Notes under the pieces: model-generated
What the model was told of the DNA's origin: nothing
What the model saw: only the letters and a program-made list of their open reading frames with translations
Database searches by the model: none
Part shown: positions 1 through 6,274 of the stretch, piece by piece
How positions within the stretch are numbered: position 1 is the stretch's first letter
Layout of the letters: each line of letters opens with the position of its first letter
Made by a program: the position numbers and the translations under genes
Virus record (IMG/VR): IMGVR_UViG_2703718849_000001
Location: 1-6,274 of that record
From: a virus
Lineage: Duplodnaviria > Heunggongvirae > Uroviricota > Caudoviricetes
Strand: one strand, 5' to 3'
DNA length: 6,274 bases

Positions 1-97
1 ATGGTGTCCCCTGCAGACATCTACTTGAAGCGACAGGGGATTGATTGGAATGGTGTTTTTTAGATGTGAAAAATATTTTACCCGCTATTTTACCCAT
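1..97 (-). CDS. Possible 5' end of an integrase gene (N-terminal fragment running off the left edge)
   Basis: Minus-strand ATG at 97..95 opens a frame (MGKIAGKIFFTSKKHHSNQSPVASSRCLQGTP...) with no stop down to position 1. It overlaps the excisionase stop (92..90) by 8 nt, the usual xis-int arrangement. No clear Shine-Dalgarno; the integrase call is positional inference only. Confidence 0.3.
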   Translation of the reverse strand, partial: MGKIAGKIFFTSKKHHSNQSPVASSRCLQGTP

Positions 98-290
98 TGG
101 CGCGGCTTAAGAGCTTATTTTTGAATTCACAATGGTCACGATATAACCATCTTGCTCGCCCGTGGATAACTTTGGCTTTAGGCAGGTCTCCGGACTTAAT
201 CCGGTCATAGATGAAGGTTTTACCGAAGCCAGTATCGGCCATGATGAATTTCAAATCAACCAGGGAATCAGGCTGTAGTTCGTGTTGCAT
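90..290 (-). CDS. xis: AlpA-family excisionase / prophage DNA-binding regulator (66 aa)
   Basis: ATG at 290..288 with GGAG about 9 nt upstream, TAA at 92..90. The pattern ...LKFIMADTGFGKTFIYDRIKSGDLP...RWLYRD... fits the AlpA/Xis helix-turn-helix family signature as I recall it (TG-x5-IY ... LP ... W). Sits at the distal end of the leftward operon. Confidence 0.7.
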   Translation of the reverse strand: MQHELQPDSLVDLKFIMADTGFGKTFIYDRIKSGDLPKAKVIHGRARWLYRDHCEFKNKLLSRANG

Positions 291-330
291 GAGTGCTATC
301 TCCGAATAGGGAATCGAACCTGCAAATCAG

Positions 331-358
331 GCAATAAAAAACCGCCATCAGGCGGCTT
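331..358 (-). terminator. Rho-independent terminator candidate (minus strand)
   Basis: Stem ccgcc (342-346) / ggcgg (351-355) with 4-nt loop, followed on the minus strand by UUUUUUAUU (plus 333-341). The TGA stop of the small ORF 348..515 lies in the loop. Confidence 0.45.
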
Positions 359-515
359 GGTGTTCTTTCAGTTCTTCAATTCGAATATTGGTTACGTCTG
401 CATGCGCTATCTGCGCCCATATCATCCAGTGGTTATAGCAGTCGTTGATGTCCTCTGCTTCGATAACTCTGTTGAATGGTTCTCCATTCCATTCACCTGT
501 GACTCGGAAGTGCAT
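348..515 (-). CDS. Small hypothetical protein (55 aa), below the ORF-track cutoff
   Basis: Hand translation gives MHFRVTGEWNGEPFNRVIEAEDINDCYNHWMIWAQIAHADVTNIRIEELKEHQAA. ATG at 515..513 is preceded by GGAG with 7-nt spacing; TGA at 350..348. It occupies the slot between lar and xis where Rac carries ydaC (order recalled, not checked). Confidence 0.55.
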   Translation of the reverse strand: MHFRVTGEWNGEPFNRVIEAEDINDCYNHWMIWAQIAHADVTNIRIEELKEHQAA

Positions 516-523
516 TTATCATC

Positions 524-553
524 TCCATAAAACAAAACTCGCCGTAGCGAGTT
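524..553 (-). terminator. Hairpin plus U-tract, terminator candidate (minus strand)
   Basis: Stem aactcgc (536-542) / gcgagtt (547-553), loop cgta; on the minus strand it is followed by UUGUUUUAU, immediately upstream of the SD of the 348..515 ORF. Confidence 0.35.
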
Positions 554-615
554 CAGATAAAAGAAATCCCCGCGAGTGCGAGGATTGTTATTCACCTTTG
601 ACGGCAAGTTGCAGG

Positions 616-918
616 TTAGCCATGGTTAACCTCCTGCGGAGTAGCCTTTACAAGCACTGGTGTAAATCCATCTTCATTAAGGTTATGAATATAGACTTCC
701 GTTCTCCTGCGCTCTTCAGCGTTTAATATGGTTTCTGGATCATAAACCCATACTTTCATTCGACTATTCCATGAAGAAATCGCTTCAGATTTAGTTCGTT
801 TTTCTGGTCCTTGGGCACCACATTTGCATGACACATAGCGCATTTTCCCTCTGATACTGAATGAGTATCCGATGTTAAGCACAGTGGAACCACAGAATGG
901 GCAGCGATATAGATTCAT
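616..918 (-). CDS. lar: Lar-family restriction-alleviation protein (zinc ribbon), 100 aa
   Basis: ATG at 918..916 with AAGGTGG about 8 nt upstream, overlapping the upstream gene's TGA (ATGA). N-terminal CPFCG ... CKCGA two-CxxC motif and ISSWNSR match the Lar family as I recall it. Confidence 0.65.
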   Translation of the reverse strand: MNLYRCPFCGSTVLNIGYSFSIRGKMRYVSCKCGAQGPEKRTKSEAISSWNSRMKVWVYDPETILNAEERRRTEVYIHNLNEDGFTPVLVKATPQEVNHG

Positions 919-1511
919 AAATCATCCACCTTAGGCGCAGCTGAGACAGCAACATTCCAGAACTCAGAAAACATATTGTATGCACCAGATAGATTGGAAG
1001 TGGCATACCCTCCAAGCTCACTTCTAATCTGAACGGCTCTCATCATTTCCGGGGTTAACTCCTTCGGCACCATAACCCAACCATCCGGAATTACCGGAGA
1101 GTTGCCGGGTTCTTTAATGTGCAAGCGAGGCTCACCATCTTTTGGCTCAGGCCACTGGCGCTCCATGTTGATCTTCAATTTATCTTCCATAGCAGCGGTA
1201 ATTTCAGCATCGCTGATGCAAGCACGGCGCTGTGCATCCCACAACAGAAACTGCATATCAGCCCACTCGCTAAGATCGTCTGGTTCGGCTGCGGCTTCCA
1301 GTGCCTCTTTTGAGAGATGTTTCAGCGGACCAATGGGGCCAACGCAGCCAAATGTGGAGTCAGACCATTTGGCATGCTCGTGGCGAATCTGTTCGCGTTC
1401 CAGTGATGCCAGTGCAATCCGTGCCAGTTCCATTTGTTCGCCACGGGTAAGCCCGTTATCAAGCGGATTTTTAATGAATAATTCGATACGTTCTTTGGTA
1501 ATAGTGGTCAT
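915..1511 (-). CDS. Hypothetical phage protein (198 aa), acidic
   Basis: ATG at 1511..1509 with AAGGTGA SD at 9-nt spacing; long uninterrupted ORF; stop overlaps the lar start. No family recognised. Confidence 0.75.
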   Translation of the reverse strand: MTTITKERIELFIKNPLDNGLTRGEQMELARIALASLEREQIRHEHAKWSDSTFGCVGPIGPLKHLSKEALEAAAEPDDLSEWADMQFLLWDAQRRACISDAEITAAMEDKLKINMERQWPEPKDGEPRLHIKEPGNSPVIPDGWVMVPKELTPEMMRAVQIRSELGGYATSNLSGAYNMFSEFWNVAVSAAPKVDDL

Positions 1512-1513
1512 AG

Positions 1514-1705
1514 CTATTTCACCTTAATCTCAACATTTCGCAGCTTTAGCTCTACTGGCAGGTCTGACTTTCCTGTTAATGCTAATGCGAGATTTTCTGG
1601 GGTAATGAGAGCAGTTATTGCTTTCCCCATTGCCAGACGAATAATTATTCGTATTTCGCGATCGTCACATGCTCCTGGTAGAACGATTGATATTTGTCCG
1701 TCCAT
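1514..1705 (-). CDS. Hypothetical small protein (63 aa)
   Basis: ATG at 1705..1703 preceded by AGGAG (6-nt spacing) inside the end of the upstream gene; 1 nt separates the upstream TGA from this ATG, and its own TAG is 2 nt from the next ATG. Confidence 0.6.
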   Translation of the reverse strand: MDGQISIVLPGACDDREIRIIIRLAMGKAITALITPENLALALTGKSDLPVELKLRNVEIKVK

Positions 1706-1706
1706 C

Positions 1707-2114
1707 TCACTCTCCTTTGATGCGAATGCCTGCGGCGCGGATTGCAGCGATGACTTCAGAAACTTTGTATGCCATTACCGTTTGGTAATCATCGTGAAAA
1801 TCTGTTCGATGAAGCATGCTGCTACGTTCCGGGAGCGATATTTCCCGCGCTTCCAGTTCTGCAATGCGCTTTTTTGCTGCTTCCAGTTCATCCAGTAATT
1901 CCAGTACGGTAGCCGGATTAGCCTTGGCAACAAAATCCCGGACTGGCTTACAATCAATCTCCGCAATGGGTTGATACGATGTGTAGCCATGCTGTCTTGT
2001 ATAACTACCGTGACGAATAACAAAAAAATCACCATTTATTTTTTTAGCCTGCCACTTATCTTCACCGGCTTTCTCTGCCGCTTCACGCAGTGCCTGATAG
2101 TCAATCTTGTTCAT
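1707..2114 (-). CDS. Ead/Ea22-like family protein (135 aa)
   Basis: ATG at 2114..2112 with GGTGA SD. Central coiled-coil segment ATVLELLDELEAAKKRIAELEAR resembles the ead/Ea22-like proteins of lambdoid early-left regions (recollection). Confidence 0.7.
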   Translation of the reverse strand: MNKIDYQALREAAEKAGEDKWQAKKINGDFFVIRHGSYTRQHGYTSYQPIAEIDCKPVRDFVAKANPATVLELLDELEAAKKRIAELEAREISLPERSSMLHRTDFHDDYQTVMAYKVSEVIAAIRAAGIRIKGE

Positions 2115-2115
2115 G

Positions 2116-2415
2116 TCACATCACCCTGAATCCGTTGCATTTACGTAAGAAATCGCAGATATAGCCCTTCATTTTTTCATGACAATCTCGATCATTCCCA
2201 TTGCACCAACCATCAGGTGGAGTCCAGTTTTCTATCAGAGCAGCCATTTTCTTTGCTTTCGCCGGAGTAGCTGTTGCGGTATCGCAGTAATGACGAGTGT
2301 CAACCAACGCATCCATACCATCGATATCAAGTACGCAAAACCATGTGTGATTCGGAATTCCTACAGGTGGTATTTGTTGCCCACGTCGACGTTTATCAAT
2401 AAGATATACACTCAC
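2116..2415 (-). CDS. Hypothetical Cys-rich protein (99 aa from GTG)
   Basis: The ORF-track frame 2116..2436 begins with GTG at 2436; a second in-frame GTG at 2415..2413 is preceded by a perfect AGGAGG (2427..2422) with 6-nt spacing and overlaps the TGA of the upstream 55-aa ORF (GTGA). C-terminal C-x7-C-x9-C-x6-C spacing. Confidence 0.6.
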
Positions 2416-2579
2416 TGCTTGCCTCCTTTGCGCCACATCGCATTCAGATATTTGTTTTGATTTACTGACGGAAAAGAATTTCTCTTAAGCAATTCCTCTC
2501 TCGATGGCATTGGCTTTACGCGTTGGCGAATAATCATTTCTGCCGGAAGAATGCCGGGGTTGTATGCAAGTCCTCTCAT
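2412..2579 (-). CDS. Small hypothetical protein (55 aa), below the ORF-track cutoff
   Basis: Hand translation gives [58 protein letters not shown] at 2579..2577 overlaps the TGA of the upstream gene (ATGA) and has GGAG 6 nt upstream; its own TGA overlaps the downstream GTG start. It fills an otherwise empty 160-nt gap exactly. Confidence 0.5.
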
Positions 2580-2866
2580 GATTTACTCTCCACGAACTGG
2601 TCAATAGCCATGCTAAGTGACATACCTAAAGTCTCGATATGCTGCTGAATATCCTGTAGCGTCTGCGCCTGAGATAACAGGATTTCACGGTTGCATAACT
2701 CTTTAACCAGATGCTCAAACTTGCTGTAATAACCGATACGGCTTAGTGTTTCTTTCCCTGCATTCTCGCCTTCTTTGATAATTCCTCTTTCGCTAAGAAT
2801 CAGATCGTGTTTTGTTCCGGTAATAACGTATTTTCCGAGGTCGATGTTTAGCTTCATTGTTTTCAT
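2576..2866 (-). CDS. Hypothetical protein (96 aa)
   Basis: The 146-aa track ORF starts at TTG inside the upstream gene. The ATG at 2866..2864 ([14 protein letters not shown]...) lies 10 nt past the upstream TGA with GAGGA SD at 7-nt spacing, so the gene is trimmed to 2576..2866. Confidence 0.65.
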
Positions 2867-2876
2867 TGTTAATTCC

Positions 2877-3170
2877 TCAGTCATTACTGATAGCGCCATA
2901 GCGTGAGCGGTAATTACGCAGGCGCGGGTCGATTTCAGGGAAGTGGGTATATGTGGCTTTGCGGAATGGTCGGATTGATGTCTGGTAAATTCGCTCTCGT
3001 TCTTCTTTCTCTGCAAGCCATATGCAGTGGCGAAACTCCTTTTCCTCTTTCGTTTCCTGCGGTAGAGACATTATTCGATCGTAGTTTTTTCTGAATTTAT
3101 CCAGCACCTCCGATACGGAATTGCCGGAACAGCGGCGCGCGTCATCCGCACCATACAGAGGCGCTGGCAT
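2877..3170 (-). CDS. Hypothetical protein (97 aa), basic
   Basis: ATG at 3170..3168 with AAGGA SD about 8 nt upstream; TGA at 2879..2877. No family recognised. Confidence 0.65.
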   Translation of the reverse strand: MPAPLYGADDARRCSGNSVSEVLDKFRKNYDRIMSLPQETKEEKEFRHCIWLAEKEERERIYQTSIRPFRKATYTHFPEIDPRLRNYRSRYGAISND

Positions 3171-3193
3171 AATTAAATCCTTATTTTTCTAAA

Positions 3194-3577
3194 TCAGAAT
3201 GGGATGGAATCGTCGTATACAGGAGTGTTCTGCTGGTTACTACTTTGCTGCTGCGGGCCATTTCCTGAAGCTGCAAATCCAATCTTTGCATTCAGTAATT
3301 CAAGAGTGATTGATTGACAATTTTGCCCCTGATAAACATCAACCCTGATGTTTTCTCCGGTAATTTCCACAATGCCACCTTCAACAAGAACACTACGGTA
3401 GTAATCCGCTTGCGCTCCCGGCTTGGCAAATACAACGGCGCTGTAGTTTGTCCATTCTTTCTTTTTTGTCTGGCGATCGTAATGCTGAACTCCAGCACGG
3501 ATGTTGAATCCGATATTTTCCCCGGCCTGAAACTCTCTTGCGGGCTTGTTTAGTCTTACAGTAATCGAATGTGCCAT
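3194..3577 (-). CDS. ssb: Phage SSB-like single-stranded DNA-binding protein (127 aa) with acidic C-terminal tip
   Basis: C-terminus ...NTPVYDDSIPF matches the conserved SSB tail (E. coli SSB ends DDDIPF), preceded by a Gln/Ser-rich linker. The ATG at 3577..3575 (MAHSITV...) overlaps the Erf TAA (TAATG); the track's 157-aa version is an out-of-frame upstream extension. Confidence 0.75.
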   Translation of the reverse strand: MAHSITVRLNKPAREFQAGENIGFNIRAGVQHYDRQTKKKEWTNYSAVVFAKPGAQADYYRSVLVEGGIVEITGENIRVDVYQGQNCQSITLELLNAKIGFAASGNGPQQQSSNQQNTPVYDDSIPF

Positions 3578-4182
3578 TAAGCAGCAGCTCCTTCTAATTC
3601 GTCTCGTCTGATGTTGTAAACGTCCTGCGCTTTGTGCTGCTCCGGTGTGCCTTCGAGCATCTTCCACGCTTTGGCGAACGCCTGTTTAAGCTCTTCTACG
3701 GTGTTTTTCTGCATTGCTGCGTCAGTGAATGCTTTTAGAACCTGTTCAGGTGTAGGTAATGGTTTTGATTGCTTTGCTGCTGCGTTCTGCTGATGTTTAT
3801 GCTCGTCGGTATCTGCATCTTTCGCATCATCAATGCCGAATAAACCATTGAGGCAATACTTGCGTGCATAAGAGCTTGTAGCTCCCGTAACTTGTGCAGA
3901 ATCCATTCCTTTCTTGCTTTCTTCCTCTCGTGCAAGAGCGGTTGCTTTATGACTGTTTTCGCCATCAGTAATAGTTGCCGTTGCTTTCACGTAATACCGA
4001 TCACCAATCAACACAACTTCATCGCTGATTGATAAAAACAGGCCATTCAGTAACGGCTTAACACCCTCAAGAATGTCTTCGCAGCTTCTGTATTTATATT
4101 TGCCGAATGAGTTGTATTGATTCTTTGGCGCGTTCAGATTCTCCTGAATAGCTGCCAGCCTTGCGTAAAATTCTTTGCTCAT
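3577..4182 (-). CDS. erf: Erf-family single-strand annealing recombinase (201 aa)
   Basis: From the ATG at 4182..4180 the protein begins MSKEFYARLAAIQENLNAPKNQYNSFGKYKYRSCEDILEGVKPLL..., which matches my recollection of P22 Erf. The track's start is a TTG at 4212, 10 codons upstream. TAA overlaps the ssb start. Confidence 0.8.
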   Translation of the reverse strand: MSKEFYARLAAIQENLNAPKNQYNSFGKYKYRSCEDILEGVKPLLNGLFLSISDEVVLIGDRYYVKATATITDGENSHKATALAREEESKKGMDSAQVTGATSSYARKYCLNGLFGIDDAKDADTDEHKHQQNAAAKQSKPLPTPEQVLKAFTDAAMQKNTVEELKQAFAKAWKMLEGTPEQHKAQDVYNIRRDELEGAAA

Positions 4183-4283
4183 ATGTTTGTTCTCAGAATG
4201 GACATTCCCCAAGGAAATAACGCTGATTTAATACTTCGACTCGGGACAAATTAAGGCATACCCGCATTCCTTCGCGGTCGCCA

Positions 4284-4442
4284 TTATGGCGATGCCAGAG
4301 AGCTTTCTGCGTGTACATGCGTCTCTGTAACTTGCTCTCCTTCACTGTGGTTGCAAGTGACATGAATATCTCCTTCGTTACCGATTAATTCTTTCATCTG
4401 ACGAATGAATTCTTCGTCTGACCAGTTATCTGTAAAACTCAT
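4284..4442 (-). CDS. Small acidic hypothetical peptide (52 aa) between kil and erf
   Basis: Hand translation gives MSFTDNWSDEEFIRQMKELIGNEGDIHVTCNHSEGEQVTETHVHAESSLASP. ATG at 4442..4440 overlaps the kil TGA (ATGA); TAA at 4286..4284. No SD beyond the coupling; function unknown. Confidence 0.4.
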   Translation of the reverse strand: MSFTDNWSDEEFIRQMKELIGNEGDIHVTCNHSEGEQVTETHVHAESSLASP

Positions 4443-4591
4443 TTCCTGCGATACCACGGAAGGTTGATAGCTGATTTCATCGCTTTATTTGCTTCAAGCC
4501 ACATTTTTGAATCACCAATAAATCTGGCTATTACTGCTTTGTTCTGTGCAGCACGAAGCATCTGGTGATTGATGGCTATTTCATTGCGCAT
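4439..4591 (-). CDS. kil: Kil-like host cell-division inhibitor peptide (50 aa)
   Basis: Hand translation gives MRNEIAINHQMLRAAQNKAVIARFIGDSKMWLEANKAMKSAINLPWYRRK. The IA-x-FIGD-x-KM segment and the position directly downstream of, and overlapping, cIII fit lambda Kil as I recall it. GGAGG lies 4 nt upstream of the ATG at 4591. Confidence 0.5.
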   Translation of the reverse strand: MRNEIAINHQMLRAAQNKAVIARFIGDSKMWLEANKAMKSAINLPWYRRK

Positions 4592-4710
4592 AACGCCTCC
4601 AGTTGTTTCTTTGCTGCTCTGATTAATTGTTTAACTCGGCGTGATAATTCAGATTCGTGCGGGTAGAAAGCGGACATGACGCCGCTACCCGCGAGCTGAA
4701 AGTGCATCAT
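4576..4710 (-). CDS. cIII: CIII-like FtsH inhibitor peptide (44 aa)
   Basis: Hand translation gives MMHFQLAGSGVMSAFYPHESELSRRVKQLIRAAKKQLEALCAMK. GGAG lies 6 nt upstream of the ATG at 4710. The N-terminus and the central amphipathic helix ESELSRRVKQLIR align with lambda CIII (MQYAIAG...ESLLERITRKLRD, from memory). Confidence 0.6.
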   Translation of the reverse strand: MMHFQLAGSGVMSAFYPHESELSRRVKQLIRAAKKQLEALCAMK

Positions 4711-4740
4711 GGGTAACTCCTTATATTTGATTGCATAACG

Positions 4741-4765
4741 AAAACGCCTCAAGTGAAGCGTTATT
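4741..4765 (-). terminator. Hairpin plus U-tract, terminator candidate (minus strand) between ea10 and cIII
   Basis: Minus-strand RNA forms an 8-bp stem AACGCUUC / GAGGCGUU (one G-U wobble), loop ACUU, followed by UUCGUUAU. The plus-strand RNA would have a mismatch instead, so the structure is strand-specific. Confidence 0.35.
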
Positions 4766-4785
4766 GGTATGCGGTAAAGCCGCGC

Positions 4786-5154
4786 TCAGGCGGCTTTGAT
4801 AGTCATATCATCTGAATCAAATATTCCTGATGTATCGATATCGGTAATTCTTATTCCTTCACTACCATCCATTGGAGGCCATCCTTCCTGACCATTTCCA
4901 TCATCCCAGTCGAACTCACAAACAACACCATATGCATTTAAGTCTTTCGAAATTGCTATAAGCAGAGCATGTTGCGCCAGCATGATTAATACAGCATTTA
5001 ATACAGCGCCGTGTTTATTGAGTCGGTATTCAGAGTCTGACCAGAAATTATTAATCTGGTGAAGTTTTTCCTCTGTCATTACGTCATGGTCGATTTCAAT
5101 TTCTATTGATGCTTTCCAGTCGTAATCAATGATGTATTTTTTGATGTTTGACAT
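4786..5154 (-). CDS. ea10: Ea10-like early-left protein (122 aa)
   Basis: ATG at 5154..5152 with GAGGA SD at 9-nt spacing; 122 aa, the size and position of lambda Ea10 between ral and cIII. Sequence identity to Ea10 is recollection only. Confidence 0.6.
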   Translation of the reverse strand: MSNIKKYIIDYDWKASIEIEIDHDVMTEEKLHQINNFWSDSEYRLNKHGAVLNAVLIMLAQHALLIAISKDLNAYGVVCEFDWDDGNGQEGWPPMDGSEGIRITDIDTSGIFDSDDMTIKAA

Positions 5155-5171
5155 CTATTCATATCCTCATA

Positions 5172-5200
5172 GATAAAAAATCGCCCTCACACTGGAGGGC
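5172..5200 (-). terminator. Rho-independent terminator candidate (minus strand) upstream of ea10
   Basis: Minus-strand stem GCCCUC / GAGGGC (plus 5183-5188 / 5195-5200), 6-nt loop, followed by GAUUUUUUAUCU. The plus-strand downstream flank is A/G-rich, so it is orientation-specific. Confidence 0.5.
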
Positions 5201-5295
5201 AAAGAAGATTTCCAATAATCAGAACAAGTCGGCTCCTGTTTAGTTACGAGCGACATTGCTCCGTGTATTCACTCGTTGGAATGAATACACAGTGC

Positions 5296-5508
5296 TTATT
5301 CGCGAGCTTTGAGCATGGCATCAGCAATAAAGTAGGCATCATCTGCTAATTCTTTGTACTGTGGTGAATTCTGTCCACCGCCAAAGGAATGTCCGTCCCA
5401 TCTGCGCACTATTGCTGCCATAGCCTTAGCAGCGAAGTAATCACGTAATGTCGCATCACTTGCCATTTCTGGGCGTTTGATATCTGCTTCATAAAACTCG
5501 CACATCAT
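5296..5508 (-). CDS. Hypothetical protein (70 aa)
   Basis: Tandem ATG ATG at 5508..5503 preceded by GGAGGTGA; the first ATG overlaps the TGA of the upstream 44-aa ORF (ATGA). No family recognised. Confidence 0.6.
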   Translation of the reverse strand: MMCEFYEADIKRPEMASDATLRDYFAAKAMAAIVRRWDGHSFGGGQNSPQYKELADDAYFIADAMLKARE

Positions 5509-5639
5509 TCACCTCCAAGAGCATTTGCAGCCTCTTTTGCTTTGTGAATCCATAGCAGAGCCATGCAGTACACAGCCTTTTCGTCGGCTCCTGTGATATC
5601 TTGCTCTGCCATCCATTTTGTAAATTCAACTGTGTTCAT
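5505..5639 (-). CDS. Small hypothetical protein (44 aa), below the ORF-track cutoff
   Basis: Hand translation gives MNTVEFTKWMAEQDITGADEKAVYCMALLWIHKAKEAANALGGE. ATG at 5639..5637 with GAGGTGA just upstream; TGA overlaps the start of the 70-aa gene. Confidence 0.45.
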   Translation of the reverse strand: MNTVEFTKWMAEQDITGADEKAVYCMALLWIHKAKEAANALGGE

Positions 5640-5660
5640 ATTCACCTCTGTTGTTTATGC

Positions 5661-5688
5661 CAAAAATAAAGGCCACCATCAGGCAGCC
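5661..5688 (-). terminator. Rho-independent terminator candidate (minus strand) immediately after ral
   Basis: Minus-strand RNA: GGCUGCC-UGAU-GGUGGCC (7 bp including two G-U wobbles) followed by UUUAUUUUUGG. The ral TGA (5681..5679) sits in the loop. The plus-strand RNA would have C-A mismatches. Confidence 0.5.
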
Positions 5689-5879
5689 TTGTTATTCTGT
5701 TTACCAAGTTCTCTGGCAATCATTGCCGTCGTTCGTATTGCCCATTTATCGACATATTTCCCATCTTCCATTACATGAAACATTTCTTCAGGCTTAACCA
5801 TGCATTCCGATTGCAGCTTGCATCCATTGCATCGCTTGAATTGTCCACACCATTGATTTGTATCAATAGTCGTAGTCAT
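5679..5879 (-). CDS. ral: Restriction-alleviation protein Ral (66 aa)
   Basis: MTTTIDTNQWCGQFKRCNGCKLQSECMVKPEEMFHVMEDGKYVDKWAIRTTAMIARELGKQNNKAA is near-identical to lambda Ral as I recall it, and of the same length. ATG at 5879..5877. Confidence 0.85.
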   Translation of the reverse strand: MTTTIDTNQWCGQFKRCNGCKLQSECMVKPEEMFHVMEDGKYVDKWAIRTTAMIARELGKQNNKAA

Positions 5880-5949
5880 ACGGATAGTCCTGGTATTGTT
5901 CCATCACATCCTGAGGATGCTCTTCGAACTCTTCAAATTCTTCTTCCAT
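5863..5949 (-). CDS. Orf28-like acidic peptide (28 aa) overlapping the ral start
   Basis: Hand translation gives MEEEFEEFEEHPQDVMEQYQDYPYDYDY. ATG at 5949..5947 with GAGGTGA upstream; TGA at 5865..5863, overlapping ral by 17 nt. This matches the lambda orf28/ral arrangement as I remember it. Confidence 0.35.
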   Translation of the reverse strand: MEEEFEEFEEHPQDVMEQYQDYPYDYDY

Positions 5950-5957
5950 ATCTCACC

Positions 5958-6274
5958 TCAAATAAGTGGTTTGCTGCCTAATTTCATTTTCTGGCGACCA
6001 ACACAAGTCACCCCCATTTCACTGCGTGGCTTGCTGTACCATGTGCGCTGATTCTTGCGCTCAATACGTTGCAGGTTGCTTTCAATCTGTTCGTGGTATT
6101 CAGCCAGCACTGTAAGGTCTATCGGATTCAGTGCGCTTTCTACTCGTGATTTCGGTTTGCGATTCAGCGAGAGAATAGGGCGGTTAACTGGTTTTGCGCT
6201 TACCCCAACCAACAGGGGATTTGCTGCTTTCCATTGAGCCTGTTTCTCTGCGCGACGTTCGCGGCGGCGTGTTT
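5958..6274 (-). CDS. N: Antitermination protein N (5' end truncated by the window edge; about 4 codons missing)
   Basis: The minus-strand frame is open from 6272 down to the stop at 5960..5958: TRRRERRAEKQAQWKAANPLLVGVSAKPVNRPILSLNRKPKSRVESALNPIDLTVLAEYHEQIESNLQRIERKNQRTWYSKP...PLI. The arginine-rich motif and most of the sequence match lambda N (MDAQTRRRERRAEKQAQWKAANPLL...); the C-terminal roughly 25 residues diverge. The track's TTG start at 6212 is an artefact. Confidence 0.9.
   Translation of the reverse strand, partial: TRRRERRAEKQAQWKAANPLLVGVSAKPVNRPILSLNRKPKSRVESALNPIDLTVLAEYHEQIESNLQRIERKNQRTWYSKPRSEMGVTCVGRQKMKLGSKPLI

Follow-up and report, generated by a model that had tools for sequence, protein, structure and literature searches.

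Gene content and layout of the window

The window, a stretch of 6,274 nucleotides covering positions 1 to 6,274 of the IMG/VR virus record IMGVR_UViG_2703718849_000001 (Caudoviricetes), is the leftward early (pL) operon of a lambdoid phage that is a lambda/Sf6-like mosaic. The genes follow the order N, orf28, ral, ea10, cIII, kil, erf ... xis-like gene. Blast matches to lambda cover positions 328-591 (lambda 29098-29361), 4734-5295 (33483-34045) and 5647-5974 (34055-34381), in addition to N (35062-35350). The phage combines a lambda-type N-ral-ea10-cIII segment with recombination and xis modules of the Sf6/HK620 type. As originally predicted, a lambda-type N occupies the promoter-proximal end, being the first gene of the operon as in lambdoid phages; its translation (TRRRERRAEKQAQWKAANPLL...) ends with a TGA stop codon at 5958-5960, and the arginine-rich boxB-binding motif (TRRRERRAEKQAQWKAAN...) lies at the right end of the window. 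nutL and pL fall beyond the present window, but the relative L164 (98% identity over the 72% of the window matched) carries a lambda nutL boxB (GCCCTGAAGAAGGGC) about 200 nt upstream of N, and both nutL and pL are annotated in the Sf6 record.

Seven hairpins are found along the minus strand (table 1), here designated by the names of their lambda counterparts or as ralT (at the ral stop codon) and hpC, hpB and hpA (the left cluster). All lie in or at the five minus-strand gaps of at least 39 nt, which comprise 458 nt of non-coding sequence (7% of the window) and have at least one hairpin each; none of the gaps of 23 nt or less contains one. The original prediction that all hairpins are intergenic does not hold strictly: the 5' arms of 5669-5690 and 339-358 consist of the final codons of ral and the ORF 348-515, respectively. 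The upstream gene's stop codon resides in the loop of three hairpins, namely those of ral (5679-5681), ea10 (TGA, 4786-4788) and the ORF 348-515. hpB directly precedes the Shine-Dalgarno sequence of the latter ORF, and hpA adjoins a sequence that resembles a pI/cII site, upstream of the xis-like gene; in the Sf6 record, the position immediately downstream of the hpA counterpart is annotated as 'possible integrase promoter pI'.

Table 1. Genes, hairpins and RNA elements of the window with their coordinates.
Feature	Position	Strand	Properties
N (3' part; lambda-type antiterminator)	5958..6274	-	promoter-proximal; cut by window end; 93.5% nucleotide identity to lambda 35062-35350
ralT	5659..5690	-	hairpin 5669-5690, tail UAUUUUUGGC (5668->5659); -13.9 kcal/mol; score 15.2
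strong conserved hairpin	5262..5295	-	directly 5' of PreS 5' end; -20.2 kcal/mol; identical in lambda
PreS (LPR1) homologue	5174..5261	-	88 nt; 88/88 identity to lambda 34011->33924; 3' end is tL2a hairpin and U-tail
tL2a	5171..5202	-	hairpin 5181-5202, tail UUUUUUAUCU; -12.9 kcal/mol; score 22.4
inverted repeat	4776..4797	-	exact 8+8 nt; in tandem with tL2b; -12.4 kcal/mol; score -22.5
tL2b	4733..4762	-	hairpin 4743-4762, tail UUCGUUAUGC; -9.9 kcal/mol; score -10.2
cIII	start 4710	-	tL2b 32 nt upstream
hpC	555..586	-	hairpin 565-586, tail UCUUUUAUCU; -13.1 kcal/mol, z -5.5; score 12.7; lambda t3 (29335-29356)
hpB	525..554	-	hairpin 535-554, tail UGUUUUAUGG; -11.9 kcal/mol; score 15.7; lambda t4 (29305-29324)
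55-aa ORF (lambdap35, phrog_676)	348-515	-	stop codon 348-350
hpA	329..358	-	hairpin 339-358, tail UUUAUUGCCU; -13.0 kcal/mol; score 31.9 (best in window); lambda t5 (29109-29128)
xis-like gene	90-290		downstream of hpA

Terminator motifs on the minus strand

A consensus scan for minus-strand stems followed by a T-rich tail recovered 5690-5669, 5202-5181, 4762-4743, 586-565, 554-535 and 358-339, thus bearing out the five hairpins with U-tracts of the original prediction; the site 565-586 did not figure in it. Each stem consists of eight to nine pairs, four to five of them G-C, and on the transcribed strand a U-tract follows at all six sites, although that at 4743-4762 is only moderate (UUUUCGUUAU). 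The inverted repeat at 4776-4797, rightly described as overlapping the ea10 stop codon, is followed by UUU and then ACCGC rather than by a U-tract. Folding of the minus-strand RNA yielded -9.9 to -13.9 kcal/mol for the six sites (z-scores from -2.0 to -5.5). On the plus strand the folds reach only -8.4 to -12.0 kcal/mol, and no U-tract follows any of them. G-U wobbles, on which two of the hairpins were originally said to rely, occur in every stem, with the largest effect at 5669-5690, where their loss on the plus strand reduces the folding energy from -13.9 to -8.5 kcal/mol.

Scoring hairpin and U-tract together, in the manner of d'Aubenton-Carafa, gave values above 0 at five minus-strand sites (table 1), with 4743-4762 ranking sixth and the 4776-4797 repeat seventh; by motif, these two are weak. 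No site on the plus strand (best score -7.8) and none in 60 dinucleotide-preserving shuffles of the window (best score -0.5) exceeded 0. The claim that the structures are terminator-like only when transcribed leftward is thus upheld by the scores as well as by the plus-strand folds. Together, 4776-4797 and tL2b form a two-hairpin fold of -28.4 kcal/mol (z -5.7). Some weak sites within coding sequences (e.g. 4057-4042) resemble chance matches. In a search against Rfam nothing reached the gathering score; the sole match, Leu_leader at 533-591 on the plus strand (E = 0.84; 20.8 bits, with the threshold at 50), was dismissed as a chance resemblance to the terminator hairpins.

Counterparts in lambda, Sf6 and related loci

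The elements are conserved in lambda, in Sf6, which carries five of them, and in hundreds of IMG/VR contigs. Applied to lambda as a positive control, the consensus scan recovered the locations of tL2a, tL2b, tL2c and tL3, at what we take to be their map positions, together with the counterparts of the left cluster. The tL2 cluster retains the synteny of lambda (ral ... tL2a - ea10 - tL2b - cIII), its orientation and a lambda-type N upstream, but here ral and the tL2a/PreS module are separated by an insert of 350 bp (5296-5646) that holds two small ORFs. The lambda site at 33145-33162 (internal to gam/kil and presumably identical to tL2c) and tL3 are both absent here, because erf, an ssb-like gene and abc2 occupy the place of the red/gam module. 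A single loop base and a single tail U distinguish the hairpin at 4743-4762 from its counterpart at lambda 33493-33512, the site named tL2b (Luk & Szybalski 1983, Virology 125:403).

The tL2a hairpin and its tail are identical to lambda 33931-33952, and the corresponding spot in the Sf6 GenBank record is labelled 'terminator, homology to lambda tL2A'. In lambda, tL2a constitutes the 3' end of PreS, an Hfq-dependent sRNA of about 88/68 nt that up-regulates the host gene dnaN (bioRxiv 10.1101/2024.10.31.621285). The primers listed in that study (Table S5) define the ends of the PreS homologue, which extends from GAGCAAUG... as far as the U-tail of tL2a and has an intact seed region (…CUUGUUCUGAUUAUUGG…); it is located upstream of ea10 in both phages, although its own upstream neighbour is the insert here and ral in lambda. 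By analogy, it may be regarded as a putative Hfq-binding regulator of dnaN in the present phage, in which tL2a would double as a terminator and as the Hfq-binding 3' end of the 88-nt RNA. For annotation, the value of this result lies in an intact copy of a host-manipulating sRNA in a mosaic phage.

In the left cluster, hpC, hpB and hpA match lambda t3-t5 with one to two substitutions, and in both phages they flank the 55-aa ORF just upstream of xis/pI. The upstream neighbour, however, is a Lar-like gene here and ea8.5 in lambda, and the excisionase is of the TorI/HK620 type rather than lambda xis. In lambda, t3-t5 of the exo-xis region are known solely as in silico predictions made with ARNold (Bloch et al. 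2014, PMC4195576).

The individual elements vary in different ways among the relatives. The loops of tL2a and hpC are six to eight times more variable than their stems, the figure for tL2a being about six. Changes in the hpB stem keep pairing in 13 cases and break it in one, nearly all of them being wobble-compatible, and a compensatory change of a C-G to a U-A pair in tL2b occurs in six distinct relatives. In lambda-type variants of 4776-4797, A-U and G-C pairs have become G-U wobbles, for which pairing is possible in the minus-strand RNA alone; other variants break one pair. The ral-stop hairpin is not a conserved structure: its lambda counterpart (34080-34095) is weaker (-5.8 against -16.8 kcal/mol in the same context), the two-mismatch variant is shared by lambda and 16 of the 39 related loci carrying the element, and among the 11 pairs changed in distinct variants nine no longer pair. 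Over all elements, 26 stem changes break pairing and 23 keep it; the covariation support is thus modest. The relatives are very close (93-95% column identity).

Among 160 related IMG/VR loci, the points at which homology breaks off are concentrated at 320-339, at 4730-4739 and at 5640-5649, i.e. just past the U-tracts, and the terminators therefore close mosaic modules. Further breakpoints fall at 5290-5309; the hairpin at 5262-5295 lies at the upstream limit of this conserved module. The terminators also mark the 3' ends of the modules that lambdoid phages exchange with one another, which helps in interpreting maps of mosaic prophages.

Probable termination and antitermination, and alternative roles

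In lambda, RNA polymerase modified by N reads through terminators of this kind. The most plausible reading, to which we assign a probability of roughly 85%, is that the hairpins are Rho-independent terminators of the pL operon with lambda-like ancestry that N-modified polymerase reads through. The original interpretation of orientation-specific intrinsic-terminator motifs in a leftward operon starting with a lambda-type N is supported by the homology to lambda. Unmodified polymerase coming from pL would stop in three clusters, the first comprising 5669-5690 after ral and then tL2a, the second the ea10-cIII pair (4776-4797 and tL2b); about 4.1 kb further on it would meet the third, a triple barrier (565-586, 535-554 and 339-358) before the xis-like gene, so that, by inference, Xis would stay silent as long as N is absent. 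N and the host Nus factors, acting at nutL, would enable polymerase to pass all of these sites; the genes for recombination, kil/cIII and excision would then be N-dependent. The presumed gating differs in detail from that of lambda, because the tL1/sieB segment situated there between N and ral is missing here, and ralT is consequently the earliest terminator-like site beyond N. Reading a sequence without tools can recover the classical arrangement of terminators in a lambdoid pL operon; the hairpins are stop signals already described from lambda, a correct yet ordinary and already known finding, and neither they nor the PreS homologue change current understanding.

A chance origin, as inverted repeats that happen to lie beside T-rich sequence, would be conceivable from the consensus scan, the lax criteria of which lead one to expect about six sites per shuffled window, and from chance-like weak sites in coding sequence such as the one mentioned above. 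Yet the five positive scores without an equal in the shuffles or on the plus strand, the confinement of the hairpins to the small non-coding fraction and their wide conservation refute this possibility, which we consider negligible. The hairpin-bearing segments might instead serve mainly as 'boundary sequences', i.e. short, conserved linkers kept because lambdoid phages recombine homologously there, with the hairpins incidental. The breakpoints do cluster at the edges of these segments, overlapping stretches (bsq2, bsq4) bear the label 'boundary sequence' in the Sf6 record, and different phages carry different cargo between the ral hairpin and PreS. A linker, however, needs no strand-specific hairpin with a U-tract, and all seven hairpins face along the operon, not one the other way; the changes that are compensatory or wobble-only speak for selection at the RNA level, and an exchange of complete transcription units would likewise place boundaries just after terminators. 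We therefore hold this explanation to be very improbable.

A third view sees the hairpins as mainly post-transcriptional elements, protecting the 3' ends of processed mRNA segments and providing Hfq-binding 3' modules of sRNAs, with little gating. It can draw on lambda tL2a, which forms the 3' terminus of an abundant Hfq-bound sRNA made in lytic growth while N is active, on the strong conserved hairpin right at the PreS 5' end, on the array of stem-loop, U-rich linker and terminator formed by hpC and hpB, which is typical of Hfq-binding modules, and on the expectation that stop-in-loop hairpins should be poor terminators under coupled translation. On the other hand, the U-tracts, which are required for termination but not for protection against exonucleases, are conserved, and the lambda sRNAs of the RIL-seq study comprise LPR1, LPR2 and 6S only, with none at the other sites. 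The two roles are, moreover, compatible with each other. In lambda, tL2a/b and tL3 were reportedly defined as termination sites by Luk and Szybalski in 1982-83. A mainly post-transcriptional function is, all told, improbable.

Ribosomes are known to repress terminators near stop codons (PMC4824070), and within the preferred reading the three hairpins with a stop codon in the loop are probably weakened while the upstream ORF is being translated. As a ribosome that completes the ORF should get in the way of hairpin formation, these sites probably act mainly on untranslated or uncoupled transcripts. Beyond the role in N-controlled termination, two further functions may be proposed, although that either of them applies seems to us improbable. 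The three hairpins (ral, ea10 and the ORF 348-515) could constitute a translation-gated layer of termination independent of N, with read-through set by ribosome occupancy of the preceding small ORF. The tandem running from 586 to 525, in turn, might give rise to another RNA that binds Hfq, in addition to PreS: its stem-loop, U-rich linker and terminator with a U-tail are conserved, while the upstream flank is mosaic.

Minus-strand hairpins in or at the gaps between genes

All plausible genes in the window are located on the minus strand (see table), and a consensus scan recovered there the five leftward terminators put forward in the original prediction, together with a sixth, previously overlooked site at 586-565. 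The claim that they are terminator-like only in the leftward direction was borne out, as the plus-strand versions fold less stably and have no U-tract. Every position on both strands was evaluated with a d'Aubenton-Carafa-type score combining a U-tract weight with the hairpin energy per nucleotide. Five sites scored above zero, all of them on the minus strand; the hairpin at 4743-4762 and the inverted repeat at 4776-4797 ranked sixth and seventh, and the top plus-strand score was -7.8. No site with a positive score appeared in 60 dinucleotide-preserving shuffles of the window. Non-coding minus-strand sequence amounts to 458 nt; each of the seven hairpins is located in or at one of the five gaps that measure at least 39 nt, and the smaller gaps have none. 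The scan, the folds, the scores compared with the shuffles and the placement in gaps thus show that the hairpin pattern is real and far beyond chance, and these controls exclude an origin of the hairpins as chance inverted repeats. G-U wobbles, previously ascribed to two sites, are indeed present, but every stem has some. The sole Rfam match at E<=1, Leu_leader, was below threshold and is attributed to chance.

Features of the window, with hairpin folding energies, terminator scores and matching lambda positions
Feature	Position	Strand	Fold (kcal/mol)	Score	Lambda position
N, lambda-type, cut by window end	5958-6274	-
orf28	5863-5949	-
ral	5679-5879	-
Small ORF, no assigned function	5505-5639	-
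Small ORF, no assigned function	5296-5508	-
ea10 (DUF2528)	4786-5154	-
cIII	4576-4710	-
kil	4439-4591	-
Two small HK97 gp42-like ORFs	left of kil	-
erf	3577-4212	-
PHROG-44 (ssb-annotated) ORF	3194-3577	-
abc2	2877-3170	-
Several DUF genes, Ea22-like gene, dATP/dGTP pyrophosphohydrolase	between abc2 and Lar-like gene	-
Lar-like gene	616-918	-
55-aa ORF, phrog_676, counterpart of lambda lambdap35	348-515	-
TorI-type excisionase (xis-like gene)	90-290	-
ral-stop hairpin	5669-5690	-	-13.9	15.2	34080-34095
tL2a hairpin	5181-5202	-	-12.9	22.4	33931-33952
Putative tL2b hairpin	4743-4762	-	-9.9	-10.2	33493-33512
ea10-stop repeat	4776-4797	-		-22.5
Left-hand hairpin	565-586	-	-13.1	12.7
Left-hand hairpin	535-554	-	-11.9	15.7
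Left-hand hairpin	339-358	-	-13.0	31.9
Lambda-like segment	328-591				29098-29361
Lambda-like segment	4734-5295				33483-34045
Lambda-like segment	5647-5974				34055-34381
Lambda-like segment	5983-6274				35062-35350

A mosaic operon with counterparts in lambda and Sf6

Searches of phage and E. coli collections gave no single record covering at least 80% of the window, so that, judging from these sequence comparisons, it is a lambdoid/P22-like phage mosaic not yet on record. The best matches by coverage include Sf6 (51%), E. coli prophages (up to 75%) and HK633, and blast against lambda delimits four segments of 93-97% identity. The ORF following erf (127 aa) has a match to PHROG 44, whose annotation is single-strand DNA binding protein, but to no Pfam family; the module containing it (3186-4191) is absent from both Sf6 and lambda.

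Every hairpin has a lambda counterpart at a homologous position, and five of the elements also occur in Sf6. The lambda counterpart of the 4743-4762 hairpin is presumably tL2b, named after Luk & Szybalski 1983. When the terminator scan was repeated on lambda as a positive control, it also recovered 33145-33162 and 31265-31287, which we take to be tL2c and tL3. The red/gam module of lambda, where we assume these two to be located, is replaced in the window, and the approximately 4.1 kb from cIII to the Lar-like gene contain no terminator-like site. The ral-stop hairpin is much stronger than in lambda, where two substitutions weaken the stem (-5.8 versus -16.8 kcal/mol). The lambda sieB/tL1 segment (lambda 34382-35061) is missing from the window, so that the orf28 start follows the N stop after only 8 nt (5949-5982); the ral-stop hairpin is therefore the first terminator-like site after N. 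The 5181-5202 hairpin, identical to its lambda counterpart, is annotated as tL2a in the Sf6 record and named so in lambda by the preprint on the lambda sRNA PreS (bioRxiv 10.1101/2024.10.31.621285). The sequences of the left-hand hairpins 565-586, 535-554 and 339-358 are those of t3, t4 and t5, terminators predicted in the lambda exo-xis region (PMC4195576, Table 4). For lambda, these elements have been described before, as have their function and regulatory logic, and the report of PreS dates from 2024; the hairpin finding is correct but ordinary.

Antitermination, translation and small RNAs

The window encodes the arginine-rich motif of N. A relative with 98% identity across the 72% of the window it matches carries the lambda nutL boxB GCCCTGAAGAAGGGC upstream of N, and the Sf6 record also annotates nutL. 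Homology with lambda predicts that RNA polymerase starting at pL would stop at the hairpins when unmodified, and would read through them once modified at nutL by N and Nus factors. Expression of ea10, cIII/kil, the recombination genes and the excisionase would accordingly depend on N. All three left-hand hairpins fit into 260 bp on the upstream side of the xis-like gene. They end beside sequence akin to the lambda pI cII site and may insulate excision functions from non-antiterminated transcription. Right after the U-tract of 339-358 comes TTGCCTGATTTGC (306-338), a match to the lambda pI cII-binding site TTGCGTGTAATTGC except that its spacer is shorter by one base; the corresponding position in the Sf6 record is labelled 'pI, possible integrase expression promoter'.

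Three hairpins hold a stop codon in the loop. All sites had been predicted to be intergenic, but in 5669-5690 and 339-358 the 5' arms are the final codons of ral and of ORF 348-515, with TGA in the loop; in the 4776-4797 repeat, rightly said to overlap the ea10 stop, that stop likewise sits in the loop. In published work, termination dropped from approximately 90% to less than 10% when the stop codon was placed 5 bp before the terminator, and uncoupling translation restored it (PMC4824070); by analogy, the stop-in-loop sites should be weak while the upstream ORF is translated. The 5' arms of these hairpins encode two Ala codons (GCY GCC) before the loop TGA, and C-terminal -Ala-Ala is found in Ral, Ea10, the 55-aa ORF and Erf (C-terminus near 3577), i.e. 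in 4 of 22 ORFs. Such ends could follow from having a G+C-rich stem in the last codons, or they could act as an ssrA-like degradation signal at the C-terminus.

In lambda, tL2a forms the 3' end of LPR1, renamed PreS, an Hfq-dependent RNA of ~88 nt, processed to ~68 nt, that is encoded in the ral-ea10 interval; it is produced during the lytic cycle, enhances translation of dnaN and helps phage DNA replication (bioRxiv 10.1101/2024.10.31.621285). Placed by the primer sequences in Table S5 of that preprint, the 88-nt sequence occupies window 5261->5174 with 100% identity to lambda 34011->33924, suggesting that tL2a has a second role here too. The PreS 5' end is adjoined by a minus-strand hairpin at 5262-5295 (14 pairs, -20.2 kcal/mol; identical in lambda), the exact upstream edge of the conserved module, which may be a processing or 5'-end-defining structure. 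The known prophage sRNAs AgvB/AsxR and PasA-D were rejected as identities, being located in the late PR'/Q region, not the pL operon.

The tandem unit formed by 565-586 and 535-554 (525-586, minus strand), with its U-rich linker and U-tail, resembles an Hfq-binding module; across 20 distinct variants its columns average 95% identity, the adjoining upstream sequence being mosaic. An additional Hfq-binding RNA from 586->525 is improbable. The lambda RIL-seq study names no sRNA from this or the stop-in-loop regions (bioRxiv 10.1101/2024.10.31.621285). A translation-gated layer of termination is, separately, also improbable.

Conservation among relatives and module boundaries

The comparison drew on 160 IMG/VR loci, 80 surrounding a homologue of ea10 and 80 surrounding one of ORF 348-515. 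All are close relatives, too close to give covariation much power, hence only one compensatory pair was found: C-G to U-A in tL2b, in six distinct sequences, with the U-G intermediate seen. Stem changes in 535-554 are almost all to wobbles that pair only in the minus-strand RNA (13 keep pairing, one breaks it), and in tL2a and 565-586 the loop varies 6-8 times as much as the stem. Pooled over all elements, pair-breaking (26) and pair-keeping (23) stem changes are about equal. The structure of the ral-stop hairpin is not conserved, the window carrying a strong variant. Strong variants are linked to sieB at 0 of 23 loci and weak ones at 4 of 16, counts that do not discriminate between compensation for tL1/sieB loss and simple linkage. 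In L059 (IMG/VR contig 3300001149_000060), the tL2b hairpin, downstream of ea10, is broken by CCTGCAGGGGGGGGGGAAAGCCACGTTGTGTCTC..., apparently the junction of a cloning vector or cassette and not natural phage sequence.

A purely post-transcriptional role of the hairpins, as 3'-end protection or sRNA modules, would be compatible with PreS but leaves the conserved U-tracts unexplained, and it can coexist with termination. The hairpin segments might instead be purely recombinational 'boundary sequences'. In comparisons of the window with the 160 loci, homology breakpoints do cluster just beyond the U-tracts (320-339, 4730-4739 and 5640-5649), with further clusters at upstream module edges (590-599 and 5290-5309), and bsq2 and bsq4, 'boundary sequences' of the Sf6 record, agree with them. 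Such a role, however, accounts neither for the strict strand orientation nor for the RNA-compatible substitutions. The breakpoint positions indicate that the terminators close exchangeable modules.

In the slot from the ral-stop hairpin to PreS, which is 9 bp long in lambda, the window has a 350-bp insert (5296-5646) with ORFs of 70 aa (phrog_2201-like) and 44 aa (phrog_24660). The insert is shared by only one of the 80 related ea10 loci, and Sf6 and E. coli strain 167 have other genes there, so the site appears to be a slot for variable cargo with terminators on either side.

Follow-up and report, generated by a model that had tools for sequence, protein, structure and literature searches.

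The intrinsic terminators of the lambda leftward early (pL) operon that are overridden by the antiterminator N presumably comprise tL2a, tL2b, and tL3, whose names and coordinates reportedly go back to work by Luk and Szybalski in 1982-83 and to the Lambda II map; to our knowledge, none of the tL sites named on experimental grounds corresponds to the hairpins at the ends of ral, orf55, and ea10, which concern us here. More generally, transcription-translation coupling is a textbook expectation in E. coli. In leader-peptide attenuators of the trp, pheL, and pyrBI type, a terminator hairpin contains or adjoins the end of an ORF, and translation can affect how that hairpin folds. The closest described counterparts of the hairpins discussed below come from the lambda exo-xis region, where the terminators t3, t4, and t5 have been predicted with ARNold (Bloch et al. 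2014, PMC4195576), and from phage HK140 (JQ086370), whose GenBank record annotates a rho-independent terminator after the lambdap35 homologue that overlaps the end of the coding sequence; neither source comments on a stop codon lying in the loop. The influence of a ribosome on a terminator close behind it has been addressed in E. coli with an engineered reporter series that places lambda tR2 at varying distances from a stop codon: the translating ribosome represses a terminator a few bases from the stop almost entirely, and terminator efficiency rises with distance (Li et al. 2016, NAR, PMC4824070). Short spacing between stop and terminator is, as summarized in PMC7858274, typical where polymerase outruns ribosomes, e.g., in Bacillus subtilis (Johnson et al. 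2020). Short conserved sequences between unrelated modules of lambdoid genomes have, in turn, been conceived as boundary or linker sequences, a concept that we take as it is cited in PMC3029335.

The stretch analyzed here, henceforth the window, comprises 6,274 nucleotides of viral DNA (IMGVR_UViG_2703718849_000001:1-6274) and represents the leftward early operon of a lambdoid prophage. All substantial ORFs lie on the minus strand, in the order N, ral, an ea10-like gene, erf-type recombination genes, a Lar-like gene, orf55, and an excisionase-like gene of the AlpA/HTH type (Table 1). The DNA is a mosaic of modules that also occur variously in Sf6, HK633, HK022, Stx phages, and lambda, and the best single record covers no more than ~75% of it. 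A lambda-type N gene lies upstream of the hairpins on the same strand, which places them in an N-controlled operon of the same type as that of lambda, and operon expression should, by established lambda biology, depend on N antitermination, with nutL and pL beyond the right end of the window. Terminator-like sites number 12 in the window, against 6.3 +/- 2.5 in shuffles; a search of the whole window against Rfam at gathering thresholds gave no match to a known RNA family.

Table 1. Features of the window, in the direction of leftward transcription (hairpins as RNA, 5' arm-loop-3' arm)
Feature	Position	Strand	Details
Lambda-type N antiterminator gene, 3' part	5958..6274, runs off right end	minus	translation (5958..6212 and beyond) matches lambda N C-terminal region; relatives annotated 'antitermination protein N'
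ral, 66 aa, ends NNKAA*	5679..5879, stop TGA 5681..5679	minus	Pfam PF11058 Ral, E = 7.5e-48
T_ral, predicted terminator hairpin	5669..5690	minus	AAGGCUGCC-UGAU-GGUGGCCUU then UAUUUUUGG; folded 46-nt segment -16.8 kcal/mol, z = -3.0
Conventional predicted terminator upstream of ea10-like gene	5181..5202	minus	counterpart of lambda hairpin 33931-33952
ea10-like ORF, 122 aa, ends TIKAA*	4786..5154, stop TGA 4788..4786	minus	PHROG 646, E = 8e-70; 97.5% identical to lambda Ea10
ea10 hairpin	4776..4797	minus	AAAGCCGC-CUGAGC-GCGGCUUU; 6-nt loop holds TGA; folded 48-nt segment -13.7 kcal/mol, z = -3.0; found by repeat search
Conventional predicted terminator	4743..4762	minus	z = -4.95; 13 nt after ea10 hairpin; counterpart of lambda hairpin 33493-33512
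Lar-like ORF	616..918	minus	
T_C, predicted terminator hairpin	565..586	minus	AAUCCUCGC-ACUC-GCGGGGAUU then UCUUUUAUC; -17.5 kcal/mol for folded segment, z = -5.5
T_B, predicted terminator hairpin	535..554	minus	GAACUCGC-UACG-GCGAGUUU then UGUUUUAUGG; z = -3.5; abuts orf55 Shine-Dalgarno
orf55, lambdap35 homologue, 55 aa, ends HQAA*	348..515, stop TGA 350..348	minus	PHROG 676, E = 2e-39; 96% identical to lambda NP_597778
T_A, predicted intrinsic terminator hairpin	339..358	minus	AAGCCGCC-UGAU-GGCGGUUU then UUUAUUGCC; -13.0 kcal/mol, z = -2.8
T_A U-tract	331..338	minus	UUUAUUGC on RNA; relatedness to other phages stops here
Excisionase-like ORF, AlpA/HTH-type	90..290	minus	PHROG 66 'excisionase and transcriptional regulator', E = 2.7e-8; weak Pfam HTH_17 match; next gene after T_A

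Terminator status is throughout a prediction that draws on hairpin anatomy, folding compared with shuffles, the ARNold calls in PMC4195576, and the HK140 annotation. T_A, T_ral, T_B, T_C, and the ea10 hairpin all have the stem of an intrinsic terminator (at least 5 bp, a loop of 3 to 8 nt, and a fold better than that of composition-matched shuffles), and the first four also carry at least 5 U in the 8 nt directly 3' of the stem. In T_A, the 5' arm is formed by the last orf55 codons, CAA GCC GCC, and the stop codon TGA occupies loop positions 1 to 3; in T_ral, the arm corresponds to the ral codons AAG GCU GCC, the TGA supplies the first three loop bases, and the hairpin itself accounts for ~-14 of the -16.8 kcal/mol computed for the folded segment. 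The first-pass annotation had placed both stop codons in the 4-nt loop of a terminator-like hairpin, and both placements are borne out, with a U-run after the stem in each case.

The two conventional predicted terminators on either side of the ea10-like gene have positional and sequence counterparts in lambda, which we take to be tL2a (33931-33952) and tL2b (33493-33512). The lambda hairpin at ~31262 is presumably tL3, and T_A was considered as its equivalent. This identification was rejected, as that hairpin corresponds to t1-lambda of Bloch et al. (31265-31287), located just after exo and far upstream of orf55. Instead, T_A matches lambda t5 in the hairpin and in the 5' flank as printed, T_C is the same as t3 in the hairpin, and T_B differs from t4 by a single stem base (G in lambda and A in the window, which turns a U-G pair into U-A) (PMC4195576). 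The T_A core is identical to the lambda sequence at ~29110-29128, the tail of its U-run reading UUUAUUGCC in the window and UUUCUUGCG in lambda. Gene order and strand also agree with those of the lambda exo-xis region and of HK140, whereas the gene following the hairpin is xis in lambda and the AlpA-type excisionase in the window. The hairpins are thus real, ordinary, and largely known: their lambda counterparts were predicted earlier, and the principle of masking by the ribosome is published. The placement of the stop codon in the loop, its conservation in the orf55 family, and the behavior of the hairpins at module junctions were not found stated in the literature searched and are descriptive additions.

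We propose that these hairpins are probably ordinary Rho-independent terminators of a lambda-type, N-antiterminated pL operon, in which the end of the gene and the terminator constitute one inherited unit. In orf55, ral, and the ea10-like gene, all of them small genes, the final Ala-Ala codons (GCY GCC) make up the top of the 5' arm, with the stop codon in the loop. The hairpins would stop polymerase not modified by N, rendering the downstream genes (the excisionase-like gene, in the case of orf55) N-dependent; in the ordinary course of lytic expression, they should be overridden by N. Going by established biophysics, such a hairpin would fold only when no ribosome sits on the last ~5 codons or the stop, and termination would then affect only those polymerases that are neither modified by N nor closely trailed by a ribosome.

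The region upstream of orf55 is more heavily provided with predicted terminators than had been supposed. A single insulating hairpin had been described there at 524-553; it exists, at 554..535 (T_B), and a second one at 586..565 (T_C), starting 29 nt past the stop of the Lar-like ORF, had been missed. The ATG of orf55 is preceded at 7 nt by GGAG. The accompanying statement that the arrangement lies immediately before xis stands insofar as an excisionase-like ORF follows T_A, but its product is of the AlpA/HTH type and not lambda Xis. The idea that orf55 is an insulated cassette guarding xis is weakened by the relatives, in which the downstream genes vary and are often not excisionases.

A third hairpin of this kind, at the end of the ea10-like gene, means that three genes within 6.3 kb terminate in Ala-Ala-stop inside a hairpin loop. 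This one lacks a proper U-tract, the stem being followed by UUUACC (UUUACCGC), and a diverged member of the orf55 family, locus L183, similarly has a hairpin with no T-run; hence, such a hairpin can be retained without forming a canonical terminator. These conserved-looking stems raise the alternative that the hairpins, instead of terminating transcription, mainly block 3' exonucleases or mark processing sites along the long pL transcript, and intra-operon terminators of unknown role have indeed been noted for P22-like phages (PMC8022706). We consider this distinctly unlikely, in that a canonical U-run immediately follows the stem in each of T_A, T_ral, T_B, and T_C, and a U-run is needed for termination and not for blocking an exonuclease. 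The homologues of Ea10 were of no help here, as their identities are either at least 95% or ~34% and offer no useful gradient of divergence.

The resemblance between T_A and T_ral is best treated separately from the hairpins themselves. The window contains two exact copies of the 9-mer CCATCAGGC (345-353 and 5676-5684) and no more. Taken alone, this 9-mer is not significant: when up to one mismatch is tolerated, the count is 4, compared with an expectation of 1.4, and 11 of 200 shuffles reach it. It is composed of the last Ala codon GCC, the TGA, the loop T, and two bases forced by C-G complementarity (GCC TGA T GG), and once a tetraloop with C-G closing pairs holds a TGA, no more than ~4 of the nine nucleotides are independent. 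A shared plus-strand core had been noted, and it is present in both hairpins, but as evidence it is weak: it is mostly the same solution in terms of codon and loop, and lambda ral has CTATCAGGC in its place. Chance, which is rejected for the hairpins by the shuffles and the conservation, is largely sufficient for the bare 9-mer. On our preferred reading, its recurrence would reflect the same design solution, in which the Ala codon GCC is followed by TGA and T and the loop is closed by C-G pairs. Some relatedness of the two copies is possible, since the hairpin type recurs in these phages: the form AGGCTGCC-TRAN-GGYGGCCTTT stands at the end of ral, of an ORF that occupies the ral slot without being related to ral, of orf55-like genes, and of ~8 other unrelated ORFs ending in (K/E/Q)AA*. 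Homology of T_ral with the orf55-family hairpins was considered on account of L183 (CAAGGCTGCCTGATGGCGGCC, against CAAGGCTGCCTGATGGTGGCC in ral); it is suggestive and inseparable from convergence, given a huge collection and constrained stems. Singleton matches to the pattern among the 2.9 million contigs may likewise be convergent, with tens expected by chance for 18 fixed bases as an order-of-magnitude estimate, and in 20 of the 120 matches the stop in the loop does not close an ORF having a start codon. Stops also overlap the loop outside this pattern. Among 161 terminator contexts assigned to an ORF, 31 carry the pattern hairpins that fetched the loci, 5 distinct non-pattern hairpins have a stop overlapping the loop, a further 10 contexts have the stop in the 5' arm, and 20 have it 0 to 4 nt upstream, all as orders of magnitude only, the automatic nearest-ORF classification being rough because alternative-frame ORFs compete.

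The arrangement at the end of orf55 is retained with considerable fidelity. Across 80 close orf55 loci, the core CCGCC-TGAT-GGCGG and the T-run are nearly invariant, with the 5-bp core in 77 and a 4-bp core in 3 GAC variants, and the penultimate codon varies between Ala, Thr, Ser, and Asp. A more diverged set of homologues, with ~50% identity to the orf55 product of the window, comprises those of the Flyfo siphovirus Tbat2_3, of 'phage 15b', and of 14 IMG/VR loci with 65 to 74% identity to the 15b protein; the Flyfo homologue, used in turn as a query against viral contigs, gave no matches. Almost all of these diverged homologues have a stop codon beginning in the loop of a GC hairpin, with a T-run next to it. 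The stems differ (GGCUGCC/GGCGGCC, GCCGCC/GGCGG, GGUCGC/GCGGCC, and others), the loops range from 3 to 7 nt, and all three stop codons are used. The exceptions in the family are L183 and a Morganella phage homologue that has a C-terminal extension and no hairpin. Over the 97 loci, there are 18 distinct hairpins, in which an arm pairs with its own partner at 6.6 of 7 positions, against 3.3 for swapped arms. This constitutes real evidence that the fused unit of gene end and hairpin has been maintained by selection on RNA structure. Once the 5' arm is coding, however, the layout is hard to leave, and the covariation alone is thus no proof of selection for a stop in the loop.

The picture at ral is different. 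Of 80 ral loci, 79 could be classified into two alleles: the strong hairpin of the window (39 of 79) and, in about half, the weak one of lambda, GGCCACTATCAGGCAGCTTT, which is mismatched at two positions and has a folding energy of -6 kcal/mol; in a few copies, TAA or TGG takes the place of TGA. In P22, Ral ends in KAI* and its hairpin has decayed to -3.5 kcal/mol. The ral hairpin is therefore dispensable in many phages. Comparison with relatives, which the first-pass annotation had named as a check on its proposal, accordingly gives a divided answer: the orf55 layout is kept down to ~50% protein identity, but the ral hairpin is degenerate in lambda, P22, and about half of the 80 relatives.

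Both hairpins coincide with places where otherwise related genomes part company. Past the T-run of T_A, the downstream DNA of the 80 orf55 loci is of at least 5 unrelated kinds: one with lambda xis, one with the AlpA-type gene seen in the window, and three others. In P22, where the upstream sequence differs, T_A is present at 100% identity along with 45 nt of a dead orf55 3' remnant, and no ORF reads into it. T_ral is followed by several different modules in the 80 ral loci and can have an unrelated ORF upstream: in some phages, the ral slot is taken by an ORF of 83 to 105 aa fused to the NKAA codons and a T_ral-type terminator, homology to the window resuming 4 nt before the hairpin and continuing downstream, such that two unrelated proteins share NKAA codons and terminator. 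T_A and T_ral each fit the description of the same short sequence bordered by unrelated flanks in different phages, and by this comparison they are landmarks at mosaic junctions, whose neighbors appear to have been swapped while the hairpin was kept. In this respect, they are comparable to the lambdoid boundary sequences, insofar as that concept is conveyed by its citation in PMC3029335, with the difference that the conserved patch in the window looks like a working terminator and takes in the final codons and the stop of the gene before it. One might suppose that short, similar GC-rich terminators are kept chiefly as homology patches for lambdoid module exchange, the stop in the loop allowing any upstream ORF to join in frame. 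Consistent with this, the mosaic junctions either coincide with the T-run or lie among the final 4 codons, the same hairpin form is common to ral, the ral-slot ORF, orf55-like genes, and the other ORFs mentioned above, and the boundary-sequence idea itself has been published. We nevertheless regard it as an unlikely main cause, because random recombination, followed by selection that preserves whole genes and terminators, may simply account for the junctions, and because of the potentially convergent singletons and the pattern matches that close no ORF with a start codon. What is documented, under our preferred reading, is that terminators fused with the ends of genes punctuate the early operons of lambda-type phages, and that such units have been kept over ~50% protein divergence and mark the joints of mosaic gene exchange.

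The overlap of stop codon and hairpin also bears on whether translation could control these terminators. The ribosome masking reported in PMC4824070 means that a coupling of this kind is physically expected. In both that reporter series and the window, a ribosome at the stop would reach the hairpin with its footprint, and termination is predicted to drop when the leading ribosome follows closely; the spacings considered from that series are of a few bp (5 bp in construct W28p), whereas the stops in the window are closer still, inside the loop, and its hairpins are natural ones with N present. In species with 'runaway transcription,' as summarized in PMC7858274, terminators abut or overlap stop codons as they do in the window, whose host, in contrast, is E. 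coli and whose operon is antiterminated.

A purposeful regulator could be built on this basis, with the stop selected to lie in the loop such that read-through into the downstream genes would hinge on whether orf55, ral, or ea10 is translated (translated leading to read-through, and untranslated to termination), in the manner of a leader-ORF-like switch acting on non-N polymerases. Since the stop is inside the hairpin, a terminating ribosome must melt the stem; experiments have shown masking of lambda tR2 at a distance of a few bp from a stop (PMC4824070); and the position of the stop in the loop is constant in the orf55 family despite changes in stem, loop length, and stop codon. Against such a role, P22 retains T_A without an ORF reading into it, which implies that translation coupling is not needed for retention of this hairpin. 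T_C and T_B start at least 29 nt past the preceding stop and should already halt unmodified polymerase before orf55, which limits the regulatory part that orf55 translation could play at T_A, while N-modified polymerase should ignore the hairpins altogether. The layout could moreover persist by inertia on account of the coding 5' arm, and orf55, ral, and ea10 encode conserved proteins rather than leader peptides (PMC8614690). We therefore hold a purposeful regulator to be rather doubtful.

Comparison with the attenuators leads in the same direction. The ORF ends are within reach of the ribosome at the hairpin, with the stops in the loops, but no alternative antiterminator pairing was predicted in MFE and centroid folds of ~143 nt, in which the hairpins stand alone; there is no mutually exclusive antiterminator, no short leader ORF with sensing codons, and no regulatory codon run, the ORFs encoding conserved proteins of 55 to 122 aa. 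A classical attenuator is ruled out by the missing alternative pairing and by the reality of the proteins (Ral PF11058, PHROG 676, and PHROG 646). With the hairpins taken as ordinary terminators, gating by translation is physically likely to occur at them and would be a side effect rather than a demonstrated control device. If the overlap were functional, expression of excision and other delayed-early genes from polymerases without N would hinge on translation of the small upstream ORF, adding an extra layer of safety for the stability of the prophage.

The Ala-Ala C-terminus shared by the three proteins has a wider distribution of its own. Among the 71 annotated lambda proteins, 8 end in Ala-Ala (0.7 expected), namely, B, Orf55, Bet, Ea10, Ral, NinB, NinC, and NinG; four of these have GCN GCA TGA, with the TGA overlapping the next ATG, and three are the hairpin cases. 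In two regions of MG1655 totaling 100 kb, such an ending is found in 1 of 97 proteins. Related phage contigs amounting to 1.15 Mb contain 1431 ORFs, of which 76 have it, against ~11 at internal offsets, and only 15 of the 76 are accompanied by a hairpin.

The over-representation of Ala-Ala in lambda generally, with a hairpin in only 3 of the 8 cases, implies that this ending may have a cause unrelated to hairpins. The C-terminal Ala-Ala could itself be selected, either as an ssrA-like ClpXP degron, an idea that derives from what is known of the ssrA tag, or for its termination context, and GCY GCC followed by a stop would then seed a GC stem, leaving the hairpin as a by-product. The counts from lambda, MG1655, and the related contigs favor this idea. 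Against it stands P22, where Ral has the KAI end and the hairpin has decayed. In the orf55 family, the hairpin persists where Ala-Ala has been lost (..VAN*, ..VVH*, and ..QVA*), and the penultimate residue varies between A, T, S, and D among close relatives. A protein-level cause for the hairpins hence seems highly improbable. A very speculative and, in our estimation, improbable extension would combine several of the above elements: the Ala-Ala-stop-in-loop hairpin might be a portable 3' cassette of temperate enterobacterial phages that supplies the last codons, stop, and terminator to any ORF joined upstream, thereby easing in-frame replacement, makes termination conditional on there being no trailing ribosome, and confers on many phage proteins an ssrA-like Ala-Ala C-terminus that might tune their turnover. 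The roughly ten-fold excess of Ala-Ala C-termini in lambda proteins may in any case merit a separate study.

C-terminal Ala-Ala is in strong excess in lambda, where, across the whole genome (NC_001416), it ends 8 of 71 proteins against 0.7 expected; the corresponding count in two regions of MG1655, 100 kb together, is 1 of 97 proteins. Among ORFs of the related IMG/VR contigs, 76 of 1431 have this ending, versus about 11 at internal offsets. Hairpins accompany only part of these Ala-Ala endings; other cases are of the form GCN GCA TGA and overlap the next ATG. The ends of this kind in the window are collected in the table, together with that of erf. A third hairpin in which the stop after an Ala-Ala codon pair lies in the loop was observed where the ea10-like gene ends. 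It is without a U-run, a conventional terminator begins 13 nt further on, and its counterpart in lambda is weaker.

Gene ends and hairpins in the window and in related phages (window coordinates unless an accession is given)
Feature	Position	Remarks
Ala-Ala end of orf55	348	minus strand
Ala-Ala end of ea10-like ORF	4786	minus strand
Ala-Ala end of ral	5679	minus strand
End of erf	3577	C-terminus GAAA
Stop-in-loop hairpin, ea10-like gene	4776-4797 (-)	
Conventional terminator after it	4762..4743	
T_C	565-586	
P22 T_A + orf55 remnant	AB362338.2 501-564	between eaG and eaC; equivalent to window 332-395
ral-replacing ORF, 83-105 aa	equivalent to window 5679-5950	end ...LLDTCNIYNKAA
Small genes adjoining diverged orf55 (L166, L180, L183, L184)		example hairpins aaggctgcTTAGgcggcctt, aggctgcATAACgcggcct, aggccgcATAgcggtct

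In some phages (L274, L295, L300, and others from IMG/VR), an unrelated ORF stands in place of ral; what this ORF has in common with ral-bearing phages is limited to its four final codons, the terminator and the DNA beyond it. Among the ral loci compared (L085-L164), those with N directly upstream of ral, as in the window, comprise 24 strong (window-type), 2 intermediate, and 1 weak (lambda-type) hairpin alleles (n=27); where the lambda sieB region lies between N and ral, the allele is weak in 10 of 11. This association of hairpin allele with neighbor may reflect linkage by descent. In the N-to-ral interval of the window (region 5669-5957), no terminator-like site was found other than T_ral, the predicted hairpin with the ral stop in its loop, which would thus be the first predicted intrinsic terminator after N.

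Small genes adjacent to diverged orf55 loci also have their stop codon within, or right at, the loop of a comparable hairpin, and some of their products likewise have ..KAA or ..QAA C-termini. Predicted terminators 0-4 nt from stop codons are common in the relatives' contigs. At the equivalent of T_C, the predicted terminator upstream of orf55, a different upstream ORF stops 1 nt before the hairpin in several relatives (L006, L024, L028, L038, etc.); the distance from the end of the Lar-like ORF in the window is 29 nt.

Orf55 itself (window 348-515) has no function assigned in PHROGs; a structural model of the lambda protein suggests, speculatively, a small alpha/beta protein resembling the RNA polymerase inhibitor T7 Gp2 (PMC8614690). 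In P22, T_A, the predicted terminator at the orf55 stop, persists together with 45 untranslated nt left over from the 3' end of orf55, and a partial orf55 has also been mentioned for 933W (PMC8614690).

Follow-up and report, generated by a model that had tools for sequence, protein, structure and literature searches.

The seven minus-strand open reading frames (ORFs) that occupy positions 915-3170 of the window, the whole stretch of 6,274 nucleotides analysed here, are real and co-transcribed genes. Very probably, the region forms the distal part of the early-left (PL) operon, antiterminated by N, of a lambdoid prophage of the P22/Sf6/HK620 type, in which the seven genes would be independently exchangeable cassettes joined by recombination, with joints at domain boundaries in two of them. 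The gene order is N, ral, cIII, kil, erf, an ssb-like gene, the seven genes, lar, a 55-aa ORF and xis (Table 1). The block is flanked by Erf, SSB-like, Lar and Xis/TorI-like proteins, with Ral, Kil, cIII and N-like proteins encoded further upstream. Only one member of the block, Abc2, has an established anti-defence function.

Table 1. The seven genes of the block and their immediate neighbours, in the order of the minus strand.
Feature	Length (aa)	Position	Strand	Principal match	Remarks
erf, ssDNA-annealing recombinase		3577..4182	-	99% identity to HK633 Erf, 74% to P22 Erf	
SSB-like protein	127	3194..3577	-	phrog_44, E 3.2e-24	93% identity to HK633 gp35
abc2, anti-RecBCD protein 2	97	2877..3170	-	PF11043, E 5.6e-63; phrog_656	
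DUF5405 gene	96	2576..2866	-	PF17399	Sf6 gp24
DUF2737 gene	55	2412..2579	-	PF10930, E 8.8e-32	pI 11
DUF7739 gene	99	2116..2415	-	PF24881	GTG start overlapping the preceding stop
Ead/Ea22-like chimeric gene	135	1707..2114	-	PF13935, E 6.7e-18	
HK620p06/HK633 gp30 family gene	63	1514..1705	-	phrog_1222, E 4.4e-38	98% identity to HK633 gp30
DUF550-domain protein	198	915..1511	-	PF04447, E 4.3e-41	
lar, restriction alleviation		616..918	-	TIGR03655, E 3e-16; PF14354	99% identity to Sf6 gp20

An earlier note on this DNA had described seven consecutive, tightly packed minus-strand ORFs, each with its own Shine-Dalgarno (SD) sequence, and our measurements agree with it in these respects. All seven ORFs are present at the sizes it gave, and the spacers range from -4 to +10 nt: +10 nt between abc2 and the 96-aa gene, -4 (an ATGA overlap) between the 96-aa and 55-aa genes, -4 (a GTGA overlap) between the 55-aa and 99-aa genes, +1 on either side of the 135-aa gene, and +2 between the 63-aa and 198-aa genes. 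The stop codon of the 198-aa gene in turn overlaps the lar start (-4, ATGA). A purine-rich SD-like motif is located 6-8 nt upstream of every start (TAAGGA, GAGGA, GGAGAG, AAGGAGG, AGGGTGA, AAGGAG and AAGGTG in gene order, the fifth being weak). The seven genes are probably translationally coupled. They are genes rather than chance ORFs, given that each has a Pfam and/or PHROG match (E 1e-5 to 1e-63) and that near-identical phage counterparts exist. A site scan found nothing terminator-like on the minus strand from 4042 to 586, and nothing promoter-like inside the block, which is therefore a single uninterrupted part of the early-left transcription unit. An Rfam search of the window returned no RNA family, and repeat searches nothing relevant within the block.

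The same note held that these genes are of unknown function and that none except the Ea22-like one matches a family it could name. This is not supported, as six of the seven proteins have Pfam matches above the curated cut-offs. The profile HMM and structure searches that it suggested did find families, but gave no functional assignment for the five genes other than abc2 and the 198-aa gene. Scans of all seven proteins against NCBIfam and against the PADLOC defence-system models gave nothing significant, the sole PADLOC match having an E-value of 0.015.

Judged by its sequence, the first gene is abc2, the last gene of an Erf/SSB/Abc2 recombination module. The protein matches PF11043 (Anti-RecBCD_p2) over its entire length (residues 1-97 on profile positions 1-97; 209.6 bits, cut-off 25), is 93% identical to P22 Abc2 and 99% identical to HK633 gp34, and finds PDB entry 8b1t with an E-value of 2.8e-57. 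The mechanism by which Abc2 hijacks RecBCD has been described, and Pro68 is the site engaged by PpiB (PMC9836394); this proline is kept here. The likeness to P22 Abc2 (PDB 8b1t/8b1u) extends to the same length and to a location downstream of erf in the PL operon. Abc2 is associated with an Erf-type recombinase in the window as well, with erf and the ssb-like gene directly upstream, but there are two differences from P22. P22 abc2 is preceded by Abc1, whereas the gene between erf and abc2 here encodes an SSB-like protein of the HK97 gp40/HK633 gp35 type, with a host-SSB-like C-terminal tail (...DDSIPF); and a DUF5405 gene separates abc2 from the orf56 homologue. No homologue of a phage exonuclease (exo) was found within the window. 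Since abc2 is part of the recombination module, the module boundary had been misdrawn when the block was placed between this module and lar/xis, and we have corrected it by assigning abc2 to the module.

The 55-aa protein matches PF10930 over its full length (109.2 bits, cut-off 25), and is identical to Sf6 gp23 and 77% identical to P22 orf56. The pair abc2-DUF2737 is the sole stable link in the region: Abc2 is encoded upstream of DUF2737 in 69 of 80 viral contigs (the best 80 of at least 594 matches, a sample biased to close relatives), and abc2 is followed by DUF2737 in all six genome loci. Because it is almost always the immediate neighbour, the basic DUF2737 protein would work together with Abc2. 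The DUF5405 gene is an optional cassette between the two. Its product matches PF17399 marginally (25.6 bits, cut-off 21.6), and the predicted model resembles DUF5405 proteins in BFVD (Foldseek, E 3e-8, TM 0.86). The real start of this gene may be the second Met codon, at position 2857, as in most homologues. The label 'replication initiation protein' carried by phrog_154 and by Sf6 gp24 in RefSeq is not supported, as no similarity to a characterised replication initiator was found. DUF2737 stays paired with abc2 even where a cassette is inserted between them. PDB sequence searches with the DUF5405 and DUF2737 proteins returned nothing meaningful, and we found no functional study of DUF2737, DUF5405, DUF7739 or EaA in the literature.

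The last gene of the block encodes a predicted DUF550 (MazZ-2-type, MazG/HisE-fold) (d)NTP pyrophosphohydrolase core with intact catalytic residues. This core (residues 42-137 on positions 1-96 of the 97-position PF04447 profile; 139.5 bits, cut-off 23) is flanked by an EaA-type N-terminal module (residues 1-37) and a C-terminal module common with Sf6 gp21 (residues 136-198). The top PDB sequence match is MazZ (7ody), in a weak alignment (E 0.51). Two sets of residues, E69/E72/E82/D85 and K111/N115/R118/W120, are near-invariant in ~140 family representatives. The four acidic residues and R118 align to the metal ligands E35/E38/E50/D53 and the transition-state arginine R83 of MazZ, and the second set aligns to MazZ pocket residues. 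In Acinetobacter phage SH-Ab 15497, the DUF550 protein acts as a dGTP/dATP pyrophosphohydrolase (PMC12884076, PMC8342488). Our protein shares with it and with S-2L MazZ (7ody) the PF04447 family, all four acidic residues that bind the metal and the catalytic arginine, but differs in that unrelated modules adjoin its core at both the N- and the C-terminal side and that purZ and datZ are not in view: neither gene of this Z-cluster, which defines the role of MazZ, was found in the 6.3-kb window or in the regions of Sf6, HK633 and P22 that we examined. As the window shows no PurZ/DatZ partner, the role that DUF550 plays in Z-genomes is not applicable here. To our knowledge, lambdoid phages do not carry Z-DNA. 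Base binding reportedly differs between MazZ-2/DUF550 enzymes and MazZ-1, so sequence does not settle the substrate. The enzyme would hydrolyse dGTP/dATP or a (p)ppGpp-like guanine nucleotide to the monophosphate and PPi early in infection, and would thereby alter the nucleotide pools or dampen a stress or defence response of the host.

P22 EaA is related to the same protein, with 55% identity between residues 1-182 of the latter and residues 1-214 of EaA. It lies in the same abc2-to-xis slot, and the abc2-orf56 (DUF2737) pair is present in P22 as well, but EaA has 317 residues and a different C-terminal half. None of the window proteins matches P22 eaC, eaE, eaF or eaI, and the matches to eaD and eaG are only marginal (E 0.006-0.04). 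Among lambdoid prophages without Z-DNA synthesis, DUF550 pyrophosphohydrolases are widespread.

The 99-aa protein matches PF24881 with 64.8 bits (cut-off 27), and its GTG start is supported by the full-length homologues, all of which begin there. A PDB sequence search with this protein gave nothing meaningful; the 63-aa protein had no match in Pfam, NCBIfam, PADLOC or the PDB. The DUF5405, DUF7739 and 63-aa proteins are small and non-enzymatic-looking, and each would most likely bind a host or phage protein. Could they be counter-defence factors? The earlier note took the block for a slot of host-takeover or anti-defence genes. This is borne out by Abc2, which is truly a counter-defence and host-takeover factor; for the five genes that have no functional assignment, such a role is suggested by their position. 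We consider it possible, but rather doubtful, that the block is an island whose uncharacterised members inhibit restriction-modification, abortive infection or nucleotide-signalling systems. The counter-defence genes abc2 and lar lie on either side, ral is in the same operon, the gene content is hypervariable, and the accessory DNA around abc2 has already been searched for counter-defence genes (bioRxiv 10.1101/2023.04.06.535777). The predicted model of DUF7739 weakly resembles the inhibitor/immunity proteins DMP12 and CdiI, but the protein is not acidic (net charge ~+2) and so, unlike DMP12, does not mimic DNA. A phage MazG-like enzyme, Atd1 of Pectobacterium phage PcCB7V, is a proven anti-TIR factor: it depletes (p)ppGpp and counters TIR defences (bioRxiv 10.1101/2022.06.09.495361). 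Like our DUF550 protein, Atd1 is a small phage-encoded all-alpha NTP pyrophosphohydrolase found among accessory and counter-defence genes, but it probably belongs to another family, since PF04447 is the one Pfam family that the 198-aa protein matches at E <= 0.1. Against an anti-defence island, family (Pfam, PHROG, NCBIfam and PADLOC), PDB and fold searches gave no clear match, in sequence or structure, of the five uncharacterised proteins to a characterised anti-defence protein, and the equivalent lambda exo-xis genes tune lysis-lysogeny instead.

Two questions arise about these very common prophage genes, namely the substrate of lambdoid DUF550 and the cooperation of DUF2737 with Abc2. We tentatively propose, though we would not expect it, that at least one of the following is true: DUF2737 is a hitherto unrecognised third component of the Abc2-Erf RecBCD-hijacking module, or DUF550 is a counter-defence enzyme that depletes nucleotide pools or alarmones. 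The former proposal is based on the fact that DUF2737 is kept next to abc2 in nearly all contexts that we examined, even though all other junctions of the region are shuffled.

The 135-aa protein is Ea22-like, as the earlier note had recognised, but it resembles lambda Ea22 only in part. Residues 3-101 match positions 2-90 of the 139-position PF13935 profile (66 bits, cut-off 27). Lambda Ea22, a pro-lysogenic tetramer encoded in the exo-xis region, has the PF13935 N-terminal region and coiled coil in common with our protein, whereas its NMR-solved C-terminal dimeric domain is absent here and is replaced by an HK633 gp31-type C-terminus; a PDB sequence search with the 135-aa protein (E <= 10) did not retrieve that domain of lambda Ea22. 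Identity to HK633 gp31 is 86% over the last 66 residues, and identity to Sf6 gp21 is 42% over the N-terminal part. The protein is predicted to be a coiled-coil oligomer and, by analogy with lambda Ea22, may bias the lysis-lysogeny decision, although the lambda phenotype may not transfer to a protein that does not have the lambda C-terminal domain. Ea22 of lambda and of Stx phages favours lysogeny (PMC7093339, PMC10834534), and other exo-xis genes affect induction (PMC7093339, PMC3824215, PMC10834534). Together with the equivalent position between the recombination genes and xis, the presence of this Ead/Ea22-family member raises the question of whether all genes of the block except abc2 are developmental modulators that tune lysogenization and induction rather than act on host defences. 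We regard this as unlikely, given that the lambda exo-xis ORFs orf60a, orf61, orf63 and ea8.5 are all absent and that only the N-terminal/coiled-coil part of Ea22 is held in common.

Our preferred explanation, exchangeable cassettes within an early-left operon, is consistent with the varied composition of the block in its relatives. Among the best 80 of at least 594 matching viral contigs, the genes that follow DUF2737 are combined in dozens of ways, in agreement with the hypervariable accessory slot described in the earlier note. There are ~49 gene orders in these 80 contigs, and none of them has the exact seven-gene set. So many combinations indicate a cassette mosaic and not one system. Mosaic joints in the DNA are located at ~1886 and ~2068 inside the 135-aa gene, and at ~1106 and ~1400 inside the 198-aa gene. 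A single co-adapted system of seven proteins would explain why stop and start codons overlap or lie 1-10 nt apart all through the block, as well as the translational coupling and the shared transcription unit, but it is very improbable and largely refuted by the ~49 combinations without the exact set (best 80 of at least 594 contigs), by DUF5405 being a clean presence/absence cassette, by the joints within two genes, by the whole block being found in no complete E. coli genome (best coverage, 88%) and no phage record (best coverage, 57%), and by equally tight packing that runs into lar and recurs upstream of the block, where the stop and start codons of erf and the ssb-like gene overlap. Tight packing here is operon architecture and does not mark a functional unit.

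As a discovery the block carries little weight, its members being ordinary early genes already catalogued for prophages of the P22/Sf6/HK620 type. Annotated Sf6 or HK633 proteins match five of the seven products at 98-100% identity, 2437 of 5426 complete E. coli genomes (~45%) contain parts of the block, and the chimeras recur in an E. coli prophage. The abc2, DUF5405, DUF2737, DUF7739 and lar products are 96-100% identical to Sf6 gp25-gp22 and gp20. In contrast to Sf6, HK633 and HK620 (gp29-gp31), the window combines Sf6-, HK633- and P22 EaA-like segments in its chimeric 135-aa and 198-aa genes. Both chimeras are also present in a prophage of E. coli YZ22PE165. Over positions 328-2580 this prophage shares 99.3% identity with our DNA; it lacks only the DUF5405 gene and encodes a 198-aa protein that differs at just a few residues.

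All genes of the window lie on the minus strand and make up the early-left (PL) operon of a lambdoid prophage. The seven ORFs filling 915-3170 are all present with exactly the sizes given in the earlier note, whose observation is confirmed and whose interpretation is partly supported. They are as tightly packed as it described, with spacers of +10, -4, -4, +1, +1 and +2 nt between them and a further overlap (-4 nt) into lar, and each has an SD-like motif at its start, a weak one in the case of the 135-aa gene. We found no minus-strand terminator-like hairpin from 4042 to 586 and no promoter-like site inside the block, so that the seven genes form one transcription unit with erf, the SSB-like gene and lar. 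The GTG start of the 99-aa DUF7739 gene is backed by its full-length homologues, all of which begin at this position. The DUF5405 gene may truly start three codons on, at 2857, which would shorten the protein to 93 aa and lengthen the spacer that follows abc2; this second Met (MKLNI...) is the start in most DUF5405 homologues.

Genes of the window in their order along transcription, with the modules of the DUF550 protein
Feature	Position	Strand	Match
N-like antiterminator	5958-6212	-	
Ral	5679-5879	-	PF11058, E 7.5e-48
DUF2528 protein, cIII, Kil	between Ral and Erf	-	
Erf	3577-4182	-	
SSB-like protein, 127 aa	3194-3577	-	phrog_44, E 3e-24
Abc2, 97 aa	2877-3170	-	PF11043, E 5.6e-63
DUF5405, 96 aa	2576-2866	-	PF17399, marginal (25.6 bits, cut-off 21.6)
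DUF2737, 55 aa	2412-2579	-	Pfam, E 8.8e-32
DUF7739, 99 aa, GTG start	2116-2415	-	Pfam, E 1.1e-17
Ead/Ea22-like, 135 aa	1707-2114	-	Pfam, E 6.7e-18
63-aa protein	1514-1705	-	phrog_1222 only
DUF550, 198 aa	915-1511	-	PF04447 'dATP/dGTP pyrophosphohydrolase' (formerly DUF550), E 4.3e-41, residues 42-137
DUF550 protein, N-module (aa 1-37)	1400-1511	-	HK633 gp29/P22 EaA-like
DUF550 protein, core	1107-1399	-	71% nucleotide identity to P22 eaA
DUF550 protein, C-module (aa 136-198)	915-1106	-	98% identity to Sf6 gp21 C-terminus
Lar	616-918	-	TIGR03655, E 3e-16
55-aa ORF	between Lar and TorI/Xis-like gene	-	
TorI/Xis-like protein	90-290	-	

The seven proteins are less anonymous than had been claimed: the earlier note could name no family except Ea22-like, but six of them exceed curated Pfam cut-offs. 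RefSeq already names the E. coli equivalents 'phage anti-RecBCD protein', 'DUF5405 family protein', 'DUF2737 family protein', 'DUF7739 domain-containing protein', 'ead/Ea22-like family protein' and 'DUF550 domain-containing protein'. In pairwise comparisons, identities of 98-100% link DUF5405, DUF2737 and DUF7739 to Sf6 gp24, gp23 and gp22, respectively (DUF2737 also reaches 77% with P22 orf56); the 63-aa protein shows 98% identity to HK633 gp30, and Abc2 99% to HK633 gp34 and 93% to P22 Abc2. Five of the seven proteins thus have counterparts of 98-100% identity among the annotated Sf6 or HK633 proteins, and the two chimeric ones (135 and 198 aa) recur in a near-identical E. coli prophage.

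At the first 'unknown' gene, the boundary drawn in the earlier note is one gene off. The 97-aa product of this gene matches the chain bound to RecBCD in PDB 8b1t (E 2.8e-57) and keeps Pro68, and it therefore belongs to the recombination module as the characterised protein Abc2. Pro68 engages host PpiB; Abc2 hardly inhibits the RecBCD helicase-nuclease but abolishes the response to Chi, and is thought to redirect RecBCD to loading of the phage recombinase Erf (PMC9836394). The suggested host-takeover or counter-defence role thus holds for Abc2, a true factor of this kind. Biochemistry can also be assigned to the DUF550 protein; the other five are without functional assignment, and nothing beyond position argues for anti-defence in their case.

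PF04447 is named after the DUF550 enzyme that Acinetobacter phage SH-Ab 15497 encodes (PMC12884076, PMC8342488). The sole PDB sequence match of the 198-aa protein is a weak one to MazZ (7ody, E 0.51). In this alignment E69, E72, E82 and D85 correspond to the Mn2+ ligands E35, E38, E50 and D53 of MazZ, and K111, N115, R118 and W120 to K76, N80, R83 and W85 (MazZ numbering checked against the MazZ paper). Across ~140 representatives of 50%-identity clusters from this large family (3502 representatives at E <= 1e-3), all eight residues show little or no variation. On this evidence we regard the DUF550 domain as a probably catalytically competent NTP pyrophosphohydrolase of the MazG/HisE fold, its substrate not being fixed by the sequence. 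No purZ or datZ is in view around the gene. Atd1, a distinct MazG-like enzyme from another phage, targets (p)ppGpp and counteracts TIR-based defences (bioRxiv 10.1101/2022.06.09.495361). Pairwise comparison and a local BLAST map reveal the 198-aa protein as a three-part chimera, the C-module matching the C-terminus of an Ead/Ea22-like protein, Sf6 gp21.

The 135-aa Ead/Ea22-like protein is a chimera too, its joints lying near 1886 and 2068 in the BLAST map. With lambda Ea22, a lysogeny-favouring tetramer (PMC7093339, PMC10834534), it has only the N-terminal/coiled-coil part in common; it gave no PDB match to the C-terminal domain of Ea22. In the DUF5405 model (pLDDT 89), a helical hairpin comes after a sheet of four strands; none of its PDB neighbours is informative, and the fold is shared by many uncharacterised phage proteins, the phages being those of Salmonella, Morganella, Bacillus, Lactobacillus and Cellulophaga. 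We found no support for the label 'replication initiation protein' (phrog_154 and RefSeq). DUF2737 is strongly basic (pI 11, net charge +7.5) and, like the 63-aa protein, has no relatives in the PDB.

Could the seven genes be one co-adapted unit? Their tight spacing might suggest so, but Sf6-like and HK633-like segments alternate along the region. Whole-window megablast matched 582 phage records (best, Sf6 and HK633), each covering about half of the window at most, as is usual for lambdoid mosaics. Of 5426 complete E. coli genomes, 2437 contain parts of the block, with coverage never above 88%. The prophage of E. coli YZ22PE165 (NZ_CP139130.1), integrated next to sbcB, matches 328-2580 at 99.3% identity and 2863-4593 at 95%, and lacks exactly the DUF5405 gene (2581-2862). 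We sampled 80 IMG/VR contigs holding a DUF2737 relative of at least 96% identity, the best 80 of at least 594 matches and biased to close relatives. They show ~49 different gene orders, bearing out the hypervariable slot proposed earlier, and none has the exact seven-gene set; Abc2 is found in 69, an Ead-like gene in 29, DUF7739 and DUF550 in 21 each, DUF5405 in 17, the 63-aa gene in eight and the window's lar in two. Thus, tight spacing is a property of the operon and not a sign of co-adaptation.

One junction stands apart from the shuffling that affects all others in the region. DUF2737 directly follows abc2, with an identical short spacer, in 59 of the 80 contigs, and in nine others an inserted DUF5405 gene separates the two; the order also holds in P22, HK633 and Sf6, and in all six abc2-centred loci from different species (E. 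coli, Escherichia sp., Shimwellia, Intestinirhabdus). Because of the bias of the contig sample, we consider this stable pairing a lead and not a result. What remains of value are two testable hypotheses, both on prophage genes that are very common: one on what the lambdoid DUF550 enzyme acts on and what it does, the other on whether DUF2737 may be functionally linked to Abc2.

Several minor observations concern the genes and their surroundings. DUF5405 acts as a clean presence/absence cassette, the abc2-proximal spacer being the same with or without it. RefSeq/PGAP splits the YZ22PE165 DUF550 ORF (2501-3097 of the sampled locus L005) into a 165-aa CDS and a 'partial' pseudogene; the ORF translates uninterrupted and differs from the window protein by a few residues. 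This single operon includes three distinct anti-nuclease/anti-restriction genes, namely ral, abc2 and lar. Between erf and abc2, where P22 has abc1, the window has the SSB-like gene; its product has no Pfam match and ends in ...DDSIPF, which we take to resemble the C-terminal tail by which host SSB recruits other proteins. Between kil and erf, where P22 has arf, lie two overlapping small minus-strand ORFs (4193-4363 and 4284-4457) without Pfam matches; RefSeq calls their Sf6/HK633 counterparts 'recombinase', which looks like an unsupported propagated annotation. Finally, a 25-nt GC-rich hairpin, AAAAACCGCCATCAGGCGGCTTGGT, occurs three times in the window, including two 76% copies. Those at 337-361 and 5668-5692 overlap minus-strand terminator-like sites (358-339 and 5690-5669), and that at 4775-4799 lies just upstream of another (4762-4743). 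All three lie where modules of the PL operon seem to meet, much as do the 'boundary sequences' of the Sf6 annotation.

Follow-up and report, generated by a model that had tools for sequence, protein, structure and literature searches.

Among the described systems closest to the gene considered here, Lar of the Rac prophage and Ral of phage λ are believed to boost de novo methylation by EcoKI, though how they do so is unknown, and λ Ral combines restriction alleviation with modification enhancement of type IA systems (PMC3177214). Going by the way in which King and Murray (1995) are cited in PMC4041452 and PMC3177214, Rac Lar is the only family member that has been tested for EcoKI restriction alleviation. 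The same protein, under the name RalR, has also been reported as a non-specific DNase toxin with a small RNA antitoxin, RalA; its residue K52 is needed for both toxicity and DNase activity, and the K52Q variant is inactive (PMC4041452). In a preprint, type IV systems are furthermore suggested as a possible target of a Lar-like gene carried by phage Bas63 (PMC11482910).

The gene described here lies in a 6,274-nt stretch of DNA (positions 1 to 6,274 of IMG/VR record IMGVR_UViG_2703718849_000001; hereafter, the window), which corresponds to the early leftward part of a mosaic lambdoid/P22-like prophage and finds its best partial matches in Sf6 and HK633. On the same strand as the Lar-like gene, the window encodes the C-terminal part of N, Ral, DUF2528, Kil, Erf, an SSB-like protein and Abc2, as well as Ead/Ea22, DUF550, a 55-aa ORF and an excisionase/TorI homologue. 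The Ral gene is complete:

5679..5879, minus strand: full-length λ-type Ral (PF11058, 160 bits, 66/66 model positions)

Two unrelated genes of 'restriction alleviation' families are carried per prophage, both in the window (Ral and the Lar-like gene) and in Sf6 (gp35 and gp20). Since Ral is present as a separate full-length gene, the Lar-like gene is an addition and not a replacement. Its layout is as follows:

616..918, minus strand: complete Lar-family ORF of the Sf6 gp20 type, with 100 codons, an ATG start and a TAA stop at 616..618
760..918, minus strand: predicted Lar zinc-ribbon domain, residues 1-53 (PF14354 and TIGR03655 above cutoffs; Foldseek; AlphaFold2)
820..903, minus strand: span of the putative zinc-ligand Cys codons, C6 at 901..903, C9 at 892..894, C31 at 826..828 and C33 at 820..822
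619..759, minus strand: clade-specific C-terminal tail, residues 54-100 (invariant residues, dN/dS, AlphaFold2)

The original prediction had read a Lar signature (CPFCG...CxC...WN-R) in the N-terminal part of a 100-aa protein, and both elements are borne out. The ORF, which is intact from its ATG, translates into MNLYRCPFCGSTVLNIGYSFSIRGKMRYVSCKCGAQGPEKRTKSEAISSWNSRMKVWVYDPETILNAEERRRTEVYIHNLNEDGFTPVLVKATPQEVNHG, in which the signature appears as CPFCG ... CKC ... WNSR and in which the tail sequence that the prediction had quoted recurs exactly; on the coding strand, stop codons interrupt the other two reading frames across 616..918. PF14354 (Lar_restr_allev, curated cutoff 28.6 bits) matches residues 2-53 with 36.1 bits (E 7.8e-9, Pfam), TIGR03655 (anti_R_Lar, cutoff 39.6 bits) matches residues 3-54 with 59.5 bits (E 3e-16, NCBIfam) and 55/55 model positions covered, and the PHROG family phrog_599, a 'Lar-like restriction alleviation protein', matches residues 1-99. 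The Lar assignment of the N-terminal half is well beyond chance. In an alignment of 69 diverse Lar-family proteins, C6, C9, C31, C33 and W50 are invariant and P7, A46, N51 and R53 nearly so, and all of these residues are present in the 100-aa protein. The four-Cys cluster of the Lar half (CPFCG ... C-x(1,2)-C) is the predicted set of zinc ligands, and it is from this motif that we infer zinc binding.

The structural predictions point in the same direction. AlphaFold2 models the Lar half as a β-hairpin (14-21 / 24-31) followed by a helix (43-52) that ends in WNSR, with a pLDDT of about 92 over residues 11-50. When the model was compared by Foldseek with the viral models of BFVD, annotated Lar proteins filled most of ranks 2-16, with probabilities mostly of 0.99-1.00 (three at 0.80-0.85) and most alignments spanning ~52-66 columns, so the predicted fold agrees with that of other Lar proteins. 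A search by sequence for a solved structure returned none with E below 0.4, the PDB holding no Lar structure, and the PADLOC defence-system models gave zero matches. What sets the protein apart from the prototype is its size: instead of a single domain of ~55-65 aa it comprises 100 aa, 47 of them past WNSR. The figure of about 64 aa that the prediction gave for Rac Lar is correct, as both the K-12 genome and PMC4041452 give 64 aa. As discussed below, short single-domain size is not truly a defining trait of the Lar family.

The C-terminal extension had been described as unassigned, which holds for the domain models: a tail of ~47 aa (residues 54-100) lies past the PF14354 and TIGR03655 matches. 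Within the clade, homologues share about 65% overall identity alongside 12 invariant tail columns (E69, R70, R71, T73, Y76, I77, L80, G84, F85, P87, A92 and E96). By the Nei-Gojobori method, dN/dS is 0.13-0.29 in the tail (counted as codons 54-97) versus 0.06-0.21 in the Lar half (codons 1-53), at a dS of about 0.5-2 in all pairs but one, the exception being a recombination case (L014, discussed below). Variable sites in both comparisons fall mostly on third codon positions, and no indels occur before residue 98 across lineages with a dS of about 1-2. The tail is a true coding sequence in the Lar frame and is under purifying selection, as its dN/dS, the lack of indels, the 12 invariant residues and a reproducible predicted β-α-β arrangement attest. 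Specifically, two AlphaFold2 runs, based on alignments of 16 and 69 sequences, returned identical secondary structure with mean pLDDT of 78 and 85, and place in the tail a strand at 57-59, a helix at 67-82 and a strand at 88-90, the final ~5 residues being disordered. In both runs, pLDDT is 80-90 over residues 51-90, with a dip at residues 51-60. On these models, the tail seems to fold into a β-α-β unit for which no analogue is recognisable.

Could the locus nevertheless hold two genes, or a frameshifted fusion of a short Lar gene with a 47-aa gene that starts at Met54? Public annotation would seem to say so, because PGAP splits the locus into a 'Lar family, missing C-terminus' entry and a 47-aa hypothetical protein in E. 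coli EC7518 and E. coli O26:H11 11368, 47-aa entries are present in protein databases and Met54 is invariant. However, the 100-codon ORF is uninterrupted in both genomes (L002 6101-6403 in EC7518; L015 1501-1803 in O26:H11 11368), and the 47-aa 'hypothetical proteins' WP_000870096.1 and WP_000870097.1 come from genomes in which it is intact. The frame is continuous in every lineage despite a dS of ~1-2, the tail never adjoins anything except a Lar domain, and Met54 lacks a Shine-Dalgarno (SD) sequence, in contrast to the true start, which has an AGGAGG-type SD before it in all homologues. In the window, this start reads:

915..932, minus strand: translation-initiation region, with SD AAGGTGG at 926..932, a 7-nt spacer and ATG at 916..918

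The ATG overlaps the TGA of the upstream dATP/dGTP pyrophosphohydrolase (DUF550) gene as ATGA (915..918), and in the examined relatives the start likewise overlaps by 4 nt with an upstream gene, DUF551 or Ead/Ea22, and has a strong SD, an arrangement that points to translational coupling of the Lar-like gene to its upstream neighbour. Internal initiation at Met54 was considered separately and rejected, as there is neither an SD nor a clear excess of synonymous constraint. As such, the frameshift and two-gene readings are rejected; what the original prediction had named as a possible undoing, a sequencing frameshift splitting two genes, is largely refuted by the ORF being intact in every relative, and such a reading now seems extremely improbable. 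The recurrent split by PGAP arises because the tail falls outside the Lar model. It creates spurious orphan proteins and pseudogene calls, in what may at most be well over a hundred E. coli genomes, and the combination of a conserved clade-specific tail with recurrent mis-annotation is worth a note.

The distribution of the tail is narrow. When 1.84 billion representative proteins were searched in HMMER with a profile of the tail only, just three true clusters came up, all in the gene's own clade, and among these representatives the tail never occurs without a Lar domain, annotation artefacts aside. Eight further hits of this profile (P0021-P0028), all long proteins, were dismissed as noise, each having matched via 4-7 short stretches; the three that were inspected are an ankyrin-repeat protein, a KH-like-repeat protein and another tandem-repeat protein. 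A word-indexed search with the tail alone yielded nothing but entries that are truncated or split, plus a single deletion chimera. In this chimera, a 74-aa protein from an ENA metagenome (P0019), the N terminus of an antiterminator N-like protein is joined to the last 24 residues of the tail, presumably because a degenerate prophage has lost its whole early-left region from N up to the Lar-like gene. The gene itself is found in 154 of 5,426 complete E. coli genomes, always with at least 95% identity, and also in phage Sf6, in Stx1a-converting phages and in Enterobacter and Citrobacter prophages, the proteins of the Citrobacter and Enterobacter prophage relatives being 65-70% identical. A scan of genome contigs produced a single locus (Citrobacter), and the breadth given here is taken from the protein searches. 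Judged by these searches, the tail appears confined to a small clade of Escherichia/Shigella, Enterobacter and Citrobacter prophages, the Sf6 gp20 type, whose members are all 98-100 aa long, apart from a recombined variant of 128 aa (P0006).

Across the Lar family as a whole, length is far less uniform. Annotated phage Lar proteins measure 55, 60, 64, 67, 81, 100 and 194 aa, and among 109 cluster representatives recovered with a Lar-domain profile, a sample biased towards relatives of the query alignment, the median extension past WNxR is 21 aa (interquartile range 19-47, maximum 250). The same sample contains tandem Lar duplications and fusions to other domains. C-terminal extensions thus appear routine in the Lar family, but this type of tail does not. 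The unusualness of the extension that the original prediction implied survives in part: the tail is restricted to its own clade among the 1.84 billion representatives, but other extensions are common and the clade members share one length. Likewise, family members are not routinely ~100 aa with this tail, an outcome that the prediction had set against itself, although within the clade they are.

The 3' end of the gene carries features of a different kind:

588..635, minus strand: gene-junction motif in the ORF 3' end, with AGGAGG at 630..635 ('QEV' codons) and an out-of-frame ATG at 621..623
586..565 and 554..535, minus strand: two tandem terminator-like hairpins between the Lar-like gene and the next gene (348..515)

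The ATG at 621..623 opens an 11-codon stub (MANLQLAVKGE, then a stop) of an ASCH-domain gene. The stub is also present in Sf6, and it matches the N terminus of an ASCH gene that in E. coli O26:H11 overlaps the 3' end of the ORF by 8 nt, as well as that of a gene lying downstream of the homologue in L012, an Enterobacter prophage. At its very end, the tail reads A-x-P-Q-x-E-V-K/N; these residues encode the AGGAGG that serves the next gene, and they resemble the C-termini of upstream DUF551 genes (…PAAPQQEAL before the stop). The final ~8 residues (A-x-P-Q-x-E-V-x) are largely dictated by this SD-bearing junction motif, which would couple translation to, and recombine with, neighbouring modular genes. 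In Enterobacter hormaechei, a recombinant (L014) has a Lar half with ~97% DNA identity to L012 and a tail with 95-100% identity to a further relative (L010), the crossover lying at codons 46-58, the invariant WNSRM(K/R)VW junction. In the 128-aa protein P0006 (L014 4001-4387), the tail runs on into ECKHEFVYSPLGWQHSFRYGYLCRFCGKLQKEG, the C-terminal module of the DUF551 gene upstream of the Lar-like gene in L010; this extra module appears to have come in through recombination at the SD-bearing motif that both genes share (AAPQxE). In the window, the upstream coupled gene (915..1511, minus strand) is built around a dATP/dGTP pyrophosphohydrolase core (DUF550, PF04447), and its segments towards the two termini match several PHROGs that differ from one another. 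From one prophage to another, the gene just upstream of the Lar-like gene may be DUF550, DUF551, Ead/Ea22 or a hypothetical gene, which illustrates module shuffling at the Lar-gene junction.

Hairpins mark this boundary as well. Across 280..1100, five terminator-like sites were found versus 0.6 expected from shuffles, and the tandem pair, which follows the ASCH stub, is kept downstream of Sf6 gene 20; both hairpins are candidate intrinsic terminators. A further terminator-like hairpin (339..358, minus strand) lies past the next gene (348..515). Similar GC-rich hairpins (AAAaCCGCCatCAGGCGGCTT) occur at 338-358, 1449-1469, 4776-4796 and 5669-5689; apart from the copy at 1449-1469, which lies inside the DUF550 ORF, they are all located just past gene ends. 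This hairpin family looks like a set of reused terminator or boundary elements of a mosaic operon.

The available data are compatible with a model in which a single intact gene of the leftward early operon encodes a Lar zinc ribbon with a clade-specific β-α-β tail that serves as an early anti-restriction or host-takeover protein, a reading that is probably right. The gene sits in the pL, N-antiterminated operon, and its product would be made early after infection or induction. Like Rac Lar, it would then act on a host nucleic-acid enzyme complex, the classical target being a type I restriction-modification enzyme in which methylation would be favoured over cleavage. In this model, the conserved activity would reside in the zinc ribbon, and the invariant, exposed E-R-R-x-T patch on the amphipathic helix of the tail may provide a further surface, for interaction or oligomerisation, by which partner specificity is tuned. 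By analogy with Rac Lar, we infer that the protein is most likely an early host-takeover or anti-restriction protein whose tail is an added interaction subdomain. Two observations count against this explanation: the operon already encodes full-length Ral, so that there would be redundancy if the Lar-like protein had this anti-type-I activity too, and the sole experimentally studied homologue, Rac Lar/RalR, is only 34% identical over 52 residues and has itself been reported as a non-specific DNase toxin.

The coexistence with Ral, which acts on type IA enzymes, makes a different target for the Lar-like protein conceivable. The β-α-β tail might retarget the zinc ribbon to another host system, for instance a different type I family, a nuclease-based defence (type IV or other) or a recombination/repair complex, with the invariant E-R-R-x-T / Y-I-x-x-L / G-F-x-P surface as the specificity determinant. 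This is a tentative proposal and on balance a doubtful one; if true, the C-terminal extensions of Lar proteins would constitute a modular 'adaptor' layer of phage anti-defence. A toxin of the RalR type, that is, a small metal-dependent non-specific DNase with an sRNA antitoxin and a tail that modulates toxicity, is suggested by the homology to RalR over residues 2-53, by the DNase activity and toxicity reported for that protein (PMC4041452) and by the NCBI name of its close relatives, 'type I toxin-antitoxin system endodeoxyribonuclease toxin RalR'. Yet K52, the one residue whose necessity has been shown in RalR, is a serine here, at a position that is variable across the family (WNxR). In Rac, ralA lies immediately downstream, whereas the 6.3-kb window contains no inverted repeat of at least 14 nt (seed 10) that involves 616..918 and no relevant Rfam match for a RalA-like partner. 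Both the serine and the missing RalA-like sequence argue against a RalR-style toxin-antitoxin module, and the gene is, moreover, carried by viable phages (Sf6 and Stx1a phages) in a translationally coupled operon, which together leave this reading unlikely.

The tail could also be a formerly independent protein or domain that was captured by fusion and whose function is unrelated to Lar activity. The crossover at codons 46-58 in the E. hormaechei recombinant places a recombination breakpoint at the domain junction, the models give the tail a β-α-β unit of its own behind the pLDDT dip, and in Rac the small gene rcbA lies directly 3' of ralR. However, among the 1.84 billion representatives the tail has no homologue that stands alone or is fused differently, and its likeness to the 21-aa tail of another Lar subfamily does not rise above chance. 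Nor does the tail resemble RcbA: a direct comparison by BLASTP gave no alignment, and an RcbA-like fusion was rejected. Capture of a foreign domain is thus quite unlikely, and the preferred reading stays that of an early anti-restriction or host-takeover protein with an added subdomain.

Taken together, these results give no sign of a new kind of system. The gene is already known, being catalogued as Sf6 gp20 and, in many genomes, as 'Lar family restriction alleviation protein', and among the accessory genes of a mosaic prophage it is an ordinary one. At the same time, a natural Lar variant with a predicted well-folded extra subdomain that sits beside Ral offers a handle on whether Lar tails set target specificity, which is useful as Lar and Ral have no established mechanism (PMC3177214) and the Lar family still lacks a solved structure.

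Set against the known systems, the protein shares with Rac Lar/RalR (E. coli K-12 b1348, 64 aa) membership of the PF14354/TIGR03655 family, the four-Cys zinc ribbon, the helix and WNxR, as well as the position as a prophage early gene near int/xis, but the alignment covers residues 2-53 only. Rac Lar/RalR ends in the 11-residue, Gly/Asn-rich TTGNNNGGVHV, whereas the window protein ends in a 47-residue tail that is predicted to be folded; the second Cys pair is CxxC in the former and CxC in the latter, and WNKR, with K52, is replaced by WNSR, with Ser52. Rac also has adjacent ralA and rcbA genes, neither of which is seen in the window. λ Ral (PF11058) is a functional analogue in the same pL operon that is not homologous to the Lar-like protein, and its model finds no match in the 100 aa. 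The ~82-aa Lar-like proteins of Salmonella, Klebsiella and Escherichia siphophages, a large subfamily (for instance STGO-35-1 gp29, IME207 and Vi II-E1), likewise combine the Lar domain with a conserved short extension, in their case a 21-residue tail (GHLYTADDFNQAAEERDYGL), and differ by an N-terminal leader, MxAPHMPMMNDEGLLE. On the surface, their tail resembles the first third of the tail in the window protein, and an hhalign comparison with this subfamily gave 97.9% probability and carried the alignment to residue 70; homology between the two tails was nevertheless rejected, as a tail-only HMM scored -0.7 bits and 939/5,000 shuffles did as well.

The closest counterpart is gp20 of Sf6 (NP_958196.1, 'Lar-like restriction alleviation protein'), for which the literature searched held no functional study. 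It is 99% identical over all 100 residues and occupies the same position in the early-left operon, with the same downstream hairpins and ASCH stub and with Ral likewise present in the phage. The upstream neighbour is Ead/Ea22 in Sf6 and DUF550 in the window; otherwise, the two are essentially the same gene.

Follow-up and report, generated by a model that had tools for sequence, protein, structure and literature searches.

The window analysed here, a stretch of 6,274 nt in which all genes lie on the minus strand, contains at positions 2116-2415 a small gene with a cysteine-rich product, and the question raised by this locus is whether the product binds a metal through its cysteines or is a protein of another kind. 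The initial annotation had described a 99-residue ORF with an unusual GTG start behind a perfect AGGAGG, and had suggested a small metal-binding domain. The best overall explanation, which is favoured by a modest measure, is that the gene is a homolog of gene 22 of Shigella phage Sf6 whose product has a metal-independent fold and acts as an early accessory binder.

The gene is a real protein-coding gene and the GTG at 2415 is its correct start. The 99-codon ORF and its stop codon (TGA, 2118-2116) fill positions 2116-2415 on the minus strand, the strand not having been stated before. The start codon (GTG, 2413-2415, minus strand) overlaps the TGA stop (2412-2414) of a 55-aa upstream ORF as GTGA, in agreement with the coupling described earlier, and the Shine-Dalgarno sequence AGGAGG (2422-2427, minus strand) is located 6 nt upstream of the GTG. 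It sits within the final codons (K-G-G-K-Q) of the upstream, translationally coupled gene (2412-2579, minus strand), which encodes a DUF2737 protein (PF10930, E=8.8e-32; phrog_1117) and corresponds, by the Sf6 annotation, to Sf6 gene 23. When the Shine-Dalgarno region was aligned, AAAGGAGG was found to be conserved in most related loci. The same aligned codon is the start in 87 related loci, as GTG in 69 and as ATG in 18; GTG is strictly paired with an upstream DUF2737 protein ending in GG(K/N/S)Q directly before the stop, and ATG is used where the upstream gene differs. M1 is invariant in an alignment of 43 diverse family members, the 300-nt CDS is identically annotated in phage Sf6 and by RefSeq PGAP in E. 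coli chromosomes, and the match to PHROG 1239 (phrog_1239, E=2.4e-54) covers residues 1-99 and the full profile, positions 1-96 of 96. Among 60 distinct close coding sequences pN/pS is about 0.26, with an excess of changes at third positions. A GTG at 2436, which opens the longest mechanical ORF (106 aa), was rejected as the start: its additional codons fall within the upstream gene and are unconserved where that gene differs, and the 99-aa start is preferred because both the family alignments and the annotations favour it. Proteins of 153-154 aa that appear as DUF2737+DUF7739 "fusions" (P0004, P0006, P0007) were also set aside, since at the 4-nt overlap their gene calls are frameshifted or extended too far. 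All family members have Ser (AGT) or Thr (ACN) as residue 2; the start therefore always reads NTGA, and the overlapped-stop layout is thus kept even in distant loci with other upstream genes.

The description of the start codon as unusual was overstated. The gene order is Erf, SSB, abc2 (anti-RecBCD), a P2-orf83-like gene, DUF2737, DUF7739, an Ead/Ea22-like gene and a 63-aa ORF, followed by genes for a dATP/dGTP pyrophosphohydrolase-domain protein, a Lar-like restriction-alleviation protein and xis/TorI. From the gp24-like gene to Lar all junctions range from -4 to +2 nt and include two ATGA overlaps besides the GTGA; the Ead/Ea22-like gene (1707-2114, minus strand; PF13935, E=6.7e-18) has its ATG 1 nt after the stop of the DUF7739 gene. 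A promoter-like or terminator-like site flanking the DUF7739 gene was not found, nor did any Rfam family match in the window. Given these tight junctions and the lack of flanking promoter or terminator signals, the strong Shine-Dalgarno sequence, the GTG and the overlap represent routine coupling within a polycistronic message. Translation from the GTG at 2415 would then proceed, by way of the AGGAGG and the 4-nt stop/start overlap, through the standard termination-reinitiation coupling that would also serve its neighbours. The locus lies within the variable accessory section of the early-left (PL-type) operon, in a P22-like (Lederbergvirus) prophage of E. coli. The Ead/Ea22-like gene comes after the DUF7739 gene in nearly all close relatives examined; when an obligate partner was sought, the gene upstream was found to vary and distant homologs to have unrelated neighbours. 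The region is strongly mosaic at larger scale: parts of the window are present in 3733 of 5426 E. coli genomes, and no complete E. coli genome covers at least 80% of the whole window (1-6274) in one place, the best reaching 75%.

The protein belongs to Pfam family DUF7739 (PF24881), for which it scored 64.8 bits, above the curated gathering threshold of 27 bits by which HMM membership is decided (E=1.1e-17; residues 3-93 aligned to positions 3-92 of the 98-position profile). It shares 98% identity across all 99 residues with the Sf6 gene 22 protein (Sf6p22, NP_958198.1). In Sf6p22 and its homologs in HK75, APC_JM3.2 and CUS-3 the CDS length, the 4-nt overlap with DUF2737 and the downstream Ead/Ea22-like gene are as in the window, and the Sf6 operon likewise has gp22 flanked by the DUF2737 and Ead/Ea22-like genes and has Erf, SSB and abc2 lying upstream; further downstream the gene content departs from that of Sf6 because the region is mosaic. 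The identity of the gene as an Sf6 gene 22 homolog of the DUF7739 family and its start, taken jointly, are regarded as practically certain. Gene, start, family and identical protein are already present in public annotation: RefSeq names the product "DUF7739 domain-containing protein", and the identical protein is found in NCBI/UniRef. A functional study was not found; literature searches for DUF7739, phrog_1239, Sf6p22/NP_958198, WP_001593200, HCM2.0097c and fHe-Yen8-01 returned no paper, and those for DUF2737 a single mention in an unrelated paper. A report on tail-assembly interference (Tai) proved unrelated to the protein, and peptide strings of the protein were absent from the supplements of two accessory-gene screens by Silas et al. 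A search of NCBIfam with the protein gave no match, and when the diverse alignment was used in an annotated search, the names recovered were restricted to "hypothetical" and "DUF7739".

The family is wider than its Pfam model, since the model detects just 12 of the 43 diverse relatives obtained by profile search. It is nevertheless small: a profile search of 1.84 billion cluster representatives yielded just 72 relatives at E<=0.001, nearly all of them stand-alone proteins of about 90-100 aa. The conserved positions in the 43-sequence alignment are M1, N22, D45, W70, F89, C93, G95 and F96; half of these are aromatic or small, a pattern consistent with a structural core. The protein has 14 basic and 12 acidic residues and a pI of 8.2, within a family range of 4.1-9.7 (median 4.9) and a range of 6.5-9.7 in the clade designated A1. 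The named sources of homologs are Enterobacterales, and none of the homologs carries a functional name.

The genomic settings of the homologs are diverse. They are present in the early-left region of P22-like phages and of Edwardsiella phage EPP-1, and in arrays of small genes of uncultured phages. In Mu-like phages the homolog lies between the genes for the tail tube and the tail (assembly) chaperone, as in Escherichia phage PhiKM (locus L089, 3501-3782) and KP12_2 (locus L092, 2980-3261). SSU5-like phages of 92-95 kb, by the size given in their records, also carry homologs; one of the homologs, gp123 of Yersinia phage fHe-Yen8-01 (locus L003, 2501-2809), is annotated as "particle associated protein" and is closely followed by a giant gene annotated [quoted passage not shown]. 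Homologs occur in SSU5/pHCM2-like elements, and the Sf6 annotation itself notes the similarity to a pHCM2 gene. A further 104 plasmids carry homologs, 101 of them non-mobilizable; those listed are 91-143 kb, and this size suggests that phage-plasmids are the carriers. A distant homolog was also observed about 2 kb from a Wadjet-like cluster comprising MksE, JetD_C and DUF3584 (locus L097, 8303-12285), on a contig of 102 kb that also encodes ParA and may represent a plasmid or island context. One homolog (P0071, 187 aa) has an extra C-terminal domain ending in VGNIYQNPELI, which we take to be reminiscent of YopX-family phage proteins.

The suggestion of a metal-binding domain was drawn from the cysteines. 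The protein contains six cysteines (positions 27, 44, 71, 78, 87 and 93) and three histidines in 99 residues. The C-terminal peptide quoted in the initial annotation is correct and four cysteines (71, 78, 87 and 93) do fall within the last 30 residues, but the spacing given there (x7, x9, x6) over-counted each gap by one, the actual pattern being C71-x6-C78-x8-C87-x5-C93. A small structural site for zinc or another metal, of the zinc-ribbon or treble-clef kind, would agree with the small size and the several cysteines of the protein, and with the retention of C27, C44, C71, C87 and C93 within the closest E. coli/Shigella clade. The pattern, however, contains no CxxC or CxxH knuckle, and no two cysteines are 2-4 residues apart; a zinc ribbon or treble clef draws its four ligands from two Cys/His knuckles of the CxxC type. 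Codon 78 (TGT, 2182-2184, minus strand) is TGG (Trp) in all 82 close relatives, and Sf6 likewise has W78; judged from these alignments, the four-cysteine motif is only apparent and owes its C78 to a private W78C allele. The allele is real, since it was found in exactly this form in 10 public E. coli contigs, yet it is a minor variant. Most of the other candidate ligands are poorly conserved. Homologs at 60-77% identity have C27 replaced by K, C44 by N, C87 by V or I and H23 by G, and C71 and H42 are also replaced in homologs; family-wide, C87 is mostly I, V or L, C71 mostly F or G, and C44 mostly N, the other Cys and His positions being mostly replaced or gapped across the 43 diverse members. 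Only C93 (TGC, 2137-2139, minus strand), within a C-terminal C-x-G-F motif, is conserved throughout the family (42 of 43 members). The motif that drew attention to the gene thus rests partly on a private allele, and one of its four cysteines is conserved.

The predicted structure points in the same direction. AlphaFold2 gave a compact α/β fold (pLDDT 85.6, pTM 0.79) with strands at residues 2-7 and 18-21, helices at 22-29, 51-63 and 76-92, and a final strand at 96-98. A family member with 34% identity, whose only kept cysteine is the C93 equivalent, was predicted by AlphaFold with the same topology and at higher confidence (pLDDT 92.7, pTM 0.84). The fold is accordingly described, as a prediction, as a compact, metal-independent alpha/beta domain (beta-beta-alpha ... 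alpha-alpha-beta), with a predicted core of the conserved aromatic residues W25, F26, W70, F89 and F96. The C-terminal segment is alpha-helical in the prediction, in place of the beta-hairpin on which zinc folds of the proposed kind are based. C78 and C87 are 9 residues apart within one predicted helix (76-92), and the model places H79 and C93 at either end of that helix, so that they would not be expected to share a metal ion. No zinc-ribbon or treble-clef structure was among the matches in fold searches of the model. The four-cysteine pattern is incidental and is not a conserved metal-binding site; a C-terminal metal site of the kind proposed is very improbable, and the protein is with high probability not a zinc domain.

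Searches for solved relatives returned nothing significant, whether by Foldseek against the PDB and the BFVD viral fold collection or by sequence against the PDB with the single sequence and the family profile. The weak fold neighbours are protein binders. Compared with the Neisseria DNA mimic DMP12 (PDB 3w1o) and the Burkholderia immunity protein CdiI-E479 (PDB 5j4a), the DUF7739 protein is 9-10% identical in sequence, and neither Foldseek nor profile searches linked it to either of them. DMP12 is composed of five helices and four strands, and rows of acidic residues on its surface mimic DNA (PMC3643605). With a pI of 8.2 the present protein lacks such an acidic surface, whereas other members of the family are acidic. 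In contrast to CdiI, no toxin gene adjoins the DUF7739 gene, its neighbours being the DUF2737 and Ead/Ea22-like genes; a search for toxin domains among its neighbours likewise found none. The likeness to small protein-binding inhibitors is therefore a lead and not a classification.

As to function, the reading that we prefer, tentatively and short of considering it probable in itself, is that of a small early accessory protein without enzymatic activity, which binds some factor of the host or of a rival. The gene would move between phages as a stand-alone small gene, with widely varying surface and charge, and its product, which appears to lack any enzymatic or cofactor motif, would bind, in stoichiometric amounts, a macromolecule of the host or of a competitor during the early lytic phase. 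Such binding would serve host takeover or counter-defence, with the protein as an accessory factor. This role is proposed because the neighbours include abc2 and Lar, because the stand-alone module is found in unrelated genome slots and moves between phage backbones, because surface charge is variable (as seen in the pI here against the family median), because an enzymatic motif is absent, and because the weak fold neighbours bind proteins. Counting against it, the conserved C93 together with N22 and D45 could indicate chemistry, and a virion-related role would explain the "particle associated" annotation and the position in the tail cluster of Mu-like phages. A more specific version, in which DUF7739 is an undescribed family of small phage inhibitors for counter-defence or host takeover, directed at a protein of the host or of a rival element, is speculative and considered rather unlikely; if true, it would give a family common to P22-like, Mu-like and SSU5-like phages and large non-mobilizable plasmids, with a compact alpha/beta fold, no confident solved relative and, in some phages, perhaps a place in the virion.

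Several other roles were weighed against that of an accessory binder of host or rival factors. Members of the basic, Sf6-like clade might be small nucleic-acid-binding factors that use the hairpin tip K8-R-R-R-G12 and the Lys-rich helix A52-K-A-K-K56 and might, together with Erf, SSB and Abc2, influence for example recombination, replication or transcription. The pI of 8.2, with 6.5-9.7 across the A1 clade, the invariance of R9, R10, K55 and K56 in the A1 alignment and the location of the gene in the recombination part of the operon agree with this, but the wider family is acidic and has the basic hairpin shortened or absent, the fold searches matched none of the known DNA- or RNA-binding folds, and Pfam gave no match to an HTH, OB or similar domain; such a role is improbable. 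Even less probable is a virion-associated role, either as a minor accessory protein of the tail or of assembly, or as one that is packaged along with the DNA and ejected with it. The fHe-Yen8-01 homolog, which adjoins other particle-associated proteins and the giant toxin, and the Mu-like homologs in the tail cluster would fit it. In P22-like phages, however, the gene has non-structural neighbours in the early-left operon and is far from the late genes, and the slot that it occupies in the late structural cluster of Mu-like phages is typical of moron insertions; in P2, we know of no gene between FII and E. Comparably improbable is that the prophage carries the gene for the benefit of the lysogen, in defence or superinfection exclusion. 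The occurrence of a small mobile gene on prophages and on non-mobilizable plasmids of 91-120 kb, and the adjacency of one distant homolog to a Wadjet-like cluster, speak for it. Against it, none of the PADLOC defence-system profiles matched at E<=0.1, and the gene occupies an internal position in an early operon of tightly coupled genes, no promoter-like signal of its own having been found. By analogy with P22 and lambda PL, the early-left operon would be repressed in the lysogen.

As a compact accessory protein whose fold is predicted with confidence, and which turns up in several unrelated backbones of temperate phages next to the counter-defence genes abc2 and Lar, DUF7739 is a reasonable candidate for functional (counter-defence) screens of phage accessory genes.

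Two other genes of the window have cysteine arrangements of note. The Lar-like protein (616-918, minus strand; PF14354) contains true knuckles, C6-x2-C9 and C31-x-C33, whereas gp22 has neither a knuckle nor a conserved set of ligands; a zinc-ribbon-type motif of the kind sought in the DUF7739 protein is thus carried by a different gene of the same operon. Near the N-antiterminator end of the operon, a 66-aa ORF (5679-5879, minus strand) has a tight cysteine cluster C-x5-C-x2-C-x5-C (WCGQFKRCNGCKLQSEC), and its product could be a small metal-binding protein.

Follow-up and report, generated by a model that had tools for sequence, protein, structure and literature searches.

The Erf–SSB–Abc2 recombination module in the early-left operon of a lambdoid prophage, with a divergent predicted SSB

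Recombination modules of related phages and layout of the window

The early-left recombination module of phages HK97 and HK022 was reportedly described by Juhala et al. in 2000. It runs abc2 – gene 40 – erf – 42/42.1 – kil – cIII and entered GenBank with the HK97 and HK022 genomes, also in 2000. In 2025 a survey of 325 lambdoid phages in Genome Research sorted Rec modules according to which SSB, nuclease, annealing protein and anti-RecBCD function they combine. It gave the name SSB-1b to HK97 gp40, whose fold is predicted to be SSB-like although its sequence resembles known SSBs little or not at all (PMC12315714). In phage lambda the Red genes (gam-bet-exo) lie between kil and the b-region genes. 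P22 carries arf-erf-abc1-abc2, Sf6 and HK75 carry gp30-gp29-erf-ssb-(HNH)-abc2, and HK620 carries hkaM-sak4-ssb-abc2, in which the tail of the SSB, through its last six residues, is required for stimulation of the phage's own recombinase (PMC5928155).

The window analysed here is a 6,274-nucleotide stretch (positions 1 to 6,274 of IMG/VR record IMGVR_UViG_2703718849_000001), and all of its credible genes are on the − strand. Reading leftward from the high-coordinate end, these are N (truncated at the window edge), ral, two small ORFs, ea10 (DUF2528), cIII and kil, followed by two overlapping small ORFs (here ORF A and ORF B) and ORFs of 201, 127 and 97 aa. Past the 97-aa ORF lie b-region genes encoding DUF5405/P2-Orf83-like, DUF2737, Ead/Ea22-like and Lar-like proteins and a TorI/HkaC-type excisionase. 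The window is thus the PL early-left operon of a lambdoid prophage. From kil onwards the − strand order is kil, ORF A (Gp33-like), ORF B (HkaM-like), erf, ssb (gp40 or ‘SSB-1b’ type) and abc2 (Table 1), and the initial annotation had placed the 201-aa and 127-aa ORFs exactly. The segment 3194–4182 is, with high confidence, the Rec (recombination) module of an HK97/HK022-type lambdoid prophage, read leftward from PL within the N-antiterminated early-left operon. No Chi site is present in the window, which is uninformative because only 0.12 are expected by chance.

Table 1. Coordinates of the recombination module, its neighbours and the mosaic segments within the window
Feature	Coordinates	Strand	Basis
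abc2, 97-aa anti-RecBCD protein 2	2877..3170	−	Pfam PF11043, PHROG 656
ssb, HK97 gp40 type ‘SSB-1b’, 127-aa divergent single-strand DNA-binding protein (predicted)	3194..3577	−	
erf, 201-aa Erf single-strand annealing protein	3577..4182	−	Pfam PF04404, PHROG 155
ORF B, 56-aa basic protein (Sf6 gp29 / HK97 gp42 C-terminal part)	4193..4363	−	PHROG 1723
ORF A, 52-aa acidic peptide (Gp33 / Sf6 gp30 / HK97 gp42.1 N-terminal part)	4284..4442	−	PHROG 2123
kil, HK97 allele	4439..4591	−	Pfam Lambda_Kil E=1.7e-20
cIII, HK97 allele	4576..4710	−	Pfam cIII E=4.1e-30
Continuous HK97-type DNA block (abc2, ssb, erf, ORF B/A, kil, cIII)	2863..4772		blastn
Mosaic junction, 39 bp common to the HK97-type and lambda-type ea10 blocks	4734..4772		HK97 match ends 4772, lambda match starts 4734
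Terminator-like hairpin inside the junction	4743..4762	−	
Lambda-type DNA, ea10	4734..5295		97.5% identity
Lambda-type DNA, ral	5647..5974		97% identity
Lambda-type DNA, N	5983..6274		93.5% identity

The HK97/HK022 module has the same genes in the same order, and the HK97 DNA is 96.7% identical over 1.9 kb. Two small differences in HK97 alter the products: in the deposited gp40 sequence one extra A near the end gives a DDSNPILI terminus, where the window has DDSIPF, and two extra bases fuse ORF A and ORF B, which are separate in the window, into gp42.1. In addition, HK97 is without the lambda-type ea10, ral and N genes of the window. The Erf–SSB–Abc2 cassette is therefore an ordinary, already catalogued HK97/HK022 module, with little weight as a discovery, and the arrangement is common. 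Window positions 2800–4500 are matched over at least 80% of their length in 43 phage records, among them HK022, HK446, HK106, CUS-3, Sf101 and many Stx phages. Among 5426 complete E. coli genomes, the segment comprising ssb and the Erf C-terminal domain is present in 571, and the whole abc2-to-ORF A stretch is present and contiguous in 559 (∼ 10%).

The other systems resemble the window in part. As the initial annotation had recognised, the Erf and SSB pair sits in the slot that lambda gives to gam-bet-exo. The lambda Red genes and the window module serve the same task, RecA-independent annealing recombination coupled with neutralisation of RecBCD, but share no homologous genes; the window has a phage SSB and no phage exonuclease, and RecBCD would be modified by Abc2 rather than blocked by Gam. 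P22 shares with the window the Erf N-terminal domain (92% identical), Abc2 (93%) and a small acidic protein upstream of erf with an SDEEFI motif in common with ORF A. It differs in lacking the HkaM-like ORF B, in its Erf C-terminal domain (only 33% identical) and in having the helix-turn-helix (HTH)-like abc1 in place of an OB-fold SSB. HK620 has, like the window, a small protein (HkaM, homologous to ORF B at E=1e-9), a recombinase, a coupled SSB with an acidic aromatic tail, and Abc2; its recombinase, however, is the RecA-like Sak4 rather than Erf. Sf6 has the same ORF A/ORF B pair, and Sf6 and HK75 have the same Abc2, whereas their cassette encodes a canonical SSB and a 235-aa Erf-like protein, in which a different annealing domain is joined to a C-terminal domain of P22 type; that of Sf6 also encodes an HNH endonuclease.

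Erf and the coupled, predicted SSB

The 201-aa protein matches the Pfam ERF family (PF04404) at E=3.1e-44 (151 bits, where the cutoff is 25) over profile positions 1–142 of 153, and PHROG 155 at E=8e-57. It differs from HK97 Erf at two of its 201 residues. When compared with P22 Erf, 119 of residues 1–130 are identical (92%), and only 17 of the 51 residues from 151 to 201 (33%). By sequence, then, the protein combines a P22-type N-terminal annealing domain with an HK97-type C-terminal domain, in agreement with its initial description as a P22-type Erf. The close identity to the P22 N-terminal domain suggests that it would form a ring oligomer, bind ssDNA and anneal complementary strands.

The erf stop codon TAA and the ssb ATG share one base, so that the − strand reads GCTGCTTAATGGCACAT; the TAATG coupling noted in the initial annotation is therefore genuine. 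The gene after erf in P22 is coupled by the same one-base overlap, and a tight junction between the recombinase and the downstream gene is also found in HK97, in HK620 and in a Leminorella prophage, where a relative of SSB-1b follows a Sak4-like AAA_24 gene. Another equally tightly coupled relative, from a metagenomic phage, follows a member of an ‘exonuclease’ PHROG. These varied upstream partners fit a role for SSB-1b as a general recombinase-companion SSB. In one E. coli record, H100, an HK97-type Erf gene is followed directly by abc2 and ssb is absent, and so the SSB may be dispensable for the module.

Next, the relationship of the 127-aa protein to known SSBs was addressed at the sequence level. 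The protein gave no match in a scan with the Pfam SSB family (PF00436), even at E≤10. Scans of its relatives gave one match among 25 (E=0.095) and one weak match among 40 that took in distant members (E=0.0015). A PDB sequence search returned no match with the single protein and only Rim1 (E=0.065) with the family profile. PHROG 44 (SSB), on the other hand, matches the entire protein at E=3.2e-24. When 1.84 billion proteins were searched exhaustively with the family profile, in an attempt to bridge to the canonical SSBs, only 199 representatives (at 50% identity) came back; the profile thus stayed inside its own family. Judged by these searches the family is a small separate branch. Annotation pipelines label the protein ‘hypothetical protein’, as PGAP does, because the Pfam SSB model misses it; genome annotation thus still overlooks this SSB, and there is practical value in correcting it.

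An alignment of 25 relatives shows a conserved domain of about 100 residues, then a Q/P/N-rich linker that varies greatly in length, and D-D-x-I-P-F at the C-terminus, a layout that is, as far as the sequences go, the architecture of an SSB. In the window protein these parts correspond to an OB domain at approximately residues 1–103, a Q/N-rich linker and a C-terminal DDSIPF tip. The strict [DE]...[IL]PF C-terminus is present in 17 of 40 relatives, together with several near variants. An AlphaFold2 model built on the same alignment has a core pLDDT of ∼ 90 and the strand order β1, β1', β2, β3, helix, β4, hairpin, β5, which is an OB fold of the SSB/PriB type (β1–β3, helix, β4–β5 with a β45 hairpin). 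Residues 107–127, which carry the linker and the acidic I-P-F tip and end in ...PVYDDSIPF, have pLDDT values below 50 and are disordered in the model. When this model was compared with the PDB using Foldseek, the top 50 matches comprised only bacterial and mitochondrial SSBs and PriB (probability 1.00, best E=3e-5, TM 0.4–0.59). Together with PHROG 44 and the tail, these matches bear out the earlier description of the protein as SSB-like, and both an Erf match for the upstream protein and a predicted OB fold for this one were found. For a prediction, the assignment of the fold is solid, and the OB fold, Q-rich linker and DDSIPF tail mark the 127-aa protein as a putative SSB.

A profile–profile comparison (hhalign) of the family with the canonical Sf6 SSB gave E=3e-5 and a probability of 73%. 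At this probability of only 73%, Y45 aligns with Sf6 SSB Trp55, F50 with the position of E. coli Phe60 and H32/Y33 with Trp41. Y33, Y45 and F50 are invariant or nearly so among the relatives, and the positions with which they align are those that we take, from E. coli SSB, to be the ssDNA-stacking residues of canonical SSBs. The same comparison gave a probability of 0.3% for the HK620 SSB (HkaK), which was accordingly rejected as a relative.

The predicted domain and tail could also belong to an OB-fold decoy or adaptor that is not primarily an ssDNA coat. The host-like DDSIPF tip would then be a rival of E. coli SSB in binding the partner proteins of the latter (ExoI, RecQ, RecO, PriA and others), shielding phage ssDNA ends or redirecting host enzymes, and Erf would use the host SSB, as it necessarily does in P22. 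The tip differs little from the host motif and is better conserved than anything else beyond the OB domain, P22 Erf works without any phage SSB, the linker in the window protein is very short (∼ 20 residues), and the family is small and lies outside Pfam SSB. However, the near-invariant aromatic residues lie at or next to the canonical stacking positions in the hhalign alignment, the best structural matches are all true ssDNA binders, and in HK620 the analogous SSB both binds ssDNA and stimulates the recombinase of that phage. A decoy is therefore considered unlikely, and the protein is treated below as a putative ssDNA-binding SSB.

Less probable still is a functional equivalence with P22 Abc1, which would make the 127-aa protein an accessory modulator of RecBCD rather than an SSB. 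The two genes occupy the same coupled slot, with the same one-base overlap of the erf stop, but the proteins show no sequence relationship, and Abc1 is helix-turn-helix-like (PHROG 323 and HTH families) where the window protein has an OB fold and an SSB tail. Abc1 was also considered as a truncated relative of the window protein, both being erf-coupled and Abc1 having 94 residues, like the ‘ssb’ of HF4s. This was rejected because Abc1 is HTH-like and unrelated; the 94-aa HF4s ‘ssb’ is a frameshifted copy.

Predicted RecBCD control and a proposed model for the module

The 97-aa ORF lies 23 nt downstream of the ssb stop codon, just outside 3194–4182, and encodes a full-length Abc2. It matches Pfam PF11043 at E=5.6e-63 over all of profile positions 1–97 of 97 and PHROG 656 at E=7.7e-55, and 90 of its 97 residues (93%) are identical to P22 Abc2. 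P22 Abc2 binds RecC and abolishes the response to Chi, and it has been proposed to hijack RecBCD as a resection activity that loads Erf; phages with Abc2 lack an exonuclease of their own (PMC9836394). Moreover, Pro68, which is engaged by the host prolyl isomerase in the RecBCD–Abc2 structure (PMC9836394), is kept in the window protein (...IYQTSIRP68FR...). From the identity to P22 Abc2, RecC binding and an altered Chi response would be expected of the window protein too.

The initial annotation had recognised neither Gam nor Abc here, and Pfam and PHROG scans of the window ORFs indeed gave no match to the Gam or Abc1 families; yet the intact abc2, contiguous with the module in 559 E. coli genomes, refutes the view of an Erf and SSB system devoid of RecBCD control, save perhaps for one unknown peptide, and leaves it with next to no likelihood.

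That peptide, ORF A, is present between kil and erf and is acidic as first described, with 11 D/E against 2 K/R residues and a pI of 4.4. It is not an orphan, however, and it overlaps a second small gene, ORF B. ORF A matches PHROG 2123 at E=3.5e-41, its start overlaps the kil stop (ATGA), and residues 1–45 match HK75 Gp33 without a difference, after which the two diverge (7 remaining residues in ORF A, 11 in Gp33). On sequence grounds it is a member of the HK75/HK446 Gp33, Sf6 gp30 and HK97 gp42.1 family. HK75 Gp33 alone is reported to trigger the toxicity of P2 OLD, as do Gam, T7 gp5.9 and a recB deletion; in a preprint of July 2026 the HK75/HK446 protein, which triggers OLD in the manner of RecBCD inhibitors, was proposed to be a new RecBCD inhibitor or manipulator (bioRxiv 10.64898/2026.07.10.737580). 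A homologue of the OLD inhibitor Oad2 (HK446 gp27 / HK97 gp37) was not found in the window by tblastn.

A relationship of ORF A to P22 Arf is marginal: the two share only the 7-residue motif W/F-SDEEFI (BLASTP E=0.013), and HK97 gp42.1 matches the Arf family PHROG 2445 at E=0.069. They agree in position and acidity, and one database relative of ORF A is named ‘accessory recombination function protein’.

ORF B lies in the +1 frame relative to ORF A, with AAGGAG 6 nt ahead of its ATG. It matches PHROG 1723 at E=6e-34 and, in BLASTP, HK620 HkaM with 34% identity over the full length. The gene is largely deleted in HK75 and HK446. In-frame fusions of ORF A with ORF B occur in HK97 and among several database proteins, with the junction at different places; such fusion, at least four independent times in other prophages, suggests that the two may form one working unit. 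A recoding signal joining ORF A to ORF B was looked for and set aside: reading the ORF A end by eye revealed no obvious slippery or +1 motif, and ORF B has its own strong Shine-Dalgarno sequence.

These comparisons allow a tentative further suggestion, which we regard as possible but rather doubtful as a whole. The slot between kil and erf, which is that of Gam in lambda, may provide a second layer of RecBCD or recombination control, comprising an HkaM-like protein and a Gp33-like peptide that is a candidate for mimicking DNA or for manipulating RecBCD alongside Abc2, and the divergent SSB may be a dedicated Erf loader that acts via its host-like tail. The roles given here to ORF A and ORF B are putative.

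A model for the module as a whole can be proposed as follows. The module has no nuclease of its own. By analogy with P22 Abc2, the window protein would bind RecC of the host RecBCD and render the enzyme Chi-blind, turning it into the resection engine for phage recombination, and the acidic ORF A peptide at Gam's position would probably also act on RecBCD. The phage SSB would use its OB domain to coat the 3' single strands released by the Abc2-modified enzyme; the SSB would be made in fixed proportion to Erf, because the ssb ATG overlaps the erf stop. Complementary strands carrying the SSB would next be annealed by rings of Erf. The DDSIPF tip closely resembles that of the host SSB and is likely to be a handle that recruits Erf, probably via the Erf C-terminal domain, and/or the partners of the host SSB, in analogy with the HK620 SSB tail and Sak4. 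This contact between SSB and Erf is purely conjectural. Erf, its cognate SSB and Abc2 would constitute a compact, nuclease-free recombination kit of possible use in recombineering.

Mosaic joints around and within the module

The initial annotation had taken the flanking genes to be lambda-like and had placed a mosaic junction at the recombination genes. For N, ral and ea10 the former is correct (93–97% DNA identity). Kil and CIII are lambda-like at the family level only: their genes gave no blastn or tblastn match to lambda, and the proteins are 100% identical to those of HK97 (44 of 44 residues for CIII). They are HK97 alleles because they belong to the block from abc2 to cIII, which in blastn is 96.7% identical to HK97 over 1913 columns. 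The region is indeed mosaic, but the joint does not lie at the edges of erf and ssb. By blastn, the HK97-type block meets lambda-type DNA in a short shared segment upstream of cIII, between cIII and ea10 (Table 1).

Further joints emerge when the window is compared with Sf6/HK75 and P22. The Sf6/HK75 flanks are 98% identical to the window (2068–3185 and 4192–4593), and since the Sf6 homology ends at 3185 and restarts at 4192, the erf and ssb cassette (3186–4191) has been precisely swapped. P22 DNA matches abc2 at 89% identity and 477 nt from the start of erf at 78%, with no match across 3181–3705. On this alignment the Erf C-terminal domain and the downstream gene have, relative to P22, been replaced together.

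The Erf-like proteins of Sf6 and HK75 carry the P22-type C-terminal domain on an unrelated N-terminal domain, and this domain shuffling identifies the Erf linker as a recurrent recombination point. The idea that the type of Erf C-terminal domain and the type of downstream partner co-vary cleanly was considered but not supported: the P22-type domain occurs with Abc1 and no phage SSB in P22, and with a canonical phage SSB in Sf6 and HK75.

Two overlapping reading frames upstream of erf

Two reading frames precede erf: ORF A encodes an acidic product of 52 aa, and ORF B a basic one of 56 aa. They share 80 nt, which each reads in a different frame, and ORF B is preceded by an AAGGAG of its own. 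In HK97, two extra bases join ORF A and ORF B in frame, and no fewer than three further variants in the databases (proteins P0275, P0280 and P0297) show in-frame fusions as well. The fused proteins are 82-83 aa long and display four different junctions, which implies that the fusions would have arisen through independent indels. In HK75 and HK446 only the last ~15 codons of ORF B remain, the rest being deleted.

ORF B is homologous to HkaM of HK620 (34% identity, E=1e-9), and both proteins end in -PF. In HK620, hkaM is the small gene immediately upstream of sak4. One and the same small protein thus lies ahead of two unrelated recombinases.

A further database protein (P0289, 80 aa) consists of the first ~34 residues of a lambda-type N joined directly to ORF A from Trp7 onward. 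This arrangement implies that some prophages carry a deletion reaching across the entire interval from N to the acidic peptide.

Features of the window and their counterparts
Feature	Window position	Strand	Extent	Counterpart or match
ORF following abc2	2576-2866	-	96 aa, from MKTMKL...	DUF5405; PHROG 154
Erf C-terminal domain	3577-3750		Erf residues ~143-201	compared with Sf6, L001 4313-5020
ORF A + ORF B region	4193-4442	-		HK97, L002 3832-4083
ORF B	4193-4363	-		HkaM of HK620, L014 5754-5942
Insert relative to lambda, ea10-ral	5296-5646	-	351 bp
Small ORF in ea10-ral insert		-	70 aa	PHROG 2201
Small ORF in ea10-ral insert		-	46 aa	PHROG 24660
lambda orf28 and sieB absent, ral-N	5974-5983		~680 bp of lambda

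The Erf C-terminal domain and the ssb gene

The Erf-like proteins of Sf6 and HK75 combine an unrelated N-terminal domain with a C-terminal domain very similar to that of P22 Erf. The Erf of the window has a P22-type N-terminal domain and a divergent C-terminal domain (33% identity). On these comparisons, the C-terminal domain behaves as a separate mobile unit.

The deposited gp40 gene of HK97 (L002 2827-3216) contains a single additional A close to the 3' terminus, so that the product finishes in DDSNPILI and not in the SSB tip DDSIPF. The 94-aa 'ssb' of HF4s, together with the next ORF of 36 aa (L003 1819-2214), represents a frameshifted copy of an HK97 gp40-type gene. The two frame changes reflect either errors in sequencing or alleles that have been inactivated. 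In E. coli NZ_CP128584.1 (~3117794-3117952), a query comprising ssb and the Erf C-terminal domain was matched over the latter part only, and the features beneath the match are an 'ERF family protein' and a 'phage anti-RecBCD protein'; here ssb appears to have been deleted between erf and abc2.

An SSB-1b relative (51% identical) is present in a Leminorella grimontii prophage (L010 3138-4417), where an overlap couples its gene to the AAA_24 / Sak4-like gene lying upstream; a DNA_pol3_theta-like gene lies farther downstream.

Flanking regions

Relative to lambda, the window carries an insert with two small ORFs between ea10 and ral, and lacks the lambda segment between ral and N. In the window, ral adjoins the 3' end of N, the final residues of which differ from those of lambda N.

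At the other flank, the ORF that follows abc2 resembles Sf6 gp24 and P2 Orf83. Its PHROG match is labelled 'replication initiation protein', and its alternative listing, at 146 aa, counts from a TTG farther upstream, in overlap with abc2.

Follow-up and report, generated by a model that had tools for sequence, protein, structure and literature searches.

Gene content and synteny of the locus

The window, the 6,274-nt stretch of viral DNA (Caudoviricetes; IMG/VR record IMGVR_UViG_2703718849_000001), carries a prophage gene directly after erf on the minus strand. The reading frame of this gene begins with an ATG at 3577-3575 and closes with a TGA at 3196-3194, so the limits of 3194-3577 that had been assigned to it earlier are exact. 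Its 127-aa translation is MAHSITVRLNKPAREFQAGENIGFNIRAGVQHYDRQTKKKEWTNYSAVVFAKPGAQADYYRSVLVEGGIVEITGENIRVDVYQGQNCQSITLELLNAKIGFAASGNGPQQQSSNQQNTPVYDDSIPF, and the C terminus reads ...NTPVYDDSIPF. The gene order in the window is erf, the SSB-like gene, and abc2, which is also the order in HK97, and abc2 begins 23 nt beyond the SSB-like gene. The features of this part of the window are as follows.

3194 to 3577, minus strand: SSB-like coding sequence, an ortholog of HK97 gp40 ("SSB-1b"); 127 aa plus TGA, from the open reading frame and its translation
3575 to 3579, minus strand: TAATG overlap of the erf stop and the SSB-like start, reading catta on the plus strand; translational coupling
3577 to 4182, minus strand: erf, encoding a ssDNA-annealing protein of 201 aa, immediately upstream (Pfam PF04404, ERF, E of 3e-44)
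2877 to 3170, minus strand: abc2, an anti-RecBCD gene, immediately downstream (Pfam PF11043, E of 6e-63; PHROG_656)

A longer open reading frame of 157 aa with a GTG start (3194 to 3667) was dropped because its extension overlaps erf and because the vast majority of full-length homologs begin where the ATG at 3577 lies. Homolog N termini that match this start read MAHSIT.., MHSIT.., MSHT.., and similar among the 120 nearest protein clusters.

Curated models say little about the product. It falls into phrog_44 (PHROG_44), "single strand DNA binding protein," with an E value of 3e-24, and it had no Pfam match at an E value of ≤1 and no NCBIfam match at an E value of ≤10, with PF00436 and the SSB models included in the search. 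None of the 120 nearest clusters has a precomputed PF00436 match, and three of them carry unrelated domains. A single-sequence search of the PDB sequences gave no useful match. Most GenBank records, and PGAP, name the gene a "hypothetical protein." A first scan of viral contigs with the gene returned near-identical lambdoid copies only. With 3194-3577 of the window as the query, the gene was found in 579 of 5,426 complete Escherichia coli genomes (~11%), at 692 places of which 688 are chromosomal and with up to 4 copies per genome.

The linkage to an annealase gene extends well beyond the lambdoid phages. Among 57 distinct relatives with a usable upstream flank, many of which are close enterobacterial relatives and therefore not independent, an annealase was present within the two upstream genes in 49 (Erf in 45 and a Rad52/Sak-type protein in 4). 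The remaining relatives adjoin Mu-Gam-like genes, exonuclease-like genes, or genes of unknown function. The hosts of the relatives include Escherichia, Salmonella, Yersinia, Serratia, Cronobacter, and Vibrio, and further relatives come from marine metagenomes. An erf gene lies beside the SSB-like gene in Vibrio phage K67 and Salmonella phage PMBT35, the neighboring annealase in Yersinia phage vB_YenM_06.16-1 is a Rad52_Rad22-family protein, and several marine contigs have Erf alone or Erf plus an exonuclease at this place. abc2 is often absent from the relatives, and the annealase link is kept there. The TAATG arrangement is annotated in both HK97 and the Yersinia phage. The overlap with the erf stop, together with conserved synteny with Erf and Rad52-type annealases in distant relatives, supports the connection to Erf that was part of the original prediction.

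The slot of the gene is identical to that of abc1 in P22 (erf-abc1-abc2), with abc2 directly downstream, and the product might instead assist the anti-RecBCD protein Abc2 as an Abc1-like accessory, modulating RecBCD together with Abc2 and having no SSB role. We regard this as very improbable because the protein has no similarity to P22 Abc1 (hhalign probability, 0.3%) and because the annealase neighbor persists without abc2 in relatives from Vibrio, Yersinia, and marine phages. The predicted fold, which is an SSB-type OB fold, also speaks against it.

Predicted fold and relation to SSB

The predicted domain layout of the protein is that of an SSB, with a basic OB domain (pI 8.8), a disordered linker, and an acidic tip.

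3260 to 3577, minus strand: OB-fold domain, residues 1 to 106 (AlphaFold2 pLDDT of 89 to 95; Foldseek; hhalign to E. coli SSB)
3218 to 3259, minus strand: Q/S/N-rich disordered linker, residues 107 to 120 (pLDDT below 50; variable in sequence and length among homologs)
3197 to 3217, minus strand: tip YDDSIPF, residues 121 to 127, from the translation; resembles the E. coli SSB C-terminal tip (SSB-Ct) FDDDIPF

An AlphaFold2 model of the monomer, built on a 48-sequence family alignment, had a mean pLDDT of 81.7. Residues 1 to 100 fell in blocks of 89 to 95, except for residues 81 to 90 at 72, and residues 107 to 127 were disordered at values below 50. The modeled strands (residues 3-8, 14-18, 21-34, and 39-51), followed by a helix (55-63) and further strands (69-74, 76-84, 87-95, and 98-103), have the topology of an OB fold of the SSB/PriB type, for which a five-stranded barrel with a helix between strands 3 and 4 is characteristic. 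Structure prediction had been proposed as the check for an OB fold, and it returns one: the best 50 PDB matches of the model in Foldseek are all bacterial or mitochondrial SSBs or PriB, with E values from 4e-5 to 1e-3, a probability of 1.00, and TM-scores of 0.4 to 0.6. Among the viral models of BFVD, named phage SSBs recur as fold matches, many of the matches being without a name.

Profile comparisons point in the same direction. Aligned by hhalign, the family matched E. coli SSB with a probability of 93% and an E value of 3e-7 (residues 32 to 94 of the family and 41 to 102 of E. coli SSB) and matched a 63-sequence alignment of phage-borne canonical SSBs with a probability of 86%. When the family profile was compared with the PDB sequences, the best and only match was the yeast mitochondrial SSB Rim1, at an E value of 0.06. 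The ssDNA-stacking residues of E. coli SSB are W40, W54, F60, and W88. In both hhalign runs, as judged by sequence alignment, Y/H32, F50, and Y82 of the family fall on W40, F60, and W88, respectively; the two runs disagree on W54, which one of them pairs with W42 and the other pairs with Y45. His55, a tetramerization residue of E. coli SSB, aligns with an invariant Thr or stays unaligned.

A HMMER profile of the family retrieved 216 clusters at an E value of ≤1e-3 from 1.84 billion proteins (representatives), which is far fewer than the canonical SSB family would give, and among the sequences inspected, none resembles a canonical SSB. Taken with the lack of a curated-model match, these results suggest that the proteins form a sequence family of their own, whose relation to SSB is visible only in the profile and the predicted fold.

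The protein had been described as having a much shorter body than E. coli SSB, and this proved to be wrong, as the OB domain spans ~106 aa compared with ~112 aa in E. coli SSB. The difference in overall length (127 aa versus 178 aa) is due to the linker, which has ~14 aa versus ~56 aa, and not to the OB body.

One residue of the OB domain sets the window copy apart. Codon 87 of the window gene (3317-3319), in the hairpin between the last strands, encodes Cys (GQNCQS), whereas the 181 related loci examined all have Gly87, as do 110 of the 111 clusters of proteins; Cys occurs in the window alone. As the sole Cys at an otherwise invariant position, it may impair this allele: the family would be functional, and the window copy would be a decaying prophage gene in which G87C hurts folding or DNA binding. 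Model confidence falls to 72 in the block that contains the substitution, and no identical copy of the gene occurs in the 5,426 complete E. coli genomes, where the closest copy reaches 99.5%. However, the open reading frame is intact, the start, the coupling, and the tip are kept, erf and abc2 are intact, and a single loop substitution is often tolerated. On balance, a damaged allele seems to us improbable.

Linker and C-terminal tip

The C-terminal tip was the central element of the original prediction, and here the resemblance to the host protein holds: DDSIPF equals the DDDIPF of E. coli SSB at 5 of 6 positions, and position −7 is aromatic in both (Y versus F). The Q/S-rich linker was likewise read correctly, the residues before the tip, SGNGPQQQSSNQQNTPV, being rich in Q, S, and N and predicted to be disordered. 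The reference E. coli SSB sequence, which is identical to that of PDB 1EQQ/4MZ9, ends in ...NEPPMDFDDDIPF.

In a survey of the 120 nearest protein clusters, of which 96 appear to be full length, 74 of the 96 end in x-P-[FWY], and 67 of these 74 have acidic residues just before this ending. Mean pairwise identity is 0.68 over the last 7 residues, 0.21 over the preceding 14 residues, and 0.56 over the OB domain. As read from this conservation, the tip is more than a chance ending; it is under selection and more constrained than the linker.

Tip variants differ among the clades. More distant relatives have longer tips, EPPMDFDDDIPF or NEPPADWDEDIPF, that are near the host NEPPMDFDDDIPF; the Yersinia phage member carries EEPPMDFDDDIPF and Vibrio phage members carry NEPPADWDEDIPF and NEPPQGFDDSDIPF, which nearly reproduce the host sequence. 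In the lambdoid clade the tip is shortened to [FY]DDSIPF, and in a Serratia/Rahnella clade it reads WDD[ET]PPF. Since PPF-tipped and IPF-tipped relatives both adjoin Erf, the tip variant does not track the type of annealase.

Many genome maintenance proteins dock onto SSB through its SSB-Ct tip. Host partners may bind the tip of the window protein less well because Ser replaces the third Asp, and the same may apply to the relatives that have PPF in place of IPF. Annealases of the RecT/Redβ type recognize approximately the last 7 (7 to 9) residues of SSB (bioRxiv 10.1101/2020.04.14.041095; PMC11611040).

In some phage SSBs, the IPF tip is followed by a conserved extra segment (...DDDIPF-APVTLPFPRHAIHAI, APIGLPYPRHAIYVI, or IPFAPIGLQ...). 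Extensions of this kind are shared by two SSB families that are otherwise unrelated, namely, canonical phage SSBs (L087, L089, L093, L121, L122, L127, L137, L138, L145, and L156) and the SSB-like family (P0129, P0157, P0161, and P0265). Such an extension would bury the carboxylate of the C-terminal Phe that is normally bound by SSB-Ct readers.

Tip-less relatives and a candidate −1 frameshift outside the window

A few relatives of the SSB-like gene appear to be truly tip-less (L338 1501-1911, L178 1501-1989, and L281 268-735). Near the stop of these three, there was no acidic-IPF sequence in any frame, and heptamers of the A_AAT_TTY or G_GGT_TTT kind were also missing; a single different X_XXY_YYZ match, CCCAAAT, precedes the stop of L281 by 17 codons. 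Those tip-less relatives for which a flank was available still lie in Erf-containing modules.

Seven other distinct relatives present a different arrangement, in which the annotated open reading frame ends without a tip and an acidic-IPF tip is encoded in the −1 frame just past the zero-frame stop. These are L254 1501-2013 (the same as L168 4001-4513), L256 1501-1971 (the same as L173 3001-3471), L322 1501-1986, L172 3001-3471, L335 1160-1690, L337 249-746, and L336 901-1383. All seven have a zero-frame X_XXY_YYZ heptamer (A_AAT_TTC, A_AAT_TTT, or G_GGT_TTT) 6 to 12 codons before the stop, and all seven have a 5- to 6-bp hairpin that starts ~4 nt after the heptamer. The hairpin pairs in 78.6% of cells, compared with ≤50% in slid controls; the observed value was reached by 14 of 500 shuffles. 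One compensatory variant of the hairpin is present (AGCACC/GGTGCT). The −1 frame encodes 20 to 28 aa ending in the acidic-IPF tip, and in three of the seven a stop directly follows IPF. From its sequence, this arrangement looks like a candidate programmed −1 frameshift that would give tip-less and tipped SSB isoforms. No description of a frameshift-controlled SSB tip was found in the literature searched. The window gene differs from these candidates in that its tip is encoded in frame.

The C-terminal domain of Erf

Erf of the window is 74% identical to P22 Erf by tblastn and 76% identical in a MAFFT alignment. The identity is unevenly distributed, and the protein appears as a mosaic: residues 1 to 152 are nearly identical to those of P22 Erf, and the last ~50 residues are ~40% (41%) identical.

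3580 to 3765, minus strand: C-terminal domain of Erf, residues 140 to 201, a predicted three-helix bundle (AlphaFold2 pLDDT of 92.3)

The helices occupy residues 6-19, 23-36, and 41-60 of the 62-aa fragment that was modeled, corresponding to Erf residues 145-158, 162-175, and 180-199. The same three-helix domain sits on the Rad52_Rad22-family annealase of the Yersinia phage, and its reported positions are 3580-3765 in the window, 1933-2115 in L334, and 2810-2998 in L083. Its presence on a Rad52-type annealase as well as on Erf points to a shuffled, mobile module. When the 62-aa domain was used as a protein query, only close fragments were recovered. In Foldseek, the domain gave only generic helical matches with E values above 0.6, and neither Redβ nor Orf was among the best 50.

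We infer that the C-terminal domain of Erf is a candidate docking site for the SSB tip. Direct support for a contact between Erf and the tip was sought in co-variation of the domain and in the fold comparison with Redβ and was not found. Co-variation of the domain with the presence or type of the tip was rejected by three cases. First, P22 Erf, which has no phage SSB beside it, has a homologous C-terminal domain (41% identity); second, PPF-tipped and IPF-tipped relatives share Erf as a neighbor; and third, a short marine Erf occurs with in-frame and out-of-frame tips alike. Given the P22 case, a specific need of Erf for the SSB-like protein is unsupported. We speculate that P22 Erf could use the tip of host SSB, which would fit a shared tip-reading site.

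A recombination module with a probable SSB of its own

Taken together, the predicted fold, the profile matches, the SSB-like domain layout, the conserved tip, the linkage to annealase genes, and the experimental precedent of HkaK in the corresponding slot of HK620 suggest that the gene probably encodes the recombination module's own SSB, a highly diverged member of the SSB/PriB OB-fold group with a host-like docking tip. In this scheme, the SSB-like protein would be made from the early left operon and translationally coupled to Erf. It would coat the ssDNA that arises from phage recombination and replication. Its short flexible linker would present YDDSIPF, which nearly copies the SSB-Ct tip of the host, as a docking peptide, allowing Erf and the host SSB-Ct readers to bind ssDNA coated with the phage SSB in the same way that they bind ssDNA coated with host SSB. 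Points that count against this reading are the lack of a Pfam or NCBIfam match, TM-scores of only 0.4 to 0.6, the loss of His55, the Ser in the tip, the lack of a fold match between the Erf C-terminal domain and that of Redβ, the presence of a homologous domain on P22 Erf without a phage SSB, and the private G87C change.

A second use of such a tip must be weighed, namely, that the protein is a tail-bearing competitor that captures or displaces the host SSB-Ct readers (ExoI, RecQ, RecJ, PriA, and χ), with ssDNA coating being secondary. A role of this kind, which the original prediction had also raised, would be consistent with a tip that nearly copies that of the host. The C-terminal region of the window protein also lies near the short end for the family, with 28 aa after the OB motif in a range of 23 to 98, 28 aa also being the median, in a sample made up mostly of close relatives from enterobacteria. 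In addition, Bas52_0087, which has an FDDDIPF tip, has been proposed to interfere with ExoI/SbcB (bioRxiv 10.64898/2026.04.29.721553). However, a pure decoy would need neither a conserved OB domain nor stacking aromatics. In this family, the OB domain is strongly conserved and its aromatics appear to align with W40, W54, F60, and W88, with some substitution of one aromatic residue for another (Y/H32 and W/Y42). The annealase linkage is almost always present as well, and the decoy and SSB roles are mutually compatible. We therefore consider it unlikely that the protein acts chiefly as a decoy.

Beyond the reading of the gene as the module's own SSB, we tentatively hypothesize that the host-mimicking tip is dosage sensitive and is the functionally dominant part of proteins in this family. 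The window protein, with its short linker and a tip that is always made, would then serve chiefly as a hub that hands SSB-Ct readers (Erf and the host ExoI, RecQ, and PriA) to phage ssDNA. In the marine relatives, the tip would be made only upon a −1 slip at X_XXY_YYZ, which would set the ratio of tip-less to tipped protein and amount to a recoding-controlled SSB tip. We put this forward as a possibility that is somewhat doubtful at present.

Significance

The gene is of a kind that has already been described, since gp40 is listed as "SSB-1b" (PMC12315714) and HkaK is a functional analog. Identification of the gp40-type gene as an SSB is thus already known (PMC12315714), and the additions made here to the published work are small: a conserved tip that is hidden in the HK97 reference, the correction that the linker and not the body is short, and the wide range of relatives that show the annealase synteny. 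It would nonetheless be of practical value to annotate the gene firmly as a Rec-module SSB because the gene is present in ~11% of complete E. coli genomes and is still called a "hypothetical protein." Less is understood about Erf-type recombination modules than about λ Red. If Erf has a cognate SSB with a host-type tip, a simple rule may govern its access to coated ssDNA, and such an SSB could improve Erf-based recombineering.

Comparison with known systems

The closest known counterpart is HK97 gp40 (L001 3496-3885), with 96.9% nucleotide identity, 94.5% amino acid identity over 127 residues, a shared N terminus (MAHSITVRLNK), and the same slot in the Rec module, with erf (PF04404) upstream and abc2 (PF11043) downstream. 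On the basis of its AlphaFold 3 fold, gp40 was placed in the SSB functional group as "SSB-1b" (Genome Res 2025, PMC12315714). According to the same study, gp40-type proteins belong to lambdoid Rec modules and are experimentally unstudied, and ES18 SSB-1, a canonical phage SSB, is under 15% identical to gp40; the main text mentions no C-terminal tip for the SSB-1b type (PMC12315714). The two proteins differ in that gp40 ends in ...YDDSNPILI and the window protein ends in ...YDDSIPF, and in the G87C substitution of the window copy. The DDSNPILI ending is due to a 1-nt insertion near the 3' end of the deposited HK97 sequence. The insertion is either a sequencing error or a strain mutation, and it hides an SSB-like tip in the reference protein.

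Resemblance to E. coli SSB (PF00436; PDB 1EQQ, 1EYG, and 4MZ9) lies in the size of the OB domain, the putatively equivalent aromatics, the disordered linker, and the acidic IPF tip. The window protein differs in having ~15% identity or less, a linker of ~14 aa rather than ~56 aa, and Ser in place of the third Asp of the tip, and it does not retain His55 and similar determinants of the tetramer.

P22 Abc1 shares the position between erf and abc2 but is an unrelated 94-aa protein without an IPF tail, and P22 has no Rec-module SSB (PMC12315714). HkaK of HK620 ("SSB-2") likewise occupies the slot between an annealase gene, here Sak4, and abc2, and it carries a host-like tip, its last six residues NDYPPF, without which Sak4 neither binds ssDNA coated with the SSB nor is stimulated in recombineering (PMC5928155). 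It differs in its length of 195 aa and in its partner, which is the RecA-like Sak4 and not Erf. Both P22 Abc1 and HkaK were rejected as homologs of the SSB-like protein (hhalign, 0.3% and 0.2%, respectively), and HkaK, judged by analogy, is a functional analog to which the window protein has no detectable homology.

Bas52_0087 is also a phage OB-fold SSB-like protein with the host C-terminal tip, FDDDIPF, but it differs from the window protein in its two OB folds and its much greater size. It triggers DRT10 and has been proposed to engage ExoI and other host partners of SSB (bioRxiv 10.64898/2026.04.29.721553).

Follow-up and report, generated by a model that had tools for sequence, protein, structure and literature searches.

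What is the function of the short reading frame that separates kil from the recombinase gene erf in this phage DNA, at the position occupied by gam or arf in the PL operon of other lambdoid phages? We address this question for the window (the whole stretch of 6,274 nt that was analysed), where the frame, designated here ORF A, is situated on the minus strand at positions 4284..4442 (read 4442→4284). According to the ORF list it comprises 52 codons plus a TAA stop, and its translation yields MSFTDNWSDEEFIRQMKELIGNEGDIHVTCNHSEGEQVTETHVHAESSLASP. This is exactly the span claimed in a preliminary description made from the sequence alone, and the acidity attributed there to the peptide was also confirmed, since the product has a pI of 4.43, with 11 acidic (D+E) and two basic (K+R) residues, and contains four His. 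Upstream lies gene kil (4439..4591, minus strand, 50 aa; PF06301 Lambda_Kil, E 1.7e-20; phrog_2055), the start of which is overlapped by cIII (4576..4710, minus strand), assigned from the ORF list and by correspondence with the annotation of HK97 and HK106. On the other side, erf (3577..4182, minus strand; PF04404 ERF, E 3.1e-44) codes for a 201-aa single-strand annealing protein of the Erf family. Its stop codon is overlapped by 1 nt by the gene for an SSB-like protein ending in ...DDSIPF (3194..3577, minus strand; ORF list and HK97 annotation), of the HK97 gp40 type that has been termed SSB-1b (PMC12315714). The homologue of anti-RecBCD protein 2, abc2, is located at 2877..3170 on the minus strand (ORF list; annotation of HK97, HK106 and HK022).

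The ATG of ORF A lies within the stop of kil, forming an ATGA start-stop overlap (4439..4442, minus strand) that fits the translational coupling proposed previously. The same arrangement occurs in 101 of 101 related loci (99 with ATGA and two with GTGA), and it is kept both behind kil and behind an unrelated 56-aa gene; additionally, the Shine-Dalgarno sequence (SD) of ORF A itself is weak or absent. Because its start always overlaps the upstream stop, ORF A is most likely translated through termination-reinitiation coupling. A non-coding explanation for the stretch was rejected, as there was no Rfam match, no terminator and no promoter above background within ORF A, and RNA folding over it gave z = -1.76. 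ORF A is a genuine small gene, belonging to the recombination region of the lambdoid early-left (PL) operon.

Contrary to the initial impression that the peptide lacks any recognisable similarity, ORF A belongs to PHROG 2123 (phrog_2123, E 3.5e-41, over residues 1-52 of 52), retrieves 77 phage records in a tblastn search and is represented in 53 protein clusters, the largest of them with 511 members. Its orthologues include Sf6 gene 30 (gp30), HK022 gp42.1, HK106_039 and the Gp33 proteins of HK75 and HK446 (HK75_33 and HK446_033), and its identity to the proteins from these five phages is of 87-98%; at the nucleotide level, the window is about 98% identical to HK106 and HK97 across the ORF A stretch. 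The gene family is already known, since dozens of lambdoid phages have it annotated as a hypothetical protein. There is nothing unusual about the gene itself, and its annotated family is now partly characterised. Annotation gives few hints of a role: phrog_2123, as well as phrog_1723 (see below), carries the uninformative label 'recombinase', although one ORF A cluster is called 'accessory recombination function protein' by its source. A PDB sequence search with an ORF A profile found no match (best E 0.64, to a cadherin).

The closest relatives with an experimental record are HK75 and HK446 Gp33, which occupy the same operon slot, start with an ATG that overlaps the kil stop and show the same overlap with the downstream frame as ORF A. 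Both are annotated in the ORF A frame and are identical to the window product at residues 1-45. The HK022/HK75 form is 56 aa long, versus 52 aa in the window, because the last 7 residues differ and the window stop occurs 12 nt earlier; these differences fall in a tail that is not under selection (see below). The recombinase downstream of Gp33 in HK75 is Rad52-like, whereas that of the window is Erf.

The slot between kil and erf contains a second gene, designated here ORF B, which was absent from the preliminary description. Consequently, ORF A does occupy the Arf/Gam position of the operon, as claimed, but it is ORF B that abuts erf. ORF B (4193..4363, minus strand, read 4363→4193) codes for a basic product of 56 aa (pI 9.9) with a predicted helical hairpin, matching phrog_1723 (E 6.1e-34), and its stop precedes the erf ATG by 10 nt. 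It is in frame +1 relative to ORF A and the two share 80 nt (4284..4363, minus strand), corresponding to ORF A residues 27-52 plus the stop and to ORF B codons 1-27. A perfect SD, AAGGAG (4370..4375, minus strand), is situated within ORF A codons 23-24 (E-G) and is followed after 6 nt by the ATG (4363..4361), so that ORF A codons 22-27 double as ribosome-binding site and start of ORF B. An alignment shows that the GAAGGAG core of this signal is kept in diverged lineages.

ORF B is equal to Sf6 gp29 and HK022 gp42, and both frames are annotated in HK106, HK022 (gp42.1 and gp42) and Sf6 (genes 30 and 29). It is unannotated in the HK75 and HK446 genomes. Comparison with HkaM from HK620 by hhalign gave a probability of 96% (E 2.7e-9), and the most conserved part of ORF B, its C-terminal half (LNLSR.EVLNQRYFLG.CPF), can be set beside the C-terminal pattern of the HkaM/PHROG 1723 family (...N.R.FL....PF); ORF A did not match this family. 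HkaM, which was originally annotated as 'arf', sits in HK620 between kil and the recombinase gene, in the slot that ORF A shares in the window, but it is a homologue of ORF B and HK620 lacks ORF A. When modeled by AlphaFold2 as part of a natural fusion with ORF A, ORF B adopted a helical hairpin with confidence, and a Foldseek search of the fusion model against the PDB returned generic helical hairpins only, none with E < 1. Searches of ORF A and ORF B against Pfam, NCBIfam and PADLOC for a function gave nothing beyond noise. ORF B is found 1-12 nt upstream of genes of the ERF (two subtypes), Rad52_Rad22 (e.g., HK75) or AAA_24/Sak4 types, and in Kluyvera, Erwinia-phage and other lineages, several of which encode ERF or Sak4, it is present with no ORF A ahead of it. 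ORF B is hence the tighter companion of the recombinase and ORF A an optional extra ahead of it.

We then asked which of the two overlapping frames is selected, and where. To avoid ascertainment bias, loci were retrieved through ORF B and not through ORF A, which yielded 133 loci. An ORF A-type frame that carries the [W/F]SDEEFI motif and runs into ORF B was present in 101, always in the same relative frame, and the overlap spans 80-92 nt in nearly all cases (137 nt in one, L115). In lineages that lack ORF A, that frame is interrupted by stops at 11-59 nt. Five diverged sequence types keep the ORF: the type of the window, two Enterobacter-phage types (MSIADTWSEDAFVRLMQDLIG... and MSIRDMSDEQFYHLMKDLIG...), an intermediate, and one from Pseudocitrobacter with a GTG start. 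The motif is retained among diverged lineages at 44-60% amino-acid identity.

Ratios of dN/dS were obtained by pooled pairwise Nei-Gojobori estimates on 39 distinct sequences, the comparisons being non-independent and representing a handful of lineages; read in this way, the values for ORF A codons 2-21, which lie outside ORF B and its SD, were 0.27 for frame A, 1.54 for frame B and 1.64 for the third frame. The variable sites of these codons were distributed as 8/10/18 over the three codon positions. The pattern was reversed in the A/B overlap (2.08, 0.26 and 1.01 for frame A, frame B and the third frame, respectively) and in the region belonging to ORF B only (codons 32-56; 2.18, 0.12 and 0.93). 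The value for frame A in the overlap matches that of the region belonging to ORF B only, in which frame A goes untranslated. By these estimates, purifying selection in the overlap acts on the ORF B frame alone, and there is strong support for protein-level selection on ORF A being limited to its N-terminal ca. 21 residues. The selected core thus corresponds to codons 1-21 (4380..4442, minus strand; MSFTDNWSDEEFIRQMKELIG). It is likewise strongly supported that residues 22-27 are constrained by the translation signals of ORF B.

Since the overlap is constrained in the B frame only, the His-rich tail of ORF A would be a by-product. Indeed, the data strongly support that residues 27-52, which are His-rich and mildly acidic, are a passenger with a sequence dictated by the codons of ORF B. 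The end and the length of the tail vary by lineage (...HAESSLASP*, ...HAAGVNVSPEGRS* and ...DNDTSSVVASQG*), and synonymous resampling of ORF B gave P values of 0.26-0.74 per lineage for the openness of the tail frame. The description of the peptide as His-rich and acidic thus holds for its composition, but all four His and the acidity of the tail fall in residues 27-52, where there is no constraint in the A frame. In other words, half of the features that make ORF A look interesting, its His-rich nature and its long acidic tail, are not under selection and are carried along by ORF B.

The same data bear on whether the peptide matters at all. ORF A might be a translational relay only, handing ribosomes that leave kil on to ORF B and erf, with a functionless product. 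The universal ATGA/GTGA coupling, the poor SD of ORF A, the location of the ORF B SD inside it and its unconstrained C-terminal half would all fit this idea. Nevertheless, we consider it quite improbable, because it leaves without explanation the frame-specific purifying selection on codons 2-21, the retention of the motif in diverged lineages and the phenotype of plasmid-expressed Gp33 (see below), and because ORF B is served by a strong SD of its own and is present without ORF A in other lineages.

A still less credible possibility, which we regard as very nearly discarded, is that ORF A and ORF B together form a single protein, either through programmed +1 frameshifting or because a sequencing error has divided one frame in two. 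HK97 is annotated with a single fused frame of 83 aa, Gp42.1, and the protein collection contains about ten clusters of fused products of 81-82 aa. However, the HK97 frame needs two 1-nt insertions, situated 7 nt apart, that are absent in the window, HK106 and HK022; the junctions of the fused forms are scattered over residues 26, 29, 35, 43, 46, 49 and 50; and fused variants are rarities next to the split form, which accounts for clusters of 511 members, 364 contigs and 151 members. Moreover, ORF B is equipped with a perfect SD and an ATG, and in several lineages it occurs by itself. A programmed frameshift or fusion was rejected on account of the scattered junctions and the SD of ORF B, and we read the fused proteins as sporadic frameshifts or assembly errors.

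The structure predicted for ORF A by AlphaFold2 contains one helix, at residues 9-20, with pLDDT values of 70-81, and the rest is low-confidence coil. This helix, which carries the [W/F]SDEEFI motif, is predicted to be amphipathic, with a hydrophobic face formed by W7, F12, I13, M16, L19 and I20, and with D9, E10, E11 and E18 as acidic residues. The model, a helix followed by coil, agrees with a selected N-terminus and a passenger tail.

The motif is also the main point of contact with Arf from P22. This protein of 47 aa (pI 4.05) is, as ORF A, tiny, strongly acidic, translationally coupled and encoded between kil and a strand-annealing gene, and both products share, in the same N-terminal register, the sequence [F/W]-S-D-E-E-F-I and the hydrophobic periodicity that follows it. 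In contrast, ORF A has nothing equivalent to the C-terminal two-thirds of Arf, which is conserved (EEEVEQQINLAAERQNP..W.EF.G), and arf abuts erf directly, without an ORF B, whereas ORF A overlaps ORF B. Arf is placed in Pfam PF17585 (Phage_Arf), which it matches with 121 bits (gathering threshold, 27 bits), and in PHROG 2445. ORF A and five relatives gave no match to PF17585 even at E<=1, so that ORF A as a recognisable member of Phage_Arf is ruled out.

More sensitive comparisons gave signals restricted to the N-terminus. BLASTP of ORF A against Arf found 6/7 identities, and hhalign of ORF A against the Arf family aligned 17 columns with E 0.0028 and a probability of 11%; with a broader profile of the ORF A N-terminus the 17 columns reached E 7.7e-4 and a probability of 25%. 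In a search with an HMM of this N-terminus, Arf was first among 267 small six-frame ORFs from P22, with 8.5 bits (the next had 4.5), a score equalled by shuffled Arf in 0.04% of trials. The codons of the motif differ synonymously between ORF A and arf (e.g., Ser is TCA versus AGT). Comparison with the P22 sequence thus sustains a likeness at the level of the motif and not at that of the family, and homology to Arf is not established, which weighs against reading ORF A as Arf-like. That the ORF A N-terminus and Arf represent a common module is plausible, although unproven.

As to what such a module might do, two papers describe Arf as aiding P22 recombination (PMC12315714; PMC9836394), with its genetic phenotype traced, as cited in the former, to Poteete et al. 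1991. For Wilkinson et al. (2022), the small size and the acidity of Arf hint at a DNA mimic (PMC9836394).

A phenotype is on record for the ORF A homologue itself. Gp33 from HK75 and HK446, expressed alone in uninfected cells, is reported to trigger the abortive-infection toxicity of P2 OLD (bioRxiv 10.64898/2026.07.10.737580, a preprint of July 2026). The other triggers of OLD are the loss of recB and two RecBCD inhibitors, Gam and gp5.9, and in the hypothesis of the authors Gp33 would be a new inhibitor or manipulator of RecBCD. The primers in that preprint amplify exactly the Gp33 CDS, from ATG AGT TTT ACA... to ...GGG AGA TCG TGA. The resulting insert also holds the SD, the ATG and about 30 codons of ORF B, and phenotypes assigned to 'Gp33' therefore require a control able to tell the two frames apart.

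This composition of the insert leaves room for ORF B, an HkaM-like protein, to be the active product and ORF A a secondary one, with the OLD trigger in the Gp33 construct being a truncated ORF B translated from the internal SD and ATG; the latter is also an argument against our main reading (see below). ORF B is the more constrained of the two genes (dN/dS 0.12-0.26), has a perfect SD, is spread over a larger number of lineages, in all of which the strand-annealing gene follows it directly, and has a homologue in HK620. Yet we deem this account unlikely, because the insert lacks the C-terminal half that is most conserved in ORF B, the SD of the vector drives ORF A, and the N-terminus of ORF A is itself under selection. 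Additionally, Sak4 recombineering in HK620 was no higher with the whole module, hkaM among its genes, than with just sak4 and ssb (PMC5928155), a result that bears on recombineering only and not on OLD.

Gam and gp5.9 are dimeric helical DNA mimics. Lambda Gam and T7 gp5.9 are, as ORF A, small acidic early proteins, both trigger OLD as Gp33 does, and Gam fills an operon position equivalent to that of ORF A. Unlike them, ORF A is predicted to consist of a short helix and a disordered tail; it has no similarity to lambda Gam, nor any sequence or structural likeness to the solved RecBCD inhibitors Gam, gp5.9 and Abc2, to judge from the PDB search and the single-helix, low-confidence model. Hence, of the early suggestion that ORF A is a recombination accessory factor or a nuclease inhibitor, the part that stands is the triggering of OLD by its homologue, as with Gam and gp5.9, and the motif shared with Arf; the resemblance to Gam and membership in PF17585 did not materialise.

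The partner of the peptide could be sought in the phage or in the host. ORF A might be a direct cofactor of the phage recombinase, binding the strand-annealing protein or the phage SSB. Its location just upstream of the Rec module, the motif in common with Arf and the described role of the latter in P22 recombination would be in keeping with this, and an acidic ORF A and a basic ORF B are compatible with a complex. We give this alternative little credence: the peptide is encoded ahead of recombinases as different as ERF, Rad52-like and RecA-like Sak4 proteins, which have no common surface, Gp33 triggers OLD in uninfected cells without any phage partner, and in several ERF or Sak4 lineages ORF B is present and ORF A is missing. 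A host DNA-end-processing factor appears more likely as the target than the phage recombinase, both because ORF A accompanies these three recombinase families and because Gp33 acts alone in uninfected cells.

The best explanation as a whole, toward which we incline with modest assurance, is that ORF A is an Arf-like accessory peptide directed to a host factor that processes DNA ends, such as RecBCD. The active part would be the amphipathic acidic helix of ca. 20 residues, which might dock on such a factor (RecBCD being the most plausible one) and perturb it to the benefit of the phage's own recombination module. ORF A would thereby work like P22 Arf in acting on a host factor, and the perturbation it causes might be what P2 OLD senses, as with Gam and gp5.9. 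Several points run against this explanation: binding or inhibition of RecBCD by Gp33 or ORF A is a hypothesis of the preprint, the phage already has Abc2, a known RecBCD modifier, and a single helix of 12 residues is unlike the known DNA-mimic inhibitors. Given that selection acts only on the first ca. 21 residues, a short synthetic ORF A peptide should suffice for the activity. A host target is suggested by the motif in common with Arf and by the three recombinase families, so the question of Arf function becomes directly testable. The main value of the locus lies in the hidden overlapping gene, the caveat that it imposes on Gp33 and a possible link to the long-unexplained function of Arf.

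A wider and more doubtful proposition, which we put forward tentatively, is that the [W/F]SDEEFI peptides (ORF A/Gp33 and P22 Arf, with the form from HK140 and SEN22 as a recent ORF A recombinant) constitute one widespread family of helical 'warheads' of about 20 residues. These would hit a host hub, either RecBCD or another factor associated with DNA ends or SSB, and could hence be combined with any recombinase; ORF B/HkaM, which overlaps ORF A and is left without annotation in most cases, would be a second conserved component of the Rec module, the 5′ part of which contaminates the published Gp33 construct. If true, the function of Arf, known for 35 years, would gain a molecular target, and the sensing of these phages by OLD would be explained.

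HK140 and SEN22 encode a peptide of 35 aa that contains the first 16 residues of ORF A followed by a different acidic tail. The first 50 nt of its coding sequence in the HK140 type are identical to the window DNA (50 of 51 nt), indicating a recent mosaic joint inside ORF A, and its consideration as an independent case of motif conservation was consequently rejected. In HK140 this peptide is encoded upstream of a RecT-family gene, and the SEN22 counterpart of that gene is annotated as 'exodeoxyribonuclease VIII'.

ORF B (window 4193–4363, minus strand), which overlaps the end of the 52-codon acidic ORF A, the orthologue of HK75 and HK446 Gp33, is strongly constrained and has a perfect Shine-Dalgarno (SD) sequence. 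Its basic product of 56 aa is homologous to HkaM from phage HK620, and is predicted by structure modeling to fold as a helical hairpin. Among the loci covered by this analysis, ORF B is always followed, 1–12 nt downstream, by a strand-annealing gene, coding for an ERF, Rad52-like or Sak4 protein. Annotation of ORF B is missing from many phage records, among them those of HK75 and HK446 in GenBank and that of H-19B.

The insert of the published "Gp33" construct that triggers the OLD system of phage P2 (bioRxiv 10.64898/2026.07.10.737580, Table S5; HK75 locus L136, 1801–1971 and 1880–2050) is the exact coding sequence of ORF A, and therefore it also carries the SD sequence, the ATG and about 30 codons of ORF B. 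The published construct thus contains both frames together, that of ORF B being unannotated.

In HK97, an 83-aa fused product, Gp42.1, is encoded at positions 1679–1930 of locus L001. Comparison of HK97 with three other sequences (the window, HK106 and HK022; alignment A1) revealed that Gp42.1 is set apart from them by two single-base insertions situated 7 nt from each other (columns 132 and 139); the fusion results from a sequencing error made long ago or, alternatively, reflects a genuine frameshifted allele.

Phages HK140 and SEN22 contain an unannotated ORF of 35 aa, MSFTDNWSDEEFIRQMNKMLNQHKEQEKDDDSDSE (1501–1608 in both locus L005, from HK140, and locus L006, from SEN22), whose first 50 nt are common with ORF A and are followed by a different acidic tail; this ORF marks a mosaic joint within the 52-codon gene. 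In HK140, it is situated upstream of a gene for an unknown protein of 103 aa and a RecT-family gene. In Erwinia phage vB_EhrS_59, a 49-aa ORF (locus L008, 1355–1504) precedes the ORF B homolog, and its end, ...RLKDFDFIRALYEMVSPGVKR, loosely resembles the helix motif of ORF A but is C-terminal in position; the match to the motif is weak (3.4 bits), a score attained by 0.6 % of shuffles. Within the selected core of ORF A (codons 1–21), the helix heptad EFIRQMK is tandemly duplicated as in-frame units of 21 nt in two homologs, appearing twice in the protein from E. coli and three times in that from Salmonella Chester (P0001 and P0024).

The stop codon of erf overlaps by 1 nt (TGATG) the next gene, of the HK97 gp40 type (window 3194–3577, minus strand). 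Its product ends in ...YDDSIPF, an SSB-like C-terminal tip; proteins of this type are named SSB-1b in PMC12315714, and are labeled as a likely Abc1 analogue in the HK022 annotation. Upstream of cIII, a terminator-like hairpin (window 4743–4762, minus strand) matches the rho-independent terminator tL annotated in HK97 and HK106.

Follow-up and report, generated by a model that had tools for sequence, protein, structure and literature searches.

Several small proteins encoded in the early-left (pL) operon of lambdoid phages act on the host: Ral, Kil, CIII and Gam (Abc2 in P22-like phages) have as targets type I restriction-modification, FtsZ, FtsH and RecBCD, respectively. Lambdoid genomes are mosaics, in which, according to the Hendrix/Juhala/Clark model, segments are exchanged at conserved gene-boundary sequences, and they also carry "morons", which in the classic case bring their own promoter and terminator along and are expressed by the prophage.

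A small RNA has also been described within this operon. LPR1/PreS is an Hfq-bound sRNA of the lytic cycle, of about 88 nt and processed to about 68 nt, which lies between ea10 and ral, has the terminator tL2a as its 3' end and up-regulates host dnaN (bioRxiv 10.1101/2024.10.31.621285). In this work, we analyzed two small genes located between ral and PreS in a stretch of viral DNA of 6,274 nt, referred to below as the window. Both are already present in databases as "hypothetical protein" entries and as PHROG families 24660 and 2201; what our analysis adds is the definition of the slot that they occupy, the combinatorics of its two positions, its location next to PreS and the extent of the superfamily that one of these genes belongs to.

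Results

Genetic setting and insertion relative to lambda

All relevant genes lie on the minus strand, and the ORF map corresponds to a lambdoid early-left operon with the order N (C-terminus), an orf28-like mini-ORF, ral, two small ORFs (genes A and B), ea10, cIII/kil-like genes, erf and further genes. The best overall matches were the mosaic P22-like/lambdoid phages Sf6 and HK633, with about 51% coverage and 96-98% identity; none of the records compared covered 80% or more of the window. The features of the region are the following:

5958-6212, minus strand: ORF corresponding to the C-terminal part of N (ORF map)
5679-5879, minus strand: ral, 66 aa, upstream neighbour, outside the insertion (Pfam PF11058 Ral, E 7.5e-48; phrog_1055; aligns to lambda ral)
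5654-5690, minus strand: left boundary, consisting of a terminator-like hairpin that overlaps the ral stop (stem 5669-5690), a T-run and the linker TTTTTGGCATAAA (5654-5666) (terminator scan; lambda backbone)
5296-5646 (351 bp), minus strand: cargo segment without lambda counterpart, which holds both genes and the ribosome-binding site of gene A (breakpoints from blastn comparisons with lambda, phage 21 and 2G7b; seven slot states aligned)
5505-5639, minus strand: gene A (A44), 44 aa (ATG at 5639; phrog_24660; third-position bias)
5296-5508, minus strand: gene B (B70), 70 aa from the first ATG (5506-5508) or 69 aa from the second (5503-5505) (phrog_2201 match)
5261-5292, minus strand: right boundary, a 14-bp hairpin without T-run located directly after the gene B stop (5296) and ending at the PreS start (RNA fold)
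5174-5261, minus strand: PreS/LPR1 sRNA, 88 nt, with the terminator tL2a as 3' end (stem 5181-5202, T-run 5174-5180) (primers; lambda identity; terminator scan)
4786-5154, minus strand: ea10, 122 aa, downstream neighbour, outside the insertion (Pfam PF10800 (DUF2528), E 4e-46; phrog_646)

A plus-strand ORF at 5563-5778 and the alternative-frame ORFs within gene A were dismissed, as they either run across the slot boundary or match database entries that are themselves mis-called proteins (P0134-P0136).

In blastn comparisons with lambda (NC_001416), window positions 4708-5295 and 5647-5974 align to segments that lie just 9-10 bp apart. The 351 bp between them thus constitute an insertion relative to lambda, standing in place of about 10 bp of the latter, and the ral-ea10 gap measures 524 bp in the window vs 182 bp in lambda. 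In NC_001416, the empty slot falls at about 34046-34054. A preliminary description of this DNA had proposed precisely this, namely that lambda has a short gap between ral and ea10 and that two small genes adjoining ral have been inserted there; the lambda slot is indeed empty, the insertion lies where it had been placed, and the ORF map together with the Pfam Ral match of the neighbouring gene confirms the position of the two genes.

The slot is flanked by resident structures

The preliminary description also regarded the pair as bracketed by terminators. Hairpins do exist on both sides (5690-5669 and 5202-5181), and the terminator scan detected three terminator-like hairpins in the region vs 0.9 expected from shuffles; nevertheless, both bracketing structures belong to flanks homologous to lambda, which has them although it lacks the insert. 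On the left, the boundary reads as the hairpin at the ral stop, the T-run and the linker GGCATAAACAACAG (5654-5690), with a predicted folding energy of -16.8 kcal/mol (z -3.0). The linker is found in lambda and upstream of every cargo type, and the hairpin stems differ behind other upstream genes. On the right, the hairpin following gene B is predicted to fold with -21.7 kcal/mol (z -6.9), none of 200 shuffles being as good, and is 100% identical to its lambda counterpart; the same full identity holds for the stretch of 125 nt that begins at the gene B stop and includes PreS. At least 120 IMG/VR contigs contain, as an exact match, a 37-nt anchor that overlaps this hairpin.

The ends of PreS were placed on the window by means of the cloning and in-vitro-transcription primers P1103/P1104 and P810 (GAGCAATGTCGCTCGTAACT ... 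CCTCCAGTGTGAGGGCGATTTTTTA) listed in the supplement of bioRxiv 10.1101/2024.10.31.621285. Since they locate the sRNA at 5174-5261, the "terminator before ea10" can be identified by its sequence as tL2a/PreS, i.e. as resident lambda backbone. An Rfam scan of positions 4700-6274 gave no match, PreS being absent from Rfam.

Gene A

Gene A is preceded by the ribosome-binding site GAGGTGA (5642-5648), whose GAGG (5645-5648) is separated from the ATG by a 5-nt spacer; a GTG at 5645, listed by the ORF tool, falls inside this Shine-Dalgarno sequence. The protein matches the phrog_24660 profile end to end (E 3.2e-33, residues 1-44 on positions 1-44 of 44), and PGAP annotates it in E. coli as WP_021538742.1. 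Its relatives form a small group of only 19 protein clusters. Homologues of A44 from a Cronobacter prophage, from a prophage of metagenomic origin and from KKP 3828, a lytic Salmonella phage, differ from it mostly at third codon positions (3/2/19, 8/5/21 and 11/8/26 at positions 1/2/3 for the three homologues). This bias against distant homologues indicates that A44 is a real gene, under purifying selection across 64-81% nucleotide identity. The AF2 model (pLDDT 86.9) consists of two helices, 3-11 and 20-40, joined by an invariant QDITGAD loop.

Gene B

The gene A stop codon (5505-5507) overlaps the first gene B ATG (5506-5508) as ATGA, the overlap that the preliminary description had taken as a sign of translational coupling. 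We consider that the second ATG is probably the true start, resulting in a 69-aa protein and in a 1-nt overlap of the form TGATG, because (i) the GGAGG at 5512-5516, which lies within the last codons of gene A, is better spaced from the second ATG (6 nt) than from the first one (3 nt), (ii) the first codon is GTG in E. coli FJ_Ec_21, in 19AR1321 and in most IMG/VR relatives, the second ATG being the only start retained, and (iii) the 69-aa form is called more often, on 728 contigs vs 268 that encode a protein identical to the 70-aa form. To judge from the overlaps, the genes are stop/start coupled with either start, so that the coupling stands while the ATGA is probably not the overlap in use.

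A single word-indexed search retrieved at least 427 proteins related to B, and a profile built from 15 relatives reached, at E<=1e-3, the representatives of 13,686 clusters defined at 50% identity. The match of B to phrog_2201 (E 1.2e-19) covers only the C-terminal part of the profile, positions 156-215 of 226. In B70, conservation is concentrated in (L)RDYFAAKAM, which lies in the first helix, and in AYxIADAMLKAR, which lies in the second, and the protein contains the two-helix family pattern (L/M)RD(Y/W)FAAxAM plus AYxxADAMLxAR, the residues R22 D23 F25 A26 A29 M30 ... A62 D63 A64 M65 L66 A68 R69 being invariant. The N-terminal GGPAFP motif that is typical of the wider family was not found in the window protein, which starts MMCEFYEADIKRPEMASDAT. 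These motifs place the window protein in a variant subfamily of a GGPAFP-RDYFAAxAM-ADAMLxAR superfamily, and the many relatives retrieved indicate that B70 is a real gene. Its AF2 model (pLDDT 71.6) is a helical hairpin with helices at 21-36 and 49-69 and a disordered N-terminus. Members of the subfamily from Escherichia, Citrobacter, Enterobacter, Salmonella and Cronobacter all have the same loop, VRRWDGHSFGGG..SPQYKEL; in B67 and B61, the sister alleles, entirely different loops are found between ends identical to those of B70. The wider family includes tandem-duplicated units (P0158, P0238, P0284) and N-terminal fusions.

Two candidate relationships of B were rejected. A weak match to phrog_30599, "transcriptional regulator" (E 1e-4), was not accepted, no HTH or DNA-binding domain being detectable. 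The idea that the long position-1 proteins described below and B are the halves of a fused protein, P0221 (237 aa), was also dropped: BLASTP revealed no similarity between P0221 and the 92-aa protein of Bas106, and P0221 did not match phrog_1273.

Independent exchange of the genes at two positions

The slot survey was based on the IMG/VR contigs, at least 120, that carry the exact 37-nt hairpin/PreS anchor; 86 of those listed also carry the left linker. Among the matches listed, the slot is empty in 72 of these 86 contigs, with the same 21-nt spacing as in lambda, and contains a cargo of 226, 342 or 495-516 nt in the remaining 14. Seven slot states were aligned:

Lambda: empty
2G7b: one 65-aa gene
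Window: A44 + B70
E. coli 19AR1321: A44 + B67
FJ_Ec_21: A44 (annotated with an N-terminal extension) + B69
Sf101: 83-aa protein + B67
Bas106: 92-aa protein + B70

Position 1 is thus occupied by A44 (phrog_24660) or by an unrelated protein of 83-98 aa (A-long; phrog_1273), and position 2 by B, in three loop variants of 70, 67 and 61 aa, or by an unrelated 62-aa protein (Y62; phrog_10407). All tested combinations occur, including A44 with Y62 (strain 222) and A-long with Y62. In 22 IMG/VR contigs, A44 is followed by the gene for the 62-aa protein in 12 cases, by that for a B variant in 7 (the third loop variant in 3) and by that for a DUF551-like, a DUF7167-like or another protein in the other 3.

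Each gene is also found without the other. A44 occurs without B in Cronobacter and other prophages, where DUF551 or other genes come next, and in the lytic Autographiviridae Salmonella phage KKP 3828, where the homologue and the end of the gene before it overlap and a DnaB-like helicase (AAA_25/DnaB_C) is encoded directly downstream. In Salmonella, Enterobacter, Hafnia and Yersinia (pro)phages, homologues of B lie in the interval from N to cIII/kil, preceded by various genes, e.g. a PF27050-family protein in Salmonella prophages, and elsewhere without an abutting upstream gene. Upstream of the cargo, ral is present in a minority of the cargo-bearing loci, and at least 10 other genes take that place.

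The joints between these parts are shared. Unrelated position-1 proteins have a common ..ALGGE tail, and the codons for it hold the GGAGG of gene B; as the ribosome-binding site of gene B is embedded there, the nucleotide sequence identifies the tail as a DNA-level joint, not a protein interface. Every two-gene cargo ends ...GAATAA/GCACTG, whatever gene fills position 2, and at the empty site the sequence is ACAG-AATAA-ACACT-GCACTG, perhaps what remains of a lost cargo. The preliminary description had treated A and B as a two-gene unit. Given that their partners reassort and that each occurs without the other, the sequences compared indicate that they are two independently exchangeable genes and do not form a fixed unit.

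Prevalence

The flanks are matched by 340 phage records, among which B occupies this slot only in Bas106, Dewey and Sf101; among 50,697 phage records, tblastn located B in 13 and A44 in a single one. Among 5426 complete E. coli genomes, 2235 match the interval via the backbone, 39 contain the A44 DNA and 50 the shared N-terminal half of B, the full B70 allele being present in 8. The preliminary description had suggested a survey of the carriers of the pair; what emerged is a pair that reassorts: the one complete E. coli genome with both A44 and B70 is FJ_Ec_21 (96% identity), and the 22 A44-bearing IMG/VR contigs do not include a single case. No relatives of A44 were detected in 185,579 species-representative genomes (one per species). 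Among plasmids, B gave one weak match, in a non-mobilizable Enterobacter plasmid, by a single-sequence tblastn that would miss distant relatives.

Searches for function

Scans of A44 and B70 against Pfam, NCBIfam and PADLOC yielded no match at E<=1 and hence no toxin-antitoxin or defence family, and the same scans of the alternative slot alleles gave nothing; in PHROGs, all slot alleles fall in "unknown function" families. A profile search against PDB sequences gave no match below E 0.1. Foldseek with the B70 model returned a best E-value of 5 in the PDB, a two-helix hairpin being too simple a fold to inform. No similarity of A44 or B70 to anti-defence proteins (Ral, Ocr, ArdA, Acr and others) appeared in Pfam, PHROGs or PDB, and nothing relevant was found in the literature under the A and B motifs, the PHROG identifiers or the WP accessions. 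Upstream of gene A, a crude consensus scan found no sigma-70-like promoter. The only minus-strand match, a promoter-like site inside B (5377-5349), was rejected as chance level (2 found vs 3.3 expected).

Discussion

On balance, we lean towards regarding the segment as the cargo of a recombination slot, encoding two independent early accessory proteins that depend on N antitermination and that would each bind or modulate a host protein. The slot lies between the conserved left linker and the 14-bp hairpin preceding PreS, and the alleles at its two positions reassort independently, which would proceed via recombination in short conserved gene-boundary sequences, namely the ribosome-binding site plus the stop/start overlap and the shared GAATAA/GCACTG end. 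The arrangement around the cargo is that of delayed-early pL genes, with the same strand, a contiguous N ... ral ... ea10 ... cIII order, a location behind terminator-like structures and no intervening promoter. Owing to the lack of a promoter of their own and to this position, we would expect transcription of A and B only from pL under N antitermination, that is, during early lytic growth and not in the lysogen; translation would start from strong Shine-Dalgarno sites with stop/start coupling. In the absence of N, the A/B transcript would end at tL2a, so that PreS would form the 3' terminus of the gene B mRNA and no longer that of the ral mRNA.

As for the proteins, their size, timing and neighbourhood suggest that they probably bind host factors and, by analogy with Ral, Kil, CIII and Gam/Abc2, each would probably act alone as a stoichiometric binder. 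In the case of B, the conserved Ala-rich two-helix scaffold would probably pair into a four-helix bundle, presenting the exchangeable loop as a binding or specificity surface; the tandem-duplicated relatives of B favour such pairing. As all lambdoid arrangements retain the stop/start overlap, some functional coupling between positions 1 and 2 may nevertheless exist.

As regards the target, position makes a host defence factor the leading single candidate, a tentative one. The preliminary description had gone further and seen an accessory cassette next to anti-restriction genes; the cassette does adjoin ral, although the anti-restriction or defence role was drawn from that position and finds no support in families, structures or papers. 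Put in general terms, one or both proteins might inhibit host immunity as anti-restriction or anti-defence effectors clustered with ral, their allele turnover reflecting an arms race. We regard this as possible, if doubtful. It fits the location right behind ral, within an early operon where anti-RecBCD genes are found too, the variable and patchy alleles (A44 in 39 and B in 50 of 5426 complete E. coli genomes), the swapping of the B loop between otherwise identical scaffolds, and the B homologue found two genes after an annotated anti-restriction protein in Salmonella phage 64795_sal3. The evidence, however, is positional, and even the position varies, with ral upstream in a minority of cargo-bearing loci and at least 10 other genes in its place. 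Besides, neither protein resembles the anti-defence proteins named in PHROGs, Pfam or PDB, their motifs do not appear in the text supplementary files of the accessory-gene screen of Silas et al. 2025, and the one plasmid record with B, from a single-sequence tblastn, lends no support from plasmid anti-defence leading regions. It is tempting to speculate that B70 represents a very large family of early proteins with a swappable loop targeting host immune or takeover factors, that A44 is a separate mini-inhibitor and that the ral-PreS slot is a mix-and-match counter-defence locus, an extension that we find rather unlikely as a whole.

Other explanations depart further from two independent host-binding proteins. 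A phage-internal role in replication or recombination, with A44 as, for instance, a small helicase or replisome cofactor, would account for the KKP 3828 homologue directly upstream of a DnaB-like helicase, for the prophage neighbourhood of both genes, in which erf/recT, ssb and anti-RecBCD genes lie a few genes further downstream, and for the proximity of PreS, which boosts host DnaN. This role seems improbable to us, considering that it depends on a single lytic-phage context, that lambda and most relatives replicate and recombine with the slot empty, and that no nucleic-acid or replisome-related domain is found in either protein. The genes could also be dispensable passengers, either hitch-hiking ORFs or a segment with a cis effect on the stability of the PreS-bearing mRNA, in line with a slot that is empty in lambda and in 72 of the 86 contigs among the matches listed, and with alleles that all belong to "unknown function" families; we give this little credence in view of the purifying selection on A44 across 64-81% nucleotide identity, the B core and loop motif that are invariant across genera, and the retention of A44 in an unrelated lytic phage. 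Finally, two small genes whose stop/start overlap is preserved in every lambdoid arrangement might suggest a cognate module inserted as one unit, be it a toxin-antitoxin, an effector-immunity pair or an obligate heterodimer. Such a module is disfavoured and very improbable: the genes reassort freely with unrelated proteins and are each found without the other, no promoter or operator of their own was found, no toxin-antitoxin or defence family was matched, and the shared ..ALGGE tail is explained by the gene B ribosome-binding site.

Whatever the targets, the slot is sharply bounded within the best-studied phage operon and lambda represents its isogenic empty state, which makes knock-ins straightforward. 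Gene B is the entry to a huge family of early proteins without a Pfam model, so that one phenotype would annotate thousands of genes. Furthermore, PreS would be the 3' end of a different message in cargo-bearing phages, which may bear on its production.

When compared with known systems, the cargo shares with type II toxin-antitoxin and Acr-Aca operons two very small adjacent genes, an overlapping stop/start and a mobile element, but it differs from them in having no promoter of its own, no HTH regulator and no family match, and in partners that do not co-vary. By these features it is neither a toxin-antitoxin module nor a member of a characterised anti-defence family. With the PreS/LPR1 locus it is contiguous, and the sRNA, tL2a and the upstream hairpin are 100% conserved in the window; whereas PreS is an RNA regulator of dnaN, the cargo consists of protein genes located 35 nt upstream. 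The small pL proteins Ral, Kil, CIII, Gam and Abc2 resemble A44 and B70 in operon, strand and timing, in tiny products (about 40-140 aa), and in being non-essential and found in some lambdoid phages but not in others, the cargo lying directly beside ral; they differ in that their host targets are known and that A44 and B70 have no sequence similarity to any of them. Compared with morons, the cargo has no detected promoter and no terminator of its own, both terminators lying in the lambda-homologous flanks, and to judge by these signals it is thus not a moron in the strict sense. Altogether, the cargo belongs among these non-essential small pL proteins, and its evolution matches lambdoid mosaicism, with genes present or absent between near-identical flanks, junctions at gene boundaries and short conserved linkers, and in itself the exchange of A and B appears, from the sequences compared, as an ordinary and routine instance of it.

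Boundaries of the cargo slot

The empty slot reads ACAG-AATAA-ACACT-GCACTG (IMG/VR loci; lambda NC_001416, 34046-34054), and GAATAA|GCACTG stands at the 3' end of every two-gene cargo among the IMG/VR loci listed. The AATAA of the lambda slot may be the remnant of a lost cargo, so that its "empty" state could be a deletion and not the ancestral state.

On the left side, the terminator-like hairpin ahead of the linker TTTATTTTTGGCATAAA occurs with at least three distinct stem sequences (compared locus L001, 2140-2165, and IMG/VR loci), which vary with the upstream gene, be it ral or others. As the stems differ while the T-run and the linker stay constant whichever stem precedes them, the comparison of sequences suggests that the terminator-like structure itself is under selection. 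On the right side, the boundary is invariant and is formed by a very stable hairpin, next to which lies a small RNA:

5174-5261 (-), PreS/LPR1 sRNA with terminator tL2a; 100% identity to lambda
5261-5292 (-), 14-bp hairpin without a T-run; RNA fold -21.7 kcal/mol, z -6.9

PreS/LPR1 is a recently described, Hfq-dependent sRNA that activates dnaN (bioRxiv 10.1101/2024.10.31.621285); a scan of window positions 4700-6274 matched no Rfam model to it. Directly 5' of PreS, the window phage carries gene B in place of ral. The 3' limit of the 14-bp hairpin coincides exactly with the PreS 5' end, and the hairpin may be an element for RNA processing or stability.

Genes of the cargo

Gene B probably starts at its second ATG (window 5503-5508 (-) region), giving 69 aa and a TGATG overlap, since just 3 nt separate the first ATG from the Shine-Dalgarno sequence, and several relatives have GTG in its place. 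The gene is internally mosaic: three alleles of 70, 67 and 61 aa (loci L146, L149 and L158; L002; window 5296-5508) are identical in their first ~28 and last ~9 residues, with unrelated inter-helix loops. At 50% identity, the superfamily defined by the B-type domain (GGPAFP ... RDYFAAxAM ... ADAMLxAR) comprises 13,686 clusters, with tandem-duplicated forms and fusions, e.g. to pentapeptide repeats, among its members; no Pfam model was found for it (sample proteins P0137-P0284).

For the 44-aa gene A, tblastn against 50,697 phage records returned a single homologue, in the lytic Salmonella phage KKP 3828 of the Autographiviridae (L009, 2501-2638). There its start lies within the end of a preceding 259-aa gene, a DnaB-like helicase gene follows immediately, and no B-type gene is found in its neighbourhood. 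Three related database proteins (P0134-P0136) were rejected as separate genes: they switch partway into alternative frames of the same DNA (window 5509-5616 and 5489-5629, (-)) and are frameshifted or mis-called ORFs.

Neighbouring genes

Another recurrent member of the slot's mosaic neighbourhood is a PF27050 (Phage_P22_Y8K6) protein, encoded in different prophages directly upstream of, and overlapping, a homologue of gene A or B (L137, 2196-2504; L138-L140, 2182-2508). In the window, sieB is absent (window 5975-6027 versus lambda 34382-35103): 53 bp stand in place of ~722 bp of lambda comprising sieB and the 3' end of N, and N consequently has a C-terminus (...SEMGVTCVGRQKMKLGSKPLI) different from that in lambda. 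Phage 21-like arrangements show the same.
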